A stretch of DNA of 64,000 bases from Thermoanaerobaculia bacterium (GCA_963664405.1 OY761158.1:5024001-5088000); one strand, 5' to 3'; shown: positions 1-64,000, counted from the first letter of the stretch. Notes: a model not told the origin generated them from the letters alone. Numbers and translations: made by a program.

Positions 1-2
1 TG

Positions 3-1973
3 AGCGCGCACGACAGAGAGCTTGCAGCCGCTCAGAAACGATTCGAGTTGCTGGCAGACAAGGCGGAAGCCGAGCAGCGCAAATGGGAGCGCAAGCTCGC
101 CCAGGGCGGCCCCGTCGATTGGACGATGCCGGATCGCCGCCTCACCTACTTCACTCTCGACACCGAGGATGGTGAAGCCAGCGCCGTCGACGGGCGCGTT
201 CCGATCGAGGAGGGCGTCATTGGCCGCGCCGCCAGCTTCGACGGTAAGGGGTTCCTCGACGCCGGCGAGGTCGCCCACGTCGACTTCGAGGACAAGTTCA
301 CCCTCTCCGCCTGGGTCAAGCCCGAGCGCCTCGACGGCGCCATCCTTTCCAAGGCCCGCGATGTCGAGAGGGGCACCGGTTACGGCGTCTATCTCAAGAA
401 CGGCAAGGTGCAGGTAAACCTCGTCTGGCAATGGATCGAGAGATGCATCCGCATCGAAACACAAGAGCCGATTCCGCAAGGCGACTGGGCGCACGTGCTC
501 GTCACCTACGACGGCTCGCGCTTGGCCAAAGGCCTCAAGATCTACCTCGACGGACGCGAGGCGGAGCCCAACGTTCTTCACGACCAGATGACCCAGCACT
601 TCGCGACGAAGGAGCCCTTCCGCATCGGCGCCGGTAACGGACAGCGGTTCTACGGACTCATCGACGATGTGCGCGCCTACTCCTACCCGCTCTCGCCCGA
701 CGAAGTCGCGATTCTGGCCTCGTCCGCGCCGCTGAACGCGATCGCCGCACGCCCCGCCGCCGAGCGAAGCCGCGGCGAGCGCGACAAGCTGCGACTCGCG
801 TTTCTCCACCAGAATGCGCCGAAGAAGATCCGAGAGACCTGGGCAGACACCTTCGAGCTGAGAAAGCAACGCGACGCCATGGTCGATAGCTTTCCGACCG
901 TGATGGTGATGGCCGAGCGTCCGCAGCGCAAGCAGACACACGTCTTAGTGCGTGGCGCCTATGACGCCCCCGGCGAGGCGGTAGAGCCTGGTGTTCCCGC
1001 AGCGCTGCCGCCGCTGCCCACCGGCGCCTCCAACGACCGCCTCGGCCTCGCGCAGTGGCTGGTCGACCGCTCGAACCCGCTCACGTCGCGCGTCACCGTC
1101 AACCGCTTCTGGCAGATGTTCTTTGGCACCGGGCTGGTCAAGACGGCGGAGGATTTCGGCTCTCAGGGCGAGCCGCCGGCGAATCGGGAGCTCCTGGACT
1201 GGCTCGCGGTCGAGTTCGTCGACCAGGGTTGGGACACCAAAGGCATCGTCAAGACGATCGTCACCAGCGCAACGTATCGGCAGTCGTCAAAGGCGCGTCC
1301 CGAGCTACGGGTGAAAGACCCTGAGAACCGACTGCTTGCCCGTGGGCCGCGTTTCCGGCTCCCCGCGGAAGCGGTGCGTGACCAAGCGTTGGCCCTCGCC
1401 GGCCTGCTGGTCGAGAAGCAGGGCGGACCGTCGGTCAAGCCCTACCAGCCGGCGGGCTTGTGGACCGAGCTGGGTGGCACGAAGGGCTACGAAGTAGACT
1501 CCGGAGAAAACCTCTACCGTCGCAGCCTCTACACCTTCTGGAAACGCACCGTGCCGCCGCCCTCGATGCTGAGCTTCGACTCGGCCGGGCGTGAAGCGTG
1601 CACGGTTCGCGCCGTGCGCACCAACACGCCGCTGCAGGCGCTCAACCTGATGAACGACGTCGCATACCTGGAGATGTCGCGCAGATTGGCCGAGCGCATG
1701 ATTCGCGAAGGCGGCGAGAACGCTCAGGATCGCCTGGCGTGGGGCTTCCGCGCAGCGACGGCGAGACGGCCCGGCGAGGACGAGAGCGGCGTGCTCGCTT
1801 CCAGCCTGGCGCACTTCCGCGATCATTTCGCCTCCGACCCGGACGCCGCCGAGCGTTACCTGCGCCAAGGCGAAAGTCCCCGCGACCAATCGATTCCACC
1901 CACCGAGCTCGCCGCCTACACCTCGGTAGCCAGCCTCATCCTCAACCTGGACGAAACCATCACAAAGGAGTAG
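3..1973 (+). CDS. DUF1553 (PSD1) planctomycete-type protein with LamG-like domain; 5'-truncated by window edge
   Basis: Frame open from position 3. LamG-like FTLSAWVKP...W.HV.VTYDG...F.G.IDDVR; DUF1553 motifs NPLTSRVTVNRFWQ, RRSLYTFWKR, TNTPLQAL.LMND. Confidence 0.85.
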   Translation, partial: SAHDRELAAAQKRFELLADKAEAEQRKWERKLAQGGPVDWTMPDRRLTYFTLDTEDGEASAVDGRVPIEEGVIGRAASFDGKGFLDAGEVAHVDFEDKFTLSAWVKPERLDGAILSKARDVERGTGYGVYLKNGKVQVNLVWQWIERCIRIETQEPIPQGDWAHVLVTYDGSRLAKGLKIYLDGREAEPNVLHDQMTQHFATKEPFRIGAGNGQRFYGLIDDVRAYSYPLSPDEVAILASSAPLNAIAARPAAERSRGERDKLRLAFLHQNAPKKIRETWADTFELRKQRDAMVDSFPTVMVMAERPQRKQTHVLVRGAYDAPGEAVEPGVPAALPPLPTGASNDRLGLAQWLVDRSNPLTSRVTVNRFWQMFFGTGLVKTAEDFGSQGEPPANRELLDWLAVEFVDQGWDTKGIVKTIVTSATYRQSSKARPELRVKDPENRLLARGPRFRLPAEAVRDQALALAGLLVEKQGGPSVKPYQPAGLWTELGGTKGYEVDSGENLYRRSLYTFWKRTVPPPSMLSFDSAGREACTVRAVRTNTPLQALNLMNDVAYLEMSRRLAERMIREGGENAQDRLAWGFRAATARRPGEDESGVLASSLAHFRDHFASDPDAAERYLRQGESPRDQSIPPTELAAYTSVASLILNLDETITKE

Positions 1974-1991
1974 GTTCCAACGGAGCCCGCC

Positions 1992-3443
1992 ATGGATCCC
2001 CAACGCGAGACCATCCTCGGTATGACCCGTCGGCACTTCTTCGGCCGCGCGGCAACTGGAGCCGGCGCAGTGGCGATCGCTTCGCTCCTCGGCGACGACC
2101 TCAGCGCGGTCTCCGCGACCGGCGGCATTCCCGGTGTGCCGCACTTTGCCCCCAAGGCCAAGCGCGTGATCTACCTGTTCCAATCGGGTGGCCCGTCGCA
2201 GCTGGAGCTCTACGACTACAAGCCCGCGCTGGAGAGATTGGCTCGCACCGAGCTTCCCGACTCTATCCGCAAAGGGCAGCGTCTCACCGGGATGACGGCT
2301 GCACAGACGTCGTTCCCGGTGGCGCCGTCGCTCTTCGAGTTCGCGCAGCACGGCAGGTCGGGCGCTTGGATGAGCGAGCTCGTGCCGCATCTGGCGGAGA
2401 TCGCCGATGAGCTGTGCTTCATCAAGTCGATGCACACCGAGGCCATCAACCACGACCCGGCGTTGACTTTCTTCCAGACCGGCGCGCAGCTCGCCGGACG
2501 GCCGTCGATCGGCGCGTGGCTCTCCTACGGCCTCGGCACCGAGTCGAGCGAGCTGCCGGCCTTCGTGGTCATGACCTCGAAGGGGAGCGGCCAGCCCGAG
2601 GGCGGCCAGCCGCTCTACGATCGTCTGTGGGGCAGCGGCTTCCTAGCCGGCCGCTATCAGGGCGTCAAGTTCCGCTCCGCGGGCGACCCGGTGCTCTACC
2701 TCTCCAACCCGGATGGCTTCAGCTCGGCGGCCCGCCGACGCTACCTCGACGACCTCGCCAAGCTCAACCAGATCAAGCTCGAGGACACGGGCGATCCGGA
2801 GATCGAGACGCGCATCGCCCAATACGAGATGGCGTTTCGCATGCAGACGTCGGTGCCGGACTTGACCGACCTATCGTCCGAGCCCGACAGCGTCTTCGAC
2901 ATGTACGGCCCCGACGCGCGCAAGCCGGGAACCTACGCCGCCAACTGTCTGCTGGCGCGGCGCCTCGCCGAGCGCGGCGTGCGCTTCATCCAACTCTTCC
3001 ACCGCGGCTGGGACCAGCACGCCAAGCTGCCGGAAGAGATTTCGCTCCAGTCGCGCGACGTCGACCAACCCTCGGCGGCGCTGGTCAAGGATCTCAAGCA
3101 GCGAGGTCTGCTCGAGGACACCCTCGTCGTCTGGGGTGGAGAGTTCGGCCGCGCGGTCTACTCGCAGGGCAAGCTCACGGACACGGATTACGGCCGCGAC
3201 CACCATCCGCGCTGCTTCACGATCTGGATGGCCGGTGGCGGTGTCATGCCTGGCATCACCCACGGCGCAACGGACGACTACGGCTACAACATCACCGAGA
3301 ACCCGGTCCACGTCCACGATCTGCACGCCACCATGCTTCACCTGCTCGGCATCGACCACAAGAAGCTCACCTACAAGTATCAGGGTCGAAACCATCGCCT
3401 GACGGACGTCCACGGTGAGGTCGTAGAGTCGGTGCTGGCGTAG
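1992..3443 (+). CDS. DUF1501 family protein (Tat signal)
   Basis: TRRHFF signal; KAKRVIYLFQSGGPSQ, CLLARRLAERGVRF, GWDQH, WGGEFGR, GRDHHP; usual partner of DUF1553. Confidence 0.9.
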   Translation: MDPQRETILGMTRRHFFGRAATGAGAVAIASLLGDDLSAVSATGGIPGVPHFAPKAKRVIYLFQSGGPSQLELYDYKPALERLARTELPDSIRKGQRLTGMTAAQTSFPVAPSLFEFAQHGRSGAWMSELVPHLAEIADELCFIKSMHTEAINHDPALTFFQTGAQLAGRPSIGAWLSYGLGTESSELPAFVVMTSKGSGQPEGGQPLYDRLWGSGFLAGRYQGVKFRSAGDPVLYLSNPDGFSSAARRRYLDDLAKLNQIKLEDTGDPEIETRIAQYEMAFRMQTSVPDLTDLSSEPDSVFDMYGPDARKPGTYAANCLLARRLAERGVRFIQLFHRGWDQHAKLPEEISLQSRDVDQPSAALVKDLKQRGLLEDTLVVWGGEFGRAVYSQGKLTDTDYGRDHHPRCFTIWMAGGGVMPGITHGATDDYGYNITENPVHVHDLHATMLHLLGIDHKKLTYKYQGRNHRLTDVHGEVVESVLA

Positions 3444-3500
3444 TCGGGTATGATCCGGTGCCGACTCGACCCAACGAGGTTTCCTAAACGAGGTTGTCCT

Positions 3501-5003
3501 ATGAAAACGATTCTCTGCCTGTACGCATTCGTCTGCGCACGGTTGGTGCGCGCGATCCCTATCCTGGGGGTGGTCCTGGTGACGTTGGCCGTTGGCTGCA
3601 ATACGGCGACGCCCGACAAGACGGAGACTCCCGAGCCACGGCCGCCCAATGCTGGGCGCCCCAACATCGTTTTCATTTTTATCGACGACCTGGGCTGGGC
3701 CGACCTGCCAGTCTACGGCAACGCCTTCCACGAGACGCCCAACATCGACCGCTTGGCGGCACAGGGGTTGCGTTTTACCGATGCCTATGCGGCGGCACCG
3801 ATATGCTCCGCGACCCGCGCCAGCGTCCAGTCCGGGCAGTACCCGGCACGCGTCGGAGTCATCGACTTCATCCCCGGGCACTGGCGGCCCTACGAGCGCC
3901 TCACCGTGCCCAAGAACCGCACCCAGTACCTGCCCCTGGAGGTCGTGACTGTCGGCGAGGCGATGAAGATGCAGGGCTACGCGACTGGCTACTTCGGCAA
4001 ATGGCATCTCGGATCCTCACGAACGGGTACGACCCCTGCCGCGCAGGGCTATGATGTCTCGTTCTACCAGACAGGAAGGGGACACTTCGACCTCGCAGAA
4101 AAGCTCACCCCACCACAAGGCGTCGCGCCCGACGATTATTTTGCCGAGGTGATTACCGACCACGGCCTCGCGTTCATGGAGGCTCATCGGGACCAACCCT
4201 TCTTCCTCACCCTCTCTCACTACGCCGTTCACATCCCGCTCGAGGCCCGGCAGGCGCTCATCGAAAAGTACGAGAACAAGGAGAAGCCGGCGGAAGGCAT
4301 CAATCATCCCGTCTACGCGGCCATGATCGAGCATGTCGACGAGAGTGTCGGCCGGGTGCTCGACACGCTCGACGAGTTGGGGCTCTCGCAGAACACGCTT
4401 GTCATGTTCTATTCAGACAACGGAGGTCTCTCCGAGCGCTACGACAAGGCCGACGGAGTCGTCGTGACGACCAACGCACCCCTGCGCGACGAGAAAGGCA
4501 GCCCCTACGAGGGTGGCATCCGCGAGCCCCTGTTGGTCCGTTGGCCCGGCGTCGTCGCCCCGGGCACGACCTCCGACGCGCTGGTGACGAGTGTCGACCT
4601 CTTTCCTACCTTTGTCGACCTCGCCGGGGGGACGATGCCGGACGGGCAGACTTTCGATGGGATCAGCATGGCGCCCGTGCTGCGCGGCGCTGCGCCGGAT
4701 GCCGAGCGTGCTCTCTTCTTCCACTATCCGGTTTATCACCATTCCGTGCCGGCGGGCGCCATCCGACAGGGCGATTTCAAGCTGATCGAGTTCTTCGATG
4801 ACGGACACACGGAGCTGTACAACCTTCGCGAAGATATCGGAGAGGCCCATGACCTCGCCGCTGACCTGCCCGAAAAGACGGCCGCGATGCAGACCTTGCT
4901 TGCCGAATGGCGCGAACAGGTCGGTGCAGCGATGCCCGTCGCGAATCCGGATTTCGATGAAGCCCGCCGCAGCGAGTGGGGGCGACATCCCGACCTTCAG
5001 TAG
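3501..5003 (+). CDS. Arylsulfatase-like sulfatase (Cys-type), probable lipoprotein
   Basis: PNIVFIFIDDLG, CSATRAS (CxxxR), GKWHLG, SDNGG, KGSPYEGGIR; LAVGC lipobox. Confidence 0.9.
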   Translation: MKTILCLYAFVCARLVRAIPILGVVLVTLAVGCNTATPDKTETPEPRPPNAGRPNIVFIFIDDLGWADLPVYGNAFHETPNIDRLAAQGLRFTDAYAAAPICSATRASVQSGQYPARVGVIDFIPGHWRPYERLTVPKNRTQYLPLEVVTVGEAMKMQGYATGYFGKWHLGSSRTGTTPAAQGYDVSFYQTGRGHFDLAEKLTPPQGVAPDDYFAEVITDHGLAFMEAHRDQPFFLTLSHYAVHIPLEARQALIEKYENKEKPAEGINHPVYAAMIEHVDESVGRVLDTLDELGLSQNTLVMFYSDNGGLSERYDKADGVVVTTNAPLRDEKGSPYEGGIREPLLVRWPGVVAPGTTSDALVTSVDLFPTFVDLAGGTMPDGQTFDGISMAPVLRGAAPDAERALFFHYPVYHHSVPAGAIRQGDFKLIEFFDDGHTELYNLREDIGEAHDLAADLPEKTAAMQTLLAEWREQVGAAMPVANPDFDEARRSEWGRHPDLQ

Positions 5004-5061
5004 CGCGACCAGACCCGTTTCGACGCCCAAAGGTGCCACCCTGCCAAGGGGTGGAGACCCC

Positions 5062-5913
5062 GTGCCGGAAGTACGGCCTCGTCTGACAACGGTTCTCTCC
5101 CTCGTCTTGGGCTTCATGAGTCTCGGAGTGTGCGCCGTCGTCGTGTCGGCCGGCGCGCAAGAGCGAACCCGGATCAACAGAGTCATCGAAGCGCTGGAAG
5201 AGGGACGGCCGGCGATCGCCACTCAACACTGGCGCTTCATCGATATGGAGCATTCGCCGTTTTCGGCCGAGCGGCTGGAATCCATCCTGGCCGAAATGGA
5301 TGAGGACCGGGACGCCCGAGGCCGCATGAACCTGGCTCCTTTGGTGCGCATCCCGCAGGACGGCGACGAAGATTTCAGGTGGGCGGTCAAGCAGGTGTTG
5401 GATCTGGGAGCCCTCGGCGTCGTGCTGCCACACGTCGACACCAAGGACGAAGCGGTGCGGTTGGTGCGCGCGATGCGCTACCCACCGATGCGCGGCTCAA
5501 GCCAGCCCGAGCCGCGTGGGGAGCGGGGTTGGGGGCCTGGGAGAGCCGTCCGTTTGTGGGGCGTCGCGAATGCCAGCGAGTACCACAGCAAGGCTGATGT
5601 CTGGCCGCTCAATCCTGACGGGGAGCTCTTCGCCGTGGCCATTATCGAATCGGCCGAGGCCGTCAGGAATATTGCGGAGATCCTCGAAGCGCCGCTCAGC
5701 GCGGTCATGGTCGTTCCCGGAGATCTGAGCATCGACCTAGGCCTGGGGCCTCCTGGCGCGGATATCTACCCCGAAGTCGATGCCGCCTTTCGGAAGGTCC
5801 TCGAAGCGTGCCAGGCACAGGACACCGTTATTTGCGGATGTGGGGATGCTCGCAGCCGCATGCAGAGGCGCCTCGAGGAGGGGTGGAAGTTCTTTCTCCC
5901 ACTCGGCGGGTGA
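5062..5913 (+). CDS. HpcH/HpaI aldolase/citrate lyase family protein with signal peptide
   Basis: FIDMEH, PLVRIP, KQVLDLGA.GV.LPHV, AMRYPP, GERGWGP, IIES; GTG start after GGAG. Confidence 0.8.
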   Translation: MPEVRPRLTTVLSLVLGFMSLGVCAVVVSAGAQERTRINRVIEALEEGRPAIATQHWRFIDMEHSPFSAERLESILAEMDEDRDARGRMNLAPLVRIPQDGDEDFRWAVKQVLDLGALGVVLPHVDTKDEAVRLVRAMRYPPMRGSSQPEPRGERGWGPGRAVRLWGVANASEYHSKADVWPLNPDGELFAVAIIESAEAVRNIAEILEAPLSAVMVVPGDLSIDLGLGPPGADIYPEVDAAFRKVLEACQAQDTVICGCGDARSRMQRRLEEGWKFFLPLGG

Positions 5914-5931
5914 AGACCGTAACCCGCCCCG

Positions 5932-6137
5932 CAGCCTTCGGCTGTCGCAGGTGCCACCCGAATATTCGAGGGACGCGGGTTAGCACCCACCCAGCGATTC
6001 TGCGGGTGGCACCTTCATAGCTTCCGGGCGCTCAAGGTCCCAGCCTTTCCACACATTCCAAAAGAGTTAGCACCCCATGCGACCGAAGTGCCGTTTCCCG
6101 TCAATAAGAGGGTGGCACCTGTAACGGCCGAAGGCTG
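5932..6137. repeat. REP/MITE-like element, family A, with 28-bp terminal inverted repeats
   Basis: CAGCCTTCGGCTGTCGCAGGTGCCACCC (5932-5959) vs reverse complement of 6110-6137: 25/28 identical. Confidence 0.75.
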
Positions 6138-6404
6138 TTGGGGCTCGTCACCATCCTCGCCAAAGTCGATGAGAGCGTCAGCTTGTGGCGATCACGCAGC
6201 GAGCGCCGCAGGCCGGACGGCTCCTACCTCCAAGCCTACGACAAGACCACAGGCGCGCTGCTGGCCGAGGTCGAGGTCGACACCCATCTGCATGGCCAAC
6301 CCATGACCTACCTACACCAGGGTCGCCAGTACATTGCGGTCACCGGCGGCGGGACGGAAGACGAGAAGGCAGAGCTCGTCGTCTTCGCCCTTCCTCGACA
6401 GTGA
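6138..6404 (+). pseudogene. C-terminal fragment of a PQQ-dependent dehydrogenase
   Basis: LQAYDKTTG.LL.EV....HGQPMTYLHQGRQYIAV...LVVFALP resembles the C-terminus of 43819-45948; begins at the repeat end. Confidence 0.75.
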
Positions 6405-6431
6405 GCGCCGCGGGGCAGAGAAGAGCTCGGT

Positions 6432-7397
6432 TCAGAACATAGCGATCGGGTTTATTGGGCCACCGGTACCGCGGGCGACTTTGAGTGGCAGCGCCATGAA
6501 CATGAACGCATAGCGCTGCTCGTCGGCACATGCCTTCGCCAGCGGCTCGAGAAGCGCGTTGTCGAGGATCGCCACGCCGTAGTTGAAGAGCACGCCGTGC
6601 ATCGGGAAGGTCAAGCCATATTCATCGGGCCTGGCGTCGTGCAGGTCCCAACCGAGCAAGGCGACATCGTGATCGCGAAGGAACTTGGCACAGCTGACGT
6701 GCAAGCCCGGATCGTCGGCACCGAAGGTATTGCCGCGCCGGAGGAACTCCTCGCGGCCGCTGTAGACGAGGAGTGCGTCGCCCGGCTCGACTTCGACGCC
6801 CTGAGCACCCGCGATCTCGTCAAGCTCCCAACCATGAACCGGCCGCCTTCGGGTGACGTGCGGCTCGCCGCGGTGGCGGGGCACGTCGAGCAGCACACCG
6901 CGCGTGATGATGCCGTCGCTCCAGGCGGTGATGGCTCCAAAGTGGGCCCCGTTGGTATCGATCTCCTCGTCGGCATCACGCCCCTGCCACATACCATCCG
7001 CATCCCACATATGACACAGAGCGTCGATATGCGTCACCGACTTCTGGCCGTGATAGATGAAGCCCCAGTAATCGACAACGGCGCCGGCACCGCTCTCTCG
7101 ATCGCTCTTGCGTATGAAGTGCTGCTGGGGCTCGAAGACTCTACTCAGTGACACCGTTCGTCCGTTTGTGACCAGCGCCGCTGCTTCGGCGCGTTTCTTC
7201 GCGGTGATGAGATTGATCGCCCCCTTTTCGTCGTCCGCCCCCCACCGCCCCCAGTTGCGCCGCTCGGTATACCAGGCCTCGACCTCCTGTTGGGTCGGAC
7301 GGCGGCGCTGCGACGGTTGACCATGAGCAGGCGCGGCCAGTGCAGCGCTTCCCAGCGCCGCGCCGCCGGCTAGAAACTGTCGTCGCGTCGTGGTCAT
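6432..7397 (-). CDS. Cyclase family (kynurenine formamidase-like) metal hydrolase, Tat signal
   Basis: TTRRQFL; NWGRWGADDEKGAIN, THIDALCH, GIITRGVLLD, LEPLA..C, GTGGPINPIA. Confidence 0.85.
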   Translation of the reverse strand: MTTTRRQFLAGGAALGSAALAAPAHGQPSQRRRPTQQEVEAWYTERRNWGRWGADDEKGAINLITAKKRAEAAALVTNGRTVSLSRVFEPQQHFIRKSDRESGAGAVVDYWGFIYHGQKSVTHIDALCHMWDADGMWQGRDADEEIDTNGAHFGAITAWSDGIITRGVLLDVPRHRGEPHVTRRRPVHGWELDEIAGAQGVEVEPGDALLVYSGREEFLRRGNTFGADDPGLHVSCAKFLRDHDVALLGWDLHDARPDEYGLTFPMHGVLFNYGVAILDNALLEPLAKACADEQRYAFMFMALPLKVARGTGGPINPIAMF

Positions 7398-7538
7398 CGT
7401 GTTGCCTCCTGTTTTCTAATAGACGGATTCTAGTCCTCACTGGCAGGAGGCGGCGAAACCGTGAGTCCCTGTCCTTCCTCGGTTGGCTTCAAAGGAAGAA
7501 GGCGGGACCGGTTCACTGTTATGATCGCCGGAGTTACG

Positions 7539-8660
7539 ATGCAACGCGCTCGCCCATGGACACCTTCGCCGGCTCGTTCGGCACGAGAGGAACCCGCTAT
7601 ACGCTCGTCTTACTTGTTCCACAGTCCAGCCATCGTCGCCGTCGCCGCCAGCCTCGCGGTCTTGGTGCCCACGGCCCTCGTTGCCGGCGATGACATCCCG
7701 CGAACCCCCTCGGGTCGGCCGGATCTCAGCGGTACCTACGACGCGGCGACTCTGACTCCGCTCGAGCGACCCGAGAAGTACGGCGAGAATCTGTATATCA
7801 GCGTGGAGGCCGCCAAGGAGATTGCAGAGGCGGAGAGGATCCGGTATGAAGAAAGAGCGCAGGACAGCGATCCGCATCGGGAGGCACCACCCGAAGGCGC
7901 CAGCGTCGGCGGCTACAACTACTTCTGGCTCGATCGAGGGGTTGACTCGTTCGCGGTCGACGGCAAGTTCCGAACTTCGATCATCGTCGAACCGAAGAAC
8001 GGCCGCAGGCCGCCGCTGACAGAAGCGGGGCAGGCTTACGCAGACAAGCGAGCCGAGAGTCGCGACAAGTACACCGGTGAAGCCTGGTGGGTCGACCAGG
8101 ACGGTCCCGGGCCCTACGACAACATGGAGCAGCGCGGCCATCCCGAGCGGTGCATCCTGGGCTTCACCGGCACCACCCCCTCCTTCCCCAGCGGGTACAA
8201 CAACTACAAGCGCATCGTGCAGACAGAGGATCACATCATGATCCTGGTCGAGATGGTGCACGACGCTCGCTCGGTCAGGATGAACTCAGAGCATGCGCCT
8301 GCCAGCGTGCGCAAGTGGCTTGGCGATTCCATCGGTTGGTGGCAGGGCGACACCCTGGTGGTCGACACCACCGGCTTCCACCCCCGTTCTCATTCGTCGG
8401 CGTCGCGCTGGACCCGCGATACGGGCACAGAGAATCCGCACGTTGTCGAGCGATTCACTCGACTCGAGAACGGCGATCTGCTCTACCGCTTCACCGTCGA
8501 GGACGATGCGATCTGGACCGCGCCCTGGACCGGCGAGTACGTCTGGCGCGCAAGTGACGAGAAGGTCTACGAATACGCCTGCCACGAAGGCAACTACGCG
8601 CTCGGCAACATCATGCGCGGGGCTCGACTGATGGAACAGGATGCGTTGAATAGCCAATAG
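7539..8660 (+). CDS. Uncharacterised exported protein (YEYACHEGN family), paralog of 42671-43813
   Basis: IPRTPSGRPDLSG, GDSIGWWQGDTLVVDT, VERFT, YEYACHEGN; start uncertain. Confidence 0.75.
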   Translation: MQRARPWTPSPARSAREEPAIRSSYLFHSPAIVAVAASLAVLVPTALVAGDDIPRTPSGRPDLSGTYDAATLTPLERPEKYGENLYISVEAAKEIAEAERIRYEERAQDSDPHREAPPEGASVGGYNYFWLDRGVDSFAVDGKFRTSIIVEPKNGRRPPLTEAGQAYADKRAESRDKYTGEAWWVDQDGPGPYDNMEQRGHPERCILGFTGTTPSFPSGYNNYKRIVQTEDHIMILVEMVHDARSVRMNSEHAPASVRKWLGDSIGWWQGDTLVVDTTGFHPRSHSSASRWTRDTGTENPHVVERFTRLENGDLLYRFTVEDDAIWTAPWTGEYVWRASDEKVYEYACHEGNYALGNIMRGARLMEQDALNSQ

Positions 8661-8721
8661 CCGACGGGCGGCCCAGAGGTCACCGTCGTCAGAGGCGTCA
8701 TCGAGATCACCAAAGCCCCGG

Positions 8722-8889
8722 CAGCCTTCGGCTGCTAGGTGCCACCCGAATCTCTCAGGACTTGGCGGCGCTCAGAGGTGACTCCTCGGGTGGCATCCCG
8801 GCCCGCCGAAAGGGACCGTGGTTGTCAACTCTTCTTCGGGTTCTCCGCCCTCTCGAAGATGTTTCGGTTGGCACCCTGCCGGCGGAGGC
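8722..8889. repeat. REP/MITE-like element, family A (long form)
   Basis: CAGCCTTCGGCTGCTAGGTGCCACCCGAA...TTCGGTTGGCACC; homologous to 11355-11532. Confidence 0.75.
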
Positions 8890-8988
8890 ATCCGGGTCTC
8901 GCCGACTCGAGCGCGTCGGGTCGGCGACGCGGCCCCGCGCGGTGGCATAATCAAGCCCACGTTTCCATCGCACCGAGAGGACATCATC

Positions 8989-10005
8989 ATGAAGATCCCA
9001 GCGGTTTTGGGTACGGTCATCGTCGGCATCTTCTTGCTGGGCACGTCCGAATCGGCGACGGCCGCGTGCGAGCCCGATGGCGAGGTGACTTTTCTGTGCG
9101 GGCCGGTCAGCCCCGAAGATCTCGCGCCGGTGCCGCGGTCGCCGTGGGTCATCGTGTCGAGCATGGTGGATGAGGGGCACCTCTATGCGGCCGACACCCG
9201 TGACCACACCGCGACAGTGATCTTCCCGGCCGAGGGCTCCGAGCCACGACACGACACCGGGACCTACGGCGCCTGCCCCGGGCCGGTGTCCCGGCAGTTC
9301 AGGCCCCACGGGCTCTATCTCCGTCCTGGAGACGGGGATCGGCACACCCTGCTGGTCGTCGGCCACGGCGCGCGCGAGGCCATCGAGGTGTTCGAAGTCG
9401 ATATGCGTGGCGCGACACCGGCGCTCACCTGGATCGGGTGCGCCGTCGCCCCCGACCCACTGGCGTTGAATTCCGTCGTGGCGTTGCCCGAGGGCGGCTT
9501 TGCCGCGACGAGTCCCCGCACCGGTGACATCTGGGAGTGGAACCGCGAGGCCGGGTGGCGTCTCGTTCCCGGCAGTGAGGAGATCGGTCCGAACGGCCTC
9601 GAGATCTCGCGTGACGGTCGATGGTTCTATGTCGGTGGCTACGGCGCCAAGTCGTTGATCCGCTTGTCACGGGGACGGACACCGGTCGAGAAGGATGCCG
9701 TGGCCGTCGGGTTTCACATCGATAACGTCCGCTGGGGCCCCGGGGAGACGCTCCTGGCGGCGGGACACCTCGGGCCGACCCGGGCCGCGATCGGCGAGTG
9801 CATCCGCGATGGGCGGTGCGAAGGGGTGACGTCGCGGGTGTCACGGATCGACCTGCAAAGCTTCACCGCGGAAGAAGTCGTTCGATACCCCTCGAACGAT
9901 CGGCTGATCCTCGGCACCGTCGCCATTCAGGTCGGGTCAGAGATCTGGGTCGGCAGTGTCGCCGGCAGTGATCGGATTGCGCGATTCCCGGTCGCGAGAC
10001 CGTAG
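8989..10005 (+). CDS. SMP-30/paraoxonase-like six-bladed beta-propeller hydrolase, exported
   Basis: Signal peptide; PEDL, PHGL, GAREAIEVF, LNSVVALP, GPNGLEIS.DG, IDNVRW; GAGG RBS. Confidence 0.75.
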   Translation: MKIPAVLGTVIVGIFLLGTSESATAACEPDGEVTFLCGPVSPEDLAPVPRSPWVIVSSMVDEGHLYAADTRDHTATVIFPAEGSEPRHDTGTYGACPGPVSRQFRPHGLYLRPGDGDRHTLLVVGHGAREAIEVFEVDMRGATPALTWIGCAVAPDPLALNSVVALPEGGFAATSPRTGDIWEWNREAGWRLVPGSEEIGPNGLEISRDGRWFYVGGYGAKSLIRLSRGRTPVEKDAVAVGFHIDNVRWGPGETLLAAGHLGPTRAAIGECIRDGRCEGVTSRVSRIDLQSFTAEEVVRYPSNDRLILGTVAIQVGSEIWVGSVAGSDRIARFPVARP

Positions 10006-10059
10006 TCGACTAGTGCTAGTGTGCTGTAACACTCGATCGTTTAGTGACTGAGCGAGACT

Positions 10060-11343
10060 ATGCTGCGTTCGATTCTTGCCACCATCGCCGCCTTGATCAT
10101 TCTGTCAACTGCGTTCTCTGGTCCCTCGTCCGCAGCGGGCATTGAGTGGCCCGGCTTGCTTGGCCCGCAGCGTAACGGCTGGGTGAGTAACTTCCAGCCG
10201 CCGACGCAGTGGCCGGCGGAACTGAAAAAGGCTTGGCAAATCGAAGTTGGAACCGGCTATCCATCGCCACTGGTTTCTGGCGGCTTCGTTTACCAACATG
10301 CGCGCCAAGGTGAAAATGAGGTGGTTCGGTGTATCGACCTGAAGACCGGCGAACTCAAGTGGCGCCGGAGCTACTCCACTCCTTTTCAAATCGGAGGAGG
10401 CGGGGAGAATCACGGCAAGGGTCCCAAGTCGTCGCCCGCGCTGGCTGACGGCAGGCTGTTTACTTTGAGCATCACCAACGTGCTCTCGGCCTGGGATGCA
10501 GACTCGGGCGAGCTGCTCTGGCGTCGCGACTACGGTTCGCGGTTCAAGGCCAGCCATGGCGGCAGAGAATACACAGGCCATCCATGGTGGGGCGCTGCGA
10601 CTTCGCCCCTGGTCGACGGCGGTCGAGTGATTGTCCATTTCGGCGCCGACTCTGACGGCGCGTTGATCGCGCTGGACGCCAACACTGGAAACGAAGTGTG
10701 GACTCAAGGCAAGGATGGCCCGCACTACGCGTCGCCGATTTTGGTCGAGATCCAGGGAACCCGCCAGGTCGTCGAGTGGAACGAGCGGGCTCTGGTCGGC
10801 GTGGAAAGTGCCACCGGCCGGCTATTGTGGGAGTATCCGGCGCCGGGGAACTTCAGCGACCAGAACATGCCGGCACCCGTATTTCACCAGGGTCGCGTGC
10901 TGCTGGGCGCGGAGAACCGCGGAATTCGCAGCCTCGAGCCGCAAGTGAAAGACGGCGTGTGGACGATCCAGGAGCGCTGGTTCCAGAAGAAGGTGGCGCT
11001 GGATATGAGCACGGCCGTGATCAACGACGGGCTGTTGTACGGCTTCTCGCACTACGACGGGGGTCGCATCTTCTGCCTGGACCCCCAGACCGGTGACGTG
11101 CTTTGGGAGGGTCCGCCGAGAACAGGCCAGAACGTCCGCTTTCTGGCGATTCCCGGCCATGTCGTAGCACTGATCAACGACGGCGAACTGCAGATCGTCG
11201 GCGCGATCGCCAGCGGCTTCAACAAGGTCGCGTCGTACCAAGTGGCCGAAGACACGACCTTCTCGACCTGGGCGCCCCCGGTTCTGGTGGAAAACGGAGT
11301 CTTGATCAAGGACAAGCAAATGTTGACCCTGTGGACCTTCTAG
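10060..11343 (+). CDS. PQQ-like beta-propeller repeat protein (BamB-like)
   Basis: Signal peptide; WPGLLGPQRNG, repeated D..TG..W motifs, GPKSSP, YASP, TWAPPV. Confidence 0.85.
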   Translation: MLRSILATIAALIILSTAFSGPSSAAGIEWPGLLGPQRNGWVSNFQPPTQWPAELKKAWQIEVGTGYPSPLVSGGFVYQHARQGENEVVRCIDLKTGELKWRRSYSTPFQIGGGGENHGKGPKSSPALADGRLFTLSITNVLSAWDADSGELLWRRDYGSRFKASHGGREYTGHPWWGAATSPLVDGGRVIVHFGADSDGALIALDANTGNEVWTQGKDGPHYASPILVEIQGTRQVVEWNERALVGVESATGRLLWEYPAPGNFSDQNMPAPVFHQGRVLLGAENRGIRSLEPQVKDGVWTIQERWFQKKVALDMSTAVINDGLLYGFSHYDGGRIFCLDPQTGDVLWEGPPRTGQNVRFLAIPGHVVALINDGELQIVGAIASGFNKVASYQVAEDTTFSTWAPPVLVENGVLIKDKQMLTLWTF

Positions 11344-11354
11344 TTAAGGGGGAC

Positions 11355-11532
11355 CAGCGCCCTTCGGCTGCTGCCGGCTGCTAGGTGCCCACCCGAATAT
11401 CTCAGGACTTGGTGGAGCCCGGATGTAACTCCTCGGGTACCCGAAGAAGAGTTGGCAACGACGGTCCCCTTCGGCGGGCCGGGTTCTCCGCCGTCTCGAA
11501 AATCTTCGGCTGGCACCCTGCCGGCCGGAGGC
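11355..11532. repeat. REP/MITE-like element, family A (long form, core inverted)
   Basis: Colinear with 8722-8889 except that 11439-11483 is the reverse complement of 8797-8841. Confidence 0.75.
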
Positions 11533-11548
11533 CGGCGGGCCATGCCAG

Positions 11549-12469
11549 TCAGGCGCGAAACTCGGGCAGCACGCGCTCGGCGAGCAGGCGCTCGTTCGAG
11601 GGCAGGTACTCGACGGGGCAGGCCGAGCTCAGGATGATGGTGCGCGCACCGGCGTCGATGTACTCGCGGAGTCGAGCAACGCAGTCTTCGGGCGAGCCCG
11701 CCAGCGCGTACTTGCCTGCCAGCTTGGAGAAATCCTGGTTGTACTGCAGGGAGAGCCGCTCGACGGCCATCTTCACGGCGAGGTCGCGATCCTCGTGAAC
11801 GGCGAAGAAGATGTAGAGGCCCGGTCTCACCGGCGCATCGCGATCCTCGTCCTCGGCAAAGCCGGCGATGGCTTCGACACTGGCGGCAAGCCGCTCGGGC
11901 GTGTACATGTAGGGAAGCCAGCCGGTGCCGTAACGCGCGCAGCGGCGCATCGCCGCCTCGCTGCGACCGGAGACCCAGATCGGGGGGTGGGGCTGCTGCA
12001 CCGGGCGGGGGTAGAGCGTCAGGCCCGATACTTCGGTGAACCTGCCGGCGAAGGTGACCTTCTCTTCGGTCATCAGCCGCCGGATGAGCTCGAGCGCCTC
12101 GTTGGTGCGCTCGCCGCGCTCGCCGACCGGCACTCCACAGGCTTCGAACTCCGCCGCGAACTCGCCGCCGACACCGACGCCGAGGCTGAAGCGTCCTTTC
12201 GACACCGCATCTAGGGTCGCGATTTGTTTGGCGAGCAGCGGCGGTGGATAGAGCGGCACCAGGGTGATGGCGCTCATCAGCCGGATCGTCTTGGTGGCAC
12301 CGGCTGCCGCCGCCAGCGTCACCAGGCCGTTGCTGGTAGGACCGTAGAAGAAGACGTGCTCGCCCATGGAGACATAGTCGTAGCCAAGCGCCTCGGCAGT
12401 CTGGGCCTCCTCGACGACGTCCTGCACTCGTCTCAGATTGATACCGAATTCGAGGTCCGTCACGCCCAC
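11549..12469 (-). CDS. LLM-class flavin-dependent oxidoreductase
   Basis: AEALGYD.V.MGEH, LAKQIATLD.VS.GRF.LGVGVG, PRPVQQPHPPIWVSG. Confidence 0.9.
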   Translation of the reverse strand: MGVTDLEFGINLRRVQDVVEEAQTAEALGYDYVSMGEHVFFYGPTSNGLVTLAAAAGATKTIRLMSAITLVPLYPPPLLAKQIATLDAVSKGRFSLGVGVGGEFAAEFEACGVPVGERGERTNEALELIRRLMTEEKVTFAGRFTEVSGLTLYPRPVQQPHPPIWVSGRSEAAMRRCARYGTGWLPYMYTPERLAASVEAIAGFAEDEDRDAPVRPGLYIFFAVHEDRDLAVKMAVERLSLQYNQDFSKLAGKYALAGSPEDCVARLREYIDAGARTIILSSACPVEYLPSNERLLAERVLPEFRA

Positions 12470-12600
12470 CTACCCGTCCGGCTCGTACCAGATGGGAGAG
12501 CTCCAAGCGCGCTCCTGATGGGTCGCCGGCAGATCGGGATTGGGGTTGATACCGGAGTTCTGCGCATCCCACGTCGACCACCGACAGGACGGATGCCGAC
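12470..12600 (-). pseudogene. C-terminal fragment of a DUF3604 protein
   Basis: PSCRWSTWDA...QERAWSSPIWY.P is the characteristic DUF3604 C-terminus; no upstream part present. Confidence 0.7.
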
Positions 12601-12794
12601 GCCTGGCAGAGGCGGCGCGGCGGGGTGCCAATCGGAGTCGGCCACTGTACCAGTTACAGAGCGGTGCGGAAGGGCGGAGCAGAGGCGCTGGGGAATCGGC
12701 GGAGCAGACGCAGGACGCCATCGAGTATCCTGGCGGTGGTTCGAGAGGCGGCTCGCAGGTAGTATCCTGACTCATTGATCATGGGAGTAGGGCG

Positions 12795-13781
12795 ATGAGA
12801 AACGCGACTGCGGAACGGAGCGGCACGAAACGGGTCTCGCCCATCGCCCAAATGGCCGGCAAAGACGATGAAGCGCGCGAGCGGGTGCTGGCAAGAATAA
12901 CGGAGCTCGATCTCAACGAGAATCTGCTCGAGCTCGAGACCAAGGGGTACACGGTTGTCCTCGGCGTGCTGTCCGATGACCGGATAGAAGGCGCCAAGGC
13001 CGCCATACTACGGCGCGTTGAAAGCAAGACGGGCAAGAAAGTCGATCCCGACACGGCCACGTCCAAAGACTTTGGCGGTATGGCGTATCAGCACTACCTG
13101 ATTTTCGATGATCCGGTCTTCCCCGAGATTCTGCTGGAGCCAAAGCCGCTCGCGCTGATTACCTACCTGCTCGGTGAGAGTTGTGTGTTGTCTTCCATGG
13201 GCAGTCACTTTCGTGGGCCCGGCGGCATGCCTTTGTCGGTGCACGCCGATGGGGTTCGAGTCGGCATGACCGAGACGTCTTTGGTCGCCAACTGCAACTA
13301 CGCTCTCACACCCTATAGCCGTGAAACGGGCGCGGTGGTGCTTTTCCCAGGCAGCCATCGAAAGCAGCGCCAGCCTACGGCACACGAGAACTGGATGGCG
13401 GGCCACGAAACCGTTCCGGAGATCATGGCGAAGAACCTCGATCCTGAAGAATTGGACGCCCTCGAATGGACGGCGCCGCCAGGTGCTGTAACCATGGAGC
13501 TCAATCCGGGAGACGCCGCCGTCTGGCATGGCAACTCGTGGCACGGCGGTTGGCGACGCGAGCTACCGGGCACGCGCATCAATCTCGCGACCTATTTCTG
13601 CCGGCCTCATCTCTCGACCCAGGAGCGACGCGGCGATACACGTCATCCCGAGGTGTTCGAGCGCTATGCCAACGAGCCCCGCTTTGCCCGTCTGCTGGGA
13701 GAGAAGATCTTCAATGGCTGGCGTGAAGAAGGGCCGGATCTCACCGGCGCGAAGGCTGGGCCCAGCGGCTTTTTCGACTGA
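12795..13781 (+). CDS. Phytanoyl-CoA dioxygenase (PhyH) family Fe(II)/2OG enzyme
   Basis: HxD (VHAD), G.V...PGSH, PGDAAVWHGNSWHG, R.NL; alternative start 12852. Confidence 0.85.
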   Translation: MRNATAERSGTKRVSPIAQMAGKDDEARERVLARITELDLNENLLELETKGYTVVLGVLSDDRIEGAKAAILRRVESKTGKKVDPDTATSKDFGGMAYQHYLIFDDPVFPEILLEPKPLALITYLLGESCVLSSMGSHFRGPGGMPLSVHADGVRVGMTETSLVANCNYALTPYSRETGAVVLFPGSHRKQRQPTAHENWMAGHETVPEIMAKNLDPEELDALEWTAPPGAVTMELNPGDAAVWHGNSWHGGWRRELPGTRINLATYFCRPHLSTQERRGDTRHPEVFERYANEPRFARLLGEKIFNGWREEGPDLTGAKAGPSGFFD

Positions 13782-13792
13782 GCCTCGGGCGC

Positions 13793-14203
13793 ATGAAGCC
13801 GAGCCCGGGCCGACCCCTGGCGCCGCCGGACGACCGCGGACTGGACGAGGACACCGGCTGGTTCCTGGACCACTTCTCACTGGGAGAGCTGCGGCGCGCG
13901 CTCGCGGGGGGGGATTGCAAGCGGGTATTGCGGCGCGACACCTGGCTCGCCCTCGGGGTTTCGACCGTGCTCTTCACCGTGGCCTTGCTCGGGGTCGGTA
14001 GAGTGCTGGATCTCAGCGGCAGGCCCGGAATCGGCGTGCTCACGCTCGTACTCCTGGCCGGCGTCGCGATCACCGGGGTCTGCTTTCATGCCTTCCGTGT
14101 TTCCGCCAGCAGTCGGGCGGCGACCATTTCACCCGAGGCGCTGCGCGCTCACCTGGCGATCACGGAGCACCTGGCGCAGGCGGGCGCCTCCGCGCGCGCC
14201 TGA
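13793..14203 (+). CDS. Hypothetical membrane protein
   Basis: Two hydrophobic segments; fills the gap between convergent genes. Confidence 0.45.
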   Translation: MKPSPGRPLAPPDDRGLDEDTGWFLDHFSLGELRRALAGGDCKRVLRRDTWLALGVSTVLFTVALLGVGRVLDLSGRPGIGVLTLVLLAGVAITGVCFHAFRVSASSRAATISPEALRAHLAITEHLAQAGASARA

Positions 14204-14212
14204 GCTCCCTCG

Positions 14213-15460
14213 CTAGAGCCGCTCACCTGTCCGCCGATCCATCACGTACCGACCGCGCCGCATCTCTGTTATCGAGGTGGCGCCCGCCTGCTTCATCACC
14301 AGCTCGAGCTCACGGTGCAAGATGTCGATGACCTTCTCGACGCCGTCCTGGCCATAGCCTGCCAGACCCCAGGCGTAAGGGCGACCGATCCCAACCCCGT
14401 CAGCGCCCATCGCCAGCGCCTTGAAGACGTCAGTCCCGCGGCGGATACCACCGTCGAGAAGGATCGGAATACGACCGGCGATGGCGGCAGCCACTTCCGG
14501 CAAACACTCGATCGTAGAGCGCAAGCTCTCCGACCCTCGTCCTCCGTGGTTCGACACGATCACACCGTCTGCACCATGCTCGACCGCCAGCTCTGCGTCC
14601 TCATGCGTCACGATGCCCTTGAGCACGAGAGGCATGCTGGTGGCATCCTTGAGGCGATCGACATATTCCCAGGTATGAGGCTCGCGCCGCGTCCCCGGCT
14701 TGCGTGGGGGCAGTCCGGCACGCATCGGCTTGGTGAGCCCGGCGTGGCAATTCGCACAGAACGCCGCGTCTGTGCCCTCGAGACCCAAGGCACGCTCAAG
14801 GGTCGGGGTGTTTCGCCCGGCGAGTAGGTCGATGGTAAACACCAGCACGGGACAGCCTGCACTCTCAACCCGCTTGATCAACTTGTAGGTGCCCTCCCAG
14901 TCGGGCCTGGTGTAGAGCTGGTACCAGACCGGCTCTCCATACGCTTCGTTGACCTCTTCCACGGCGGTGGAGGCCGACGTCGACAGCATCATCATGTTCT
15001 CTTTTGCACGAGCAGCCTTCGCGGCCCCGATCTCGCCCTGGGTGTGGAACGTCTTCAGGCTCCCAACCGGACAGAGGCCAATCGGCGTCTTCCATCGGAC
15101 CCCGAAGAGCTCAGTCGACATGTCGACGCTGCTGAAGTCGACCAAACGCCGCATGCGAAGTTGATAGTTCGAGAAGGCTTCGTGGTTCCAGCCAAGGGTG
15201 GCGTCGTCGTCGACGCCGGTGGCGAGGTATGCCCAATGCTCGTGAAGCAGCATTTTTTTTGCGACAGGCTCGAAGTCCATCACTTCGATTGCCTCCTCGA
15301 GCGAGCCGATGATGCCGTCGTCCTCTTCCAGGGCGCGGAGGACGGTGGCGCCTGACCCGCCGGCCAGCAGTGGCGGCAGGCCCGCGTACTTGAGAAACGG
15401 ACTCGTAGCCAGCATCTTCAGAAACTGGCGCCTTCCGGTCAGGGTTTCACTCCGGGTCAT
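14213..15460 (-). CDS. FMN-dependent alpha-hydroxy acid oxidase (LldD/GOX family), Tat signal, CxxCH insert
   Basis: GRRQFLK; WYQLY, TIDL, LVLKGI, VSNHGGR, LDGGIRRGTDVFKALAMGA, GRP. Confidence 0.9.
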   Translation of the reverse strand: MTRSETLTGRRQFLKMLATSPFLKYAGLPPLLAGGSGATVLRALEEDDGIIGSLEEAIEVMDFEPVAKKMLLHEHWAYLATGVDDDATLGWNHEAFSNYQLRMRRLVDFSSVDMSTELFGVRWKTPIGLCPVGSLKTFHTQGEIGAAKAARAKENMMMLSTSASTAVEEVNEAYGEPVWYQLYTRPDWEGTYKLIKRVESAGCPVLVFTIDLLAGRNTPTLERALGLEGTDAAFCANCHAGLTKPMRAGLPPRKPGTRREPHTWEYVDRLKDATSMPLVLKGIVTHEDAELAVEHGADGVIVSNHGGRGSESLRSTIECLPEVAAAIAGRIPILLDGGIRRGTDVFKALAMGADGVGIGRPYAWGLAGYGQDGVEKVIDILHRELELVMKQAGATSITEMRRGRYVMDRRTGERL

Positions 15461-15747
15461 AACCGCTCTCCTTTCTGTACCATTTTCCGTGGATGCTCTA
15501 GCCTAGCAGCTAGGTTACGGACGGCTGGTCTTGAGATTTGCTCGCGTTGTATATATAACGGTCTCCATCTATTAGGACAATCTGCCTTTAGGCTATCCGG
15601 CTAAACCCAACTGGAGCATGAGGCACTCGCGGCGCCTGGAGAATCTTTAGTTCGGGAAGGGTGTCGTCGTTCTCGACCAGGCGCACCAAATCCCGTAGCG
15701 CAAGGCTCGTCAGAGTCCTCGCGATTCACGGTATCATTTCGAGCGAA

Positions 15748-17223
15748 ATGCTTACTCGACGCGAATGGCTCAAGCGTGCGGGGCTCGGCGTCTTGGCGGC
15801 GGGCAGTGCAGTCGGTCAAGAGCCGCGCGCTGCAGGCCCCAACGTGCTCATGATTTCGATCGACGACCTGAACGACTGGATCGGCGTCCTCGGCGGACAC
15901 CCGCAGTCGATCACGCCGAACATCGACGCGCTCGCCAAGCGCGGCGTCACCTTCCGGCGAGCCTACTGCCAGGCGCCCTCCTGCAACCCCTCTCGGGCGA
16001 GTCTGATGACCGGCATGCGCCCGACGACCTCAGGTTGTTACGGCAACGGCGACGTCTGGCGCGACGCCATGCCGCAGGCCGTCACTCTGCCGCAGCACTT
16101 CATGCAGCAGGGCTATGAAGTGATCGGCGGGGGCAAGACGTTTCACAACACGCAGAACGAGGCCGCGTCGTGGCATTACTACAACAGCTTCCGTGGCTTT
16201 CTAAAGGTCCCCGGCTGGCCGGTGAACAAGCTGAACAGCAACAATTTCGACTGGAGCGCCCTCGACGTCGACGACGAAGAGACCTCCGACACCCAGCTCG
16301 CCAATTGGGCGGCGGAGTACCTATCGAAAGATCACTCCAAGCCTTTCTTCCTGGCCTGCGGCCTCTATCGCCCGCACTTGCCGTTCTACGCGCCCAAGAA
16401 ATACTTCGACAAGTTCCCCGAGGCCGAGATCGAGCTGCCGCCCTATCTCGAGAACGACCTCGACGACGTGCCGAAGTCCGCGCCGACGCCACGCGGTTTG
16501 GACGACCACGACAAGGTGACAGCGACGGGTCAGTGGAAGCGCGCCGTGGCAGCCTATTTGGCGTGCATCAACTTCGCCGATGCCAACGTGGGGCGCGTGC
16601 TGAAAGCGCTCGACCAAGGGCCGCACGCCGAGAATACGATCATCGTCCTGTGGACCGACCACGGTTGGCAGTTCGGCGAGAAGAATCAGTGGCGAAAGTT
16701 CACTCTATGGGAACGCTCCTGCCGCGTGCCGATCATCTTCGCCGGCCCTGGGATCGAGGCCAAGGGAGAATTCTGCGACCGGACCGCCGAGCTGCTCGAC
16801 ATCTACCCGACGTTGGCGGATCTCTCCGGGCTGCCCGAGCGCGAGGAGCTGGACGGCGAGAGCCTGAGGCCATTGCTCGAGAATCCCAAAGCGGAGTGGG
16901 ATCACCCCGCGATCACCTCCCTGGGGCCTGAGAGAAACTCGATCCGCACCGAGCGCTGGCGCTACACCAGCTATGAGGACGGTGAAGAGCTCTACGACCA
17001 CGACATCGATCCGAATGAGTGGCGCAACTTGGCGAGCGTCCCCGAGCACGCCGGGACGAAGCAGCGGCTTCGAGCCATGCTGCCGCAGAACCCTTCACGC
17101 AAGAAGGTGATGCACATCTTCGACCAGCCCGAGGAGCAGCGTCGCCTCACCGAGCTGCTGCCGGATCACTTTCGCGCCTCCGACGCGGCGAACGATGTCG
17201 GGCTCGACCCGGGGCCGAGGTGA
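15748..17223 (+). CDS. Sulfatase (iduronate-2-sulfatase/choline-sulfatase-like), Tat signal
   Basis: TRREWL; PNVLMISIDDLNDW, CNPSRAS, RPHLP, TDHG, W.KFTLWE. Confidence 0.9.
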   Translation: MLTRREWLKRAGLGVLAAGSAVGQEPRAAGPNVLMISIDDLNDWIGVLGGHPQSITPNIDALAKRGVTFRRAYCQAPSCNPSRASLMTGMRPTTSGCYGNGDVWRDAMPQAVTLPQHFMQQGYEVIGGGKTFHNTQNEAASWHYYNSFRGFLKVPGWPVNKLNSNNFDWSALDVDDEETSDTQLANWAAEYLSKDHSKPFFLACGLYRPHLPFYAPKKYFDKFPEAEIELPPYLENDLDDVPKSAPTPRGLDDHDKVTATGQWKRAVAAYLACINFADANVGRVLKALDQGPHAENTIIVLWTDHGWQFGEKNQWRKFTLWERSCRVPIIFAGPGIEAKGEFCDRTAELLDIYPTLADLSGLPEREELDGESLRPLLENPKAEWDHPAITSLGPERNSIRTERWRYTSYEDGEELYDHDIDPNEWRNLASVPEHAGTKQRLRAMLPQNPSRKKVMHIFDQPEEQRRLTELLPDHFRASDAANDVGLDPGPR

Positions 17224-17289
17224 ATGAATGATCGGTTTGCTTCGACAAGCGACTAACCCTTGGTTCTTGCTCGCCGCGATTGCCCCCAG

Positions 17290-17363
17290 CAGCCTGCGGC
17301 TGCTTAGGTGCCAGCCGAGTGTTTTGACGACGCCGTGGTAGCTGGAAGGCAGTTCGGGCACCT
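17290..17363. repeat. REP/MITE-like element, family A (short form)
   Basis: CAGCCTGCGGCTGCTTAGGTGCCAGCCGA...TTCGGGCACC. Confidence 0.6.
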
Positions 17364-17499
17364 TGTGGGGGGCGAAAACCCCATTTGTCTCACGCAGCGA
17401 GTCGGCGGCGGTATCGATCGTGTGTCCAGAACCACACGTCGGCTCGGCCCGGCTCGCTGCCGAGTTGCCCTGCACTCCTGACAATCGAGCTCGAGGTTC
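17364..17499. mobile_element. Family B repeat: 5'-TGT transposon-end-like sequence
   Basis: Near-identical to 33092-33241; begins TGTGGGGGGCGAAAACCCC and contains CTCCTGACA. Confidence 0.65.
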
Positions 17500-17514
17500 G
17501 ACATAAAACGCCGG

Positions 17515-18135
17515 GTGAAGCTGCTGGCTTTGGAGGGCGATCCGCATGACCTCGGGGCGGAGCTCAAGCGCAACGCGGAGAGGTGGCGACTGCTCGCCGA
17601 AGCCTACGGTCGAGCCGGAAGGAGGGACGAGCAGCTGCAATGCCTTTGGAGCCTCCTCGAGGGAACCGGCCATTTCGGGAGCTACGAAGAGATCCTCGAG
17701 CTGCTGCCCGCCAGGGAGCACACAGAAGCGAAAGAGCGAGCCCGAGAAGCGGCTCTCCGACTTGGAGACCTGCTCTCCGCAGCCAGCTTCCTCCTGCGTA
17801 TCGGGGCGGGCGCCGACGCCGAGCGCCTGACGATGGACCGTGTCGTCGAGCTCGAGGGCGCCTACTTTGCGCATCTGAAGTCGCTGGCCGAGCTCGCCCG
17901 GGAGCACAGCTATCCACGCATCGAAATGCCCTGCTATCGAGAGCTTCTGTCCGACATCCTGAAGGAGGCCCGGAGCAAAGCGTATGCCCACGCGGCGCGC
18001 TACTTCCGGCGGCTGGAGCAGCTGGATCGGGCGATCGACGACTACGCACTTCTATCCGATCACCTGGTGTTCGTCGATGCGCTGCGCCAGCGGCACGGTC
18101 GGAAGTACGCGTTCTGGAGGAGGGTCGAGGAATGA
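17515..18135 (+). pseudogene. 5'-truncated helical hypothetical protein (DUF6880-like)
   Basis: YRELL.DIL..ARSKAY.HAARY..RL...LR.RHGRK..FW; begins just after the family B repeat. Confidence 0.55.
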
Positions 18136-19005
18136 CGGTGGCGCAAAGGCAAGAGATCAGGCGCTACTTGAGCACCGGCGAAAGCGATCCCTTGCCCGCC
18201 GCGTGGGGCGGCGGCGCGTTCGAAGCCGCACACCAGGCAAGCCAGGACCTCAAGAGCGCCCTGATCGAGGAGGTGAAGCAGCGCTCGTCCGGCAGACGAT
18301 CCAGGAGCCCGCCGCGGGGGCAGGACCTACGTACTTTCGCGAGGGCGAAGGTCGAGCCCATGGTGCGAGGCCTCTTTCCGGCCCGCGAGCGAGACCCCGT
18401 ACTTGCGATGCTCGAGCGGAGTGTGGTCTTCCTCACGCAGAACAACGTCGAACGGGTGCTACGGCAGCAGAGCTGGCTGTCGACGGCATGGACGTTAGCC
18501 AACCTCTACCTTACGAGCCTCGGTGCCGAGCCTCTCGGCGAAGGCTTCTCTCCGATCGTCGGGCTCAGCGAGGAGACGAACTGCTACGTGTCGACGGAGT
18601 ACTTCACGACCGAAGATACGTTCGCCGACTTCGTCGTCCACGAGGCCGCCCACGTCTTTCACAATTGCAAGCGGGCCACCATCGGGCTCCCCCAAAACCG
18701 CCGACGAGAGTGGTTGCTCGATATCGACTTCGGAATGCGAGAGACCTTCGCCTACGGCTGCGAGACCTTCGGTAGGGTTTGCGAGCTCGGACCAAGGCCG
18801 GCCGACCGTCGCACTAGCCGAGCTCCTGGAAGGTCCGAGGCCGGCGACCGATCTGGTCGATGGGGGGGTCTATCGCGACATGCTCTGCGAGGCCGTCGCG
18901 GCTCAGAACGGGTGGAAGCGCATTCTCGAAAAGTGTGCTCCTTCCGGCCACGCGCCGCCCATCACCCCAAGCTCTCGATCGCAAAGAGGTTCATGGTCGC
19001 GGTAG
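18132..19005 (+). CDS. Hypothetical protein with HExxH motif, frameshift near 18800
   Basis: ATGA overlap with upstream gene; DFVVHEAAHVFH; C-terminus (...NGWKRIL) continues in another frame. Confidence 0.55.
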
Positions 19006-19129
19006 GAAACGTGGAAATGAGGAGGCGTGATCGGCAAAGAACATCCCGATGATGATGCTGTAGAAGGGGGAGAGCTCAGGCCTCAACCCACGTCAACTAC
19101 TCTCCTGAGCTTGCTTGGCCGCCTCGACG

Positions 19130-19430
19130 GCGCTCCGCATGGCTCCATGCGAGCGCGGGATCGGTACCAGCCTTGACGGAGACAAGGAGGTTGGCGGCGG
19201 CAAGCTTCTCCGCCTGATCCGCGGTCAGATCGCCATGCTTTCCGAGAGTGATCCGTTTCGGGACAGCCTGGGAACCCTGGTCTCTTGTGCGGTACTGGAA
19301 AATGTAGACCTTGCGCCCGGCGGGCGTGACCTTGCAGCCGAAGCCGGTGACGTCGGTGTCCCATAGGAACCGAGCACGCGAGCTTGCTCGGAGGGCATCG
19401 ACATTGCGCTTGTTGATGCGTTTGCCGAGA
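19130..19430 (-). pseudogene. N-terminal arm-binding fragment of a P4-like tyrosine integrase
   Basis: INKRNVDAL...LWDTDVTGFGCKVTPAGRKVYIFQYR...KRITLGKHG.LT..QA. Confidence 0.75.
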
Positions 19431-19532
19431 TTCGATGAATGTGCCGGTATATTCGACCTTCTCGAGAAGCTCTCCAAAGAGAACTGTAGCCGTTGTGGGA
19501 CGCGCATGCTGGCGTATATGCTAGCATCGGCC

Positions 19533-19958
19533 GTGCGACTGGTAATCGACACTAATGTCCTGGTCAGTGCCGTCGTCGGCAAGCGCGGAGGCGCGAGTCG
19601 TGAGGTTCTTCGACAATGCTTGAAGGGACGACTCCAACCGCTAATGGGCATGGCGCTTTTTCTCGAGCTCGAAGAGGTTCTCCAACGCACGTCAATTCTG
19701 CGCCAGATGAGTCTCGACCGAGTAGAGCTAGACGTTCTCGTGGACGCGTACTTGAGTCAATGCTCCTGGGTCACGGTTTACTATGGCTGGCGCCCAAACC
19801 TGCGGGACGAAGGAGATCAACATCTCATCGAGCTGGCTGTCGCCGGCAGCGCCTCTGCGATCATCACCAAGAACGTTCGTCACTTGAAAAGTGGTGATCT
19901 TCGCTTTGAAGACCTTCGTGTTCTGACACCCTCTCAGCTACTCGCGGAGCTCCCCTGA
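19533..19958 (+). CDS. PIN-domain toxin (toxin-first TA pair)
   Basis: VRLVIDTNVLVSA, WRPNLRDEGD.HLIELAVAG.A..IIT.NVR; near-palindrome ATGCTGGCGTATATGCTAGCAT just upstream. Confidence 0.85.
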   Translation: MRLVIDTNVLVSAVVGKRGGASREVLRQCLKGRLQPLMGMALFLELEEVLQRTSILRQMSLDRVELDVLVDAYLSQCSWVTVYYGWRPNLRDEGDQHLIELAVAGSASAIITKNVRHLKSGDLRFEDLRVLTPSQLLAELP

Positions 19959-20167
19959 TGGCAACCATGACAATCCGACTTCCCGACCCGACCTACGACC
20001 GACTCAAGCGCCTGGCAAAGCAGCGGGGACTGAGCCTCAACAAGTTGATTGAGCAGCTCTCGATCTCTGCCTTGGCTGAGTTCGACGTCGAGACCCGATT
20101 CTTGCTGCGAGCGCAAAGGGGATCGGTGGCGCGCGGACTCGACGTGCTCGCAAAGCTCGACGCATAG
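19958..20167 (+). CDS. Ribbon-helix-helix antitoxin
   Basis: MATMTIRLPD..Y.RLK.LA..RGLSLNKLIE; TGATG coupling. Confidence 0.85.
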   Translation: MATMTIRLPDPTYDRLKRLAKQRGLSLNKLIEQLSISALAEFDVETRFLLRAQRGSVARGLDVLAKLDA

Positions 20168-20195
20168 GCAGGCGGCCGGTGCAGGCGCGGCCGGC

Positions 20196-20600
20196 CAGGC
20201 TTGAACGTAGATCAGTCGCTGGAAGAGGTGGCCAGCAGACCCTTCATCTGGCGACGGACAACCGCCTTTCGCCGCGTAAGGAACTCGCCCGTTACGTCTA
20301 GATAGGCGTCGTTCTCGACCCCGTACCCCCTCGCGACCCGGCGATAGTAGGCGTAGCGCTCGGCGAGGAAATCGTCGCTCAGACGGTGGTCGAGTATCTC
20401 CTCGAGCGCCGAAGCGACGCGACGGCGAAACTCGGGGCTCCCTCTCCACAGACGGCGCAGCAGAATCGCCCGCAGCTCCTTGACGGGGGTGCGAAAGCGC
20501 ACGATCGAAAGAGCGCCGAGAAGGCCCAGCGACAGCGGCAGAGAGAACTGGATGCAGATGAAGATGGCCGTAATCGACAGACCCAATAGCCGGAAAGCCC
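20196..20600 (-). pseudogene. Internally deleted DUF4956-CotH paralog remnant (in-frame fusion)
   Basis: About 20475-20600 matches 38466-38590; 20196-20475 matches 40182-40461. Confidence 0.85.
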
Positions 20601-20676
20601 TCGTCCCGAACCAACGCCGGCCCCCAAGGCCGGAACAGGGGAGGTGAGCTCGCTTGACTCGGGCCTTCTAATGTGT

Positions 20677-20718
20677 GGCACCTATAACAACAGCAGCGGC
20701 ACCTATAACAACAGCAGC
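20677..20718. repeat. 21-bp perfect tandem duplication GGCACCTATAACAACAGCAGC x2
   Basis: Read directly from sequence. Confidence 0.9.
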
Positions 20719-20810
20719 GTGGAAATGAGGAGTATCATTCCCACCAGCTACACAACATCGGAGCTAGAGAGTAGAACGCCGTCACCTTCGCAGCTCTTAG
20801 GGAGCACGAC

Positions 20811-23282
20811 ATGAAGCAAGCTCTGTTCATTCTGTTGTTCGTCACTCCCCATGCCTGGGCCCAACAATCGGGGACATTCCGCTTTGAGGACGTCGGCTCG
20901 CGGAATCTGCCCCCTGCGGAGATCGCCGGCGAGGTAGAGAGCGAGCGAGTCAGCCCGCCCGAGATGACCGGCGACTGGCCCTCGATCGCCTCCGCGCCTG
21001 ACGGCGGTGCCTGGATCGCCTGGGTCGAATGGGACGCCGCCAAGAGCGACCGTGTCGTGGTGCGCCATCGCGACGCAAGCGGAAGCTGGGGCGAGCTCAT
21101 CGAGATCCGCGACGGTCATTGGGATCATTATCTGCCGGCCATCGTCGCCACCCCGAGCGGGGCGCTGGTCGCCTGGTCGGCGCAGGTCGACGGTGGCTAC
21201 GACCTCTTCGCCACCACCGTCTCGAACAGCAGCGAAGTCGGAAGGATCGAGACCCTCTCGTCGATGGAACACGGCGACTTCCACGTTCGCCTGGCCGCCG
21301 ACTCGAGGGGTCGTGTCACCGCCGTCTGGCAGTCCTTCGGCAACCGCAACGCCGACATCTACGCTCGCAGGCTCACTGACGGCGTCTGGGGACCGAGCGT
21401 TCGCATCTCGACTTCGAGCGCCTCCGACTGGGAGCCCTCGCTGGACCTCGACTCCAGCGGTAGAGCGTGGATCTCATGGGACACCTACCACGCGGGGAAC
21501 TACGACGTTCTGCTTGCATCCTTCGACGGCCAGAGTGCCGGGGAGCCTGTTCCCATCGCAACCGGTGCCGAGGCACAGTTCCACTCGAGTGTGGCGGTCG
21601 ACGCGATCGATCGCATCTGGGTGGGCTATGACACCGCCGGCCGCAACTGGGGCAAGGACTTCTCCACTTCGGGAGGCGTCGAGGGTAGCGAGGGTCTCCA
21701 TGCCCGACGGGGTCTGGGCGTCCGCGTCTACAAGAACGGCAGGGTCTTCGAGCCGCAGGCGGATGTCCGCGACATTCTGACCGGCCGTATGAGCATCTTC
21801 GCCGAGCTGCCTACGATCTCGATCGACGGCAAAGGGTCGACCTGGTTGATCTTCCGCCATTGGACCCTCGAGAAGCCTCACGAGATGTACCACGTCTACG
21901 CGACCCGACTCGCCGAGAACGGATGGACGACACCGGTACGACTCACCAACAGCGCGGGACGCAACACGCAGCACACCTCGGTCGCGACTCAGCCTGATGG
22001 CTCGCTTGTGGCGGCGTATGCGAGCGACCTGCGCTCCCCTGAGAACCTGCCTCGAAGCCAGTCCCACTCTCTGCACTACAACGTCTTCGTCGCGGAGTTG
22101 GAGGCTGGGTCGGCAGGTGGAGGCCCCGCGCTCGAAGAGGTGGAAGTAGCGGCACCGGTTGCCGGCTTCGAAGTACGCCAGCGGGCGAAGATGACGGTCG
22201 ACGGCAAGACCTACACTCTGCTCCTCGGTGACTGCCACCGGCATACCGACATCCGGGGCCACTCGGGATTCGACGCCTCGACCGAGGACACCTATCGTTA
22301 CGCCATTGACGCCGCACAGCTCGACTACGTCGGCCCCAGCGACCACAACGCCGTGGTCGGCGGGCGGTGGCCCGACGGTCTGCGCGACTACAGCTGGTGG
22401 TATCAACAAAAGCTGGTCGATGTCTACAGCCATGAGCCGCGCTTTTGGGGGATTTACACCTACGAGCATTCGATGGTACGTCCCGGAGGTCACCGCAACG
22501 TCCTATTGTTGAAGCGAGGCGCTCCTTTGCGTCCGATCGATCGCGAAAAGGGCCTCGACGCGCCAGACAACTCTCCGCCGGTTCTCTGGGACTGGGCGAG
22601 GAAAAACGTGCTCACCCAGCAGGGGCAGAAGATGGTGATCGTCCCTCATACTTTCGCCTCAGGTCCCCTGGCCGACTGGAACTGGCAGAACCCGGAGTTC
22701 GACTGTCTGCTCGAGATCTACCAGGGCGCCCGCGGCAGCTTCGAGCGGTGGCGCCTACCCAAGACCGAGCTCCGCGGCGTAACCCAGACCGACGACCCGG
22801 GCCACTTCGCCGTGGACGCTCTCGACAAGGGCAATATCTATGGCTTCGTATCCTTCAGCGATCACGGCTCTACCCACAACTCGTGGGCTGCCATCTGGGC
22901 CGTCGAAGAGACTCGAGAGGCTCTCTTCGACGCCATGCTGGCGCGCCGCACTTACGCTGCCACTGACGAGATCATCCTCAAGGTGTCCGCCGACGGCCAC
23001 AATATGGGCGAGCAGTTCGTTACCGCCGTCGAGAGGCCGCTCGAGATCTCGATCGACATCGAAGCCCTCGACGAGATCCTTCGGGTCGACGTCATCAAGA
23101 ACGGAGAGTACGTCTACACCCAACGGCCTGGAGGTCGAAGCGCACAGCTGTCCTACCGCGACTCGACACCCGCCGCCGGCGACAGCTACTACTACGTGCG
23201 GGTCTTTCAGCGCGATCCCGACAACCCGTCGGGCGATCCCGAGATCGCCTGGGGCTCGCCATTCTTCGTGAAGTACGAGTAG
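20811..23282 (+). CDS. Exported protein: beta-propeller repeats plus PHP-like/DUF3604-type metallohydrolase domain
   Basis: Signal peptide; GDCHRHT, SDH, YE, GHRNV, PH, FSDH.S, RRTYAAT, YYYVRV.Q, AWGSP. Confidence 0.8.
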   Translation: MKQALFILLFVTPHAWAQQSGTFRFEDVGSRNLPPAEIAGEVESERVSPPEMTGDWPSIASAPDGGAWIAWVEWDAAKSDRVVVRHRDASGSWGELIEIRDGHWDHYLPAIVATPSGALVAWSAQVDGGYDLFATTVSNSSEVGRIETLSSMEHGDFHVRLAADSRGRVTAVWQSFGNRNADIYARRLTDGVWGPSVRISTSSASDWEPSLDLDSSGRAWISWDTYHAGNYDVLLASFDGQSAGEPVPIATGAEAQFHSSVAVDAIDRIWVGYDTAGRNWGKDFSTSGGVEGSEGLHARRGLGVRVYKNGRVFEPQADVRDILTGRMSIFAELPTISIDGKGSTWLIFRHWTLEKPHEMYHVYATRLAENGWTTPVRLTNSAGRNTQHTSVATQPDGSLVAAYASDLRSPENLPRSQSHSLHYNVFVAELEAGSAGGGPALEEVEVAAPVAGFEVRQRAKMTVDGKTYTLLLGDCHRHTDIRGHSGFDASTEDTYRYAIDAAQLDYVGPSDHNAVVGGRWPDGLRDYSWWYQQKLVDVYSHEPRFWGIYTYEHSMVRPGGHRNVLLLKRGAPLRPIDREKGLDAPDNSPPVLWDWARKNVLTQQGQKMVIVPHTFASGPLADWNWQNPEFDCLLEIYQGARGSFERWRLPKTELRGVTQTDDPGHFAVDALDKGNIYGFVSFSDHGSTHNSWAAIWAVEETREALFDAMLARRTYAATDEIILKVSADGHNMGEQFVTAVERPLEISIDIEALDEILRVDVIKNGEYVYTQRPGGRSAQLSYRDSTPAAGDSYYYVRVFQRDPDNPSGDPEIAWGSPFFVKYE

Positions 23283-23288
23283 CTCCGA

Positions 23289-23530
23289 CTACGGAAGCGG
23301 CGTCGCCACCCGCGGATCGTTGACCCCCATGTGGTCGAGAATGGCCTCGAAGCGGGGCTCGGGGCGCAGGTTGTCTAGCCAGGGATGGACCTTCGTCCAT
23401 AGAATCAGGCCGCCCTTCTGGGCTAAGGCCTCCTCCAGCCAGTGCAGGGCAGGCTCCCTGTCGTCGAGCCAGGCATAGAGAAGTGCCAGGTTGTAGGGGT
23501 GGGCTTCGCCGGCCTTCACCCGAGGCAACC
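23289..23530 (-). pseudogene. C-terminal TPR fragment (type seen on kinase/adenylate cyclase proteins)
   Basis: PYNLALLYAWL.DRE.AL.WLE.A......L.W.KVHP.LD.LR.EPRF.AIL..MG. Confidence 0.65.
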
Positions 23531-23657
23531 GCCTCTCAGCCAGCCAGCGGAAGACGGCGACCCGATGATGCGATCCACGAGCGGCAGATCCACCTGCAGA
23601 GGCTGGAGCAGCCAGAGCAGGCGGAAGAAATGGGTCGGATCTACGAGTCGGAAGGAG

Positions 23658-24196
23658 GGACTGGAACGAAGGCAACCATTACTCCCGCAACGACAACGAC
23701 CCCCACCTCACGGGCTTCGGCGGCGTCGAGGTTTCAACCGGGATTGTCAATCCCACCAGTGGCCCCCTGTGGTACGGGACCCATAGAGTGGCAGCGGGAC
23801 TACATCGTCAACGTCATCGGCATGAAGCGCTGGGTGTTCGGCAAGCATGACGTCATGACCAGTGCTGCCGTGCATGCGGCCGCCGGCGAGCAATGGGGAT
23901 TGCAGCCCTCCACCCAGGTTGCGCACCCGGAGTCCGGCCAGACCATCAACACTTTCACCTTCCGCGAGCAGAGAGGCACCAACCAGCTCGAGGACTTCTG
24001 GACGCTCAACCTGAATGCCACCTACCAGTTCCCGATCAGCGGTGGGGTGCAGGGAATTATCGGCGGCGAGGCTGCAAACGTCACCAACGAGCAGTCTCTG
24101 ATTCGGATCAACATCAGGAACGGCCGACCTAGAACCGGCCTCGACACTTTCCAGTTCACGCGGGAGTATCGCCTCAAGCTCGGTATCCGATTCTGA
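23658..24196 (+). pseudogene. Silent 3' cassette / truncated paralog of TonB-dependent receptor 28036-30726
   Basis: Aligns to 30189-30726; +1 G near 23778; no 5' part or start codon. Confidence 0.9.
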
Positions 24197-24231
24197 GCAC
24201 GTCGAAGCACGATCGGCTTAGCTGAGATTGC

Positions 24232-24269
24232 AAAACACCGGCGGCTTCGGCCGCCGGTGTTTTTCTTTT
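24232..24269 (+). terminator. Rho-independent terminator (paralog of 30762-30796)
   Basis: AAAACACCGGCGG-cttcgg-CCGCCGGTGTTTT followed by T-run. Confidence 0.85.
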
Positions 24270-24442
24270 GTACCGGGAAGCAGGCGACCGAAACCGACGG
24301 CCTTCCCGGGATCCGGGTTGCTGAGGTTGCCTTCCGAGTTCAGGTAGGGGAGCACCGAGAAATCGCGCTCGAAGGTGCGCGCCATTTCCACCTGCCACTC
24401 CGACTGGCCACCCGAGTACTCGTAGGCGTGGAACGATGTCTG

Positions 24443-25750
24443 TCAGTTGATCAAACGTAGAGCATCAACCGCCCACCCGAGATCAAAAGATTCCCCATCC
24501 CAATCGGGAAGCCCGCTCGAATCATCGACCTTGATCCCCTGCCGCTCGAGGAGGCGCAGCAGCAGCTCCAAGGGCTCACCCGCCAAGATTGGCGCCGCCG
24601 GCGCCTGCAGCATCGGTCGACCATCTGGCCAGTAGAAAGAGACCTCGCCTTCCGCGAGCTTCATCGAGAAGCCCTCCTCATGAACGGCTCTGTGATGGCG
24701 CCGACACAGTAGTACAAGGTTGTCGAGGCGAGTTTCTCCGCCGTGGGCCCAGTGTTCGATGTGATGCGCCTCGCAGAACTTGGACTGGCACCCGGGAAAG
24801 CGGCAGATCTGGTCTCTGGCATTCAAAGCACGGCGGATGGCGGGTGAGATGGTGCGTGTTTTTCGCCCAACGTCGAGGACCGTGCCGTCTCGTGCATGCC
24901 GAACCACCACTTTGCCGGCGTCGCACGCCAGCCGCTGAGACGTTCCCGCGGGAACGTGCTGCCCGTCCTCGAGCACAGAAACGCCTGAGGCTCTTTCATC
25001 CGCCAGCGTCTCGGCATCCACGTGCACGACCACCTGATAGCGATCGCCCGAAGTGCCCCGGTCGAGCTCGTGCGCGAGTGCGCTCTCGGCGAGAAGCTGG
25101 AGCGCGTCGGCCCGTCGCTGACCGATGGGGATCTCGGCCTTCTCCTCGGCCGATTCGTAGAGAGCTTCCGAAGCCGACTCCAACGCCCGCATCACCACCG
25201 CACCCGCCTCGGCATCGAGACGCCCCCTCACCACCAGCATGCCGTCCTCGTCGAAGAAGGCATCGAGCGATCGGCTCGCATGTCTTCGCTGCTCTTCTTC
25301 CTTATCCGCGATCCGATCGACCCGTCGCCACGCCCGCACCAGCCTCTCGACATGCGCGGCGCTCCCGCTGCGAGCAAAGGCGAGGAGCTCTTCTTCGTTC
25401 TCCGGCGTGGCAACCCGCGTGAGCGCCCGCACCTTCGAGTACGACAGCTCGCCTCGGCTCATCGACTCACTGAGAAGCGGCAGCTCGCCCAGCGCATGGG
25501 CAACGCGAACCTTCTCGCGCGCGGCCCCGAGGGCAAGGCCGGTGCGCCAGTTGAGCCAGTGGGCACAAGAGGCGAAGCCGACGTTCCAACCGCCGCGATC
25601 GTCGAATTGGCGAATCAGTACCAGAAGGCAGTAGTTCGCCGCCTGAATGCGGGCGGAGAGCTCTGCGATCTGTTCGCCGAGATCTTCGACTGGGCACTCG
25701 GGAAGGGGCGGAACCGGGTTGAGCGATAGGGTAGAGGGCTCTTGTCTCAT
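24443..25750 (-). CDS. DUF222 (13E12-repeat) HNH endonuclease
   Basis: SCAHWLNWR.G, G.LSYSKVRALTR, QRRADAL, RLACDA, RALNARD..CRFPGC....CEAHHI.HW..GG.T.LDNLVLLC.RHH. Confidence 0.9.
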   Translation of the reverse strand: MRQEPSTLSLNPVPPLPECPVEDLGEQIAELSARIQAANYCLLVLIRQFDDRGGWNVGFASCAHWLNWRTGLALGAAREKVRVAHALGELPLLSESMSRGELSYSKVRALTRVATPENEEELLAFARSGSAAHVERLVRAWRRVDRIADKEEEQRRHASRSLDAFFDEDGMLVVRGRLDAEAGAVVMRALESASEALYESAEEKAEIPIGQRRADALQLLAESALAHELDRGTSGDRYQVVVHVDAETLADERASGVSVLEDGQHVPAGTSQRLACDAGKVVVRHARDGTVLDVGRKTRTISPAIRRALNARDQICRFPGCQSKFCEAHHIEHWAHGGETRLDNLVLLCRRHHRAVHEEGFSMKLAEGEVSFYWPDGRPMLQAPAAPILAGEPLELLLRLLERQGIKVDDSSGLPDWDGESFDLGWAVDALRLIN

Positions 25751-26065
25751 TGGTCTCTCCAGGTCGATACAACAATCATAAACCCTGTTTTTCGAGACGT
25801 TTGAAGCCCTCTTGAGGCGGCGAATGCGGGCCGATCGAGGGCCAAGTCCTCGCCTCTTCTTCGAACGCGCCGCACAGGTGAATATAGAGGCTCTGTGGCC
25901 AGCTCAAGACGCGACATAGGACTCGGGGCGGAGTGGCCTGAAAGACCTTGTCAAGGGGATTCGGAAGAAAAGTCGAAAAAGTTTCCGACTGCGTTTCTCA
26001 ATCCCTGAGTGCAACCATCTCGCCGCGAATCATCGTCCAGATGCTCTCGTTACGGCCGCGAAGAC

Positions 26066-26096
26066 ATTCGGCTGGCACCCAAGCAGCCGAAGGCTG
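26066..26096 (-). repeat. Family A end motif
   Basis: Reverse complement CAGCCTTCGGCTGCTTGGGTGCCAGCCGAAT. Confidence 0.7.
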
Positions 26097-26097
26097 C

Positions 26098-26225
26098 GGG
26101 TTCTGTGAGCGCCGGTCGGTGGTGTCGAGATCGGTCGGGGGCTCACCGGTCTCAGCGGCCAATTGTCGCTTGCCGCGCGCCGCGTTCGAGTAGAAGCCCC
26201 AGTAACGTATGAGCTGCCCGACAGA
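26098..26225 (-). pseudogene. IS91-family (HUH/Y2) transposase C-terminal remnant
   Basis: QLIRYWGFYSNAARGKR resembles the IS91-family IRYxGxYSNxxRGKR segment. Confidence 0.6.
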
Positions 26226-26443
26226 TTGCCTGAATATTCTCGGTGCCGAGGTCAATTTCAAACAGTTATCAGGTGGGTCGAGGTTCACCTTTCCTCCGTA
26301 CCCAAAACGCCATCGTATCCAATTCATTGAATTCTGATTCAATTTTCGATATCGCCGTTCGGCCAAAAGCACAATATATAGTATCTCCGACCTTCTTACA
26401 CACAATATGTAGTTGGTATGATTTTTGCGTCTAAGACATGTTA

Positions 26444-26503
26444 GAGATCGTTAGTAATTTGAGATCGTTAGTAATCTGAGATCGTTAGTAATCTGTGTAT
26501 ACT
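26444..26503 (+). promoter_or_regulatory. 3 x 17-bp tandem repeat overlapping a putative sigma70 promoter
   Basis: GAGATCGTTAGTAAT(T/C)T x3 (26444-26494), then TATACT at 26498-26503; AT-rich context. Confidence 0.55.
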
Positions 26504-26520
26504 GCATGTCTGTTCGTCGT

Positions 26521-27884
26521 GGATGTGTCCCGTTTTTTGTGGAAATGGGTTCAGGCGTAGTCCTCCGAGTCGTCTTTTGCTAAATCCTACCGTTTACGCG
26601 GCCCTCTCAACCTCGAGCAGGAGCTGAAGCGCCCGGTAGCCGTTAATCCTTCGCAGGTGTATCTGCCCGAAGGCGACGAGCCCCCAGAGGAGCGTGACGC
26701 CGGCAGCCTCGGTGGCAAAGGAGCCCTGGGTTTTAGTGCGGCGACGAAACTCGCGGTTCAGGTTCTCCAGAGCGTTGGTCGTGCGCACCGAACTCCACAG
26801 CGATTTGGGGAGCTCGTAGAAGGTCAGTAGCTGGAACCCTGCCTCCTCAAGGCTGCGAGCCACCGCCGGGACTAGTCGCGACCACTTGGTGACGAACGCC
26901 GCGTAGGCCTTGCGGGCCTGTGCCGCGTCCTCGGCTCGTACGATCGAGTGCCAGTCACGCCGCAGCTCGTCGTGTGCGTGCACCGGGCAGTGTTTCTTCA
27001 GATTCTCCCACTTGTGTTGGACGCAGCGCTGGACTTTGACCTCAGGCCAAGCCTTCAGCGCCGCGGCCAGCCCTTTGTGGCCATCCGTGACCAGGTAGCG
27101 CGGAGCCTGAAGACCTCGGGCCTTCAGATCCTCGATCAGCCACTTCCAGTGCTCGGCGGCCTCGCTCGCGGCTAAACGTAAGGCCACCAGCACCTTGGTG
27201 CCGTCCGGAGTCACACCCAGCACCACCAGCACCGGTACCGAGACCACTCGACGGGCCAAGCGGACCTTCAGGTGAAAGCCATCGAGAAACAGAAGCACGT
27301 AGGACTCCTCCGACAGATCGCGCTCACTCCAGCGAGCAAAAAGCTCCTTCAGCCGAGACACCACACGCGAAACTGCGCTCTTGGACAGGTGCTCCTCACC
27401 CAGCAGCGGAGCCAATGCCTTCTTGATCCGGCGGCTGTTAGCGCCAGCCAGATACGCACCCAGGATCGCGTCATCGACCTCCTGCGTACGACGAGCGTAA
27501 CGCGGCACGATCGCACTGCGAAACTCTACGCTGGCCCCATCCTCGCCGACTAGCCGTCCTCGTGGAATGTCCAGTTCCTTCGACCCACACGCCGTCGTGA
27601 TCAGACGACGCTGCTTGCCGTTGCGATAGCCCGCACGCTCGCCTGAACGCTCGTAGGCGCTGCAGCCCAGCGCCTCGGACAGCTCTTCCTCGAGTGTGAT
27701 CTCGATCGCCGCACGAACACGCTCGCGTAACAACGAACGAATGTCCTGACGGAAGCGTGCAGCTTCCCCTTCCTCGTTGATATTCTCCACCATGGCGTAA
27801 TCCTCCGTTCGCCCTAACCGGCGATGTGTTTGACCACTAGGAGGTTACGCCATTCTCAATTTCCACAGCATTCGGGACGGATCC
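26521..27884 (-). mobile_element. Complete IS256-family insertion sequence
   Basis: Imperfect 26-bp IRs GGATGTGTCCCGTTTTTTGTGGAAAT / GGATCCGTCCCGAATGCTGTGGAAAT; 8-bp TSD TTCGTCGT at 26513-26520 and 27885-27892. Confidence 0.95.
26594..27793 (-). CDS. IS256-family (Mutator) DDE transposase
   Basis: YRNG, IPR.R, LFLDG, TDGH.GL, QRC.QH, RTTNALENLNREFRRRTK. Confidence 0.95.
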   Translation of the reverse strand: MVENINEEGEAARFRQDIRSLLRERVRAAIEITLEEELSEALGCSAYERSGERAGYRNGKQRRLITTACGSKELDIPRGRLVGEDGASVEFRSAIVPRYARRTQEVDDAILGAYLAGANSRRIKKALAPLLGEEHLSKSAVSRVVSRLKELFARWSERDLSEESYVLLFLDGFHLKVRLARRVVSVPVLVVLGVTPDGTKVLVALRLAASEAAEHWKWLIEDLKARGLQAPRYLVTDGHKGLAAALKAWPEVKVQRCVQHKWENLKKHCPVHAHDELRRDWHSIVRAEDAAQARKAYAAFVTKWSRLVPAVARSLEEAGFQLLTFYELPKSLWSSVRTTNALENLNREFRRRTKTQGSFATEAAGVTLLWGLVAFGQIHLRRINGYRALQLLLEVERAA

Positions 27885-28035
27885 TTCGTCGTCAACCACC
27901 GCCAAGTAGGCACAGTGTGTCTTTAGATAGGGAGAGTCTCTAGACAAGTTAGCAGTTTCCATCGCGCGGCCCGGCGGCGGCCTTCCACAGGAGACCCCGA
28001 TTCAACCGGGTCGCAAGACTCTGGAGGAAAGCATC

Positions 28036-30726
28036 GTGAAAGCCACCGCCCTTAGGTCTTCTATTTGGATCATCGCCATCGCCGCTTCCGCGTTGCCACT
28101 TCTGGCCGACGGCCCGCAGACATCGACCATCGACGGCACCGTAACCGACGCCCAGGGTGGCGGCCTGCCCGGCGTCACCGTGACTCTTACCGGCCCTCAG
28201 AACCCGAGGACCGAGATCACCAACGCCGACGGCGACTATCGCTTCGCCCTTCTCCAGGCGGGTACCTACAACGTCACCGCCAACCTCGAGGGCCTGGGCT
28301 CAGCCGAGCACGCAGTCGTCCTCGACCCGGGGCGGCGCCAGGACGTCGACCTCACGCTCGGGACCGCCACTGCCGAGACCATCACCGTCACCTCCGAGGC
28401 GGCGCTGATCTCGAAGTACGACACCGGCGCCACCACCACCCTCGGGGCAGAGACGCTCGAGCACGCCCCGCAAGCCCAGCGTAACTACTGGTCGAACATG
28501 AGGATGATGGCCGGTGTGGTGTCACAAAACCAGGAATTCGATCAGGGACCCGGGGTCAACGGTGGCAACGCCCAAGAGAACGCCGTCTTCATCGACGGCG
28601 TCGACATCTCCCACAATCGTCGCGGCGGCGAGCTCACCTTCTATATGCCGTCGACCGTGATCGCCGAGAACAAGATGGAATCCGCCGGTTTCGACGCCGA
28701 GTACGGCCGAGGGATCAGCGGGGTGCTGAACACGACGATCAAGACCGGCACCAACAATTTCCACGGCGACTTCCTCTATATCGGCCAGAACCCGGCATGG
28801 CGCGCCGAGAACTGGCTCGGTCACGACCGCCCGGACGATCAGATCCACAGCTTCGAGACCTCGCTCGGTGGCCCGCTGTGGCGCGACAAGGCCTGGTTCT
28901 TCGCCTCCTACAACCAAATGAATGACAACAATCTCGACCAGATTGCTGACGGCACGGTGATCAACACGAACCGCGAATCGAACCCGATGATCGGCAAGTT
29001 CAACACCCAGCCTTCGAGCCGACACCAGCTTACGTTTACCTTTATCGACTCCCCGTCGGCCCGGGAAAACCCACCCGGGACAGCCCAGGACATCTACTCG
29101 CTCACCAACAGTTCGTGGAATAACAGGGTCGAGACCCTGACCTGGAGCTTCGCCATGACCAACTCGGCGTTCCTCGAGGTCAAGGCCGCCCAACGCGACC
29201 TCAACACCGGGCGCAATGGTTCCCCGCCAGCCCCGATCATTCCGGGCGCTTCCATTGACTCACCCGACGGCAACGACTTTCGCTACCGCGATCTCGCCAC
29301 CGCTTTTCGCTACAACGCTCCCTCGTTTCGCCTGGGGTCTGGGGGCAACGACTTTCCGCGCGATCAGGCGAATGGCTCGGTGACCTACTTCAAGGGCAAC
29401 CACGAGCTCAAGGGCGGCATCGACCTCCAGGACATCACTTTTGCGGTGTCGACAACCATCGGGCAGGAGTATTTCGGCAGCGGCTACGGCCGCAGCCTAC
29501 CCGGTGGCTTCGAGAGTCCGAGCGACAAACGGGTCTACGACTGCCCAACCCCTTGCATCACCGCTTACACTACTTTTTTGACTGCCGCCTATGTCCAGGA
29601 CCGAATCACGGTCGGTGACAAGCTCACCTTCCACCTCGGCCTACGCCAGGACACCCAGGACATCGACAACAATCTCGGCCAGCAGGTCATGTCCTACGAC
29701 AAGGTGGTGCCGCGCCTATCGGCGGTCTACGACATCAACGCCGACGGCAAGATGCTGGTGCGGTTTTCCGCCGGGCGCTACTTAGACTTTATCGGCCTCG
29801 GTGTCGTCTTCACGGAGTTCACCTCGGGCGCCAATGGTGAGAATGTATACACCCAGTACTCGTGGAATCCCGCGACGGAGCTCTACGATATCTTTCAGCG
29901 CCGCATCGAGGCCCGTGAACCCCTGGACTCCCAAGTCAACCCCTTCTACAAGGACGAGATCTCGGTGGGCTTCGACTGGCAGTTCGCCGACAACTGGGTC
30001 TTCACCTCGCGCGTGACCAAGTGGGAGATGGATAACATGTTCCACGCCAGCCAGCAGTTCGACGAGCAGGGCCAGGTCGTTCGCGACCTGAGAAACTGGC
30101 CGCAGAACCAACGCGACTACGAGGGCATCTTGTTCCAGGTCAACCGTGCGTTTCGCAACAACTGGTCGCTGCGGATGAACTTCTCGAAGGACTGGAACGA
30201 AGGCAACCATTACTCCCGCAACGACAACGACCCCCACCTATGGGGCCTAGGCGGCGTCGAGGTTTCAACCGGGATTGTCAATCCCACCAGTGGCCCCCTG
30301 TGGTACGGACCCATAGAGTGGCAGCGGGACTACATCGCCAACGTCATCGGCATGAAGCGCTGGGTGTTCGGCAAGCATGACGTCATGACCAGTGCTGCCG
30401 TGCATGCGGCCTCCGGCGAGACCTGGGGATTGCAGCCCCCCACCAGGGTTGCGCACCCGGTGTCCGGCGAGACCCTGAGGGTTTTCACCTTCCGCGAGCA
30501 GAGAGGCACCCAGCAGCTCGAGGACTTCTTCACGCTCAACTTGAATGCCACCTACCAGTTCCCGATCACGGGTGGGGTGCAGGGAATTATCGGCGGCGAG
30601 GCTGCAAACGTCACCAACGAGCAGGTTCTGGTTCGGATCAACACCAGGAACGGCCGACAAAGAACTAGCCTCAACGCTTTCCAGTTGACGCGGGAGTATC
30701 GCCTCAAGCTCGGTATCCGATTCTGA
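28036..30726 (+). CDS. TonB-dependent receptor (Oar-like, N-terminal carboxypeptidase-regulatory-like domain)
   Basis: Signal peptide; GTVTD.QG..LPGVTVT; plug FIDGVD, AEYGR..SGV.N..IKTGTNNFHG; LGGPL.RDKAWFF; C-terminal LGIRF; GGAGG RBS. Confidence 0.92.
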   Translation: MKATALRSSIWIIAIAASALPLLADGPQTSTIDGTVTDAQGGGLPGVTVTLTGPQNPRTEITNADGDYRFALLQAGTYNVTANLEGLGSAEHAVVLDPGRRQDVDLTLGTATAETITVTSEAALISKYDTGATTTLGAETLEHAPQAQRNYWSNMRMMAGVVSQNQEFDQGPGVNGGNAQENAVFIDGVDISHNRRGGELTFYMPSTVIAENKMESAGFDAEYGRGISGVLNTTIKTGTNNFHGDFLYIGQNPAWRAENWLGHDRPDDQIHSFETSLGGPLWRDKAWFFASYNQMNDNNLDQIADGTVINTNRESNPMIGKFNTQPSSRHQLTFTFIDSPSARENPPGTAQDIYSLTNSSWNNRVETLTWSFAMTNSAFLEVKAAQRDLNTGRNGSPPAPIIPGASIDSPDGNDFRYRDLATAFRYNAPSFRLGSGGNDFPRDQANGSVTYFKGNHELKGGIDLQDITFAVSTTIGQEYFGSGYGRSLPGGFESPSDKRVYDCPTPCITAYTTFLTAAYVQDRITVGDKLTFHLGLRQDTQDIDNNLGQQVMSYDKVVPRLSAVYDINADGKMLVRFSAGRYLDFIGLGVVFTEFTSGANGENVYTQYSWNPATELYDIFQRRIEAREPLDSQVNPFYKDEISVGFDWQFADNWVFTSRVTKWEMDNMFHASQQFDEQGQVVRDLRNWPQNQRDYEGILFQVNRAFRNNWSLRMNFSKDWNEGNHYSRNDNDPHLWGLGGVEVSTGIVNPTSGPLWYGPIEWQRDYIANVIGMKRWVFGKHDVMTSAAVHAASGETWGLQPPTRVAHPVSGETLRVFTFREQRGTQQLEDFFTLNLNATYQFPITGGVQGIIGGEAANVTNEQVLVRINTRNGRQRTSLNAFQLTREYRLKLGIRF

Positions 30727-30761
30727 GCACGTCGAAGCACGATCGGCTTAGCTGAGATCCC

Positions 30762-30796
30762 AAAACACCGGCGGGCGACCGCCGGTGTTTTTCTTT
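30762..30796 (+). terminator. Rho-independent terminator
   Basis: AAAACACCGGCGG-gcga-CCGCCGGTGTTTT followed by T-run. Confidence 0.85.
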
Positions 30797-31022
30797 GGTC
30801 CTTCGGGTAGAAGTGCAAGCCGCTGGTGGACTGGTCTAGTGGTGCATGTTGACCTGTACTCTGATTGACGAGAGAGGGGGATTAGTGTCCTGGAAAAAAG
30901 GAGCGCTCGGGTCTGGACCTTCAGGCGCGGTTGGTGTCCGCGCTGCGAAAGGTGAAGCGGCGACGAGACCTCGATCGGCACGCTCTTGCCCGTATCCGTT
31001 TGGGCTCTGCTAGGGTACTCGG

Positions 31023-32831
31023 ATGCGATCTAAAAGATTCGGCTGCGGTCTCCTGGCTCCCCTCTCTATCGCGGCGCTCCTCCTCGGGGGGTGCCTGAGC
31101 GAACCCAGGAAGAGCTCGGCATCGAAGTCGTTCTACGATCCCACCGCCGATCCGGCAGCCAACCCCGCTTCGCTCTTCGAGCCGCTCACCGAGGCCGAGA
31201 GGTATCGAGCCGATACCGACGCGACCCTGACCCGCTACGCGCTCGACAAGCCGACTTCGCTCAACCCTCTCTTCATCGGAGCCTGGGCCGACAGCTACCT
31301 CTATGAGCTTCTCTTCGATCCGGTGGCGCATCGCAACTCGGAGCTGCGCGCGGTCTGGAACCCCAACGTCGTCGACGAGGTCGAGGAGCTCGAAGGCGGC
31401 CTCATCCACCGCGTGCATCTGCATCCCTTTCTGAAGTGGCACGACGGCGAGCCCTTCACCGCCCACGATGTCCGATTCACCTACGAAGCCATCTCCGACG
31501 ACAGCGTCCCCGCTCTCGACGCCAAGTACAAGATCTCGGAGATCGACGACATCCGCGTCCTCGACGATCACACCTTCGAGGTCCACCATCGCCAGGTCAC
31601 GGCACTTGCGGTCGACAATATGTACTTCCCCACCCTCCCGAAGCACCTTCTCGACAACCCCGAGGAGCGCGCCAAAGACCCCACCATGCGCTCGAGCACC
31701 TTTTTCAACCGCTACAAGCGGGAGCTGGCTATCGGCAACGGCCCCTACCGCTTCGTCGAGTGGATCGAGGGCGACCGCGTGGTGGTGGAGCGCTGGGAGG
31801 AATATCCCTTCACCAAGCCGCCGATAAAGCGCCAGGTGATCACCAGCCAGCCCGACCGTAATACCGCCCTGCTCCAGTTCCGTCAGGGCAATCTCGACGA
31901 CATCTGGCTCACCGTGCAACAGCACGGCAGCCAGACCAACGACGAGGAGTTCCGCGAGGTCGGCGTCAAGGCCTGGAAGCCGCGCTGGATGCAGGCTTAC
32001 ATCGGCTGGGACAAGAGTGGCAAGACCCCCTTCTTCACCGACAAGCGGGTACGCCAGGCGATGGCCCACGCTTACGACCGCGACCGCGTCCTGCGCACCG
32101 TGACCTGGGATCTCTACACTCCGTCGAACGGCATGTTCGGCCCCACCCACTGGGCTCACAACCCCGACATCGAGATCCTCGACTACGACCCCGACAGAGC
32201 GGCGGCCCTCCTCGACGAGGCCGGCTGGCTGACCGACCCCGACGATGGCTGGCGCTACAAGACGATCGACGGCGAGCGGGTGAAGTTCCACTTCACCCTG
32301 AACATCTCCCAGGCCTTCGTCGACGCCCGACGCTTCGCCGACATCTATCGCGATGACCTGCGTCGCATTGGCGTTTCCTTCGACACCGTGATCCAGGAAA
32401 ACGCCAGCCGAAATAAGATGATGGTCGAGCACGAGTATGTCGCCCACGTCGAGACCTACCAGGTGTTCGCCGACCCTGACGTCTGGCGCAACATCTTCCA
32501 CACTGACGCGATCGACAACGGGCGCAACTACGACAGCTACTCCAACCCCGAGGTCGACGACCTCTTCGATCGCTCCCGCCTCGAGCTCGACCGTGACAAG
32601 CGGGCTGCTCTCTTTCGCCAGATCCAGCGGCTGATCTACGAAGATCAGGTCTGTCTCTGGATGTGGGAGTACAGCACCACCTGGGGCTTCTCCAAGCGGC
32701 TGCGAGGCGTCGAGCTCGCGCCCTCCGGAGTCACCGCATTCCGACCCGGCACTCACAACTGGTGGATCGAGAAGCCTGGGGCGTTGGCGATGCCTCCAGA
32801 GGGCCAGAGCCCGACCGGCGCTTCTCGCTGA
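31023..32831 (+). CDS. ABC transporter substrate-binding lipoprotein, family 5 (peptide/nickel)
   Basis: LGGC lipobox; KWHDGEPFTA.DV.FT, GNGPYRF.EW, D.RVRQA.AHA.DR, YSNPEVD.L; no permease genes nearby. Confidence 0.9.
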   Translation: MRSKRFGCGLLAPLSIAALLLGGCLSEPRKSSASKSFYDPTADPAANPASLFEPLTEAERYRADTDATLTRYALDKPTSLNPLFIGAWADSYLYELLFDPVAHRNSELRAVWNPNVVDEVEELEGGLIHRVHLHPFLKWHDGEPFTAHDVRFTYEAISDDSVPALDAKYKISEIDDIRVLDDHTFEVHHRQVTALAVDNMYFPTLPKHLLDNPEERAKDPTMRSSTFFNRYKRELAIGNGPYRFVEWIEGDRVVVERWEEYPFTKPPIKRQVITSQPDRNTALLQFRQGNLDDIWLTVQQHGSQTNDEEFREVGVKAWKPRWMQAYIGWDKSGKTPFFTDKRVRQAMAHAYDRDRVLRTVTWDLYTPSNGMFGPTHWAHNPDIEILDYDPDRAAALLDEAGWLTDPDDGWRYKTIDGERVKFHFTLNISQAFVDARRFADIYRDDLRRIGVSFDTVIQENASRNKMMVEHEYVAHVETYQVFADPDVWRNIFHTDAIDNGRNYDSYSNPEVDDLFDRSRLELDRDKRAALFRQIQRLIYEDQVCLWMWEYSTTWGFSKRLRGVELAPSGVTAFRPGTHNWWIEKPGALAMPPEGQSPTGASR

Positions 32832-32840
32832 GGAGGCCCC

Positions 32841-33091
32841 CTGACGTCCGCGGGCGATCCACTGCGCTTCTACTTCGATTACATCTCGAACAACGCCTAC
32901 ATCGCCTGGACGCAGCTTCCGCGCCTGGAAAAGGAGTACGGCGTTACCGTCGAGCCGATTCCGGTTCTCTTCGCCGGGCTCCTCAATGCCCACGGCCAGG
33001 TCGGTCCGGCCGAGGTGCGACCGAAGGCGAGGTGGATGGGGCGAAACGTCATGCGCAAGGCCGCGATTCTGGGCGTGCCGCTGCAGCCACC
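32841..33091 (+). pseudogene. 2-hydroxychromene-2-carboxylate isomerase / DsbA-like, 3'-truncated
   Basis: LRFYFDYISNNAYIAW...PVLFAGLL.AHGQ.GPAEV.PK..W......R.A..LGVPL.PP; not in ORF track; ends at TGT of the family B repeat. Confidence 0.75.
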
Positions 33092-33241
33092 TGTGGGGGG
33101 CGAAAACCCCATTTGTCTCACGCAGCGAGTCGGCGGCGGTATCGATCGTGTGTCCATAACCACACGTCGGCTCGGCCCGGCTCGCTCGGCCCGGCTCGCT
33201 GCCGAGTTGCCCTGCACTCCTGACAATCGAGCTCGAGGTTC
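33092..33241. mobile_element. Family B repeat (second copy, with 14-bp internal duplication)
   Basis: Near-identical to 17364-17499. Confidence 0.7.
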
Positions 33242-33249
33242 CCGTCTCG

Positions 33250-33645
33250 TCAATCTGTCGAAAAGCCCTGAAGCTTCGAGTGCTGTGCCAGCAGGTCGAA
33301 GTGCGCATCCCGATGAAGGAGGCGCGCGTTGGCGAGGATCGTAGAGGCTGCGATTATCAGGTCGGTGGCTGGAATGGTGAGCCCTAGCCGCCGAAGCTGA
33401 AATCCGAGATCGGTGGCGAGATCAAAATCTGGAGGCCCGAGGTCGAGCCAGTGGAAACCCTGAAAATCCGCCTCCAGTTGCCGACGCTCCGAGTCCCCTG
33501 ACGCGTAGGAGCAGATCTCAACCTGGATGACGCCGTTGACAGCGACCTGATCCGCGGCGATCACGTTTGCAACGGCATCCTGGACGCTCCGCAAACCGGA
33601 GCTCCGGTAGTACTCTATGAAAGCCGAGCTATCCACGACGATCAT
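33250..33645 (-). CDS. vapC: VapC PIN-domain toxin
   Basis: MIVVDSS.FI, G.TIPATDLIIAA, LLH.D.HF. Confidence 0.9.
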   Translation of the reverse strand: MIVVDSSAFIEYYRSSGLRSVQDAVANVIAADQVAVNGVIQVEICSYASGDSERRQLEADFQGFHWLDLGPPDFDLATDLGFQLRRLGLTIPATDLIIAASTILANARLLHRDAHFDLLAQHSKLQGFSTD

Positions 33646-33848
33646 GGATCTCGCCGGAGCTGCTGCAAGGCCTCCTGGTCGAGATCCAACTGGATCCGCC
33701 CCCGATGCGTCAAGGCGGCTCTGAGGCGGCGCCTACGTACGACCTCCGACAGGGCAATGCGGATGGTCTCCGCTTTTGTCGGCGCTTCGAGAGCTGCTTT
33801 CGCTTGCTCCAACAGCTCAGGATCGACCGTGATCGTCATACGGCTCAT
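33642..33848 (-). CDS. vapB: VapB antitoxin
   Basis: MSRMTITVD.ELL..A...L...TKAETI..AL; overlaps toxin start. Confidence 0.85.
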   Translation of the reverse strand: MSRMTITVDPELLEQAKAALEAPTKAETIRIALSEVVRRRRLRAALTHRGRIQLDLDQEALQQLRRDP

Positions 33849-34049
33849 GCGCGTGCCTTTGAAGTCACCACTAGTATACACCACGTGATTGCACCGGGGC
33901 GGTGCGTTTCTCTCAATTCTCTTCGAGGCAACCTGGCTACGACAGTCGGCGGGTGTCTTCCAGCCAGTCGCTGTGATTCAGGCGACCGCGTCCTGTCCAG
34001 AAACTCGGCCGGCCGGTTCCGACCACCAACGCCGATTGAGTTCCCTGCT

Positions 34050-36104
34050 TCACTGTTGACCCCATCCCGGGTAGGGGCGGGCCTGTTTGACAAACAAGAC
34101 GGGCTCTCCGGTCGGATCGGCGTCAATCGGTTGATCGAATTTGAACTCCGTATCCATCGCGTACCACTCATTGGGATCCTTCCCGTAGAGTGGATAGAAG
34201 AATTCGTGGATCTCCTTCAACGCGATCCCCAGCTTGTGTGACTGGGCGGTGGTCAAGACCGTCGTACCCTTGGGCACGAGACTGGAATGGGCGATGAAGA
34301 CGATGGGCTGCCCAGGGAAATCGAACTGATAGACAAACTGATCCGTTGTCATCCCAGGCTCCGGCTGAACCACCGATGCACCGCCGAGCTGTACGTTGAT
34401 GTAGAACCCAGGCTCCATGCCGGACGGATCGAACGGGTTCGCCGTGATGGCAACCCCGTTCGCTTCCTCATAGGGGAACGAGTTGTGCACCAGAAGCGCC
34501 ATACCCACCGTCTCGTGGTCGATGTTGCGATAGCTACGTTCTTCAAAGGCCCGAAAGGACCACACGCTGGCCCAGACGGTGCGAACCGCACCGAGCACTG
34601 AGCCGGGCTCCTTCGGATCACCGCTCTTCGATGTGTAGAGGCCCGCGCCGGTGAAACCTTCCAGATCCTCGGCGTTGGTGCTCGAGCGGAAGCGCATTCT
34701 GATGCCGGGATAGTCCGAATTCAGTTTGTTCAACAGCGCCGCTTCGAACTCCGGATCGACCGGAGCCTTCATCATCGCTTCGCGCAGTTCGTCGAGACGC
34801 CGATCGCGGGTAGCCGGGTCGTCTTGAAACCGCCGGTCGGCAAGCATCTGGGTCACCTGGTCGAGGAGGCCGTTCTGCTTCATGAACTGCCAGTAATAGA
34901 AGATCGGCACGGCGAACGCCTTGGGGAAAGGCATCTTCTCGTTGTCCATATGCGGGAAAGCGCCATAGTGGCTCGCCTTGCCACCGAAGGCGGGAATCGC
35001 CAAGGCCAGGGCCTCTCCGAGGTCATGGCTCTCGAGATCGAGCATGTCTTCGATGTCTCTGAGCTCCTTGGTCTCTAGATCCCAAGACGGTACCGACACC
35101 CTTGCTGGCTTGTGCTCCTCCCACCATGCATCGGCCTCGTCGCTGGTCGCATCCGAAACCGAGTATTCAAAGGGACCGACATCGAGCTTGACCCACTTGC
35201 CTTCAAAGCGTCGGAGATCGTCTCCGGCATAGGCTCCTCGAAGACCCATATTGGGCGTGCCGCGATTCTGGGAAAGAACGTTGATATGCGATAGGGGAGT
35301 CTGAAAGTCCTCGGTGATGATGCCGGAGGTGACTGAGATGTCGTTGGGCACCCGGTCGAGCACGACGATGTCGCGGAAGCCCACGTACTGGGTCTCGAGC
35401 TCCTCGGCAGTGAGAAAGACCAGTCTGCCGATGCTCGCCCCGTAGTTGAGCGGTTGGTAGTCGATGTCTTCGTAGAGCTCGTCGGTGGTGATCACCTTGA
35501 CGGAGTCGGGGAGGTTCTCTGCCTCTTTGCCGATCGCTTGAGAGGTCGGATGAAAATAGAGCTCGTCTCCGAAGGGGGATGACTCGGCGATCTTTTGATA
35601 GGCCCAGCGGATCATCTCGGCATCGGCCTTGTCGTAGGGAGCTACTTCATAGGCCCAGAGCCCGGGACCTTCGTAGCGAGTGATGGCACCTGAGACGAAG
35701 CGACGATTGGGGCTGTAGTACTCCGTGGCATTGAATTGGGAGAGGCCCGGGACGATCGGTCTGCCGTCGCCGGAGAGGTGAGCCGAGGCGAAGTCCCAGT
35801 GGATTGGATACTTATCGCTGTTCTGAAAGTACAGTGTGTCGGCGTCTGCCCGATCGATGACCGTCTTGAGAGAGGTCGCCCCGGGGATGCTCGTGTCCAA
35901 TGGTGCCGAAGCCAGGGTCCTGAAGTCGCCCTCGCAGCCAATCATGTTCAAGAAATCGGGCTCGTCTCCTTCTTCAATCGCGCAGACCGCGTCCTCCTGC
36001 CTGGGCTTCAGAGCGCCGTCGCCGCACGAGAAGAGGAGGATCGGCGCAGCGAGCAGAAGCGAAAGTTTTCGTGTCAACTCGAGTTTTTTGCAGTTTGGCC
36101 TCAT
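34050..36104 (-). CDS. Lipoprotein with C-terminal PEP/pyruvate-binding (PPDK_N, ATP-grasp) domain
   Basis: LLFSC lipobox; TPLSHINV, FGGKA, RFRSSTNAEDL.GFTGAGLY.S, VWASVW, D.EFK, QARP; ATGA overlap with upstream gene. Confidence 0.8.
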   Translation of the reverse strand: MRPNCKKLELTRKLSLLLAAPILLFSCGDGALKPRQEDAVCAIEEGDEPDFLNMIGCEGDFRTLASAPLDTSIPGATSLKTVIDRADADTLYFQNSDKYPIHWDFASAHLSGDGRPIVPGLSQFNATEYYSPNRRFVSGAITRYEGPGLWAYEVAPYDKADAEMIRWAYQKIAESSPFGDELYFHPTSQAIGKEAENLPDSVKVITTDELYEDIDYQPLNYGASIGRLVFLTAEELETQYVGFRDIVVLDRVPNDISVTSGIITEDFQTPLSHINVLSQNRGTPNMGLRGAYAGDDLRRFEGKWVKLDVGPFEYSVSDATSDEADAWWEEHKPARVSVPSWDLETKELRDIEDMLDLESHDLGEALALAIPAFGGKASHYGAFPHMDNEKMPFPKAFAVPIFYYWQFMKQNGLLDQVTQMLADRRFQDDPATRDRRLDELREAMMKAPVDPEFEAALLNKLNSDYPGIRMRFRSSTNAEDLEGFTGAGLYTSKSGDPKEPGSVLGAVRTVWASVWSFRAFEERSYRNIDHETVGMALLVHNSFPYEEANGVAITANPFDPSGMEPGFYINVQLGGASVVQPEPGMTTDQFVYQFDFPGQPIVFIAHSSLVPKGTTVLTTAQSHKLGIALKEIHEFFYPLYGKDPNEWYAMDTEFKFDQPIDADPTGEPVLFVKQARPYPGWGQQ

Positions 36105-37090
36105 CGACATCGAAAGTCCGGCTGGCAGGCTTGCTCTTCGGGACAATCTGCATCCTCATTGCAGGAGATGACACCCGGGATCTCCAAGATCTTGGTGATC
36201 ATCGATTGGATTACGAGCTCTGTCTCGACCGATGGATCCGTCGTGCCGATCGCTTTTCGAGTGATCTCTACCTTGGGAAATCCCGAGACACCGAGAGCCT
36301 TGAGCTGATCCAGCAACGAGGCCGACACCTGCAGTGAGCCGGTGTCAGGAGACTCGCATTCGATCTTTCCCTTGGTTCCACCGTGGTAACTGATATCGAA
36401 GGCGGCCGAGATGGGGGCGAGCTCCGGTTGCTGCGCCGGTGTCCACTCCAGCGTCATCGGCCCGCCATCGAGTCTGAGGGTCTTGTCGGTCACTTCCAGC
36501 GGGCTAATAGCCTTGGCAGTCATGGTGAAAGGTGCCAGGGATGCTGTGCCGGAGGCAGAAAAGGTGATGTCGTCGCCTTCAGAGAAGGCGGGGTGGGGGA
36601 GACGGATACCGCCGGTTGGCTGGTAGTTGTTGGCAATGGGGTCCATGGAGAACGTGTTCGCTCCGGCGTCCGTCCGCAACCCATCCGCCTGTACCGTACC
36701 CACCGTGATGGGCGAAGGGTAGGGTTGGCACCGACCCTCTTCAACGCAGATAGTGCCACTGCCGCAGGGCTCTTCACAGAAAGGAACGCGCGGCGTGAGA
36801 AGCCGGCACGCACCGTCGCTTGCGGCTTCCTCCCAGATGAGTGCGGGAGGTGTCGGGCCGTCGTAGACCTTGCCTAGCACCGAGGTGAAGCCCGGCGTTT
36901 CACCCCGGGGTGCCACCAGAGCGACCTGAAAGGTGCCGAAAGGCTGTTGGGTTGCAGAACCCGGTATCTCTTGGTCAGACGGGGCGTCTACCGACGGGGT
37001 TTCACCACCGCAGGAGTAGCTGAGTAGCAGGAGCGCTGCGATCCCACCCCAGGCTGTCGTTGCACGAAGCATCAGGGCTCCGCGAGCCAT
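36101..37090 (-). CDS. Cys-rich hypothetical lipoprotein
   Basis: LSYSC lipobox; C..PC.SG..C....C and C-terminal C..DADC...Q.C..D.RC; TAATG overlap. Confidence 0.7.
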   Translation of the reverse strand: MARGALMLRATTAWGGIAALLLLSYSCGGETPSVDAPSDQEIPGSATQQPFGTFQVALVAPRGETPGFTSVLGKVYDGPTPPALIWEEAASDGACRLLTPRVPFCEEPCGSGTICVEEGRCQPYPSPITVGTVQADGLRTDAGANTFSMDPIANNYQPTGGIRLPHPAFSEGDDITFSASGTASLAPFTMTAKAISPLEVTDKTLRLDGGPMTLEWTPAQQPELAPISAAFDISYHGGTKGKIECESPDTGSLQVSASLLDQLKALGVSGFPKVEITRKAIGTTDPSVETELVIQSMITKILEIPGVISCNEDADCPEEQACQPDFRCR

Positions 37091-37974
37091 TATGGCTCGA
37101 GAGCGAAACAGTAGATTCCGCCATAGCCGCCTCCGAGTCCCACGGTAGCGGCCTGCCTGTCCTTGCCGCTCGGAGTGATCTGGCCACCGGGCGCGCAGCC
37201 GATGGCATTGTAGTGGGAGATCCAGCTTTGGATTCGGGGTTCTGCACCCGGACGGGGGGCACGGGGCCAGGACAATCCAATGCGAGGTCGTCCAGAGGAC
37301 CCGAACGACTTTTTGAGATCGCGTGACCCTCTGATATCCACACCTTCCTCCATATAGCCGTCGGCGGTCGTCCAATCCGAGCATGTGGAGGAGAGGCTCC
37401 CGGCGTCGGGGTAGAGCCTTCCGTCCTTGCCCGAGCCGGTCAGGGTGTGGTGGTTCTCCTGTTGTGGCAGGCCCGGATCGGGCTGGTGATTCGGGACACC
37501 ATCCTCATTGGGGAGGTCGTCTCGAATCGCCGGGTCGCCGTTCTCCGGGCGGTCGGTCGCCACCAGGTCTGCCTTGGTCGGCGCCACCAGTCTACCGAGG
37601 CGGTCGTACCAGGGGCCCTCTCCAATCCGATCGATCGCGTCCACCTGCTTGCCGTTCTCGTCGGCGGTGACACTCAGGAACGCACGCCACTGTTTGGCCG
37701 ACGAGCCTGGCATGCTCTTTTCGGCGATGGTGGTACAGATCTTGTCTGCCCCTCGCAGGCCGGCCCCCTGACCGGTCTCACCAAAACGAAGATCGCCGCC
37801 AAAGCCATCCAGAGAGCCCGATAGTTCCTGCATCGCCTTGGTACTGGTCACGAAGAAGCTGAAATGAGGAAGGGAGTCCGCATCCCTCTGAGCTCCAGCC
37901 GCGGGCGCACCCTCCAGGATTGTCAGAGCCGTCGAAACGGAAAGGAGCATGGCTCCCGCAATACGATTCGTCAT
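37090..37974 (-). CDS. Secreted endostatin/DUF1554-like (lectin-fold) protein, paralog 1
   Basis: FSFFVTS, GL.GADKIC, WRAFLS, AIDRIG.GPW, HTLTGS, TC.DWT, GGIYCFA; fold assignment from recall. Confidence 0.65.
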   Translation of the reverse strand: MTNRIAGAMLLSVSTALTILEGAPAAGAQRDADSLPHFSFFVTSTKAMQELSGSLDGFGGDLRFGETGQGAGLRGADKICTTIAEKSMPGSSAKQWRAFLSVTADENGKQVDAIDRIGEGPWYDRLGRLVAPTKADLVATDRPENGDPAIRDDLPNEDGVPNHQPDPGLPQQENHHTLTGSGKDGRLYPDAGSLSSTCSDWTTADGYMEEGVDIRGSRDLKKSFGSSGRPRIGLSWPRAPRPGAEPRIQSWISHYNAIGCAPGGQITPSGKDRQAATVGLGGGYGGIYCFALEP

Positions 37975-38045
37975 CGGTTCTCCTTAGGACATCTCCGCCA
38001 TAGGTCGAATAACGGAGGATCTCTCCTCCGCACTAATATAAGAGC

Positions 38046-38180
38046 ATTGTCGCCGCCCCGCCCAAGTGTGACGGCGTTCTGCCGGGAAAGGCCGGGCGCC
38101 CCCGGCTAGGTGCGGCCGGCTAGGTGCGGCCGGCTAGGCCCGGCCGGAGGTTCTGTCACACTTCGGGCCCACGCGACAAG
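38046..38180. promoter_or_regulatory. Divergent pair of bipartite motifs (ECF-sigma-promoter-like), separated by a 14-bp tandem repeat
   Basis: GTCACACTT-N10-GCGACAAT on - (38046-38072); GTCACACTT-N9-GCGACAAG on + (38155-38180). Confidence 0.6.
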
Positions 38181-38286
38181 ACCTATATTGGACGTATGAA
38201 TCGGGTGCCGGTGCTCTTCATGCGCTACCAGCGCCGGCGTTGGGTAGGTGACACCGCTCCAACTACTCTCAGAAAGTGAGCCAGCG

Positions 38287-38991
38287 ATGGGAAATCTGAC
38301 GTCAAGTCTCGAGCGGCTGCGAGAGTTGGGAGACCGCCAGATGGAGGAGGTCGGGATTGTTCCCTTCTTTCTCGTTTTAGCCCTGTCCCTGGCCAGTGCT
38401 CTATTCGTCGCCTACCTCTACTCGCGCTTCTATGGGAGTCGGCAGACCGGCACCGAGATGCATCGGGCGTTCCCGCTCTTGGGTCTGTCGATCACCGCGA
38501 TCTTCATCTGCATCCAGTTCTCTCTGCCGCTGTCTCTGGGCCTTCTCGGCGCTCTTTCGATCGTGCGTTTTCGCACCCCCGTCAAGGAGCCGGAGGAGAT
38601 CGGCTTTCTGATGGTGGTGATTGCCGCCTCGCTCGCCTGCGCCACCTTTAACTTCGCCTTCCTCGCCATCCTCCTGGTGATCGCTCTGGTTGCTGCGGCT
38701 ACCGGAGACAGGATCTGGGGGAAGCTTGGTGGCGGTGGCCGTAGCGGAGTCGTTCTTCTTTCGGCCGCTGTTGCCGAGTTTGACCAGAAGCGGGCGACGG
38801 TGCTGTCTCTGTTGGCAGAACGGATTCGCCGCGGGCGACTCGAGAGTCTTGCGCGTCATGACGGGGAGATGGTCCTCACCTACAGTTTCCGGGATCTCAC
38901 ACCGAGCACGCTCGCGGATCTGGAACAGGAGCTGAGCGGTGCCGTCGAGTCATCTCGCGTCAGCGTCGCGTATCAGAGGTCGGGGGTGTGA
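38287..38991 (+). CDS. DUF4956 family membrane protein
   Basis: IQFSLPLSLGLLGALSIVRFRTPVKEPEEIGF. Confidence 0.88.
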   Translation: MGNLTSSLERLRELGDRQMEEVGIVPFFLVLALSLASALFVAYLYSRFYGSRQTGTEMHRAFPLLGLSITAIFICIQFSLPLSLGLLGALSIVRFRTPVKEPEEIGFLMVVIAASLACATFNFAFLAILLVIALVAAATGDRIWGKLGGGGRSGVVLLSAAVAEFDQKRATVLSLLAERIRRGRLESLARHDGEMVLTYSFRDLTPSTLADLEQELSGAVESSRVSVAYQRSGV

Positions 38992-40445
38992 AGCCTGAGC
39001 GTGGCCGTTCACGGCCGCGGTGGGTCGGGCTGGTTCTGCTGGCCCTTGCAACGACTTCGATCGTCGCTGCCGCCCTCTTTCTCGAGGGGTGGGAGGGGAT
39101 GGACCCCTTGCGGCAGGCGCTGCCGCCGACGGAAGTGGATGCGCGGGCGTTCGGCGTGGGCAAGCTCGACCGTCTGCTCTTCGAGCTCGGCGTGATCCAC
39201 GCCGTCACCTTCGACGAAGAGACGGCCAGGCGATCCGGAGTCCGCGACGGACCGGCCAAGTGGCGGGTCGGCAAGGTCGACGCGGAGTCGCTGCCCAGCT
39301 CCCTCGCCGTTCCCCGCCAGGTGGTGGAGAGCGGAGTGCGGGTGCTCTCACTGGTGCTCGAGCCGGAAGACTGGGAGTTCCTCGAGACGCATGCACGGGG
39401 TCGGGGGCTCGAATCGGAGCGCCCGGCATACGCTAGCCTGTATGAAGGCGGCGAGCTCCTGTTGGCCTCCGGCGTCGGCGTGCGCGTTCATGGCGGTCGC
39501 AGCCGTCGCCACGAGAGCGCAAGAAGTCTGCGCCTTTACTTCGACCGGAGCTACGGCATCGCCGGCGCTCCGGCTTCACGATTCGGATGGCAGCACGGTG
39601 GGGAGGTGGATCGGTTGGTGGTGCACAACGACCTACGCTGGGACTACGAGGGAGCGGAGTGGCGCTCGGCCAGCCCGCTCGCCTACGACCTTGCCCGGCA
39701 GATCGGCGCGCTGGCTCCCGAGACCTCGCCGGCCCTGCTCTTCGTCAACGGTGAGCCGTATGGACTCTTCTTCCTCACCGAGCGGCTAGATAGCGACTAT
39801 CTGCAGCGGCACTTCGGTCACGAGGACTTCGTCTTCCTGCGCACCAAGAGTGATGTCGGAGCTCGGCGCTGGCAGCAGGGCAACCGCGATCTGTTTCTCT
39901 GGCTGCAGGCCCGCGTGAGGGCACTTCCCGGTAGCGAGCTGGATCAGCTCGAGACCCTTGTCGATGTCGACAACCTCATCCGCTGGTTCCTCTCGGTCGC
40001 CTTCTGCGGCACCACCGATCCCTTTCAGGGGCCCCTGCTGCGGGACGCTTCGAGCCCCACCGGCCGCTGGTTCTGGGTCAACTGGGATATGGACCACAGT
40101 TTCATGAATACCCGCGCCAGTGCCCTGCCACCCTGGGAGATCGACCTGTTTTCCTGGATCCTCGAGGGGCGGCACCCCGACCTGCGAGCGATTCTGCTGC
40201 GCCGTCTGTGGAAAGGAAGCCCCGAGTTTCGCGGCCGCGTTAGTTCGGCGTTCGAGGAGATGCTCGACCAGCGTCTGACCGACGATTTCCTCGACGAGCG
40301 CTATGCCCACTATCGCCGGGTCGCGGCGGAGTATGAGGTCGATAACGACGACTATCTGGGGGTCATGGGCGAGTTTCTTGTGCGGCGAAAGGCGGTTGTT
40401 CGGCGTCAGATGAAGGGTCTGCTGGCCACCTCTTCCAGCGACTGA
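38988..40445 (+). CDS. CotH kinase family protein, N-terminal membrane anchor
   Basis: GVRVHGG.SR....RSLRLYF, LFVNGE.YG.F.L.E, W..WD.D. Confidence 0.8.
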   Translation: MKPERGRSRPRWVGLVLLALATTSIVAAALFLEGWEGMDPLRQALPPTEVDARAFGVGKLDRLLFELGVIHAVTFDEETARRSGVRDGPAKWRVGKVDAESLPSSLAVPRQVVESGVRVLSLVLEPEDWEFLETHARGRGLESERPAYASLYEGGELLLASGVGVRVHGGRSRRHESARSLRLYFDRSYGIAGAPASRFGWQHGGEVDRLVVHNDLRWDYEGAEWRSASPLAYDLARQIGALAPETSPALLFVNGEPYGLFFLTERLDSDYLQRHFGHEDFVFLRTKSDVGARRWQQGNRDLFLWLQARVRALPGSELDQLETLVDVDNLIRWFLSVAFCGTTDPFQGPLLRDASSPTGRWFWVNWDMDHSFMNTRASALPPWEIDLFSWILEGRHPDLRAILLRRLWKGSPEFRGRVSSAFEEMLDQRLTDDFLDERYAHYRRVAAEYEVDNDDYLGVMGEFLVRRKAVVRRQMKGLLATSSSD

Positions 40446-40472
40446 TCTACGTTCAAGCCTGCTCGTTCCTCC

Positions 40473-42689
40473 TCAGCCGTCGCCCAGGTCGACCCGTTGC
40501 AACGCCGCCTTGGTGACGATGCGCAACTGATCCGCGTCTTCGTGACCTCCGGCGTTGACCCCGCCGCCTTTGAGATCGATGACGATCGTTCTCCTGTCTT
40601 CGAGGATCTTCCAACTGTCGTCACCGGCTGCGACAGACGTGCGGCGCTCCCCCGCTCCGCCGAAATTGGGGTTGGCAAAGGCGAGAAAGTCGCTACCGGG
40701 GAGAGTCCTCAAACCAACCGAGACACCGAGGATCTCGTCGTCGAAGGTGATCCTCGCGCCCTCGAGCTTGGTGGCGGCGGTGGGGTTGTAGTGAAAGAGG
40801 TAGCTGTGAACCACCGTGCCGGCGGCAATAGAAGCCCCCGACGGCGGATGGCTCTCGTCGTAGGTCGCGGCTGCACCATCGCTGTCAACCTTCAGATCCT
40901 CCTCGAGGGTCGCGAACTGCCGCTCGACCACCAGCTCCGCCCGGCCCGCCGGTGTATTCCGACCGGCCGCCGACAGGTCGTCCGGAACGGTGTCGTCATC
41001 TTTGTCACCGAGAATCTCGACTCGCTCAGCCGAGGCGATACGGGTGTCGTAGTCGGCGCCGTCGCGGCTGGCCGCGGCCTCGACCTCGAACCAGGTGGTG
41101 AGCTCTTCGCGCAGGGATGCGAAGATCCGCTGGATCTCTTGTGGCTTCGAGGCGATGTTCGCGCTGGTGGCGACCGCCGCCGCCTCACGCGGGTCTTCGA
41201 TCAGGTCGTAGAGCTCCCACGTTCTTCCATGGCTGTTGGTGATCAACTTGTAGCTGTCATCGATGATCGACCGCCCGCCGCCGACCTTGGTCAACCCTCC
41301 ACCCCGGCCACGACCGGCGCTGTCGCAGTCCTCGGGCTCGTCGGCACCACGCTCAGGGGAGGGATCTCCACAGTGCTCGAACTCGATACGGCCGGCACGC
41401 CGAGTGGAGCGATCGCCGAAGATCACCTCGGTCATCGACTCGCCGTCGAGCGGCCGTGCATCGGGCATCTCCAGGCCCCAAATATCCATCAGCGTCGGCA
41501 GATAGTCGTGAGTGATCATCGCGGTATCGGTCTCGCCGGGAGCGATGTGCCCGGGCCACTCGATCAGGCCTGGCACGCGCACGCCGCCCTCCCAGAGGGC
41601 GCCCTTCCGGCCACGCAGCCCGCCGGTCGCGTTGTCCCAAAGGGGCGTACCGGGAGTCGCCGTGCCACGACTCTGCGACGGACCGGCACCGTTGTCGGAA
41701 GTGAAGCTGAGCAGGGTTTCACCCTCGATGCCGATGCTGCGCAGATGGGCGCGCAGCCGGCCGATCTCATGATCCATCGCCGTGAGCTGGGAGTAGAGCG
41801 TCTTCGCCCTGTCGTCGATCTGCGCCTGCTCGGCGGCGCTGTAAAAGATGTCCAGGGTCTTCTGGTGCAACCGCACCGGAACGTGGGGAGTGTGGAACCA
41901 GACCACGGCGAGGAAGGGGCGCTTCGCCGCGACCGCATCGTCGATGAGGCGGATGGTCTCGCGGATGACGATCGCCGAATCGTCGCCCGCGAGATCGGGC
42001 GAGTCGATGTCGACGGACTCCTCGTGGCCGGTAAAGTAATGGCCGCCGTGAAAGTTGCCCTCACTGGGGAGCGGGCCCGCCGGATCCCTGCGCATCGGCT
42101 CGAAGGTCGGCACCGCCTGCGGCGTGACGAAGCTGCGATCGTAGCCATGGTGCCAGGGCGCCGAGTAGAACTGACCGCCGGTGGTACCTTGGCATCCACG
42201 TGGCGCCCACTCGCCGTCGGCACCGGGGCAGTGGGCGAATTCGCCTCCGCCCCTCTCGGCTGCCTTGTCCAGATCGCCCAGGTGCCACTTGCCGAAGTGC
42301 CCGGTCATATACCCTTGCGTTTTGGCCAGCTCGGCCACCGTCAGCTCGAGATTCTTCATGCCACCGTCGTAGGCGTTGTCGACGTCGTTGCGGCGCGGGC
42401 CGCGGCCGGTTATGAACGAGGCCCGCGTCGGGCTGCAGCGCGACGAAGCGGCATACATGCGGTTGAATTTGAGGCCCCCTTCGGCCATCGCCCGCAGGCT
42501 GGGTGTCTTGAGCTGAGGATGGCCTGGGTAGACATTGCCGGGGCTCAGCTTCTCCGGATAGTCGACATCGCCCCAGCCCTGGTCGTCACTCAACATCAGA
42601 ATGACGTTGGGTCGCGACGGCGGCACCTTGGCAAGCGCCGCAACCGCGAAGCTCGAGAAAAGGACGCTGATCAGTGCTGTTCGTACCAT
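40473..42689 (-). CDS. Sulfatase with extra C-terminal domain, paralog of 61781-63997
   Basis: PNVILMLSDDQGWG, CSPTRAS, GKWHLG, SDNG, GRKG.LWEGGVRVP. Confidence 0.9.
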   Translation of the reverse strand: MVRTALISVLFSSFAVAALAKVPPSRPNVILMLSDDQGWGDVDYPEKLSPGNVYPGHPQLKTPSLRAMAEGGLKFNRMYAASSRCSPTRASFITGRGPRRNDVDNAYDGGMKNLELTVAELAKTQGYMTGHFGKWHLGDLDKAAERGGGEFAHCPGADGEWAPRGCQGTTGGQFYSAPWHHGYDRSFVTPQAVPTFEPMRRDPAGPLPSEGNFHGGHYFTGHEESVDIDSPDLAGDDSAIVIRETIRLIDDAVAAKRPFLAVVWFHTPHVPVRLHQKTLDIFYSAAEQAQIDDRAKTLYSQLTAMDHEIGRLRAHLRSIGIEGETLLSFTSDNGAGPSQSRGTATPGTPLWDNATGGLRGRKGALWEGGVRVPGLIEWPGHIAPGETDTAMITHDYLPTLMDIWGLEMPDARPLDGESMTEVIFGDRSTRRAGRIEFEHCGDPSPERGADEPEDCDSAGRGRGGGLTKVGGGRSIIDDSYKLITNSHGRTWELYDLIEDPREAAAVATSANIASKPQEIQRIFASLREELTTWFEVEAAASRDGADYDTRIASAERVEILGDKDDDTVPDDLSAAGRNTPAGRAELVVERQFATLEEDLKVDSDGAAATYDESHPPSGASIAAGTVVHSYLFHYNPTAATKLEGARITFDDEILGVSVGLRTLPGSDFLAFANPNFGGAGERRTSVAAGDDSWKILEDRRTIVIDLKGGGVNAGGHEDADQLRIVTKAALQRVDLGDG

Positions 42690-43813
42690 TCTGTCTCCAG
42701 TAGGCGCGCTCCGCGCATGGTCATGCCCATCGAGTAGTTGCCCTCGTGGCAGGCGTACTCGTAAATGCGCTGGTCGGTTCTGAGCCATGGCGACGAGCCG
42801 CCCCAGGTGGCCTCGTAGTCGGGGTCGTCGACGCTGAACTCCCAGGACAGGCTCCCGTCGGCCTGCGGGGTGAAGCGTTCCACGATGTGCAGGCCGTGGT
42901 GGGGAACGTTCGCATAGCGCAGAAAATTGGTGCTGTCGACCACCAGAGTGTCGCCCTCGAACCAGCCGATGGCGTCGCCGCTGAACGAGGCGAGCTCCGG
43001 TGGCCGGTGCTCGACGGGGCGCCCCTTGGCGGCGAGGCGGATGACGCGCGCCCAGTGCAGGAGCTCGGCGAGGATCACGACGTGCGTCTCGGTCTGGGTG
43101 ATGCCGTAGTAGGCGCCGTATCCCCGGCGCAGCGCGGGGACGGTCCCCCTGTCGTAGTAGATGCAGCGCTCCCAAAGGCCGAGGATCTCCGGATGGTCGA
43201 AGATGCGATGCTTGCCATCGTTGGTGGGGATCATCCGCCCTCCAACCCCGGCGACTTCACCCACCCCCATCCACCAGGCGCCCTCGGGATTGGGCGGGCC
43301 CATACGATCGCCGGTGGTGAACGCCGGCCGCCTCTTCTTTCCCTCCTCGGAGACCGCCGGCATGCGGCCGTTCGGCGGGTCGGTGAGGACCGAGTTGCGG
43401 TACTTGCCGTCGACCTGGAAGGCGATCGTGCCCATGTCGAGCAAGGCGAAGCCGTTCCCGCCGGTGACCCTGCCTCCGCCGTAGCCACCTATCGGCGGCG
43501 CACTCCGATTCGGATCGCCGGGAGTACCCTCCGCGGCCAATCTTGCCGCCATCGCGCCTTCGATCTTTCCGGCGTCGGCCTCGTCCATGTACAGGTTGTT
43601 GCCATATTTCGGATGGCGCTGGATGGGCGTCAGTGTGTTGATGGTGTAGGTACCCGTCAGATCCGGCTCGCCGCCCGGCATGCGAGGGATGCCGCGTTCG
43701 GCAGCTACCACCGTCGTGGTGGAAGCAGCGATGCCGACGACGAGAGCCACGACCCTCTTTGCGATCGAGGAACGCTTCTCGCTCGACATCCACATGGTCA
43801 AGTCCTCTCTCAT
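42671..43813 (-). CDS. Uncharacterised exported protein (YEYACHEGN family)
   Basis: IPRMPGGEPDLTG, GDAIGWFEGDTLVVDS, YEYACHEGN. Confidence 0.75.
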   Translation of the reverse strand: MREDLTMWMSSEKRSSIAKRVVALVVGIAASTTTVVAAERGIPRMPGGEPDLTGTYTINTLTPIQRHPKYGNNLYMDEADAGKIEGAMAARLAAEGTPGDPNRSAPPIGGYGGGRVTGGNGFALLDMGTIAFQVDGKYRNSVLTDPPNGRMPAVSEEGKKRRPAFTTGDRMGPPNPEGAWWMGVGEVAGVGGRMIPTNDGKHRIFDHPEILGLWERCIYYDRGTVPALRRGYGAYYGITQTETHVVILAELLHWARVIRLAAKGRPVEHRPPELASFSGDAIGWFEGDTLVVDSTNFLRYANVPHHGLHIVERFTPQADGSLSWEFSVDDPDYEATWGGSSPWLRTDQRIYEYACHEGNYSMGMTMRGARLLETEWYEQH

Positions 43814-43818
43814 CGCCC

Positions 43819-45948
43819 TCACTCTCCTCGCTTCTCCCCCGCAAGCCGATAGCTGATCAGGCTCGGCACCGCACCGCCCACCATCAGCGCAATGTGCTGA
43901 CGGCCGTCCGATAGATAGGTCATCGGCGTACCGACGCCGCCGCCGGGCAGATCGATCGCGGCCACCTGCTTGCCCGATGTCTTGTCGTAGGCCACCAGCT
44001 GCGGGCCGTCGTCGGTGCCGCCGCTGGTCAGCGCATGGATGAGCAGGGTCTTGGTGAGCAGCGATCCGGCCCGACTGTGGTCGCCGCCGAGCTCCGGCAG
44101 ATCGAGATCGCGCAGAATCGGGTGATCTTGGTAGCGGGCGCCCCGACCGAGCGGGGTGGTCCAGAGCTGCTCGCCGCGGTTCATGTCGAAGGCCGTCATC
44201 TGCGAATAGGGTGGCTTCCACAGTGGCAGCCCCTGGGGCATGACCGGGCGTTGCCGGGGATTGCCCGCCGCCAGGAACGCGGCTTCTCTAGCTTCGGGTC
44301 GTTGCCGGGAGCGTTCGAAGAAGAGCCGGAAAAAGCTGGGAGCGTCGGTGCGCTTCGAGATGTAGCGCATGCCCTCCTCCGCGCTGCCGTCGCGGAAGCG
44401 AATAACCGAGTGACTGTTGGCGGCCGGCACGTAGAGCACACCCGTCTCCGGATCGACCGCGGCTCCCGACCAGTTGGCCCCACCCCCCGCATGGGGTCGG
44501 AAGATCGTCCCCCGCAGGGTGAGCGGCGTGTAGAGGGGGCCGAGGCGGAATCCCTTCACCGTCGCCATGGCCATCTCCCGGATCTCGGGGGTGAAGTCGG
44601 CGAGGTCTTCGAGGCGGGCGCCCTGAGCCGCGAACGGAGGCGGCTTGGTCGGAAAGGGCTGCGTGGGCGACATGATCTCGCCCTCGAGGTCGGTGTCGGT
44701 CGGCACCGGGCGCTCTTCGATGGGCCAGATCGGCTCACCGGTCACGCGGTCGAAGGTGTAGACGAAGCCCTGCTTGGTGACCTGGGCAATAACCTTTCTC
44801 CGCCGCCCGTCGACGTTGATGTCGAGAAGGTTGGGCGCGGCCGGGATGTCGTAGTCCCAAACGCCGTGGTGAATGAGCTGGAAGTGCCACACCCGCTCTC
44901 CGGTTGCGGCGTCGAGACACACGATGCTGTTGGAGAAAAGATTGTCGCCGAGACGAGGACCGCCGTAGTGATCGGGCGACGGCGCCGAAGTGGGCACATA
45001 GACATAGCCGAGCTCGGCATCGGCGCTCAGGGGGCCCCACGCGTTGGCGTTCCCCGAGTAGCGCCACGACCCATCGAGCCAGGTCTCGGCGCCGTCTTCG
45101 TCGGCGCTCTGGGGGATGATGTGAAACTCCCACAGGCGTTCGCCGGTGCGCGCGTCGTGGGCGAAGATGAAGCCAGGCGGCGCCTCTAGGAAGGGGGTGA
45201 AGTCGGTGTGGCTGGTCCCCACGACGATGATGTCGCCAACGATGAGCGGCGCGGCCGAGCGCGAGCCGACCGGTAGAGGAAAAGGATCGTCGGTCGCGCG
45301 GGGAGAGCGCGGGAGATCGGCGATCAGATCGACGCGTCCGCCGTCCCCGAACTCCGCTGCCGGAAGGCCGGTCTTGGCGTCGACGGCGATGAGGTATCCG
45401 GCGGAGGTCCCCCACACGATGCGGGCCTCGCCGTCCCCCTCCCAGTAGGCCACGCCGCGGTGGCCTCTGCCGGTCGGGAGTGAAGCCTCGGTATAGGTGC
45501 GCGGGTCATGCACCCACAGCGTCGACCCGGTGCGCGCGTCGATTGCCGCTGCCTGATCGAGCGTGGTGCTCACATAGAGCACACCGTCGACGGCGAGCGG
45601 CGTCGCCGAGGCGGCACGGATCGAAGGACGGCGAACCCAGAGATCGGGCTGCTCCTCGGCCACGCGATCGAAGACCACCCCCGCAGCCACCAGCGACGCG
45701 CCGCGCTCTCCGGCCACCACCAGATGGGTATCTACTGACTCCCAGCGCCACGCTGGCTCGAGATCGCCGAAGTTCTCGGCCGTGATCTGATCCAGCGGCG
45801 AATACTTACTCCCCCAGGTGTCGGCGGCGTAGGTGCGCCACTCGCCCTCCCTCGCACCCGGCTGTGCCGATACGGAGCCTGCCGCCAAAGCGCAAGTCAA
45901 GCTCAACGCTGGTCTAGATAGGTGCATCACACTTACGAAGTCTCTCAT
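43819..45948 (-). CDS. PQQ-dependent dehydrogenase (quinoprotein glucose dehydrogenase-like)
   Basis: YSPLDQI..EN..DL..AW, TPL.VDGVLY, WHFQ.IHH.VWDYD, GGANW.G.A.DP, KPPY, TPMTY..DGRQ. Confidence 0.9.
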   Translation of the reverse strand: MRDFVSVMHLSRPALSLTCALAAGSVSAQPGAREGEWRTYAADTWGSKYSPLDQITAENFGDLEPAWRWESVDTHLVVAGERGASLVAAGVVFDRVAEEQPDLWVRRPSIRAASATPLAVDGVLYVSTTLDQAAAIDARTGSTLWVHDPRTYTEASLPTGRGHRGVAYWEGDGEARIVWGTSAGYLIAVDAKTGLPAAEFGDGGRVDLIADLPRSPRATDDPFPLPVGSRSAAPLIVGDIIVVGTSHTDFTPFLEAPPGFIFAHDARTGERLWEFHIIPQSADEDGAETWLDGSWRYSGNANAWGPLSADAELGYVYVPTSAPSPDHYGGPRLGDNLFSNSIVCLDAATGERVWHFQLIHHGVWDYDIPAAPNLLDINVDGRRRKVIAQVTKQGFVYTFDRVTGEPIWPIEERPVPTDTDLEGEIMSPTQPFPTKPPPFAAQGARLEDLADFTPEIREMAMATVKGFRLGPLYTPLTLRGTIFRPHAGGGANWSGAAVDPETGVLYVPAANSHSVIRFRDGSAEEGMRYISKRTDAPSFFRLFFERSRQRPEAREAAFLAAGNPRQRPVMPQGLPLWKPPYSQMTAFDMNRGEQLWTTPLGRGARYQDHPILRDLDLPELGGDHSRAGSLLTKTLLIHALTSGGTDDGPQLVAYDKTSGKQVAAIDLPGGGVGTPMTYLSDGRQHIALMVGGAVPSLISYRLAGEKRGE

Positions 45949-46041
45949 TGACTAGGAGTCCGCGCGGCAGGACTCCGGATGCGCCGTCCTCGGCGCCATG
46001 TTATCTCGGCGGAGCAAATGATAATTCATCATTTGTGGGGC

Positions 46042-46491
46042 CTAGTTTTCGGTGCTGGTGCGAGCCTCGATGATGATCGATTGGAGCGATTCAGTGTCGA
46101 GCGGCAATTCGCTCTCGCCGGCAGGAAAGCCGTTCCTCTGCAGCATGAAGCTGACGATGTCGACGTAGGCCTGAAGGCTGAGACCGGCAGGGGCTCCCTC
46201 CGGCATCGTCGTACGAGAGACCAAGACCAGATCGGCAACCGAGAGCTCACTCCAGCGGATGTTGAAGGGTTCGCCGATCAGGGACGGAATGCCGGCGCCC
46301 GACAGATCGTCGAGGTGGCACTCCGCGCATGACTGCTGGTACTCCTGCTCACCCCTCTTCGCCTGCTCGGTGGTGAAGACACCGTTCCATACCGACGGCT
46401 GGCCCTCAGCGGTCGCCACCGCATCAGTGGCTACGCCGTAGACGCAGCCGGCGAGGACCAAGACCACGACGACGGGAATGTACGAAAGCAT
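46042..46491 (-). CDS. Monoheme cytochrome c
   Basis: SVW.GVFT.EQA.RG...Y...CAECH, TMP. Confidence 0.88.
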   Translation of the reverse strand: MLSYIPVVVVLVLAGCVYGVATDAVATAEGQPSVWNGVFTTEQAKRGEQEYQQSCAECHLDDLSGAGIPSLIGEPFNIRWSELSVADLVLVSRTTMPEGAPAGLSLQAYVDIVSFMLQRNGFPAGESELPLDTESLQSIIIEARTSTEN

Positions 46492-46533
46492 AAAGGTAAT
46501 CTTCTCCAGTCAGCGACAATGCTGTCTATGAGT

Positions 46534-46560
46534 ATTGTTACAGGGGCTCCAAAGTGTGAC
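46534..46560 (-). promoter_or_regulatory. Bipartite motif upstream of the cytochrome c / PQQ-DH / sulfatase operon
   Basis: GTCACACTT-N10-GTAACAAT on minus strand. Confidence 0.55.
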
Positions 46561-46638
46561 AGGGGTCTTGTCGTTCGCGTTGGCCGCTTCTAAGCTAAAA
46601 GAAACCGTATCCGCACCATCGCTCGAGACCGCCAGATC

Positions 46639-46723
46639 GAGGTCACGAAGACGCGGATCAATTGCGCATCGTCACCAAGGCGGCGTTGCAGCGGGTCGAG
46701 GTGGCCTACGGCTGAGGGGGAAC
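46639..46723 (+). pseudogene. 3' tip of a third sulfatase paralog
   Basis: Reverse-complement match to 40465-40549 (HEDADQLRIVTKAALQRV...stop). Confidence 0.8.
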
Positions 46724-46729
46724 CAAAGA

Positions 46730-47776
46730 ATGAGGGCAAGTTTTGCAGGAACCGCGGTCTTCTCCCTTCTGACGGCTTCGATAATCCTGGGGGGTGGCCC
46801 TCTGAGTGGAAGCGATGAGGACACACTTCCTCATTTCAGCTTCTTCGTGACCAGCCTCAGAGCGATGCAGGATCTCTCGGGCAATCCGAGTGGCTTTGGT
46901 GGAGATCTTCGTTTTGGTGAGACGGGTCCGGGGGCCGGCCTGCGAGGGGCAGACAAGATCTGTACCACCCTAGCCGAGAGGAGCATGCCGGGGTCGTCGG
47001 CCAAAGAATGGCGTGCGTTCCTGAGTGTGACCGCCGATGAGAATGGCCGGCAGGTGGATGCGATCGATCGCATCGGAGAGGGCCCGTGGTACGACCGCCT
47101 CGGTAGACTGGTGGCTCAGGCCAAGGCCGACCTGCTGCACGACCGCCCACAAAACGGCGATCCAACGATACAGAATGACCTCCCCAATGAGGATGGTGTC
47201 CCGAACCACCAGCCCGATCCAAACCGACCGCTACAGGAGAACCACCACACGATGACCGGCTCGACGAGGCAAGGAACACTCTTCCCCTCCTGCCCTCGCG
47301 ACCCGGGATGCCGGGACGAGTGCCTGGAGGCGGTCACCGACAACCCCCAGGGCTGCCTCGATTACTGCATGGAAGACGGCACCGACGAGGCCACATGCCA
47401 ACGCCGATGCACGGATCACTTCATCCCCACGGCTTTCTGCAGTCACAACTGTCTAGGCCCCCGTGGGCAGATCGAGTGCGACAATCCTTATTCCTCCGCC
47501 ACCTGCAACGATTGGACGACCTCCGAGGGCGGCGGCGGCCGCGGCAAGGGGCCCCGCATCGGATTGTCCTGGCCACGTATGAACCCGTCCCCCCAACGGC
47601 ATACGACGTGGGCCCAGCATTGGCTTTCCTTCTGGTCCTCACCAGGCTGTGAACCAGGCGGCGAGGCCATTGAACGCTCTCGCGGACGCTTGGACCGACA
47701 AGCTAAAGAGGTGAGGCCAACCGTGGGCGGGGGAGGCGGCTATGGCGGGATCTACTGCTTCGCTCTCGAACCCTGA
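46730..47776 (+). CDS. Secreted endostatin/DUF1554-like protein, paralog 2, with Cys-rich insert
   Basis: Same core as 37090-37974; insert contains CRDEC, CLDYC, CQRRC, CSHNC. Confidence 0.7.
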   Translation: MRASFAGTAVFSLLTASIILGGGPLSGSDEDTLPHFSFFVTSLRAMQDLSGNPSGFGGDLRFGETGPGAGLRGADKICTTLAERSMPGSSAKEWRAFLSVTADENGRQVDAIDRIGEGPWYDRLGRLVAQAKADLLHDRPQNGDPTIQNDLPNEDGVPNHQPDPNRPLQENHHTMTGSTRQGTLFPSCPRDPGCRDECLEAVTDNPQGCLDYCMEDGTDEATCQRRCTDHFIPTAFCSHNCLGPRGQIECDNPYSSATCNDWTTSEGGGGRGKGPRIGLSWPRMNPSPQRHTTWAQHWLSFWSSPGCEPGGEAIERSRGRLDRQAKEVRPTVGGGGGYGGIYCFALEP

Positions 47777-47787
47777 CCAGTCGAGGT

Positions 47788-48186
47788 TCAACGCCAGACC
47801 TCGACCTGCATGACGTCGAAGTGATGGTCGAAGGTCCAGACGGGCACTGCGAGGCGCTCTGCGACTTCGCCTAGTACGGCATCGAAGAGGGTGATGTCCT
47901 GATCCGGATACCTGCGCACCCGCTCGCACGCGGCCTCGACGTCGACGCCGAGGGGTTGGATACGGCCGGTGCCGAGCTCGATCTCCCGTAGCCATCGATG
48001 GGCCACAGAGAGGCCGAGGCGATGAAGCACCAGGGAGTATGACTCCATCAGAATCGGCGCTGCGAGACCGACGGCCCAACCACCGGCGCCGAGCCGTTCG
48101 AGCTCAGTCTGCGATCGCTTGTGGTGTCGATCGTCCGGGTCGACAAGCGCGTAGAGCGGGCCGGTGTCGGCGAGCGCGATTCTCAC
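47788..48186 (-). CDS. vapC: VapC PIN-domain toxin
   Basis: ALADTGPLYAL.D.DD..H, ITLFDA, VWTFD.HF. Confidence 0.88.
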   Translation of the reverse strand: MRIALADTGPLYALVDPDDRHHKRSQTELERLGAGGWAVGLAAPILMESYSLVLHRLGLSVAHRWLREIELGTGRIQPLGVDVEAACERVRRYPDQDITLFDAVLGEVAERLAVPVWTFDHHFDVMQVEVWR

Positions 48187-48437
48187 AATCGCTCGGTCAG
48201 AGCGCGATCGTGTTGCTCAGAGGTGTCGGCGTGCCCACTCCCGGGCACGGCCGGAGTGACCTCGAGGGGCTGGGTAGGCGGAGTGAACCTTCGTCGTGAC
48301 CACTCCATCTCGTCGAGGTATCGACGAAGAGCCGCCTGTACGAGAGAGGTCAAACTGGGCTCGGGCTCTTGCTGGGCAAGGAACTCGACGACCTTGGCCT
48401 CGAGATCGTCGGGGAGGGAGATCGTGCTGCGCTTCAT
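48183..48437 (-). CDS. CopG/RHH antitoxin
   Basis: MKRSTISLPDDLE.....F.......SL..LV..ALRRYL...S..HD. Confidence 0.8.
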   Translation of the reverse strand: MKRSTISLPDDLEAKVVEFLAQQEPEPSLTSLVQAALRRYLDEMEWSRRRFTPPTQPLEVTPAVPGSGHADTSEQHDRALTERL

Positions 48438-48533
48438 CGGAGGAAGTTTATCACCGACTGGTGAAGCCGGTGCAGTCGAGTCGTCAACCGAGCGTCCGGA
48501 CCGAGCCTGGAGCTCGAGCGTCCCCCTTCTGAG

Positions 48534-48620
48534 AGGTGCCACCCGAATATTTCTTGGTGTCAGGAGTGCAGGGCAACTCGGCAGAGAGCCGGGCCGATCC
48601 GACGTGTGGTTCTGTACACA
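48534..48620. repeat. Family A half-site fused to an inverted partial family B repeat
   Basis: AGGTGCCACCCGAATA (48534), then TGTCAGGAGTGCAGGGCAACTCGGCAG... (48558-48620). Confidence 0.7.
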
Positions 48621-48678
48621 GATGTAGTGTACACTTCACTGTCGTGTACACTACATTTCTGACAAGGTGAGAGGGGTC

Positions 48679-48906
48679 GTGAAGAACATCACACTTAGCG
48701 CTGACGAGAGGCTCATAGAGGCGGCTCGCGCAGAGGCCCGGCGAAGGAGAACCACCCTCAACGCGGAGTTCCGTGAGTGGCTCAGACAGTACGCCCGCAG
48801 GCAGCAGGGCGAGGAGCGGGTCAGGGACTACCGCCGGCTCATGGACGCGATGGGGGAGGTCTCGAGTGGCGGTCCGTTCTCGCGGGACGAGATGAATGCC
48901 CGCTGA
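48679..48906 (+). CDS. Antitoxin
   Basis: MKNITLSADE.LI..AR..A.....TLN..FREWL...FSRDEMNAR; TGTACAC/GTGTACAC palindromes upstream at 48613-48651. Confidence 0.82.
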   Translation: MKNITLSADERLIEAARAEARRRRTTLNAEFREWLRQYARRQQGEERVRDYRRLMDAMGEVSSGGPFSRDEMNAR

Positions 48907-49315
48907 GTTCTTTCTCGACACGAACATCTTCGTGTACACCTTCGATCCTCGAGAGCCCGATAAGCAGTCCCGCGCCCACGTCCTTGTGGAGCGTGCCCTC
49001 GAGACCGGTGAGGGTGTCGTCAGCTCCCAGGTCGTGCAGGAGTTCCTGAACGTGGCTCTGCAGAAATTCGAACGGCCGCTCACCGAGGGAGAGGCGGTCC
49101 GCTATCTACAGGAGGTTCTGGATCCGCTGTGCTCCGTTTTCCCCAGCTGCGCTCTGTACGAGAGTGCGATCTCGTTCCACAGGCGGTGGCGATTCAGCTT
49201 CTACGATTCCCTGATCGTCGCGGCGGCCCACGAGGTAAAGTGCAAGGTGCTCTACAGCGAAGATCTACAAGATGGCCAAACAATCGAATCGCTGACCATC
49301 GTCAACCCATTCTGA
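48896..49315 (+). CDS. PIN-domain toxin
   Basis: FFLDTNIFVY, SSQVVQEF.NV, FSFYDSLIVAAA, LYSEDLQ.G......I.NPF. Confidence 0.92.
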   Translation: MPAEFFLDTNIFVYTFDPREPDKQSRAHVLVERALETGEGVVSSQVVQEFLNVALQKFERPLTEGEAVRYLQEVLDPLCSVFPSCALYESAISFHRRWRFSFYDSLIVAAAHEVKCKVLYSEDLQDGQTIESLTIVNPF

Positions 49316-49466
49316 GGAGGGAGTCCGATGATGGCCAGGAGGGGTGAGATTACTCCTCCAACGCAATAGATAAACTGGTGGCGAGCCGGGCAGGACTCGT
49401 TACGCTCTCTCGCCTTGCCCGAGCGCTGGCGGAAGACAGTCTCTGGCCCTAAGAGAGTGGTGTCCA

Positions 49467-49524
49467 GTCACACTTCGAGCTCCTAGTGACAATACCTAAT
49501 AAGCTCCACGTGACAATACCTAAT
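49467..49524 (+). promoter_or_regulatory. Bipartite motif with duplicated downstream half
   Basis: GTCACACTT-N10-GTGACAAT; GTGACAATACCTAAT at 49486 and 49510. Confidence 0.55.
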
Positions 49525-52056
49525 GTGAATCGGATTCTTTCGGCTTTCTTTGCATCTCTATTGATTCTCTCCAGCGTCACCCTGGCCCAGTCGTTCGAGG
49601 CCGATGTTGCGGCCCTGGTCGAGGGAACCTGTTTCCGCTGTCATGATGCCGAGACCGAGACGCCGCTCGATCTCGAGAACCTCGGGTACGACCTCACAGA
49701 ACCAGCCGCCTTTCGCACTTGGGTGAGGGTCTTCGAGCGTCTCGAAGCGGGCGAGATGCCGCCTCGCGGGGTGAAGCGGCCCCCCCAGAGGCTGGTCGAT
49801 GCTGCGCTTGGTGCGCTGAAGGAGGATCTGCTGGCCGCTGATCTGGCCACTCGCGAAAGCGGACGCGTCGCTCTGCGCCGACTCACCCGTCGCGAGTACG
49901 AATACACCGTCGAGGACCTGCTCTTGATCGAAGCGGATCTGGCGAGCCTGCTACCCGCGGAAAGCGCCTCCGCTGGCTTCGACACCGTCGCTCTGGAACA
50001 GGGCATCTCCCCGATTCACGCACGCAGCTACCTCGAAGCGGCCGACCAAGCGCTCGATGCGGCGATACGGCTCGGTCGATCTCCGACGCGCGCACGTTGG
50101 AAGATCGACTACCCCAACTCGCCAAATGCGTACCGGAAGGTGCGCTCGAGTGTCAATAAGAGGCTGGACGACGCGGTGGTGATGTTCATCGATGAGAACC
50201 ACCGAAATACCAGCGGGAGCTCCTCCCCTCGTTTGATGGCAAGCGACGGCAACGGCGTTTCGATACCCCATCCCGGCCTGTATCGCGTAACGGTAGAAGC
50301 CTACCCCTACCAAGCAGAGACACCGGTGACGCTGCTGCTCTTTCGCGGGAATCGTAAAGCCGGCACCAGGCAAGCGCTCGGCGCCTTCGACCTGGTCGCG
50401 CCGCGTAGCCTCGAGCTCACCGCCTATCTCCGCCCTTCCGACCATCTCTACCCCGAAGTGGCCGACTTAGACTGGGTCACCGAGATCGACGATTTCTACG
50501 CCCCTATCGGAGACTGGTCAGAAGCGGCGAATCTCATTGTTGCAGGGGGGCCGAGGGGACCCAAGCGCCTGCTCAACAACCGGCTCCATCACCCGATGTT
50601 CTACAACCCCACCGGGGGTGCCTTGGCCGATTGGGCGCCGACCTACAAGGGAGAGGGCGTTGCGGTGAAGTCGCTCACGATCGACGGTCCACTGCTCGAA
50701 GCTTGGCCGCCGCCGTCCACACGACGGCTGTTCGGGGACATCGAGCTCGACGCAGAAGGCGACCTCGAGCTGACCAAGGATCCGTACGACCACGTGGTCG
50801 ACATCGTCTCGGGCTTGGCACCGATCGCCTTCCGCCGGCCGTTGGAAGAGGGGGAAGCAGAGGCCTTCGCCAGTTTGGCCAAGCCCGCGATCGCGCAAGG
50901 TCGAAGCTTTGTCGATGCGGTCCGCGTTCCGCTGCGTGCGATGCTGAGCGCACCGCAGTTCCTCTACCTCTCCGGCGAGATCGGCGGATTGGACGGCTTC
51001 GCCTTGGCGAGCCGTCTCTCCTACTTCCTGTGGAAGAGCATGCCCGACGAAGAGCTCTTCGCGGTGGCACGTAGAGGCACGCTCTCCGATCCCGAGGTAC
51101 TGGCAAACGAGGTCGAGCGCATGCTCGACGACCCGAAGTCGATGCGTTTCGTCAAGGATTTTGTCGGCCAGTGGCTGCGCCTCTACGAGCTCAATCTGAC
51201 CACGCCCGACGAGAGGCTCTACCCGGAGTACGACGACCTGCTGCATCACTCGATCCAGCAAGAGACCGAGCTCTTCTTCGCCGAGCTCATCGCCGGCGAT
51301 CTGGCGGCTCGGAATCTGATCGACTCCGATTTCACCTTCCTCAATCGCCGCCTCGCCGAGCACTACGGCATCCCCGGCGTTGTGGGACAGCAGATGCGCA
51401 AGGTTTCGCTGCCGGAAGACAGTCCGCGCGGCGGGCTACTGACCCAGGCCAGCATTCTCAAGATCACTGCCAACGGGACCACCACCTCGCCCGTATTCCG
51501 CGGCAATTTCGTGCTGTCGAACCTCCTCGGCCAGCCGCCCAATCCGCCGCCGGCCAACGCCGGCTCAGTCGAGCCCGACACCCGCGGAGCGACCACCATC
51601 CGCGAGATCCTCGCCAAGCATCGCGAGATCGAGACCTGCAACGTCTGCCACCGCGCGATCGACCCGCCGGGCTTCGCACTGGAGAGCTTCGATCCGATCG
51701 GCGGATACCGCAATCGATATCGCTCGACCGGGGAAGGCGATCCTCCCCACACAACTCTCTACGGGCGCCCGATCCTCGAATACCTGAACGGTCCGCCCGT
51801 CGATGCCGCCGGAACGACTCCGGAGGGGAAGACCTTTGCGGGAATCGAAGAGTACAAGCGACTCCTGCTCGAGCAGGAGGACCAAATCGCGCGCCACTTC
51901 CTCTCGCAGCTGATCGTCTACGCGACGGGTGCCGAGATCGGTTTCGCCGATCGCGACGAGGTAGCGCAGATGGCCGCGCACAGCCGGGAGAGCGGCTATC
52001 CGGTGCGGGCCATGATTCACCAGATCACGCAGAGCAGCCTTTTCAGGGAGAAGTAG
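49525..52056 (+). CDS. DUF1592/1587/1595/1588/1585 (PSD) cytochrome c domain protein
   Basis: CFRCH, MPP, RRLT.REY..TV.DL, ASRLSYFLW.SMPD, RGGLLTQASIL, TSPV.RG, CNVCH..IDP.GFALE.FD. Confidence 0.9.
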   Translation: MNRILSAFFASLLILSSVTLAQSFEADVAALVEGTCFRCHDAETETPLDLENLGYDLTEPAAFRTWVRVFERLEAGEMPPRGVKRPPQRLVDAALGALKEDLLAADLATRESGRVALRRLTRREYEYTVEDLLLIEADLASLLPAESASAGFDTVALEQGISPIHARSYLEAADQALDAAIRLGRSPTRARWKIDYPNSPNAYRKVRSSVNKRLDDAVVMFIDENHRNTSGSSSPRLMASDGNGVSIPHPGLYRVTVEAYPYQAETPVTLLLFRGNRKAGTRQALGAFDLVAPRSLELTAYLRPSDHLYPEVADLDWVTEIDDFYAPIGDWSEAANLIVAGGPRGPKRLLNNRLHHPMFYNPTGGALADWAPTYKGEGVAVKSLTIDGPLLEAWPPPSTRRLFGDIELDAEGDLELTKDPYDHVVDIVSGLAPIAFRRPLEEGEAEAFASLAKPAIAQGRSFVDAVRVPLRAMLSAPQFLYLSGEIGGLDGFALASRLSYFLWKSMPDEELFAVARRGTLSDPEVLANEVERMLDDPKSMRFVKDFVGQWLRLYELNLTTPDERLYPEYDDLLHHSIQQETELFFAELIAGDLAARNLIDSDFTFLNRRLAEHYGIPGVVGQQMRKVSLPEDSPRGGLLTQASILKITANGTTTSPVFRGNFVLSNLLGQPPNPPPANAGSVEPDTRGATTIREILAKHREIETCNVCHRAIDPPGFALESFDPIGGYRNRYRSTGEGDPPHTTLYGRPILEYLNGPPVDAAGTTPEGKTFAGIEEYKRLLLEQEDQIARHFLSQLIVYATGAEIGFADRDEVAQMAAHSRESGYPVRAMIHQITQSSLFREK

Positions 52057-52058
52057 CC

Positions 52059-53352
52059 ATGACCGACCCACTCGCGCCCCACCTCGATCGGCGCACCTTT
52101 CTGAGGGCCTCCGGAGTGGCACTGGCCCTTCCGCTGTTGGAGGTGATGAGCCCGGCGTTGGCGAAAGCCGCTGCCACCGCGCCCAAGCGGATGGTGATCA
52201 TCTGCAACGCGCTGGGACTGCACGCGCCGGCACTCTTCCCCACCAAGGCCGGCGCCGACTACGAGCTGACCGAGTACCTCGAGGTTCTCGAGGACCATCG
52301 GCGCGACTACACCCTGTTCTCGGGTCTCTCTCATGAGGGTCAGACCGGCCGTCAGGCCCACAGCTCGGAGATCACCTGGCTGACCGCCGCGCGCCATCCC
52401 CAGCTCGCCGGCTTTCGCAACACCATCTCGCTCGATCAGTTTGCCGCGGACAAGCTCGGCTACGTCACTCGCTTTCCATCGGTGATCCTGGGCACCAACA
52501 CCACCGATCAGGGCGCCAAGGGCTCGTCGAGCCAGTCGTTCACGAGTCGGGGCGTCATGGTGCCGTCCGAGGCCAGTCCAGCGGAGGTCTTCGCCAAAAT
52601 GTTCCTGCAAGGCAACGCCGCCGAGGTCGCGCAACAGAAACGGAATCTAGGTGACGGGCGAAGCATTCTGGATGGCTTGATGGTCCAGACCCAATCCCTC
52701 AATCGGCGCGCGAGCGCAGCCGACAGGCAACGCTTGGACGCCTATTTCGAGGCCATTCGCACGGCCGAACGGGACCTCGGAGAAGCTCAGGCCTGGCTCG
52801 ATACGCCGAAACCTGCGGTGGACTGCGAGCCGCCGGCTGACATCCAGGATCGCAGTGATCTCATCGGCCGCATCAACCTGCTGATGAACCTGATACCCCC
52901 TCATCATCCAAACCGACTCCTCTCGTGTCGTCACGGTGATGATTCAGGAGCTGCGAGAAGTGCCCAAGGTCCCGGGAGTTTCCGGCACCCATCACAACCT
53001 GTCGCACCACGGTCAAGATCCAGACAAGATCGTCCAATTGAAGAAAGTAGAGACAGAGATCGTCAAGTGCTTTGGCAGTCTCTTGACGCAGATGAAAGGG
53101 ACAAGTGAGGGGGAGGGCACACTGCTCGATAGCACAGCACTTCTCTTCGGCAGCAACCTCAGCAACGCCAACTCGCACGATACGCGAAACCTGCCGATCT
53201 TCCTGGCGGGTGGTGGCTACCAGCACGGTCGCTATGTCGCACATGACAGTGACGACAACACGCCGCTGAGCAATCTCTTCGTCACCATGCTGCAGCACAT
53301 GGGGATTGAAACCGAGTCGTTTGGGCAGAGCAACGGCGCGCTGAGCTTGTAG
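52059..53352 (+). CDS. DUF1552 family protein (Tat); frameshift in C-run near 52897
   Basis: DRRTFLR.SGV.LALP.LE.M, ISLDQ.AA, RSILD, HH.LSHH, GTLLD, N.NSH...NLP; partner of DUF1592. Confidence 0.85.
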
Positions 53353-53408
53353 AGAGCCGCGGAGATCCCAGGGTCTTCACTCTTGCCGATTAGCCCTGCA
53401 CCTTGCTC

Positions 53409-53920
53409 TCATCCGTCAGCCTCGCCTATGAACCATGGGCTCGACCATGCCCGGCCGCCGTCGATCTGGCTCACGCGCACGTAGTAGTAGTCACCGGCGG
53501 ACGGAGGGTCGAGGTCACGGAGCTCGAGCACCTGATCGAGGGAGGCGTCGGGCCTCACTACCTGGAGGCTGACGCGGTCGGTGTAGCGACCGCTCTCGAT
53601 GGTGTGCTCCAGCCGGCCGGCTTCGATGGCGGCGAAGCCTAGAACGAAGTCGCTGCGAGCCTCGGCACCCCGGCCCCCAGCGGCCCTAGGCCAGGAAGGT
53701 AACGAAGCGACCTTCCTCGTTGTACTGGCTCGACAACTCTTGCATCAGGCGCCACTCGTAGTCATCGAGGTAGTTGTCGTGCTCCGAGTAGCCCAGAAAA
53801 TCGAGCCGCGCGTCCTCGGTGGCGTAGCGAAAGACCTCCTCGGCCGAGCCCTGGCCTTCCGCAAACCCGCTATGGACGTGGGTCTCGCCGAAGTAGATGC
53901 GCGGGTCCGGATCGCGCTCG
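53409..53920 (-). pseudogene. Internally deleted remnant of the DUF3604-type gene 59202-61784
   Basis: 53409-53687 matches 59202-59480; 53687-53920 matches 60436-60669. Confidence 0.9.
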
Positions 53921-53938
53921 GAGCGAATGCGAGGATGA

Positions 53939-53986
53939 TGGTGGAGCCGAAGGGAATCGAACCCTCGACCGCTTGAATGCCATTCA
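53939..53986 (-). mobile_element. att site: 3' 48 nt of tRNA-Ala(GGC)
   Basis: Reverse complement TGAATGGCATTCAAGCGGTCGAGGGTTCGATTCCCTTCGGCTCCACCA; no tRNA 5' half. Confidence 0.85.
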
Positions 53987-54049
53987 GGGGGTGGCAGTTT
54001 GCTGGTGTCTGCTGCAGTTTGTTTCCCTTAGGGTTCTACAGCCATTTCT

Positions 54050-54420
54050 TTTAGTTCTGTTTGCTGGGGTGAGGTGGCTCTCGATGTCTCGTCCAGGGAA
54101 CACCCATCTAGTTGTCGTTGGGAGGGCCCGGAGAACCCCGATCGCCTCAGCTGGGAGCTGGCGATGCTCTTCCCGCGCGGTCTTCGTCATCAGCAGTTTC
54201 GCTTTGCCTCGTTCGAGATCGAGATTCGCCCACTCAAGGCGCAGCACCTCGCCGATGCGCCACCCTGTCCAGAAGGCGACTCGGATTGCGGCGCACGCCA
54301 CTGAGTTCGTGTCAGTTGTCTCTTCCAGATCGATGGCTTCGAGAAGCTTTGCCATCTGCTCGGGAGAGAGCATCACTTCTTTCCTCTCGCCGCGACGCTC
54401 CTCGGGATAGCGGTCGCACC
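54050..54420 (-). pseudogene. Tyrosine integrase catalytic-domain fragment
   Basis: LSPEQM..L....AIR....TGWRIGEVLRLEW..LD......L..TKT...WVFP; HxxR and Tyr boxes missing. Confidence 0.8.
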
Positions 54421-54452
54421 CGACGCGCTAAAGCGCGCGGCTGATGAGCGCG

Positions 54453-54801
54453 CGGAGGCGATGCGCATGGCGGTTGAGGCAACGAGGGAAGGAGAGCGCT
54501 CCTGACAGCACCAGAGCACTTAGCCACCCCGACATCGGTCTGCTGAAAGAACGGCGACATGGCGCCCAAACTCTGCGCCGTGGGCCGACCTGCACCAGCG
54601 ATTCTGGCGCTCACGAGACATCGCCCGGAGGCGATGCGCATGGCGGTTGAGGCAAGAGGAAGAGAGGAGAGCGCTCCTGACAGCACCAGAGCACTTAGCC
54701 ACCCCGACATCGGTCTGCGAAAGAACGGCGACATGGCGCCCAAAACTCTGCGCCGTGGGCCCGCTGCACCAGCGATTCTGGCGCTCACGAGACATCGCCC
54801 G
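54453..54801. repeat. About 173-bp tandem duplication
   Basis: Units start at 54453 and 54626; differ mostly by small indels. Confidence 0.85.
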
Positions 54802-54816
54802 CCGGCTCGGATCAGG

Positions 54817-55038
54817 TCAGCTCTGCGAAAGGCTCAGGCTCGATACGGGCAGAGCTTCGGCCTCGAGCCGTTCGAGGTCCGCGACTCGGCTCGCGTGATC
54901 GATGTCGATTCCTACCAGTTTGCCGTCCTCGTCGAAATCGAGGTTGACCCCTGGCGCGGCCTCCCGCACCTCCGCACCCGGACGACCAGCGAGATCGATA
55001 TATAGAGAGTCGGTCTCGGGGTAGTAGTGGAATCTCAT
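54817..55038 (-). CDS. DUF2283 family putative antitoxin
   Basis: Y.PETDSLYI.L.......EAAPGV.LDFD..G.LVGIDIDHAS. Confidence 0.85.
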   Translation of the reverse strand: MRFHYYPETDSLYIDLAGRPGAEVREAAPGVNLDFDEDGKLVGIDIDHASRVADLERLEAEALPVSSLSLSQS

Positions 55039-55040
55039 CA

Positions 55041-55274
55041 TCAGTCCTCTCGAAATCCTCGATCGAAGAAAGCGTTGTGAACGGTTTCGCCGTCTTCCAA
55101 AGTCACGACCCGGAGATACTTGCCCTCATCGGGCACCAGAGCCCAGTATCTTACCCTACCGTCCGGTTGGGCTTCCCGACGCAAAGGATCTGAGAGAACA
55201 GCCTCGCACCACTCGCGCCGGAGATAGCGTCGTTTTCGGAGCACCTGTTCTTCGAAGTAGCGAGTGGTCTTCAC
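55041..55274 (-). CDS. Small putative toxin (RelE/DUF4258-like) paired with DUF2283
   Basis: TTRYF...VLRKR.YL..EWC...P...E.Q.DGR.R.W......YLRVVTLEDGETVHNAFFDR.F. Confidence 0.75.
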   Translation of the reverse strand: MKTTRYFEEQVLRKRRYLRREWCEAVLSDPLRREAQPDGRVRYWALVPDEGKYLRVVTLEDGETVHNAFFDRGFRED

Positions 55275-55498
55275 GCGAAAGGTCCTTCCGCTCCCAGTCA
55301 TTCTTCCACGAAGCCGTGCATCGCCTTCGCCAGGGAGCACGCCCTTCGCGACGAGTCTGTGTACCATCGTGTTCGAGTGCTTATCGATCATGACCTTTCT
55401 CGGTGCACCAAGTACGATCAACTAGTTCGATCATGTCTGGCCCTCGCAGGTCCCTGGCTGGCAGGGACCGAAAAGGCTGACTAGGGAACGATGACCGC

Positions 55499-57952
55499 AT
55501 GGGCAACGACTCCCGCGAGAACACTCTCCGCGAACGGATCGCCGAGGAAGAAAAGCATCTCGAGGAGCTCGACGGAGAGCGGCAGAACGCTCTGTCCCGG
55601 ATCCACAAGCTTCGCGAACAGCTCAATGGGAGGGTTGCTGGAACCGAAGTGGAGATCCTCGCGCAGCCCAACCTTTCGCAAGGTCTAACTTCTTCTCAGA
55701 AGCTCACTCTCTTTGGCCATCGGTTTCGCGGCCGCCAGGACGTGTTCGCCAAGCGATGGCCGAACAGCCGAACGGGGCGCAGCGGCTATGCTCCCGCTTG
55801 TGCCAACGACTGGGTGACGGGAATCTGTGAGAAGCCGCGCATCAGGTGCGGCGAGTGCCCCAATCAGGCCTTCCTGCTGGTCACCGATCAGGTGCTTCGG
55901 GATCATCTCTTCGATCGATATGTCGTGGGCGTCTACCCGCTTCTCCTCGACGAGACATGCTGGTTCCTAGCCGTCGACTTTGATGGCGAAGCCTGGCAGG
56001 AAGACGTTACAGCGTTCGTAGAGACGTGTCGCGGGTTCGAACTGGCTCCCTCCGTCGAGCGATCGAGGTCCGGTCGAGGAGCCCACGTCTGGTTCTTCTT
56101 CGCCGAGACGGTAGCTTCTACCGTGGCACGAAACCTCGGCTGCTGCCTCATAACGGAGACAATGTCGAGGCGGCACCAGCTGCCGATGACCTCATACGAC
56201 CGGCTCTTTCCCAGCCAGAACATTCTGCCGAAGGGAGGCTTCGGGAACCTGATCGCGCTGCCCTTCCAGGGTGACCCCCGCCAGGCCGGCAACACTCTGT
56301 TCCTCGATGAACACCTCAAACCCTGGAACGACCAGTGGGGGTACTTGGCGTCGACACCACGGATCGAGCTGAGCAGCGTCGACCGGATCGTGGGCGACGT
56401 TCAGGGCAGGGGAGGAATCCTCGGGGTTGCCAACGAGGAGGAGCTCGACGAGGAGATCACCCGGCCTTGGAAGCAGCGCCCGTCGCGACGGAGGACAGAG
56501 TCGAGGATCGCGGGCCCGCTCCCCAAACGAGTGCAGGCGGTCCTCGCACAAAGGCTGTTCGTCGAGACGGCTGGACTTCCATCGCCGCTCGTCAATCGAA
56601 TCAAGCGGCTCGCCGCATTTCAGAATCCGGTGTTCTATAAGAAACAGAGCCTTCGCCTATCTACGGCGTTGACTCCCCGGATCGTCTGCTGTGCTGAAGG
56701 GCTTCCGAAGTACGTGTCTCTTCCGAGAGGGTGTCAAACGGGCCTCGAGGAGCTACTCGAAGACCACGGAGTGGGACTAGCAATCCGCGATGAACGAGTC
56801 GCCTCGGAAGGGCCGGAGCTGTCCTTCGAAGGCGAGCTTACGCCGCTGCAAGCCGTAGCAGCCAAGGCGGTCCTCGACAGTGACACCGGGGTGCTCGTGG
56901 CCCCGCCTGGGATGGGGAAGACGGTGGTCGGCGCATACCTCATCGCCCAGCGCCGACTGCGAACGTTGGTGCTGGTCCATCGCCAACCACTCGCCGAGCA
57001 GTGGCGGGCACAGCTGGCTCTCTTCCTCGGAATCAAGGAGAAACAGATCGGGCAGATCGGAGCGGGCCGGAGCAAACCGAATGGTTGCCTCGACATCGCC
57101 ATGTTCCAAAGCCTCGTTCGCAAAGACTCCGTTCGAGATCTCGTTGCCGACTACGGTCACGTAATCGTCGATGAGTGTCACCACGTCCCAGCAGTTTCGT
57201 TCGAGCGAGTGCTCAACGAGGTGAAGGCGCGCTACATCGTGGGCCTGACGGCGACGCCAAGCCGACGGGACGGCCAACATCCCATCACTCGAATGCAATG
57301 CGGACCGGTTCGATACACAGTGAACCAGCGAGACCAGGCAAACCAACGCCGTTTCGAGCATCGGCTCCGAATCCGCAAAACCCTCTTTGGCTTCGAGGAA
57401 TCGGTCATTGAGGCCGGCATTCAGGCCGTCTACGGGAGGATGACCGTGGATGAGAACCGGAACCGTCTGATTCTCGACGACGTACTGCTGGCGCTGGAGG
57501 CCCGCCGGTCACCAATCGTTCTGACCGAGCGCAGGGACCACCTTGATTTCCTGGCTGCAGAGCTCGACGGATTCGTCCGGAATCTCGTCGTTCTTCGTGG
57601 AGGCATGAGCGCCAAAGAGAGACAGGAGGCGATGCGGTTGCTCAAGGAGCTCGATGACGGGGAGGAGAGGCTCGTCTTGGCCACTGGGCGCTATGTCGGA
57701 GAGGGCTTTGACCATTCACGCCTCGACACCCTCTTCTTGACCATGCCGGTGTCGTGGAAAGGCACCCTCACACAGTACGTGGGCCGGCTCCACCGACACC
57801 ACGCCGGCAAGTTACGAGTCGTGGTCTACGACTACGTCGACACCAGGGTGCCGATGCTAGCTCGCATGTTCGACAGGAGACTTCGGACCTATCGAGCCCT
57901 CGGCTACAAGATCGACGAGCATGTCGCCCAGCGGGGGCTTGTCCTGCCCTGA
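55499..57952 (+). CDS. AEP primase (TOTE-type) fused to SF2 DExH helicase
   Basis: FRGR.DV, Cys cluster, FLAVDFD, ERSRSG.GAHVW, GGFGNLIALP; Walker A PPGMGKT, DECHH, TAT, Q..GR. Confidence 0.88.
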   Translation: MGNDSRENTLRERIAEEEKHLEELDGERQNALSRIHKLREQLNGRVAGTEVEILAQPNLSQGLTSSQKLTLFGHRFRGRQDVFAKRWPNSRTGRSGYAPACANDWVTGICEKPRIRCGECPNQAFLLVTDQVLRDHLFDRYVVGVYPLLLDETCWFLAVDFDGEAWQEDVTAFVETCRGFELAPSVERSRSGRGAHVWFFFAETVASTVARNLGCCLITETMSRRHQLPMTSYDRLFPSQNILPKGGFGNLIALPFQGDPRQAGNTLFLDEHLKPWNDQWGYLASTPRIELSSVDRIVGDVQGRGGILGVANEEELDEEITRPWKQRPSRRRTESRIAGPLPKRVQAVLAQRLFVETAGLPSPLVNRIKRLAAFQNPVFYKKQSLRLSTALTPRIVCCAEGLPKYVSLPRGCQTGLEELLEDHGVGLAIRDERVASEGPELSFEGELTPLQAVAAKAVLDSDTGVLVAPPGMGKTVVGAYLIAQRRLRTLVLVHRQPLAEQWRAQLALFLGIKEKQIGQIGAGRSKPNGCLDIAMFQSLVRKDSVRDLVADYGHVIVDECHHVPAVSFERVLNEVKARYIVGLTATPSRRDGQHPITRMQCGPVRYTVNQRDQANQRRFEHRLRIRKTLFGFEESVIEAGIQAVYGRMTVDENRNRLILDDVLLALEARRSPIVLTERRDHLDFLAAELDGFVRNLVVLRGGMSAKERQEAMRLLKELDDGEERLVLATGRYVGEGFDHSRLDTLFLTMPVSWKGTLTQYVGRLHRHHAGKLRVVVYDYVDTRVPMLARMFDRRLRTYRALGYKIDEHVAQRGLVLP

Positions 57953-58081
57953 CGAAACTGACCGCTTGTCAAGACACCGCTCAAGTTCTTCGCATGAGCA
58001 ACTGATGGGAGTCGGCCGGCCGCCAGCGCCAGGGATTCTTGTAGGCAACCTCGAGTCCACCAACCCAAAAGGATTGAGAAT

Positions 58082-58129
58082 TGGTGGAGCCGAAGGGAAT
58101 CGAACCCTCGACCTCTTGAATGCCATTCA
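58082..58129 (-). mobile_element. att site: second copy of the tRNA-Ala(GGC) 3' end
   Basis: 47/48 identical direct repeat of 53939-53986; no tRNA 5' half. Confidence 0.85.
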
Positions 58130-58208
58130 TAGGGCGCCGGTTTGGCGGAGTTTGCTGTGGTTTGCGATGCAGCAAGAAGGCCGAGGTGCAGGGTTATTCG
58201 GCAAGAGC

Positions 58209-59086
58209 TCATGGAGTGAGCGCGAAACAGTAGATACCGCCATAGCCGTCTCCGAATCCCACTGAAGGGACGGTCTTGTCGGAGAAGTTCGGGGTGACAG
58301 CGCCACCCGGCGCACAGCCGACAGCAGTGAAGCGAGACAGCCAGGGATCCTCTTTTCCAGCACGCGACCACGACAAGCCACCGTGGGGTCGTCCGGAGGA
58401 GCCGAATGACACGCGTGTGCGGGTCTGTCTTATTTCTATCCCTCCAGGGTAGGAACCGTCGGCGGTGGTCCAATCGCTACAGGTGGAGGACAGGGGATCC
58501 CCACCCCCATCCGGTTCCAGGTCGGGGTACAGCTCTCCCTTCTCGGTGGACCCGGTCAAGGTGTGGTGATTTGCCTGCTGCGGCTGGTTGGGGTCCGGCT
58601 GGTGGTTCGGGACACCATCCTCGTTGGGGAGGTCGTTTCTTATCGCCGGGTCTGCGTTGGGTCGGACATCCGCCACCAGGTCCGCCTTTGTCTGAGACAC
58701 CAGTCTGCCGAGTCGGTCGTACCACGGACCCTCGCCGATCCGATCGATCGCATTCACCGACTTGCCATTCTCGTCGGCGTGGGCACTGAGGAACGCGCGC
58801 CATTGCTTGGCAGACGAGCCCGGCATGCTTCGCTCGGCAATGGTGGCGCAGATCTTGTCGGCTCCGCGCAGACCGGCCCCCGGACCCGCCTCACCGAAGC
58901 GAAGATCGGCGCCGAAGCCATCGGATTGCCCGATAGTTCCTGAATCGCTTTGAGGCTGGTCACAAAGAAGCTGAAATGAGGAAGGGAGTCCGCATCCCTC
59001 TCGGCTCCAGCTACGGGCGCACCCACCAGGACTATCGAAGCGGTCAAAACGGACCAGAGCATGGCTCCTGCACTACGATTCGTCAT
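58209..59086 (-). CDS. Secreted endostatin/DUF1554-like protein, paralog 3; frameshift near 58922
   Basis: ORFs 58754-59086 and 58209-58826 join if one base is restored (CCGATGGC vs CCGAGTGGC in paralog 2). Confidence 0.7.
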
Positions 59087-59159
59087 CGGTTCTCCTTATG
59101 GGCAACTCTGCCATGGATCGAGGGACAGAGAATCTCCTCCGCCGAGCTGACATAAGAGA

Positions 59160-59186
59160 ATTGTCGCCGCTCGGCCCAAGTGTGAC
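59160..59186 (-). promoter_or_regulatory. Bipartite motif
   Basis: GTCACACTT-N10-GCGACAAT. Confidence 0.6.
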
Positions 59187-59201
59187 GGCGTCCGAGCGGC
59201 G

Positions 59202-61784
59202 TCATCCGTCAGCCTCGCCTATGAACCATGGGCTCGACCATGCCCGGCCGCCGTCGATCTGGGTCACGCGCACGTAGTAGTAGTCTCCGGCGGACGGAGG
59301 GTCGAGGTCACGGAGCTCGAGCACCTGATCGAGGGAGGCGTCGGGCCTAACTACCTGGAGGCTGACGCGGTCGGTGTAGCGACCGCTCTCGATGGTGTGT
59401 TCCAGCCGGCCGGCTTCGATGGCGGCGAAGTCTAGAAGGAAGTCGCTGGGAGCCTCGGCACCCCGGCCCCCAGCAGCCCTGGTTCCCCCTCCTCCGGCCG
59501 GATCGATCTGGAAGTCGAAGCTCGTGCTCGAGGTCGCACCCTCGAGCTCAATCAGCATGGTGTCGATCCGGCCACGGGTCCAGGTCTCAAAGTCGATCTG
59601 CGCCCCCCCTTCGGCATCGACGATGGCGGCACTCTCGAGATGGGGATTCTCGAAGCCGGGTGCAGAGACACCGAGAAAGTGCGCGCCCTTGACAGTGAGG
59701 GTGCCCTTCCACCGCCGGTGGCTGCGCCCTCGGGAAGGATACGCCTCCGAGGCCGGCTCGCTCGACGACTCGAAGCCAACCAGGATCCACGAGTGGGAGG
59801 TGAGCGGCGCGGGGAGATAGGAGCGACCGAAGACCACCTCGCCGTTGCGGATCACCTCGATCCGGTCGATGGCGGCGGTACCGGAGACCCGGCACACCAG
59901 ATGCCGCTCGTCAGACACTTCGTCGACAGCGAGCCTGCTGCCCATGCGACGGCCGTTGAGTCGAGCGTCGAGCAGGATGCGCTCGCCAGAGGTGGCGTAA
60001 GCTGAAAGGCCGCGCATCGCATCGAAGAGGGCGTCGCGGGTCTTGGCGGGGGCGATCACCGCCGCCAAACCGGGGAACTGCCGCAGCCGCCCGCTCCTCG
60101 CCGCCGAGTAGCCCGGCTTCGCTCGGTGATCGTCGGAAGCGGCGACGAAGCCGACCTCGAAACCGTTCTGGAGGAAGAGGTTGCCGAACCACTCGAAGCT
60201 GCCGTGCATCGAGTAGATCTCGACCAGTTTCTCCATCTCCGGATCGTTCCTCGTCCAGTCGCCGGGCTCGTGAGCGTGGGGAATGATGAGCACATCCTCG
60301 GGATCGTTCCCTCTGCGGAGACCTCGGTAGAGATCCGGCAAGGTGGCAGCGACCTGGCGACCCACACGGTCTCGGTCCGGGGTTCGGAACAGCACGTTGT
60401 TGTGCCCGCCCTGAGCTGCGGGCACCGTCCACTCGTAGGCCAGGAAGGTAACGAAGCGACCTTCCTCGTTGTACTGGCGCGACAGCTCTTGCATCCTGCG
60501 CCACTCGTAGTCATCGAGGTAGTTGTCGTGCTCCGAGTAGCCCAGAAAATCGAGCCGCGCGTCCTCGGTGGCGTAGCGAAAGACCTCCTCGGCCGAGCCC
60601 TGGCCTTCCGCATACCCGCTGTGGACGTGGGTCTCGCCGAAGTAGATGCGCGGGTCCGGATCGCGCTCGACCCAGATCGGATTGGTGGTGGTGCGAAGGG
60701 TGCCATCCTCAGAACGAACGGTGAAGCGATGGGCTCCCGGCTCGTCGATCGAGAGGCCCTCGACCACGACAGCCGGCTCTTCCCCGGCAGGGATCGTGTG
60801 CACGACCTCGTTTCCGAGCAGGACTTCGTAGCCGGGAAGCGCACCGACGGCGCGGTTGAGATAACGATCCTGGCTGCGCACCAGGAGATCGAAGGGCTCG
60901 CCCACCCCGACCGTCGACGGCGCGAACGCCACCACCGAATCCAGCGCGGAGCCGACCACGCGCAGCACGGGCCAGTCGAGACTGAAGAAATTGTCTTCGC
61001 CTTCGAAGTCGACGTAGAGCGGCATGAGTAGACGGTCGGTGCTCCAGGTCTGCACCAGAAGGCCTCTCGAGCCACCGCTGCGATCTCCGTAGGTCACGGT
61101 AATCATGTCGCCCTGCTCGAGGGCAGCCCCCGCGACCCGGTAGGCGGCGTGCACACGGGTCGCGGTCCCCAGGCGCCTCGGTGGGAAGTCGAAGGCTTCG
61201 AGCCGTGTCGCTTCCCTCGAGACACGAATCGAGAAGTAGTTGTCGGCCGCCGGATCCTCGGTCTGAAGGCCTCCCTGGTCGATACCCAGTTGGCTACCGA
61301 CGAGGACACCTCCGCCGAGTTGTATCGGCATCTCGCCCACGGTGAAGGTTTGCTCGATCTCGATCCAGCTACCCGACTCGACAGGGGCGTCAGGGACCAG
61401 GCGGAGGCTGCCGAGGGCGGCAGGCTTCTCGTCCTTGACTTGGAGCTCCCGCAGGTAGTCGTCGGTGAGCTTCAACAGCTCGTCGCTCGGCCCCTCCGCA
61501 AGAGCAGTCGCCAGGCGGGCGCGGGCCACGTGACGGGTGAGAGCGATCGGCAGCGAGGCGCCGGTGAGAGCGTAGGCGTTGGCCCAGTCCCAGAGCACAT
61601 CGGTGCGCTCCGCAAAGGTCCCAGCGGTGGTCGGGGCGAGCGACATCTCTTGCTTCACCTCCTCGACGCGGGCGCGGAGGTCACTCGGAAGGTGGTCGTC
61701 TTCGCTGGTTGGCGAGCAGGCGAATGTGCTGACGATCGCTATCAGGAGCGATGATCTCGTAATCGCCGCCGGCACCTTCTTCAC
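59202..61784 (-). CDS. DUF3604/PHP-like metallohydrolase lipoprotein
   Basis: TFAC lipobox; FGETHVHS, LDF....EHD, YEW, GGHNNV, IPH, EIYS.HG, SDDH, YATSG.RI, YYYVRV.Q.DG.RAWSSP. Confidence 0.85.
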   Translation of the reverse strand: MKKVPAAITRSSLLIAIVSTFACSPTSEDDHLPSDLRARVEEVKQEMSLAPTTAGTFAERTDVLWDWANAYALTGASLPIALTRHVARARLATALAEGPSDELLKLTDDYLRELQVKDEKPAALGSLRLVPDAPVESGSWIEIEQTFTVGEMPIQLGGGVLVGSQLGIDQGGLQTEDPAADNYFSIRVSREATRLEAFDFPPRRLGTATRVHAAYRVAGAALEQGDMITVTYGDRSGGSRGLLVQTWSTDRLLMPLYVDFEGEDNFFSLDWPVLRVVGSALDSVVAFAPSTVGVGEPFDLLVRSQDRYLNRAVGALPGYEVLLGNEVVHTIPAGEEPAVVVEGLSIDEPGAHRFTVRSEDGTLRTTTNPIWVERDPDPRIYFGETHVHSGYAEGQGSAEEVFRYATEDARLDFLGYSEHDNYLDDYEWRRMQELSRQYNEEGRFVTFLAYEWTVPAAQGGHNNVLFRTPDRDRVGRQVAATLPDLYRGLRRGNDPEDVLIIPHAHEPGDWTRNDPEMEKLVEIYSMHGSFEWFGNLFLQNGFEVGFVAASDDHRAKPGYSAARSGRLRQFPGLAAVIAPAKTRDALFDAMRGLSAYATSGERILLDARLNGRRMGSRLAVDEVSDERHLVCRVSGTAAIDRIEVIRNGEVVFGRSYLPAPLTSHSWILVGFESSSEPASEAYPSRGRSHRRWKGTLTVKGAHFLGVSAPGFENPHLESAAIVDAEGGAQIDFETWTRGRIDTMLIELEGATSSTSFDFQIDPAGGGGTRAAGGRGAEAPSDFLLDFAAIEAGRLEHTIESGRYTDRVSLQVVRPDASLDQVLELRDLDPPSAGDYYYVRVTQIDGGRAWSSPWFIGEADG

Positions 61785-63997
61785 CTGACTCGCTGCAGCG
61801 CCGCACGAGTGAGAATGCGCAACTGGTCCACGCCGTCGCCGCCTGCTCGAGTGTCGACGATGATCTTCTTCCCGCCCTCGAGCACCTTCCAGCCATCGAA
61901 GCCGGGCTCACCGACCAGCGTTCCGCGATCGGTCGAAGTCCCGAAGTCGGGGTCGGCAAAGGCGAGAAAGTCACTGCCGACCAAGCTCGCCGAGCTCGCT
62001 GCCACTCCCACGATCGGATCGTCGAGCTCGATCTCCACTCCGCCGAGGTCGGTCGCAGCCTTCGGGGCGAAGTGAAAGAGATAGCTGTGGACGACCGTAC
62101 CTGAAGGTATCGTCGCTCCCGCCGGAAGGTTACCGGCATCGTAAGCGGCGGCGGCACCGTCGCTGTCGACCCTCAGGTCCTCTTCGAGGGTCGCAAACTG
62201 CCGCTCGACCACCAGCTCCGGCCGGTCGGCGGCGGTGAGACGGCTCGCCGATAGATCGTCGGGGACGGTCTCGTCGTCGGTGTCGCCGAGAATGTCTACG
62301 CCCTCCGTGGCCGCGATTCGGGTGTCGTAATCGGCACCGTCGCGACTGGCGGCGGACTCGACTTCGAACCAGACGGTGATGTCCTCCAGCAGCGACGCGA
62401 AGAGCTGCTGGACCTCCGCCGGCTTCGAGGCGATGTCGGCGCTGGTGGCGACAGGGCTCGTCTCCCGCGGATCTTCGATCAGATCGTAGAGCTCCCACTC
62501 CCTGCCGCTGGTCTCGGAGATCAGCTTGTAGCGATCATCGATGATCGAGCGTCCGCCGCCCACCCTCTGCACCGTTCCGCCACGTCCTGCCTGCCGGCTG
62601 TCGCAGTCGTTGGGCTCGTCAGGGCCGCGGTTGGTCGTCGAGTCACCACAGTCTTCCCACTCGATACGGTGGGAGCGTTTGGCTGAGCGATCACCGAAAA
62701 GCACCTCGGTCATCGACTCGCCGTCGAGCGGCCGGGCGTCGGGCATCTCCACTCCCCAGATGTCCATCAGCGTCGGCAGGTAATCGCTGGTGATCATCGG
62801 CGTATGGGTTTCCCCCGGGGCGATCTGCCCCGGCCACTCGATGATGCCAGGCACCCGGACCCCACCCTCCCAGAGCTCGCCCTTGCGCCCGCGCAGGCGC
62901 CCGGTGCCCTCGCTGGGATCGTCGACTCTCACCGATGCCGACATACCGTTGTCCGAAGTGAAGGCCACGAGAGTTTCTCTTTCGATGCCGCGACTGCGCA
63001 GCTGCGAGCGCAGACGACCGATCTCCCGGTCTAGCGCGGTGATGCCCGAGTAGTACGGCGCCTCGTAATCGTTCATCTCGTCGCGCTCCTCGGCCGTATA
63101 GAGCTCATTCAGAGTCTCCGGGTGGAGGCGGTGCGGCCCGTGCGGTGGATGGAACCAGATGACGGCGAAGAAAGGCCGGTCGGCGGCCTTGGCATCGTCG
63201 ATGAATTGGAGGGTCTCGCGGACGAGGATCGCCGAGGTGTCGCCCCGTAGCTCTTGCGAGTCGATGTCGACGTACTCCCGGTGGCCGGTAAAGTAATGAC
63301 CGCCGTGAAAGTTGCCCTCACTGGGGAGCGGCCCTGCCGGATCCCGGCGCATCGGCTCGAAGGTCGGCAACGCCTGCGGGCTGGCGAAGCTACGGTCGTA
63401 GCCGTGGTGCCATGGCGCCGAATAGAACTCGCCACCGCTGGTACCTTGGCATCCAGACCGGCGGTTGTCACCGGCGCAGCGGGCGAAGTCTCCTCCTCCC
63501 CGCTCGCTTGCCCTGTCGAGATTGCCCAGGTGCCACTTGCCGAAGTGCCCGGTCATGTAGCCCTGGGTTTTGGCGACCTCGGCGATGGTCAGCTCGAGGT
63601 TGCGTAGGCCTCCATTGTAGGCCCAGTCGATTCCGGTTCGCCGTGAAGCACGACCGATGACGAAGGAGGCCCGCGTCGGGCTGCATACCGAGCCGCCGGA
63701 GTACATGCGATGGAATTGCAGCCCCTCTGCAGCCATCGCCCGGAGGTTAGGAGTTTTGACTTCGGTATGGCCCGGGTAGACATCACCGGGGGCGCGCTGC
63801 TGTGGGTACTCGACGTGGCCCCAGCCCTGATCGTCGCTCATCATCAGAATCACGTTCGGCCGGGATGGAGCCTTCGCTGAGGAGGGAGACGGCGCCTGCG
63901 CCACCAGTCCAGCAGCGCAGCCGAGGGCGGTGAGGATGGCGACCCCAGCTCTCCCTCGAGGTACGCCAACCACGAAGCTGGGCTTACAGCTCGTCAT
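61781..63997 (-). CDS. Sulfatase with extra C-terminal domain
   Basis: PNVILMMSDDQGWG, CSPTRAS, GKWHLG, SDNG; paralog of 40473-42689. Confidence 0.9.
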   Translation of the reverse strand: MTSCKPSFVVGVPRGRAGVAILTALGCAAGLVAQAPSPSSAKAPSRPNVILMMSDDQGWGHVEYPQQRAPGDVYPGHTEVKTPNLRAMAAEGLQFHRMYSGGSVCSPTRASFVIGRASRRTGIDWAYNGGLRNLELTIAEVAKTQGYMTGHFGKWHLGNLDRASERGGGDFARCAGDNRRSGCQGTSGGEFYSAPWHHGYDRSFASPQALPTFEPMRRDPAGPLPSEGNFHGGHYFTGHREYVDIDSQELRGDTSAILVRETLQFIDDAKAADRPFFAVIWFHPPHGPHRLHPETLNELYTAEERDEMNDYEAPYYSGITALDREIGRLRSQLRSRGIERETLVAFTSDNGMSASVRVDDPSEGTGRLRGRKGELWEGGVRVPGIIEWPGQIAPGETHTPMITSDYLPTLMDIWGVEMPDARPLDGESMTEVLFGDRSAKRSHRIEWEDCGDSTTNRGPDEPNDCDSRQAGRGGTVQRVGGGRSIIDDRYKLISETSGREWELYDLIEDPRETSPVATSADIASKPAEVQQLFASLLEDITVWFEVESAASRDGADYDTRIAATEGVDILGDTDDETVPDDLSASRLTAADRPELVVERQFATLEEDLRVDSDGAAAAYDAGNLPAGATIPSGTVVHSYLFHFAPKAATDLGGVEIELDDPIVGVAASSASLVGSDFLAFADPDFGTSTDRGTLVGEPGFDGWKVLEGGKKIIVDTRAGGDGVDQLRILTRAALQRVR

Positions 63998-64000
63998 GAC

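Follow-up and report, generated by a model that had tools for sequence, protein, structure and literature searches.

The fragment beside a TonB-dependent receptor gene in a Thermoanaerobaculia genome is probably the stranded 3' remnant of a third, fast-diverging paralog

The window analysed here is a 64,000-nt stretch of a Thermoanaerobaculia genome (GCA_963664405.1, OY761158.1:5024001-5088000). It contains an intact receptor gene, I, and, upstream of it, a fragment, F, that repeats the 3' end of I together with its terminator; a DUF222-HNH gene lies between the two copies, as had been noted from the sequence, and is on the minus strand (Table 1). A full-length paralog of I, here called P, is located at C1:869807-872494, 4.2 Mb from I. 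An earlier, sequence-only reading of this DNA had regarded F as a silent cassette under diversifying selection or serving as a reservoir for receptor variation; the IS256-family element at 26521-27884, paralog P and the truncated regulator to the left of F were absent from it.

Table 1. Positions of the features at the locus, counted from the first nucleotide of the window.
Feature	Position	Strand	Remarks
Regulator 3' remnant, winged-helix (Trans_reg_C) and TPR	23289..23558	-	residues 494-580 of a 592-aa full paralog
90-nt inverted regulator piece, part of the rearrangement junction	23558..23647		blastn match to C1:5115212-5115301
Fragment F, last 179 codons of the receptor gene	23655..24196	+	lacks the start and the 5' 717 codons; one extra G
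Duplicated 3' untranslated hairpin and intrinsic terminator of F	24197..24271	+	stem 24232-24263
DUF222-HNH multi-copy unit	24443..26008	-	gene (24443-25750) plus about 260 nt upstream; Pfam DUF222 2.2e-28, HNH 1.3e-8
Native upstream region of I	26218..26520	+	homologous to the region upstream of P, 381/470 identities with the IS removed
IS256-family insertion sequence, 1364 bp	26521..27884	-	151 nt upstream of the start codon of I
Intact receptor I, 896 aa	28036..30726	+	CarboxypepD_reg, plug and TonB-dependent beta-barrel (Pfam, AlphaFold2, Foldseek)
Part of I and terminator (30762-30791) duplicated as F	30186..30799	+	strands 17-22, loops L9-L11

By its predicted plug and beta-barrel architecture, receptor I is of the TonB-dependent transporter type. 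Pfam detected OMP_b-brl_4 (3.2e-22) and TonB_dep_Rec_b-barrel (2.8e-6; 27.9 bits, with a cutoff of 27), and the Plug family scored 0.002, below its cutoff. The AlphaFold2 model (pLDDT 88.5, pTM 0.85) retrieved 298 PDB chains at E <= 0.001 with Foldseek, headed by FusA (4zgv, E 4.3e-33) and with YddB also at the top; within the best 49 of these 298 ranks, the matches listed are all outer-membrane proteins of the TonB-dependent type (one SusC and two ButCD among them). The protein ends in LKLG[IV]RF in I, P, F and 16 of 16 alleles, the C-terminal aromatic residue closing the last strand.

Blastn aligned window positions 23655-24271 with 30186-30799 at 92.2% identity over 617 nt, and the repeat search returned the blocks 23777-24076/30307-30606 (92%) and 23655-23777/30186-30308 (95%), at a spacing of 6530/6531 nt; the two methods agree with the earlier claim that the last ~179 codons of the receptor and the terminator are duplicated. 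Homology with I sets in abruptly at 23655, which corresponds to receptor codon 718, and in both copies it stops a few bases past the strong terminator, whose region in F folds with -37.6 kcal/mol (z -4.8). All three copies (F, I and P) lose homology at the same point just 3' of the terminator. Across the 179 codons F and I differ at 40 nucleotides, which amounts to 24 amino-acid-changing and three synonymous codons, with two or three changed bases in 12 of the 27 changed codons; furthermore, F has an extra G at about 23776-23778 (GGG vs GG in I). The hand count made previously was correct for the three synonymous changes and the extra base, and one short, at 23, for the amino-acid-changing codons; the peptide strings given then agree with our fresh translation. 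The patchiness described at that time is also evident: 20 of the 43 gaps between neighbouring differences measure <=3 nt, and none of 10,000 random placements was as tightly clustered.

Three predicted extracellular loops, L9 (residues 724-766), L10 (793-830) and L11 (858-886), lie in the duplicated part. They make up 110 of its 179 residues and hold 20 of the 24 amino-acid changes (binomial p 0.019), and the enrichment in extracellular loops that the sequence-only reading had anticipated is thus found on the predicted topology. It should be noted that this topology was derived from the predicted model and C-terminal parity, not from coordinates, and that the loop assignment covers the C-terminal third of the barrel. 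When I and P were compared over the whole barrel, strand versus coil, no enrichment was seen (67/402 vs 48/252), and 22 of the 113 plug residues differ between them.

The dN/dS calculation that had been proposed for the F-I pair did not reveal the expected selection: the value is 1.59, which is not significantly different from 1 nor significantly above it (p 0.15 by nucleotide, 0.10 by codon), and the loops alone give 1.81 (p 0.16). With P as the outgroup, 27 sites are unique to I and 14 to F (p 0.042), and at the codon level the I branch carries 19 non-synonymous changes and one synonymous change. The I-unique and F-unique sites alternate in blocks (runs test p 0.0024); the longest stretches of concordant sites also slightly exceed expectation (F-I p 0.039, F-P p 0.011). 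Alternating blocks of this kind are also expected when F and I exchange tracts, and they count against reading F as a remnant.

The comparison of I with P shows that the unusual substitution signal is a property of the whole paralog group, not of F alone. The two genes differ at 139 of 896 residues and at 241 nucleotides, with no indel and no stop codon; when 241 changes were placed randomly, a stop codon appeared in 99.95% of the simulations. The dN/dS of this pair is 1.22 overall and reaches an omega of 3.0 in the plug (p 0.038), compared with baselines of 0.13-0.25 for orthologs and 0.13-0.16 for other paralogs in the genome. Furthermore, codons 1-143 of I and P have no synonymous difference, where 11.2 are expected (P 1.4e-5), and only two residues differ, while in this region I and P are each 11-12 residues away from their own closest foreign allele. 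Clearly, I and P have been subject to gene conversion in this genome.

To the left of F lie, in order, the last ~87 codons of a regulator gene, a 90-nt inverted piece, 7 nt and the start of F. The regulator remnant is 65% identical to C1:5115317-5115574 (tblastn), and the 90-nt piece, which lies on the strand opposite to that of the adjacent remnant, matches regulator sequence at 72% identity over 90 nt (E 2e-10, blastn). Since F adjoins a beheaded regulator and a 90-nt inverted scrap, it is located at a rearrangement junction. The full regulator paralog (592 aa, with Trans_reg_C and TPR domains) lies 483 bp from another receptor paralog, the two being in divergent orientation; as a model for the ancestral layout, this pair is one example only. 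In three genomes of the nearest genus, the 20 kb around the ortholog contained none of five flanking query proteins (DUF3604, HNH, the full regulator, its fragment and the ORF at 30921-33308), so the ancestral layout is not readable from these relatives. Homology begins inside codon 717/718 at unrelated sequence, with no flanking repeat pair bounding F, and an Rfam scan of 23000-31200 returned no family at E <= 0.1.

Two mobile-type units separate F from I. The HNH unit is present in the genome as three full copies with 91-92% amino-acid identity, plus fragments. As the agent that produced F it was considered and rejected: the other copies have no gene-end fragments alongside, and their flanks have nothing in common with the window. 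No role emerged for this gene, which the sequence-only reading had mentioned as a speculation; the further members of its multi-copy family have unrelated flanks. The element in front of I is of the IS256 family (transposase: Pfam Transposase_mut 2.2e-87; NCBIfam transpos_IS256 295.7 bits, cutoff 150) and is a very recent, separate insertion, bounded by imperfect terminal inverted repeats and flanked by an 8-bp target duplication, TTCGTCGT, at 26513-20 and 27885-92; a single copy of the target site is present upstream of P. The genome has 11 transposase copies with at least 99.5% amino-acid identity, and several of its receptor genes are broken. The native region upstream of I contains two promoter-like sites (26395-26422 and 26476-26503) and, at 26444-26495, a 17-bp tandem repeat.

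Receptor alleles from other assemblies bear directly on the origin of F. The states T736, Q796, E809, N826 and W832, seemingly private to F, recur in alleles P0011, P0124 and P0122, and F-type residues are found in full-length 896-aa genes of other assemblies. The residues unique to F within the genome are thus common to full-length alleles and do not reflect decay. Over the 179 residues, F is 10 changes away from P0124 and 11 from P0011, compared with 24 from I and 27 from P. In the last loop (866-884) F shows the type of P or of the ancestor, not that of P0011, indicating that F is itself a mosaic or an early branch. No fragment ORF with the junction of F was present in the other assemblies of the protein collection; a search of genome contigs with P0011 gave 38 pattern matches and no relative, and a conserved 27-mer had no match in metagenome contigs and matched six more distant Acidobacteriota MAG records (four of them Candidatus Multivorans) in genome contigs.

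That mosaic alleles exist, as had been suggested, is supported by amino-acid data and by contigs from four sequencing runs. Sixteen distinct full-length alleles (248 informative amino-acid columns) gave 0.170 in a PHI-type test, compared with 0.289 +/- 0.006 in permutations, and none of 1000 permutations reached the observed value. Allele P0001 equals P0127 over residues 1-450 and P0004 over 601-896; F-type and I-type patches are joined in nearly all combinations across the alleles, with incompatible site pairs only 1-13 residues apart. In 4 of 4 runs, Logan contigs lead from a full-length gene body, which stops at 30147, into F-fitting sequence from 23655, with 38 allele-specific letters in between and a depth of 14-27, compared with about 8-13 for strain-specific flanks. 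The reference stretch ended at 30150, which forced the tails of full-length alleles onto F, and such a joint therefore denotes an F-like tail (>=94%), not identity with F.

The same runs bear on the integrity of the locus. The stretch 23000-23687 is covered without a difference by a 3034-nt contig in three of the four runs; in the fourth, a contig of 181 nt spans 23484-23664. The HNH gene is entered by contigs that begin at 24216 in three runs and at 24199 in the fourth. These best-matching runs may include the source sample of the genome, in which case their support for the junction is not independent. Summed contig depths over the receptor regions are 46-285, versus 8-13 in the unique flanks. 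F and I are identical around 23776, so contigs without the extra G are not assignable to F; contig joints with sides of 20-25 letters (e.g. 23370>26124) were treated as noise, and runs X1-X7 (marine sediment and sponge metagenomes; 0.05-0.08 of words) were left out of the read support. In these runs, which are kept as short contigs only, no hybrid of I and F from the source strain could be demonstrated.

The search for further cassettes that the earlier reading had proposed yielded no other close one. A DNA search of the own genome (6.78 Mb) gave 11 matches, of which only F, I and P reach 90% identity or more; the next is at 74%, inside full-length genes. Among 20 loci homologous to the receptor C-terminus, 16 are the ends of ORFs that are 823 aa or longer, two lie in broken genes, one is an orphan with 41% identity, and F is the only close orphan. 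Thus, in place of the several promoterless cassettes per expression locus of a pilS or vls system, a single close fragment is present, and repeat search, blastn and Rfam disclosed neither a recombination-promoting cis element nor cassette-bounding repeats. A genome search for possible donors used 259 distinct 12-mers from the patches specific to I, F or P (each with at least two lineage-specific bases) and gave scattered chance matches, none of them at a homologous receptor position. Neither F nor any other part of the genome has the patches by which I is distinguished, so this reservoir did not give rise to the current I allele. Of the initial proposal, therefore, diversification is borne out by the surface-loop changes, the mosaic alleles and the I-P conversion, and the reservoir is opposed by the lone fragment, the junction debris and the dN/dS.

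Our preferred reading, to which we give a probability of about 0.68, is that F is the dead 3' remnant of a third TonB-dependent receptor paralog, left by a rearrangement, and not a purpose-built cassette. F-like states and tails occur on full-length genes elsewhere, which makes F most likely a remnant of a third paralog, and protein sequences together with short Logan contigs suggest that this paralog is most likely still intact in other assemblies. The paralog group is most likely young and fast-diverging. The ancestral layout was probably a regulator and a receptor in divergent orientation, followed by a second receptor (I) in tandem. A complex rearrangement, comprising a ~4-kb deletion and a 90-nt inversion, would have taken the 5' parts of the regulator and of the first receptor, and two 3' ends would have come to lie head to head. 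F and I would each carry an established variant of the hypervariable surface patches, chiefly those of loops L10 and L11, and for this reason the differences between F and I would be mostly amino-acid-changing and patchy. These patches are probably under diversifying selection, imposed by phages or bacteriocins or by a change of substrate, and short tracts of them are probably exchanged among paralogs and strains through homologous recombination and gene conversion; the I side would account for most of the F/I differences. The order of events, the selective agent and the silence of F are what we infer from this pattern.

It is conceivable, although we consider it unlikely, that F acts as a silent donor, from which (and from P) short tracts are converted into the expressed receptor in an opportunistic or selected cassette-type variation. 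The I-P conversion of codons 1-143, the long identical tracts of two direct repeats 6.5 kb apart, the alternating blocks and mildly excessive concordant runs, and the mixing of F-type and I-type patches in alleles are all consistent with such exchange. However, there is one fragment and no array, F has its own stop codon and terminator, an added base and rearrangement debris around it, and the patches distinguishing I are found neither in F nor elsewhere in the genome; nor did other assemblies offer an ORF with the F junction, or the contigs an I/F hybrid. Plain neutral decay, with an excess of amino-acid-changing differences arising by chance in a pseudogene, agrees with a dN/dS of F-I and of the loops that does not differ from 1 and with the frameshift and lack of a start in F. 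Yet it is contradicted, and largely refuted, by the polarised counts (27 changes on the I branch vs 14 on that of F) and by the occurrence of the F residues in full-length alleles; the multiply changed codons and the tight clustering argue against it as well, and we regard it as very improbable.

A mobile or foreign segment (HNH, upstream region and I) might instead have recombined into a resident receptor tail, F being the displaced resident 3' end. The two mobile-type genes flanked by F and I, the shared point at which the three copies lose homology and the lack of synteny with the nearest genus would fit this. Integration at a 3' end, on the other hand, predicts a complete gene on the left and a fragment on the right, the reverse of the observed order; the IS inserted separately and very recently with its own 8-bp duplication, the borders of the HNH unit exclude the repeat, and no integrase or att-like structure was seen, which leaves this scenario improbable. 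As for an assembly or polishing artefact, the receptor depths indicate that several related alleles co-occur, from which an assembler could have built a collapsed or chimeric copy of co-occurring strains; the contigs that bridge the left junction in four runs and lead from the end of F into HNH make this scarcely credible.

The locus can be set beside several known systems. In silent-cassette antigenic variation, exemplified by pilE/pilS of Neisseria and vlsE of Borrelia, the likeness consists in a promoterless partial copy near a full gene, amino-acid-changing patches and conversion between genome copies. In contrast, F is single, frameshifted, provided with its own stop and terminator and embedded in rearrangement debris; no recombination-initiating element was found for it, and the short contigs gave no I/F hybrid of the source strain. 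Diversity-generating retroelements have a template-like repeat near the end of a variable gene and adenine-specific substitutions. The repeat near a gene end and the mostly non-synonymous differences are alike; I was rejected as a target of such an element, as the substitutions involve all four bases (ATC>CTG, CAG>AGG, CCT>CAA, TTC>CTA), and Pfam found no reverse-transcriptase domain in eight neighbouring ORFs. Remnants of IS-associated or illegitimate deletions share with the locus two truncated genes head to head, a short inverted scrap and an IS-rich genome, and differ in that no IS copy lies at the junction of F.

If no exchange takes place, the locus amounts to a common pseudogene relic next to a surface protein that evolves fast and is exposed to phages or toxins, and it warns that a repeat rich in amino-acid-changing differences is not necessarily a cassette. 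If copies do exchange, they offer a simple natural model for receptor variation outside pathogens. Rather doubtfully, receptor paralogs and fragments such as F may form an in-genome library from which tracts of loops and plug apex are copied into the expressed copy. Such a library would parallel cassette-based surface variation in a low-grade, unprogrammed form and would explain the origin of hypervariable regions in mosaic outer-membrane receptors; the recent IS256 element between promoter and I might then switch which copy is expressed.

The paralog group fits the type of mosaic-evolving outer-membrane proteins, with loop patches in the C-terminal third and local recombination of alleles. 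Loop hypervariability combined with recombination is a known pattern of outer-membrane receptors, in which F could be at most a passive donor. FhuA of E. coli and Salmonella is described as a TonB-dependent receptor with mosaic evolution and hypervariable regions (PMC12175518), and HmbR of Neisseria meningitidis as a mosaic outer-membrane receptor with such regions (PMC3068627); loop-focused diversification and local recombination are well documented for TonB-dependent receptors of Proteobacteria. The likenesses are a conserved barrel with patch variation mostly in surface loops (PMC12175518, PMC3068627), a limited number of patch types recombined in short tracts with positive selection within patches, and receptors known as entry points for phages and toxins. 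Compared with what is described there, the present variants reside on two or three paralogs and a fragment of one uncultured Acidobacteriota genome, the whole-gene dN/dS between intact paralogs reaches 1.2 with a plug that varies too (omega 3.0), and the receptor is CarboxypepD_reg-fused, with a model resembling FusA and YddB. For E. coli outer-membrane proteins, the survey states that the origin of variable regions is unknown (PMC12175518), whereas here candidate in-genome sources are visible. The same pattern is thus seen in an environmental Acidobacteriota with its candidate sources on one chromosome: two intact paralogs with homogenised 5' ends and a stranded 3' end.

The receptor fragment F (23655-24271) is most likely the left-over tail of a third paralog, a gene that relatives still carry intact, and its excess of amino-acid-changing differences from the intact TonB-dependent receptor gene I is best explained as a property of the whole paralog group, not of the F/I pair alone. 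Plain coordinates are those of the window; those prefixed C1 are on the genome contig (G000).

The duplicated receptor 3' end described in the sequence-only reading is real: blastn aligns 23655-24271 with 30186-30799 at 92.2% identity over 617 nt, thereby merging two adjoining direct repeats detected by a repeat search (23777-24076/30307-30606 at 92%, and 23655-23777/30186-30308 at 95%). The homology starts abruptly within the coding region, at receptor codon 718, continues beyond the stop codon across a conserved 3' hairpin, and stops a few bases past a strong intrinsic terminator in both copies. The predominance of amino-acid-changing codons and their patchy arrangement were also confirmed: the 40 nucleotide differences over 179 codons change the amino acid in 24 codons and are synonymous in three, 12 codons have two or three bases changed, and none of 10,000 permutations of random placement reached the observed clustering. 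The single additional base reported for F is present as an extra G at around 23776-23778, which could be an assembly error. The genome, a single contig of 6.78 Mb, also contains P, a full-length paralog on the minus strand (C1:869807-872494) with 91% DNA and 84.5% protein identity to I, whose upstream region matches 26218-26456; the next-best matches, at 74% identity, are parts of full-length genes. The 3' hairpin and terminator (24197-24271, 30727-30799) are conserved in all three copies (F, I, P), where changes in the terminator loop region compensate one another, and recur at C1:1717864-1717933 (84% identity) without an adjoining receptor match.

Features of the region around F and I
Feature	Position	Strand	Remarks
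DUF3604 protein	20811-23282	+	
Regulator remnant	23289-23558	-	last ~87 codons of a 592-aa gene with Trans_reg_C winged helix and TPR repeats; not a gene
Inverted 90-nt piece of the regulator gene	23558-23647		72% identity, E 2e-10
Intrinsic terminator of F	24232-24263		strong, predicted
DUF222-HNH unit	24443-26008		three full genome copies and several fragments
Native upstream region of I	26218-26520		promoter-like sites, 17-bp tandem repeat
IS256-family element	26521-27884		8-bp target duplication; 151 nt upstream of the start codon of I
Intact receptor I, 896 aa	28036-30726	+	CarboxypepD_reg, plug and barrel domains
Intrinsic terminator of I	30762-30791		strong, predicted
Predicted extracellular loops of the duplicated part	L9 724-766, L10 793-830, L11 858-886 (residues)		strand count on AlphaFold2 model

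The structure of I was modelled with AlphaFold2 from 92 sequences (pLDDT 88.5, pTM 0.85), and in a Foldseek comparison the model grouped with TonB-dependent transporters, FusA and YddB being the top hits. The C-terminal strand of such barrels ends in the periplasm, and the loops were assigned by counting strands back from it, two-residue connections being taken as periplasmic turns. When the changed residues were mapped on this predicted barrel, as had been proposed, 20 of the 24 F/I changes fell within predicted loops L9-L11, which comprise 110 of the 179 residues (binomial p 0.019, Fisher p 0.013), and three of the other four were at outer strand ends. Over the whole barrel, a crude split into strand and coil gave no enrichment of I/P differences.

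For the F/I pair, the proposed dN/dS analysis did not provide the expected signal: Nei-Gojobori counts of 6.5 synonymous and 33.5 non-synonymous differences give an omega (dN/dS) of 1.59, which does not exceed 1 significantly (p 0.15 by nucleotide, 0.10 by codon), and the loops alone gave 1.81 (p 0.16). I and P, both of 896 aa, differ by 241 bases and 139 residues without any indel or stop; 241 changes placed randomly on I generated a stop codon in 99.95% of simulations, and therefore selection keeps both genes open. Over the whole gene this pair has an omega of 1.22, which rises to 3.0 (p 0.038) in the plug. Receptor orthologs of five Candidatus Multivorans genomes, at similar dS, gave 0.13-0.25, and the in-genome paralogs of the DUF3604 and DUF222-HNH proteins 0.13-0.16 (the three full HNH copies share 91-92% amino-acid identity). 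Among other pairs of the genome, omega was 0.92 for the receptor pair C1:1667271/1682855, 0.66 at dS 0.017 for C1:6007689/898705, and just 0.12 for the receptor pair C1:1634048/1269211; two more distant receptor pairs gave 0.65-0.92. Since a second receptor pair has an omega near 1, rapid divergence after duplication may be a general trait of this receptor family. The members of that pair (C1:1667271-1669961 and 1682855-1685206; dS 0.13) lie about 15 kb apart, and their region includes an N-terminal receptor fragment (C1:1680569-1681027). Most of the 22 plug differences between I and P are located in residues 144-200 (28465-28635), the omega of 3.0 applying to residues 130-242. Plugs are usually conserved, and their variability here may reflect ligand change, not phage escape alone.

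The alignment of F, I and P (609 columns, 85 polymorphic) contains 41 P-specific, 27 I-specific, 14 F-specific and three three-way sites; private changes are thus roughly twice as numerous in the intact I as in the pseudogene F (relative-rate p 0.042). The changed codons comprise 19 protein-altering and one silent on the I branch, and six and one on that of F. I-specific and F-specific sites form alternating blocks (runs test p 0.0024), and at the I-specific sites orthologs of the nearest genus, Candidatus Multivorans (73-75% identity), mostly agree with F and P. In codons 1-143, I and P differ by two residues and by no synonymous change where 11.2 were expected (P 1.4e-5), and each is 11-12 residues away from the nearest foreign allele; therefore, these genes, 4.2 Mb apart, have been homogenised at their 5' ends.

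The "private" residues of F are found again in full-length alleles of other assemblies. In the protein collection searched, the group is represented by 16 distinct full-length sequences of 896 aa, plus split or partial ones, and over the 179 residues F differs by 10 from P0124, 11 from P0011, 18 from P0122 and P0127, 19 from P0133, 24 from I and 27 from P. The I-type L10 patch is exactly matched in P0126, and patch variants are combined in almost every way. The mosaic alleles that had been anticipated are indeed present in these protein data: incompatibility affects 28% of informative column pairs, including some only 1-13 residues apart; a PHI-type permutation test gave 0.170 against 0.289 +/- 0.006, with 0 of 1000 permutations as low; and P0001 shows a clean switch, having exactly the sequence of P0127 in residues 1-450 and almost that of P0004 in residues 601-896 (two segments, with 0 and 2 differences). 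Within the last 179 residues, P0001 and P0127 differ at 50 positions; if they belong to one genome, two copies there have the same head and alternative tails. P0001, P0127 and P0132 are recorded on a 1,971,430-base contig and P0122, P0126 and P0133 on a 179,311-base contig, which suggests sibling genomes with three full receptor copies each. For some sibling genes the annotation gives two ORFs or an out-of-frame tail (P0129+P0130, P0136+P0139, P0137+P0011, P0125), which reflects either genuine frameshifts in pseudogenes or indel errors introduced by long-read assembly.

How does F fit the earlier proposal of diversifying selection or a cassette reservoir? Diversifying selection on mostly surface-exposed patches is the favoured reading for the paralog group as a whole, whereas nothing points to a dedicated cassette system: there is one F, it lies amid junction debris, and there is no array. 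F starts 7 nt after the inverted regulator piece, and a full paralog of the regulator (C1:5113838-5115616) is transcribed divergently, 483 bp from another receptor paralog. Two gene tails, of the regulator and F, thus lie head to head on either side of an inverted scrap, which is the signature of a rearrangement that took away both 5' parts, not the layout of a maintained cassette. The suggested genome search for further cassettes found no array in the 6.78 Mb: of 20 loci homologous to the receptor C-terminus, 16 form the ends of ORFs that are at least 823 aa long, two are in broken genes, and the only lone tails are F and an orphan. The latter (C1:6337709-6338080, minus strand) is a 123-aa ORF with 41% identity to residues 799-896 of I and no receptor body. 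Because conversion between copies occurs, F may nevertheless be an occasional passive donor. The substitution spectrum, together with the absence of a reverse transcriptase from the eight neighbouring ORFs scanned against Pfam, argues against a diversity-generating retroelement.

The HNH gene between the copies, for which a role had been considered speculative, shows no link to the duplication, as its copies outside the window have unrelated flanks. Relatives are located at C1:2447015-2448582, 4849522-4851061 and 4851381-4864711, with a fragment cluster near 4.85-4.86 Mb, and the protein has a weak NCBIfam match, far below cutoff, to the HNH part of IscB. The IS256-family element (1364 bp; 26513-27892 with its intact target duplication), its transposase on the strand opposite to I, separates the promoter-like region from the start codon of I. 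It is one of 11 near-identical genome copies, and since 10 of the 11 transposases are 100% or 99.7% identical in protein to its own, the insertion is recent; it may silence or re-wire I. The 17-bp unit GAGATCGTTAGTAATCT is present in 3.1 repeats at 26444-26495 and once upstream of P, and could be a regulator-binding or slippage site.

Six sequencing runs contain 63-83% of the sampled words of 23000-31000, and four, which come from two studies and at most three samples, were compared as Logan contigs (assembled contigs of public runs) over 23000-30150. A 3034-nt contig spans 23000-23687 without difference in three runs, a shorter one spans 23484-23664 in the fourth, and contigs from 24216 (three runs) or 24199 (the fourth) extend into the HNH gene. 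Thus, F and both its borders have read support, although these runs may include the source of the assembly itself, so that this support is not independent. All four runs also have contigs passing from a full-length receptor body (to 30147) via 38 letters, which match neither I nor P exactly and fit the P0133 type, into F-fitting sequence from 23655, at a depth of 14-27 versus about 8-13 for strain-specific flanks. As the analysed stretch ended before the tail of I itself, these contigs show co-occurring relatives whose full gene ends in an F-like tail, not an I/F hybrid of this strain.

Taken as the tail of a third paralog, F would have been stranded, together with that of the regulator, by a rearrangement stripping the 5' parts of both genes. 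In the group as a whole, mostly surface-exposed hypervariable patches would be under diversifying selection, and a limited set of patch types would be reshuffled through short-tract recombination. The literature searched contained no description of a TonB-dependent receptor with a cassette system. In its reshuffled hypervariable patches, the receptor group resembles FhuA and other outer-membrane proteins, for which mosaic evolution is described (PMC12175518), and in the focus of selection on loops it resembles HmbR (PMC3068627).
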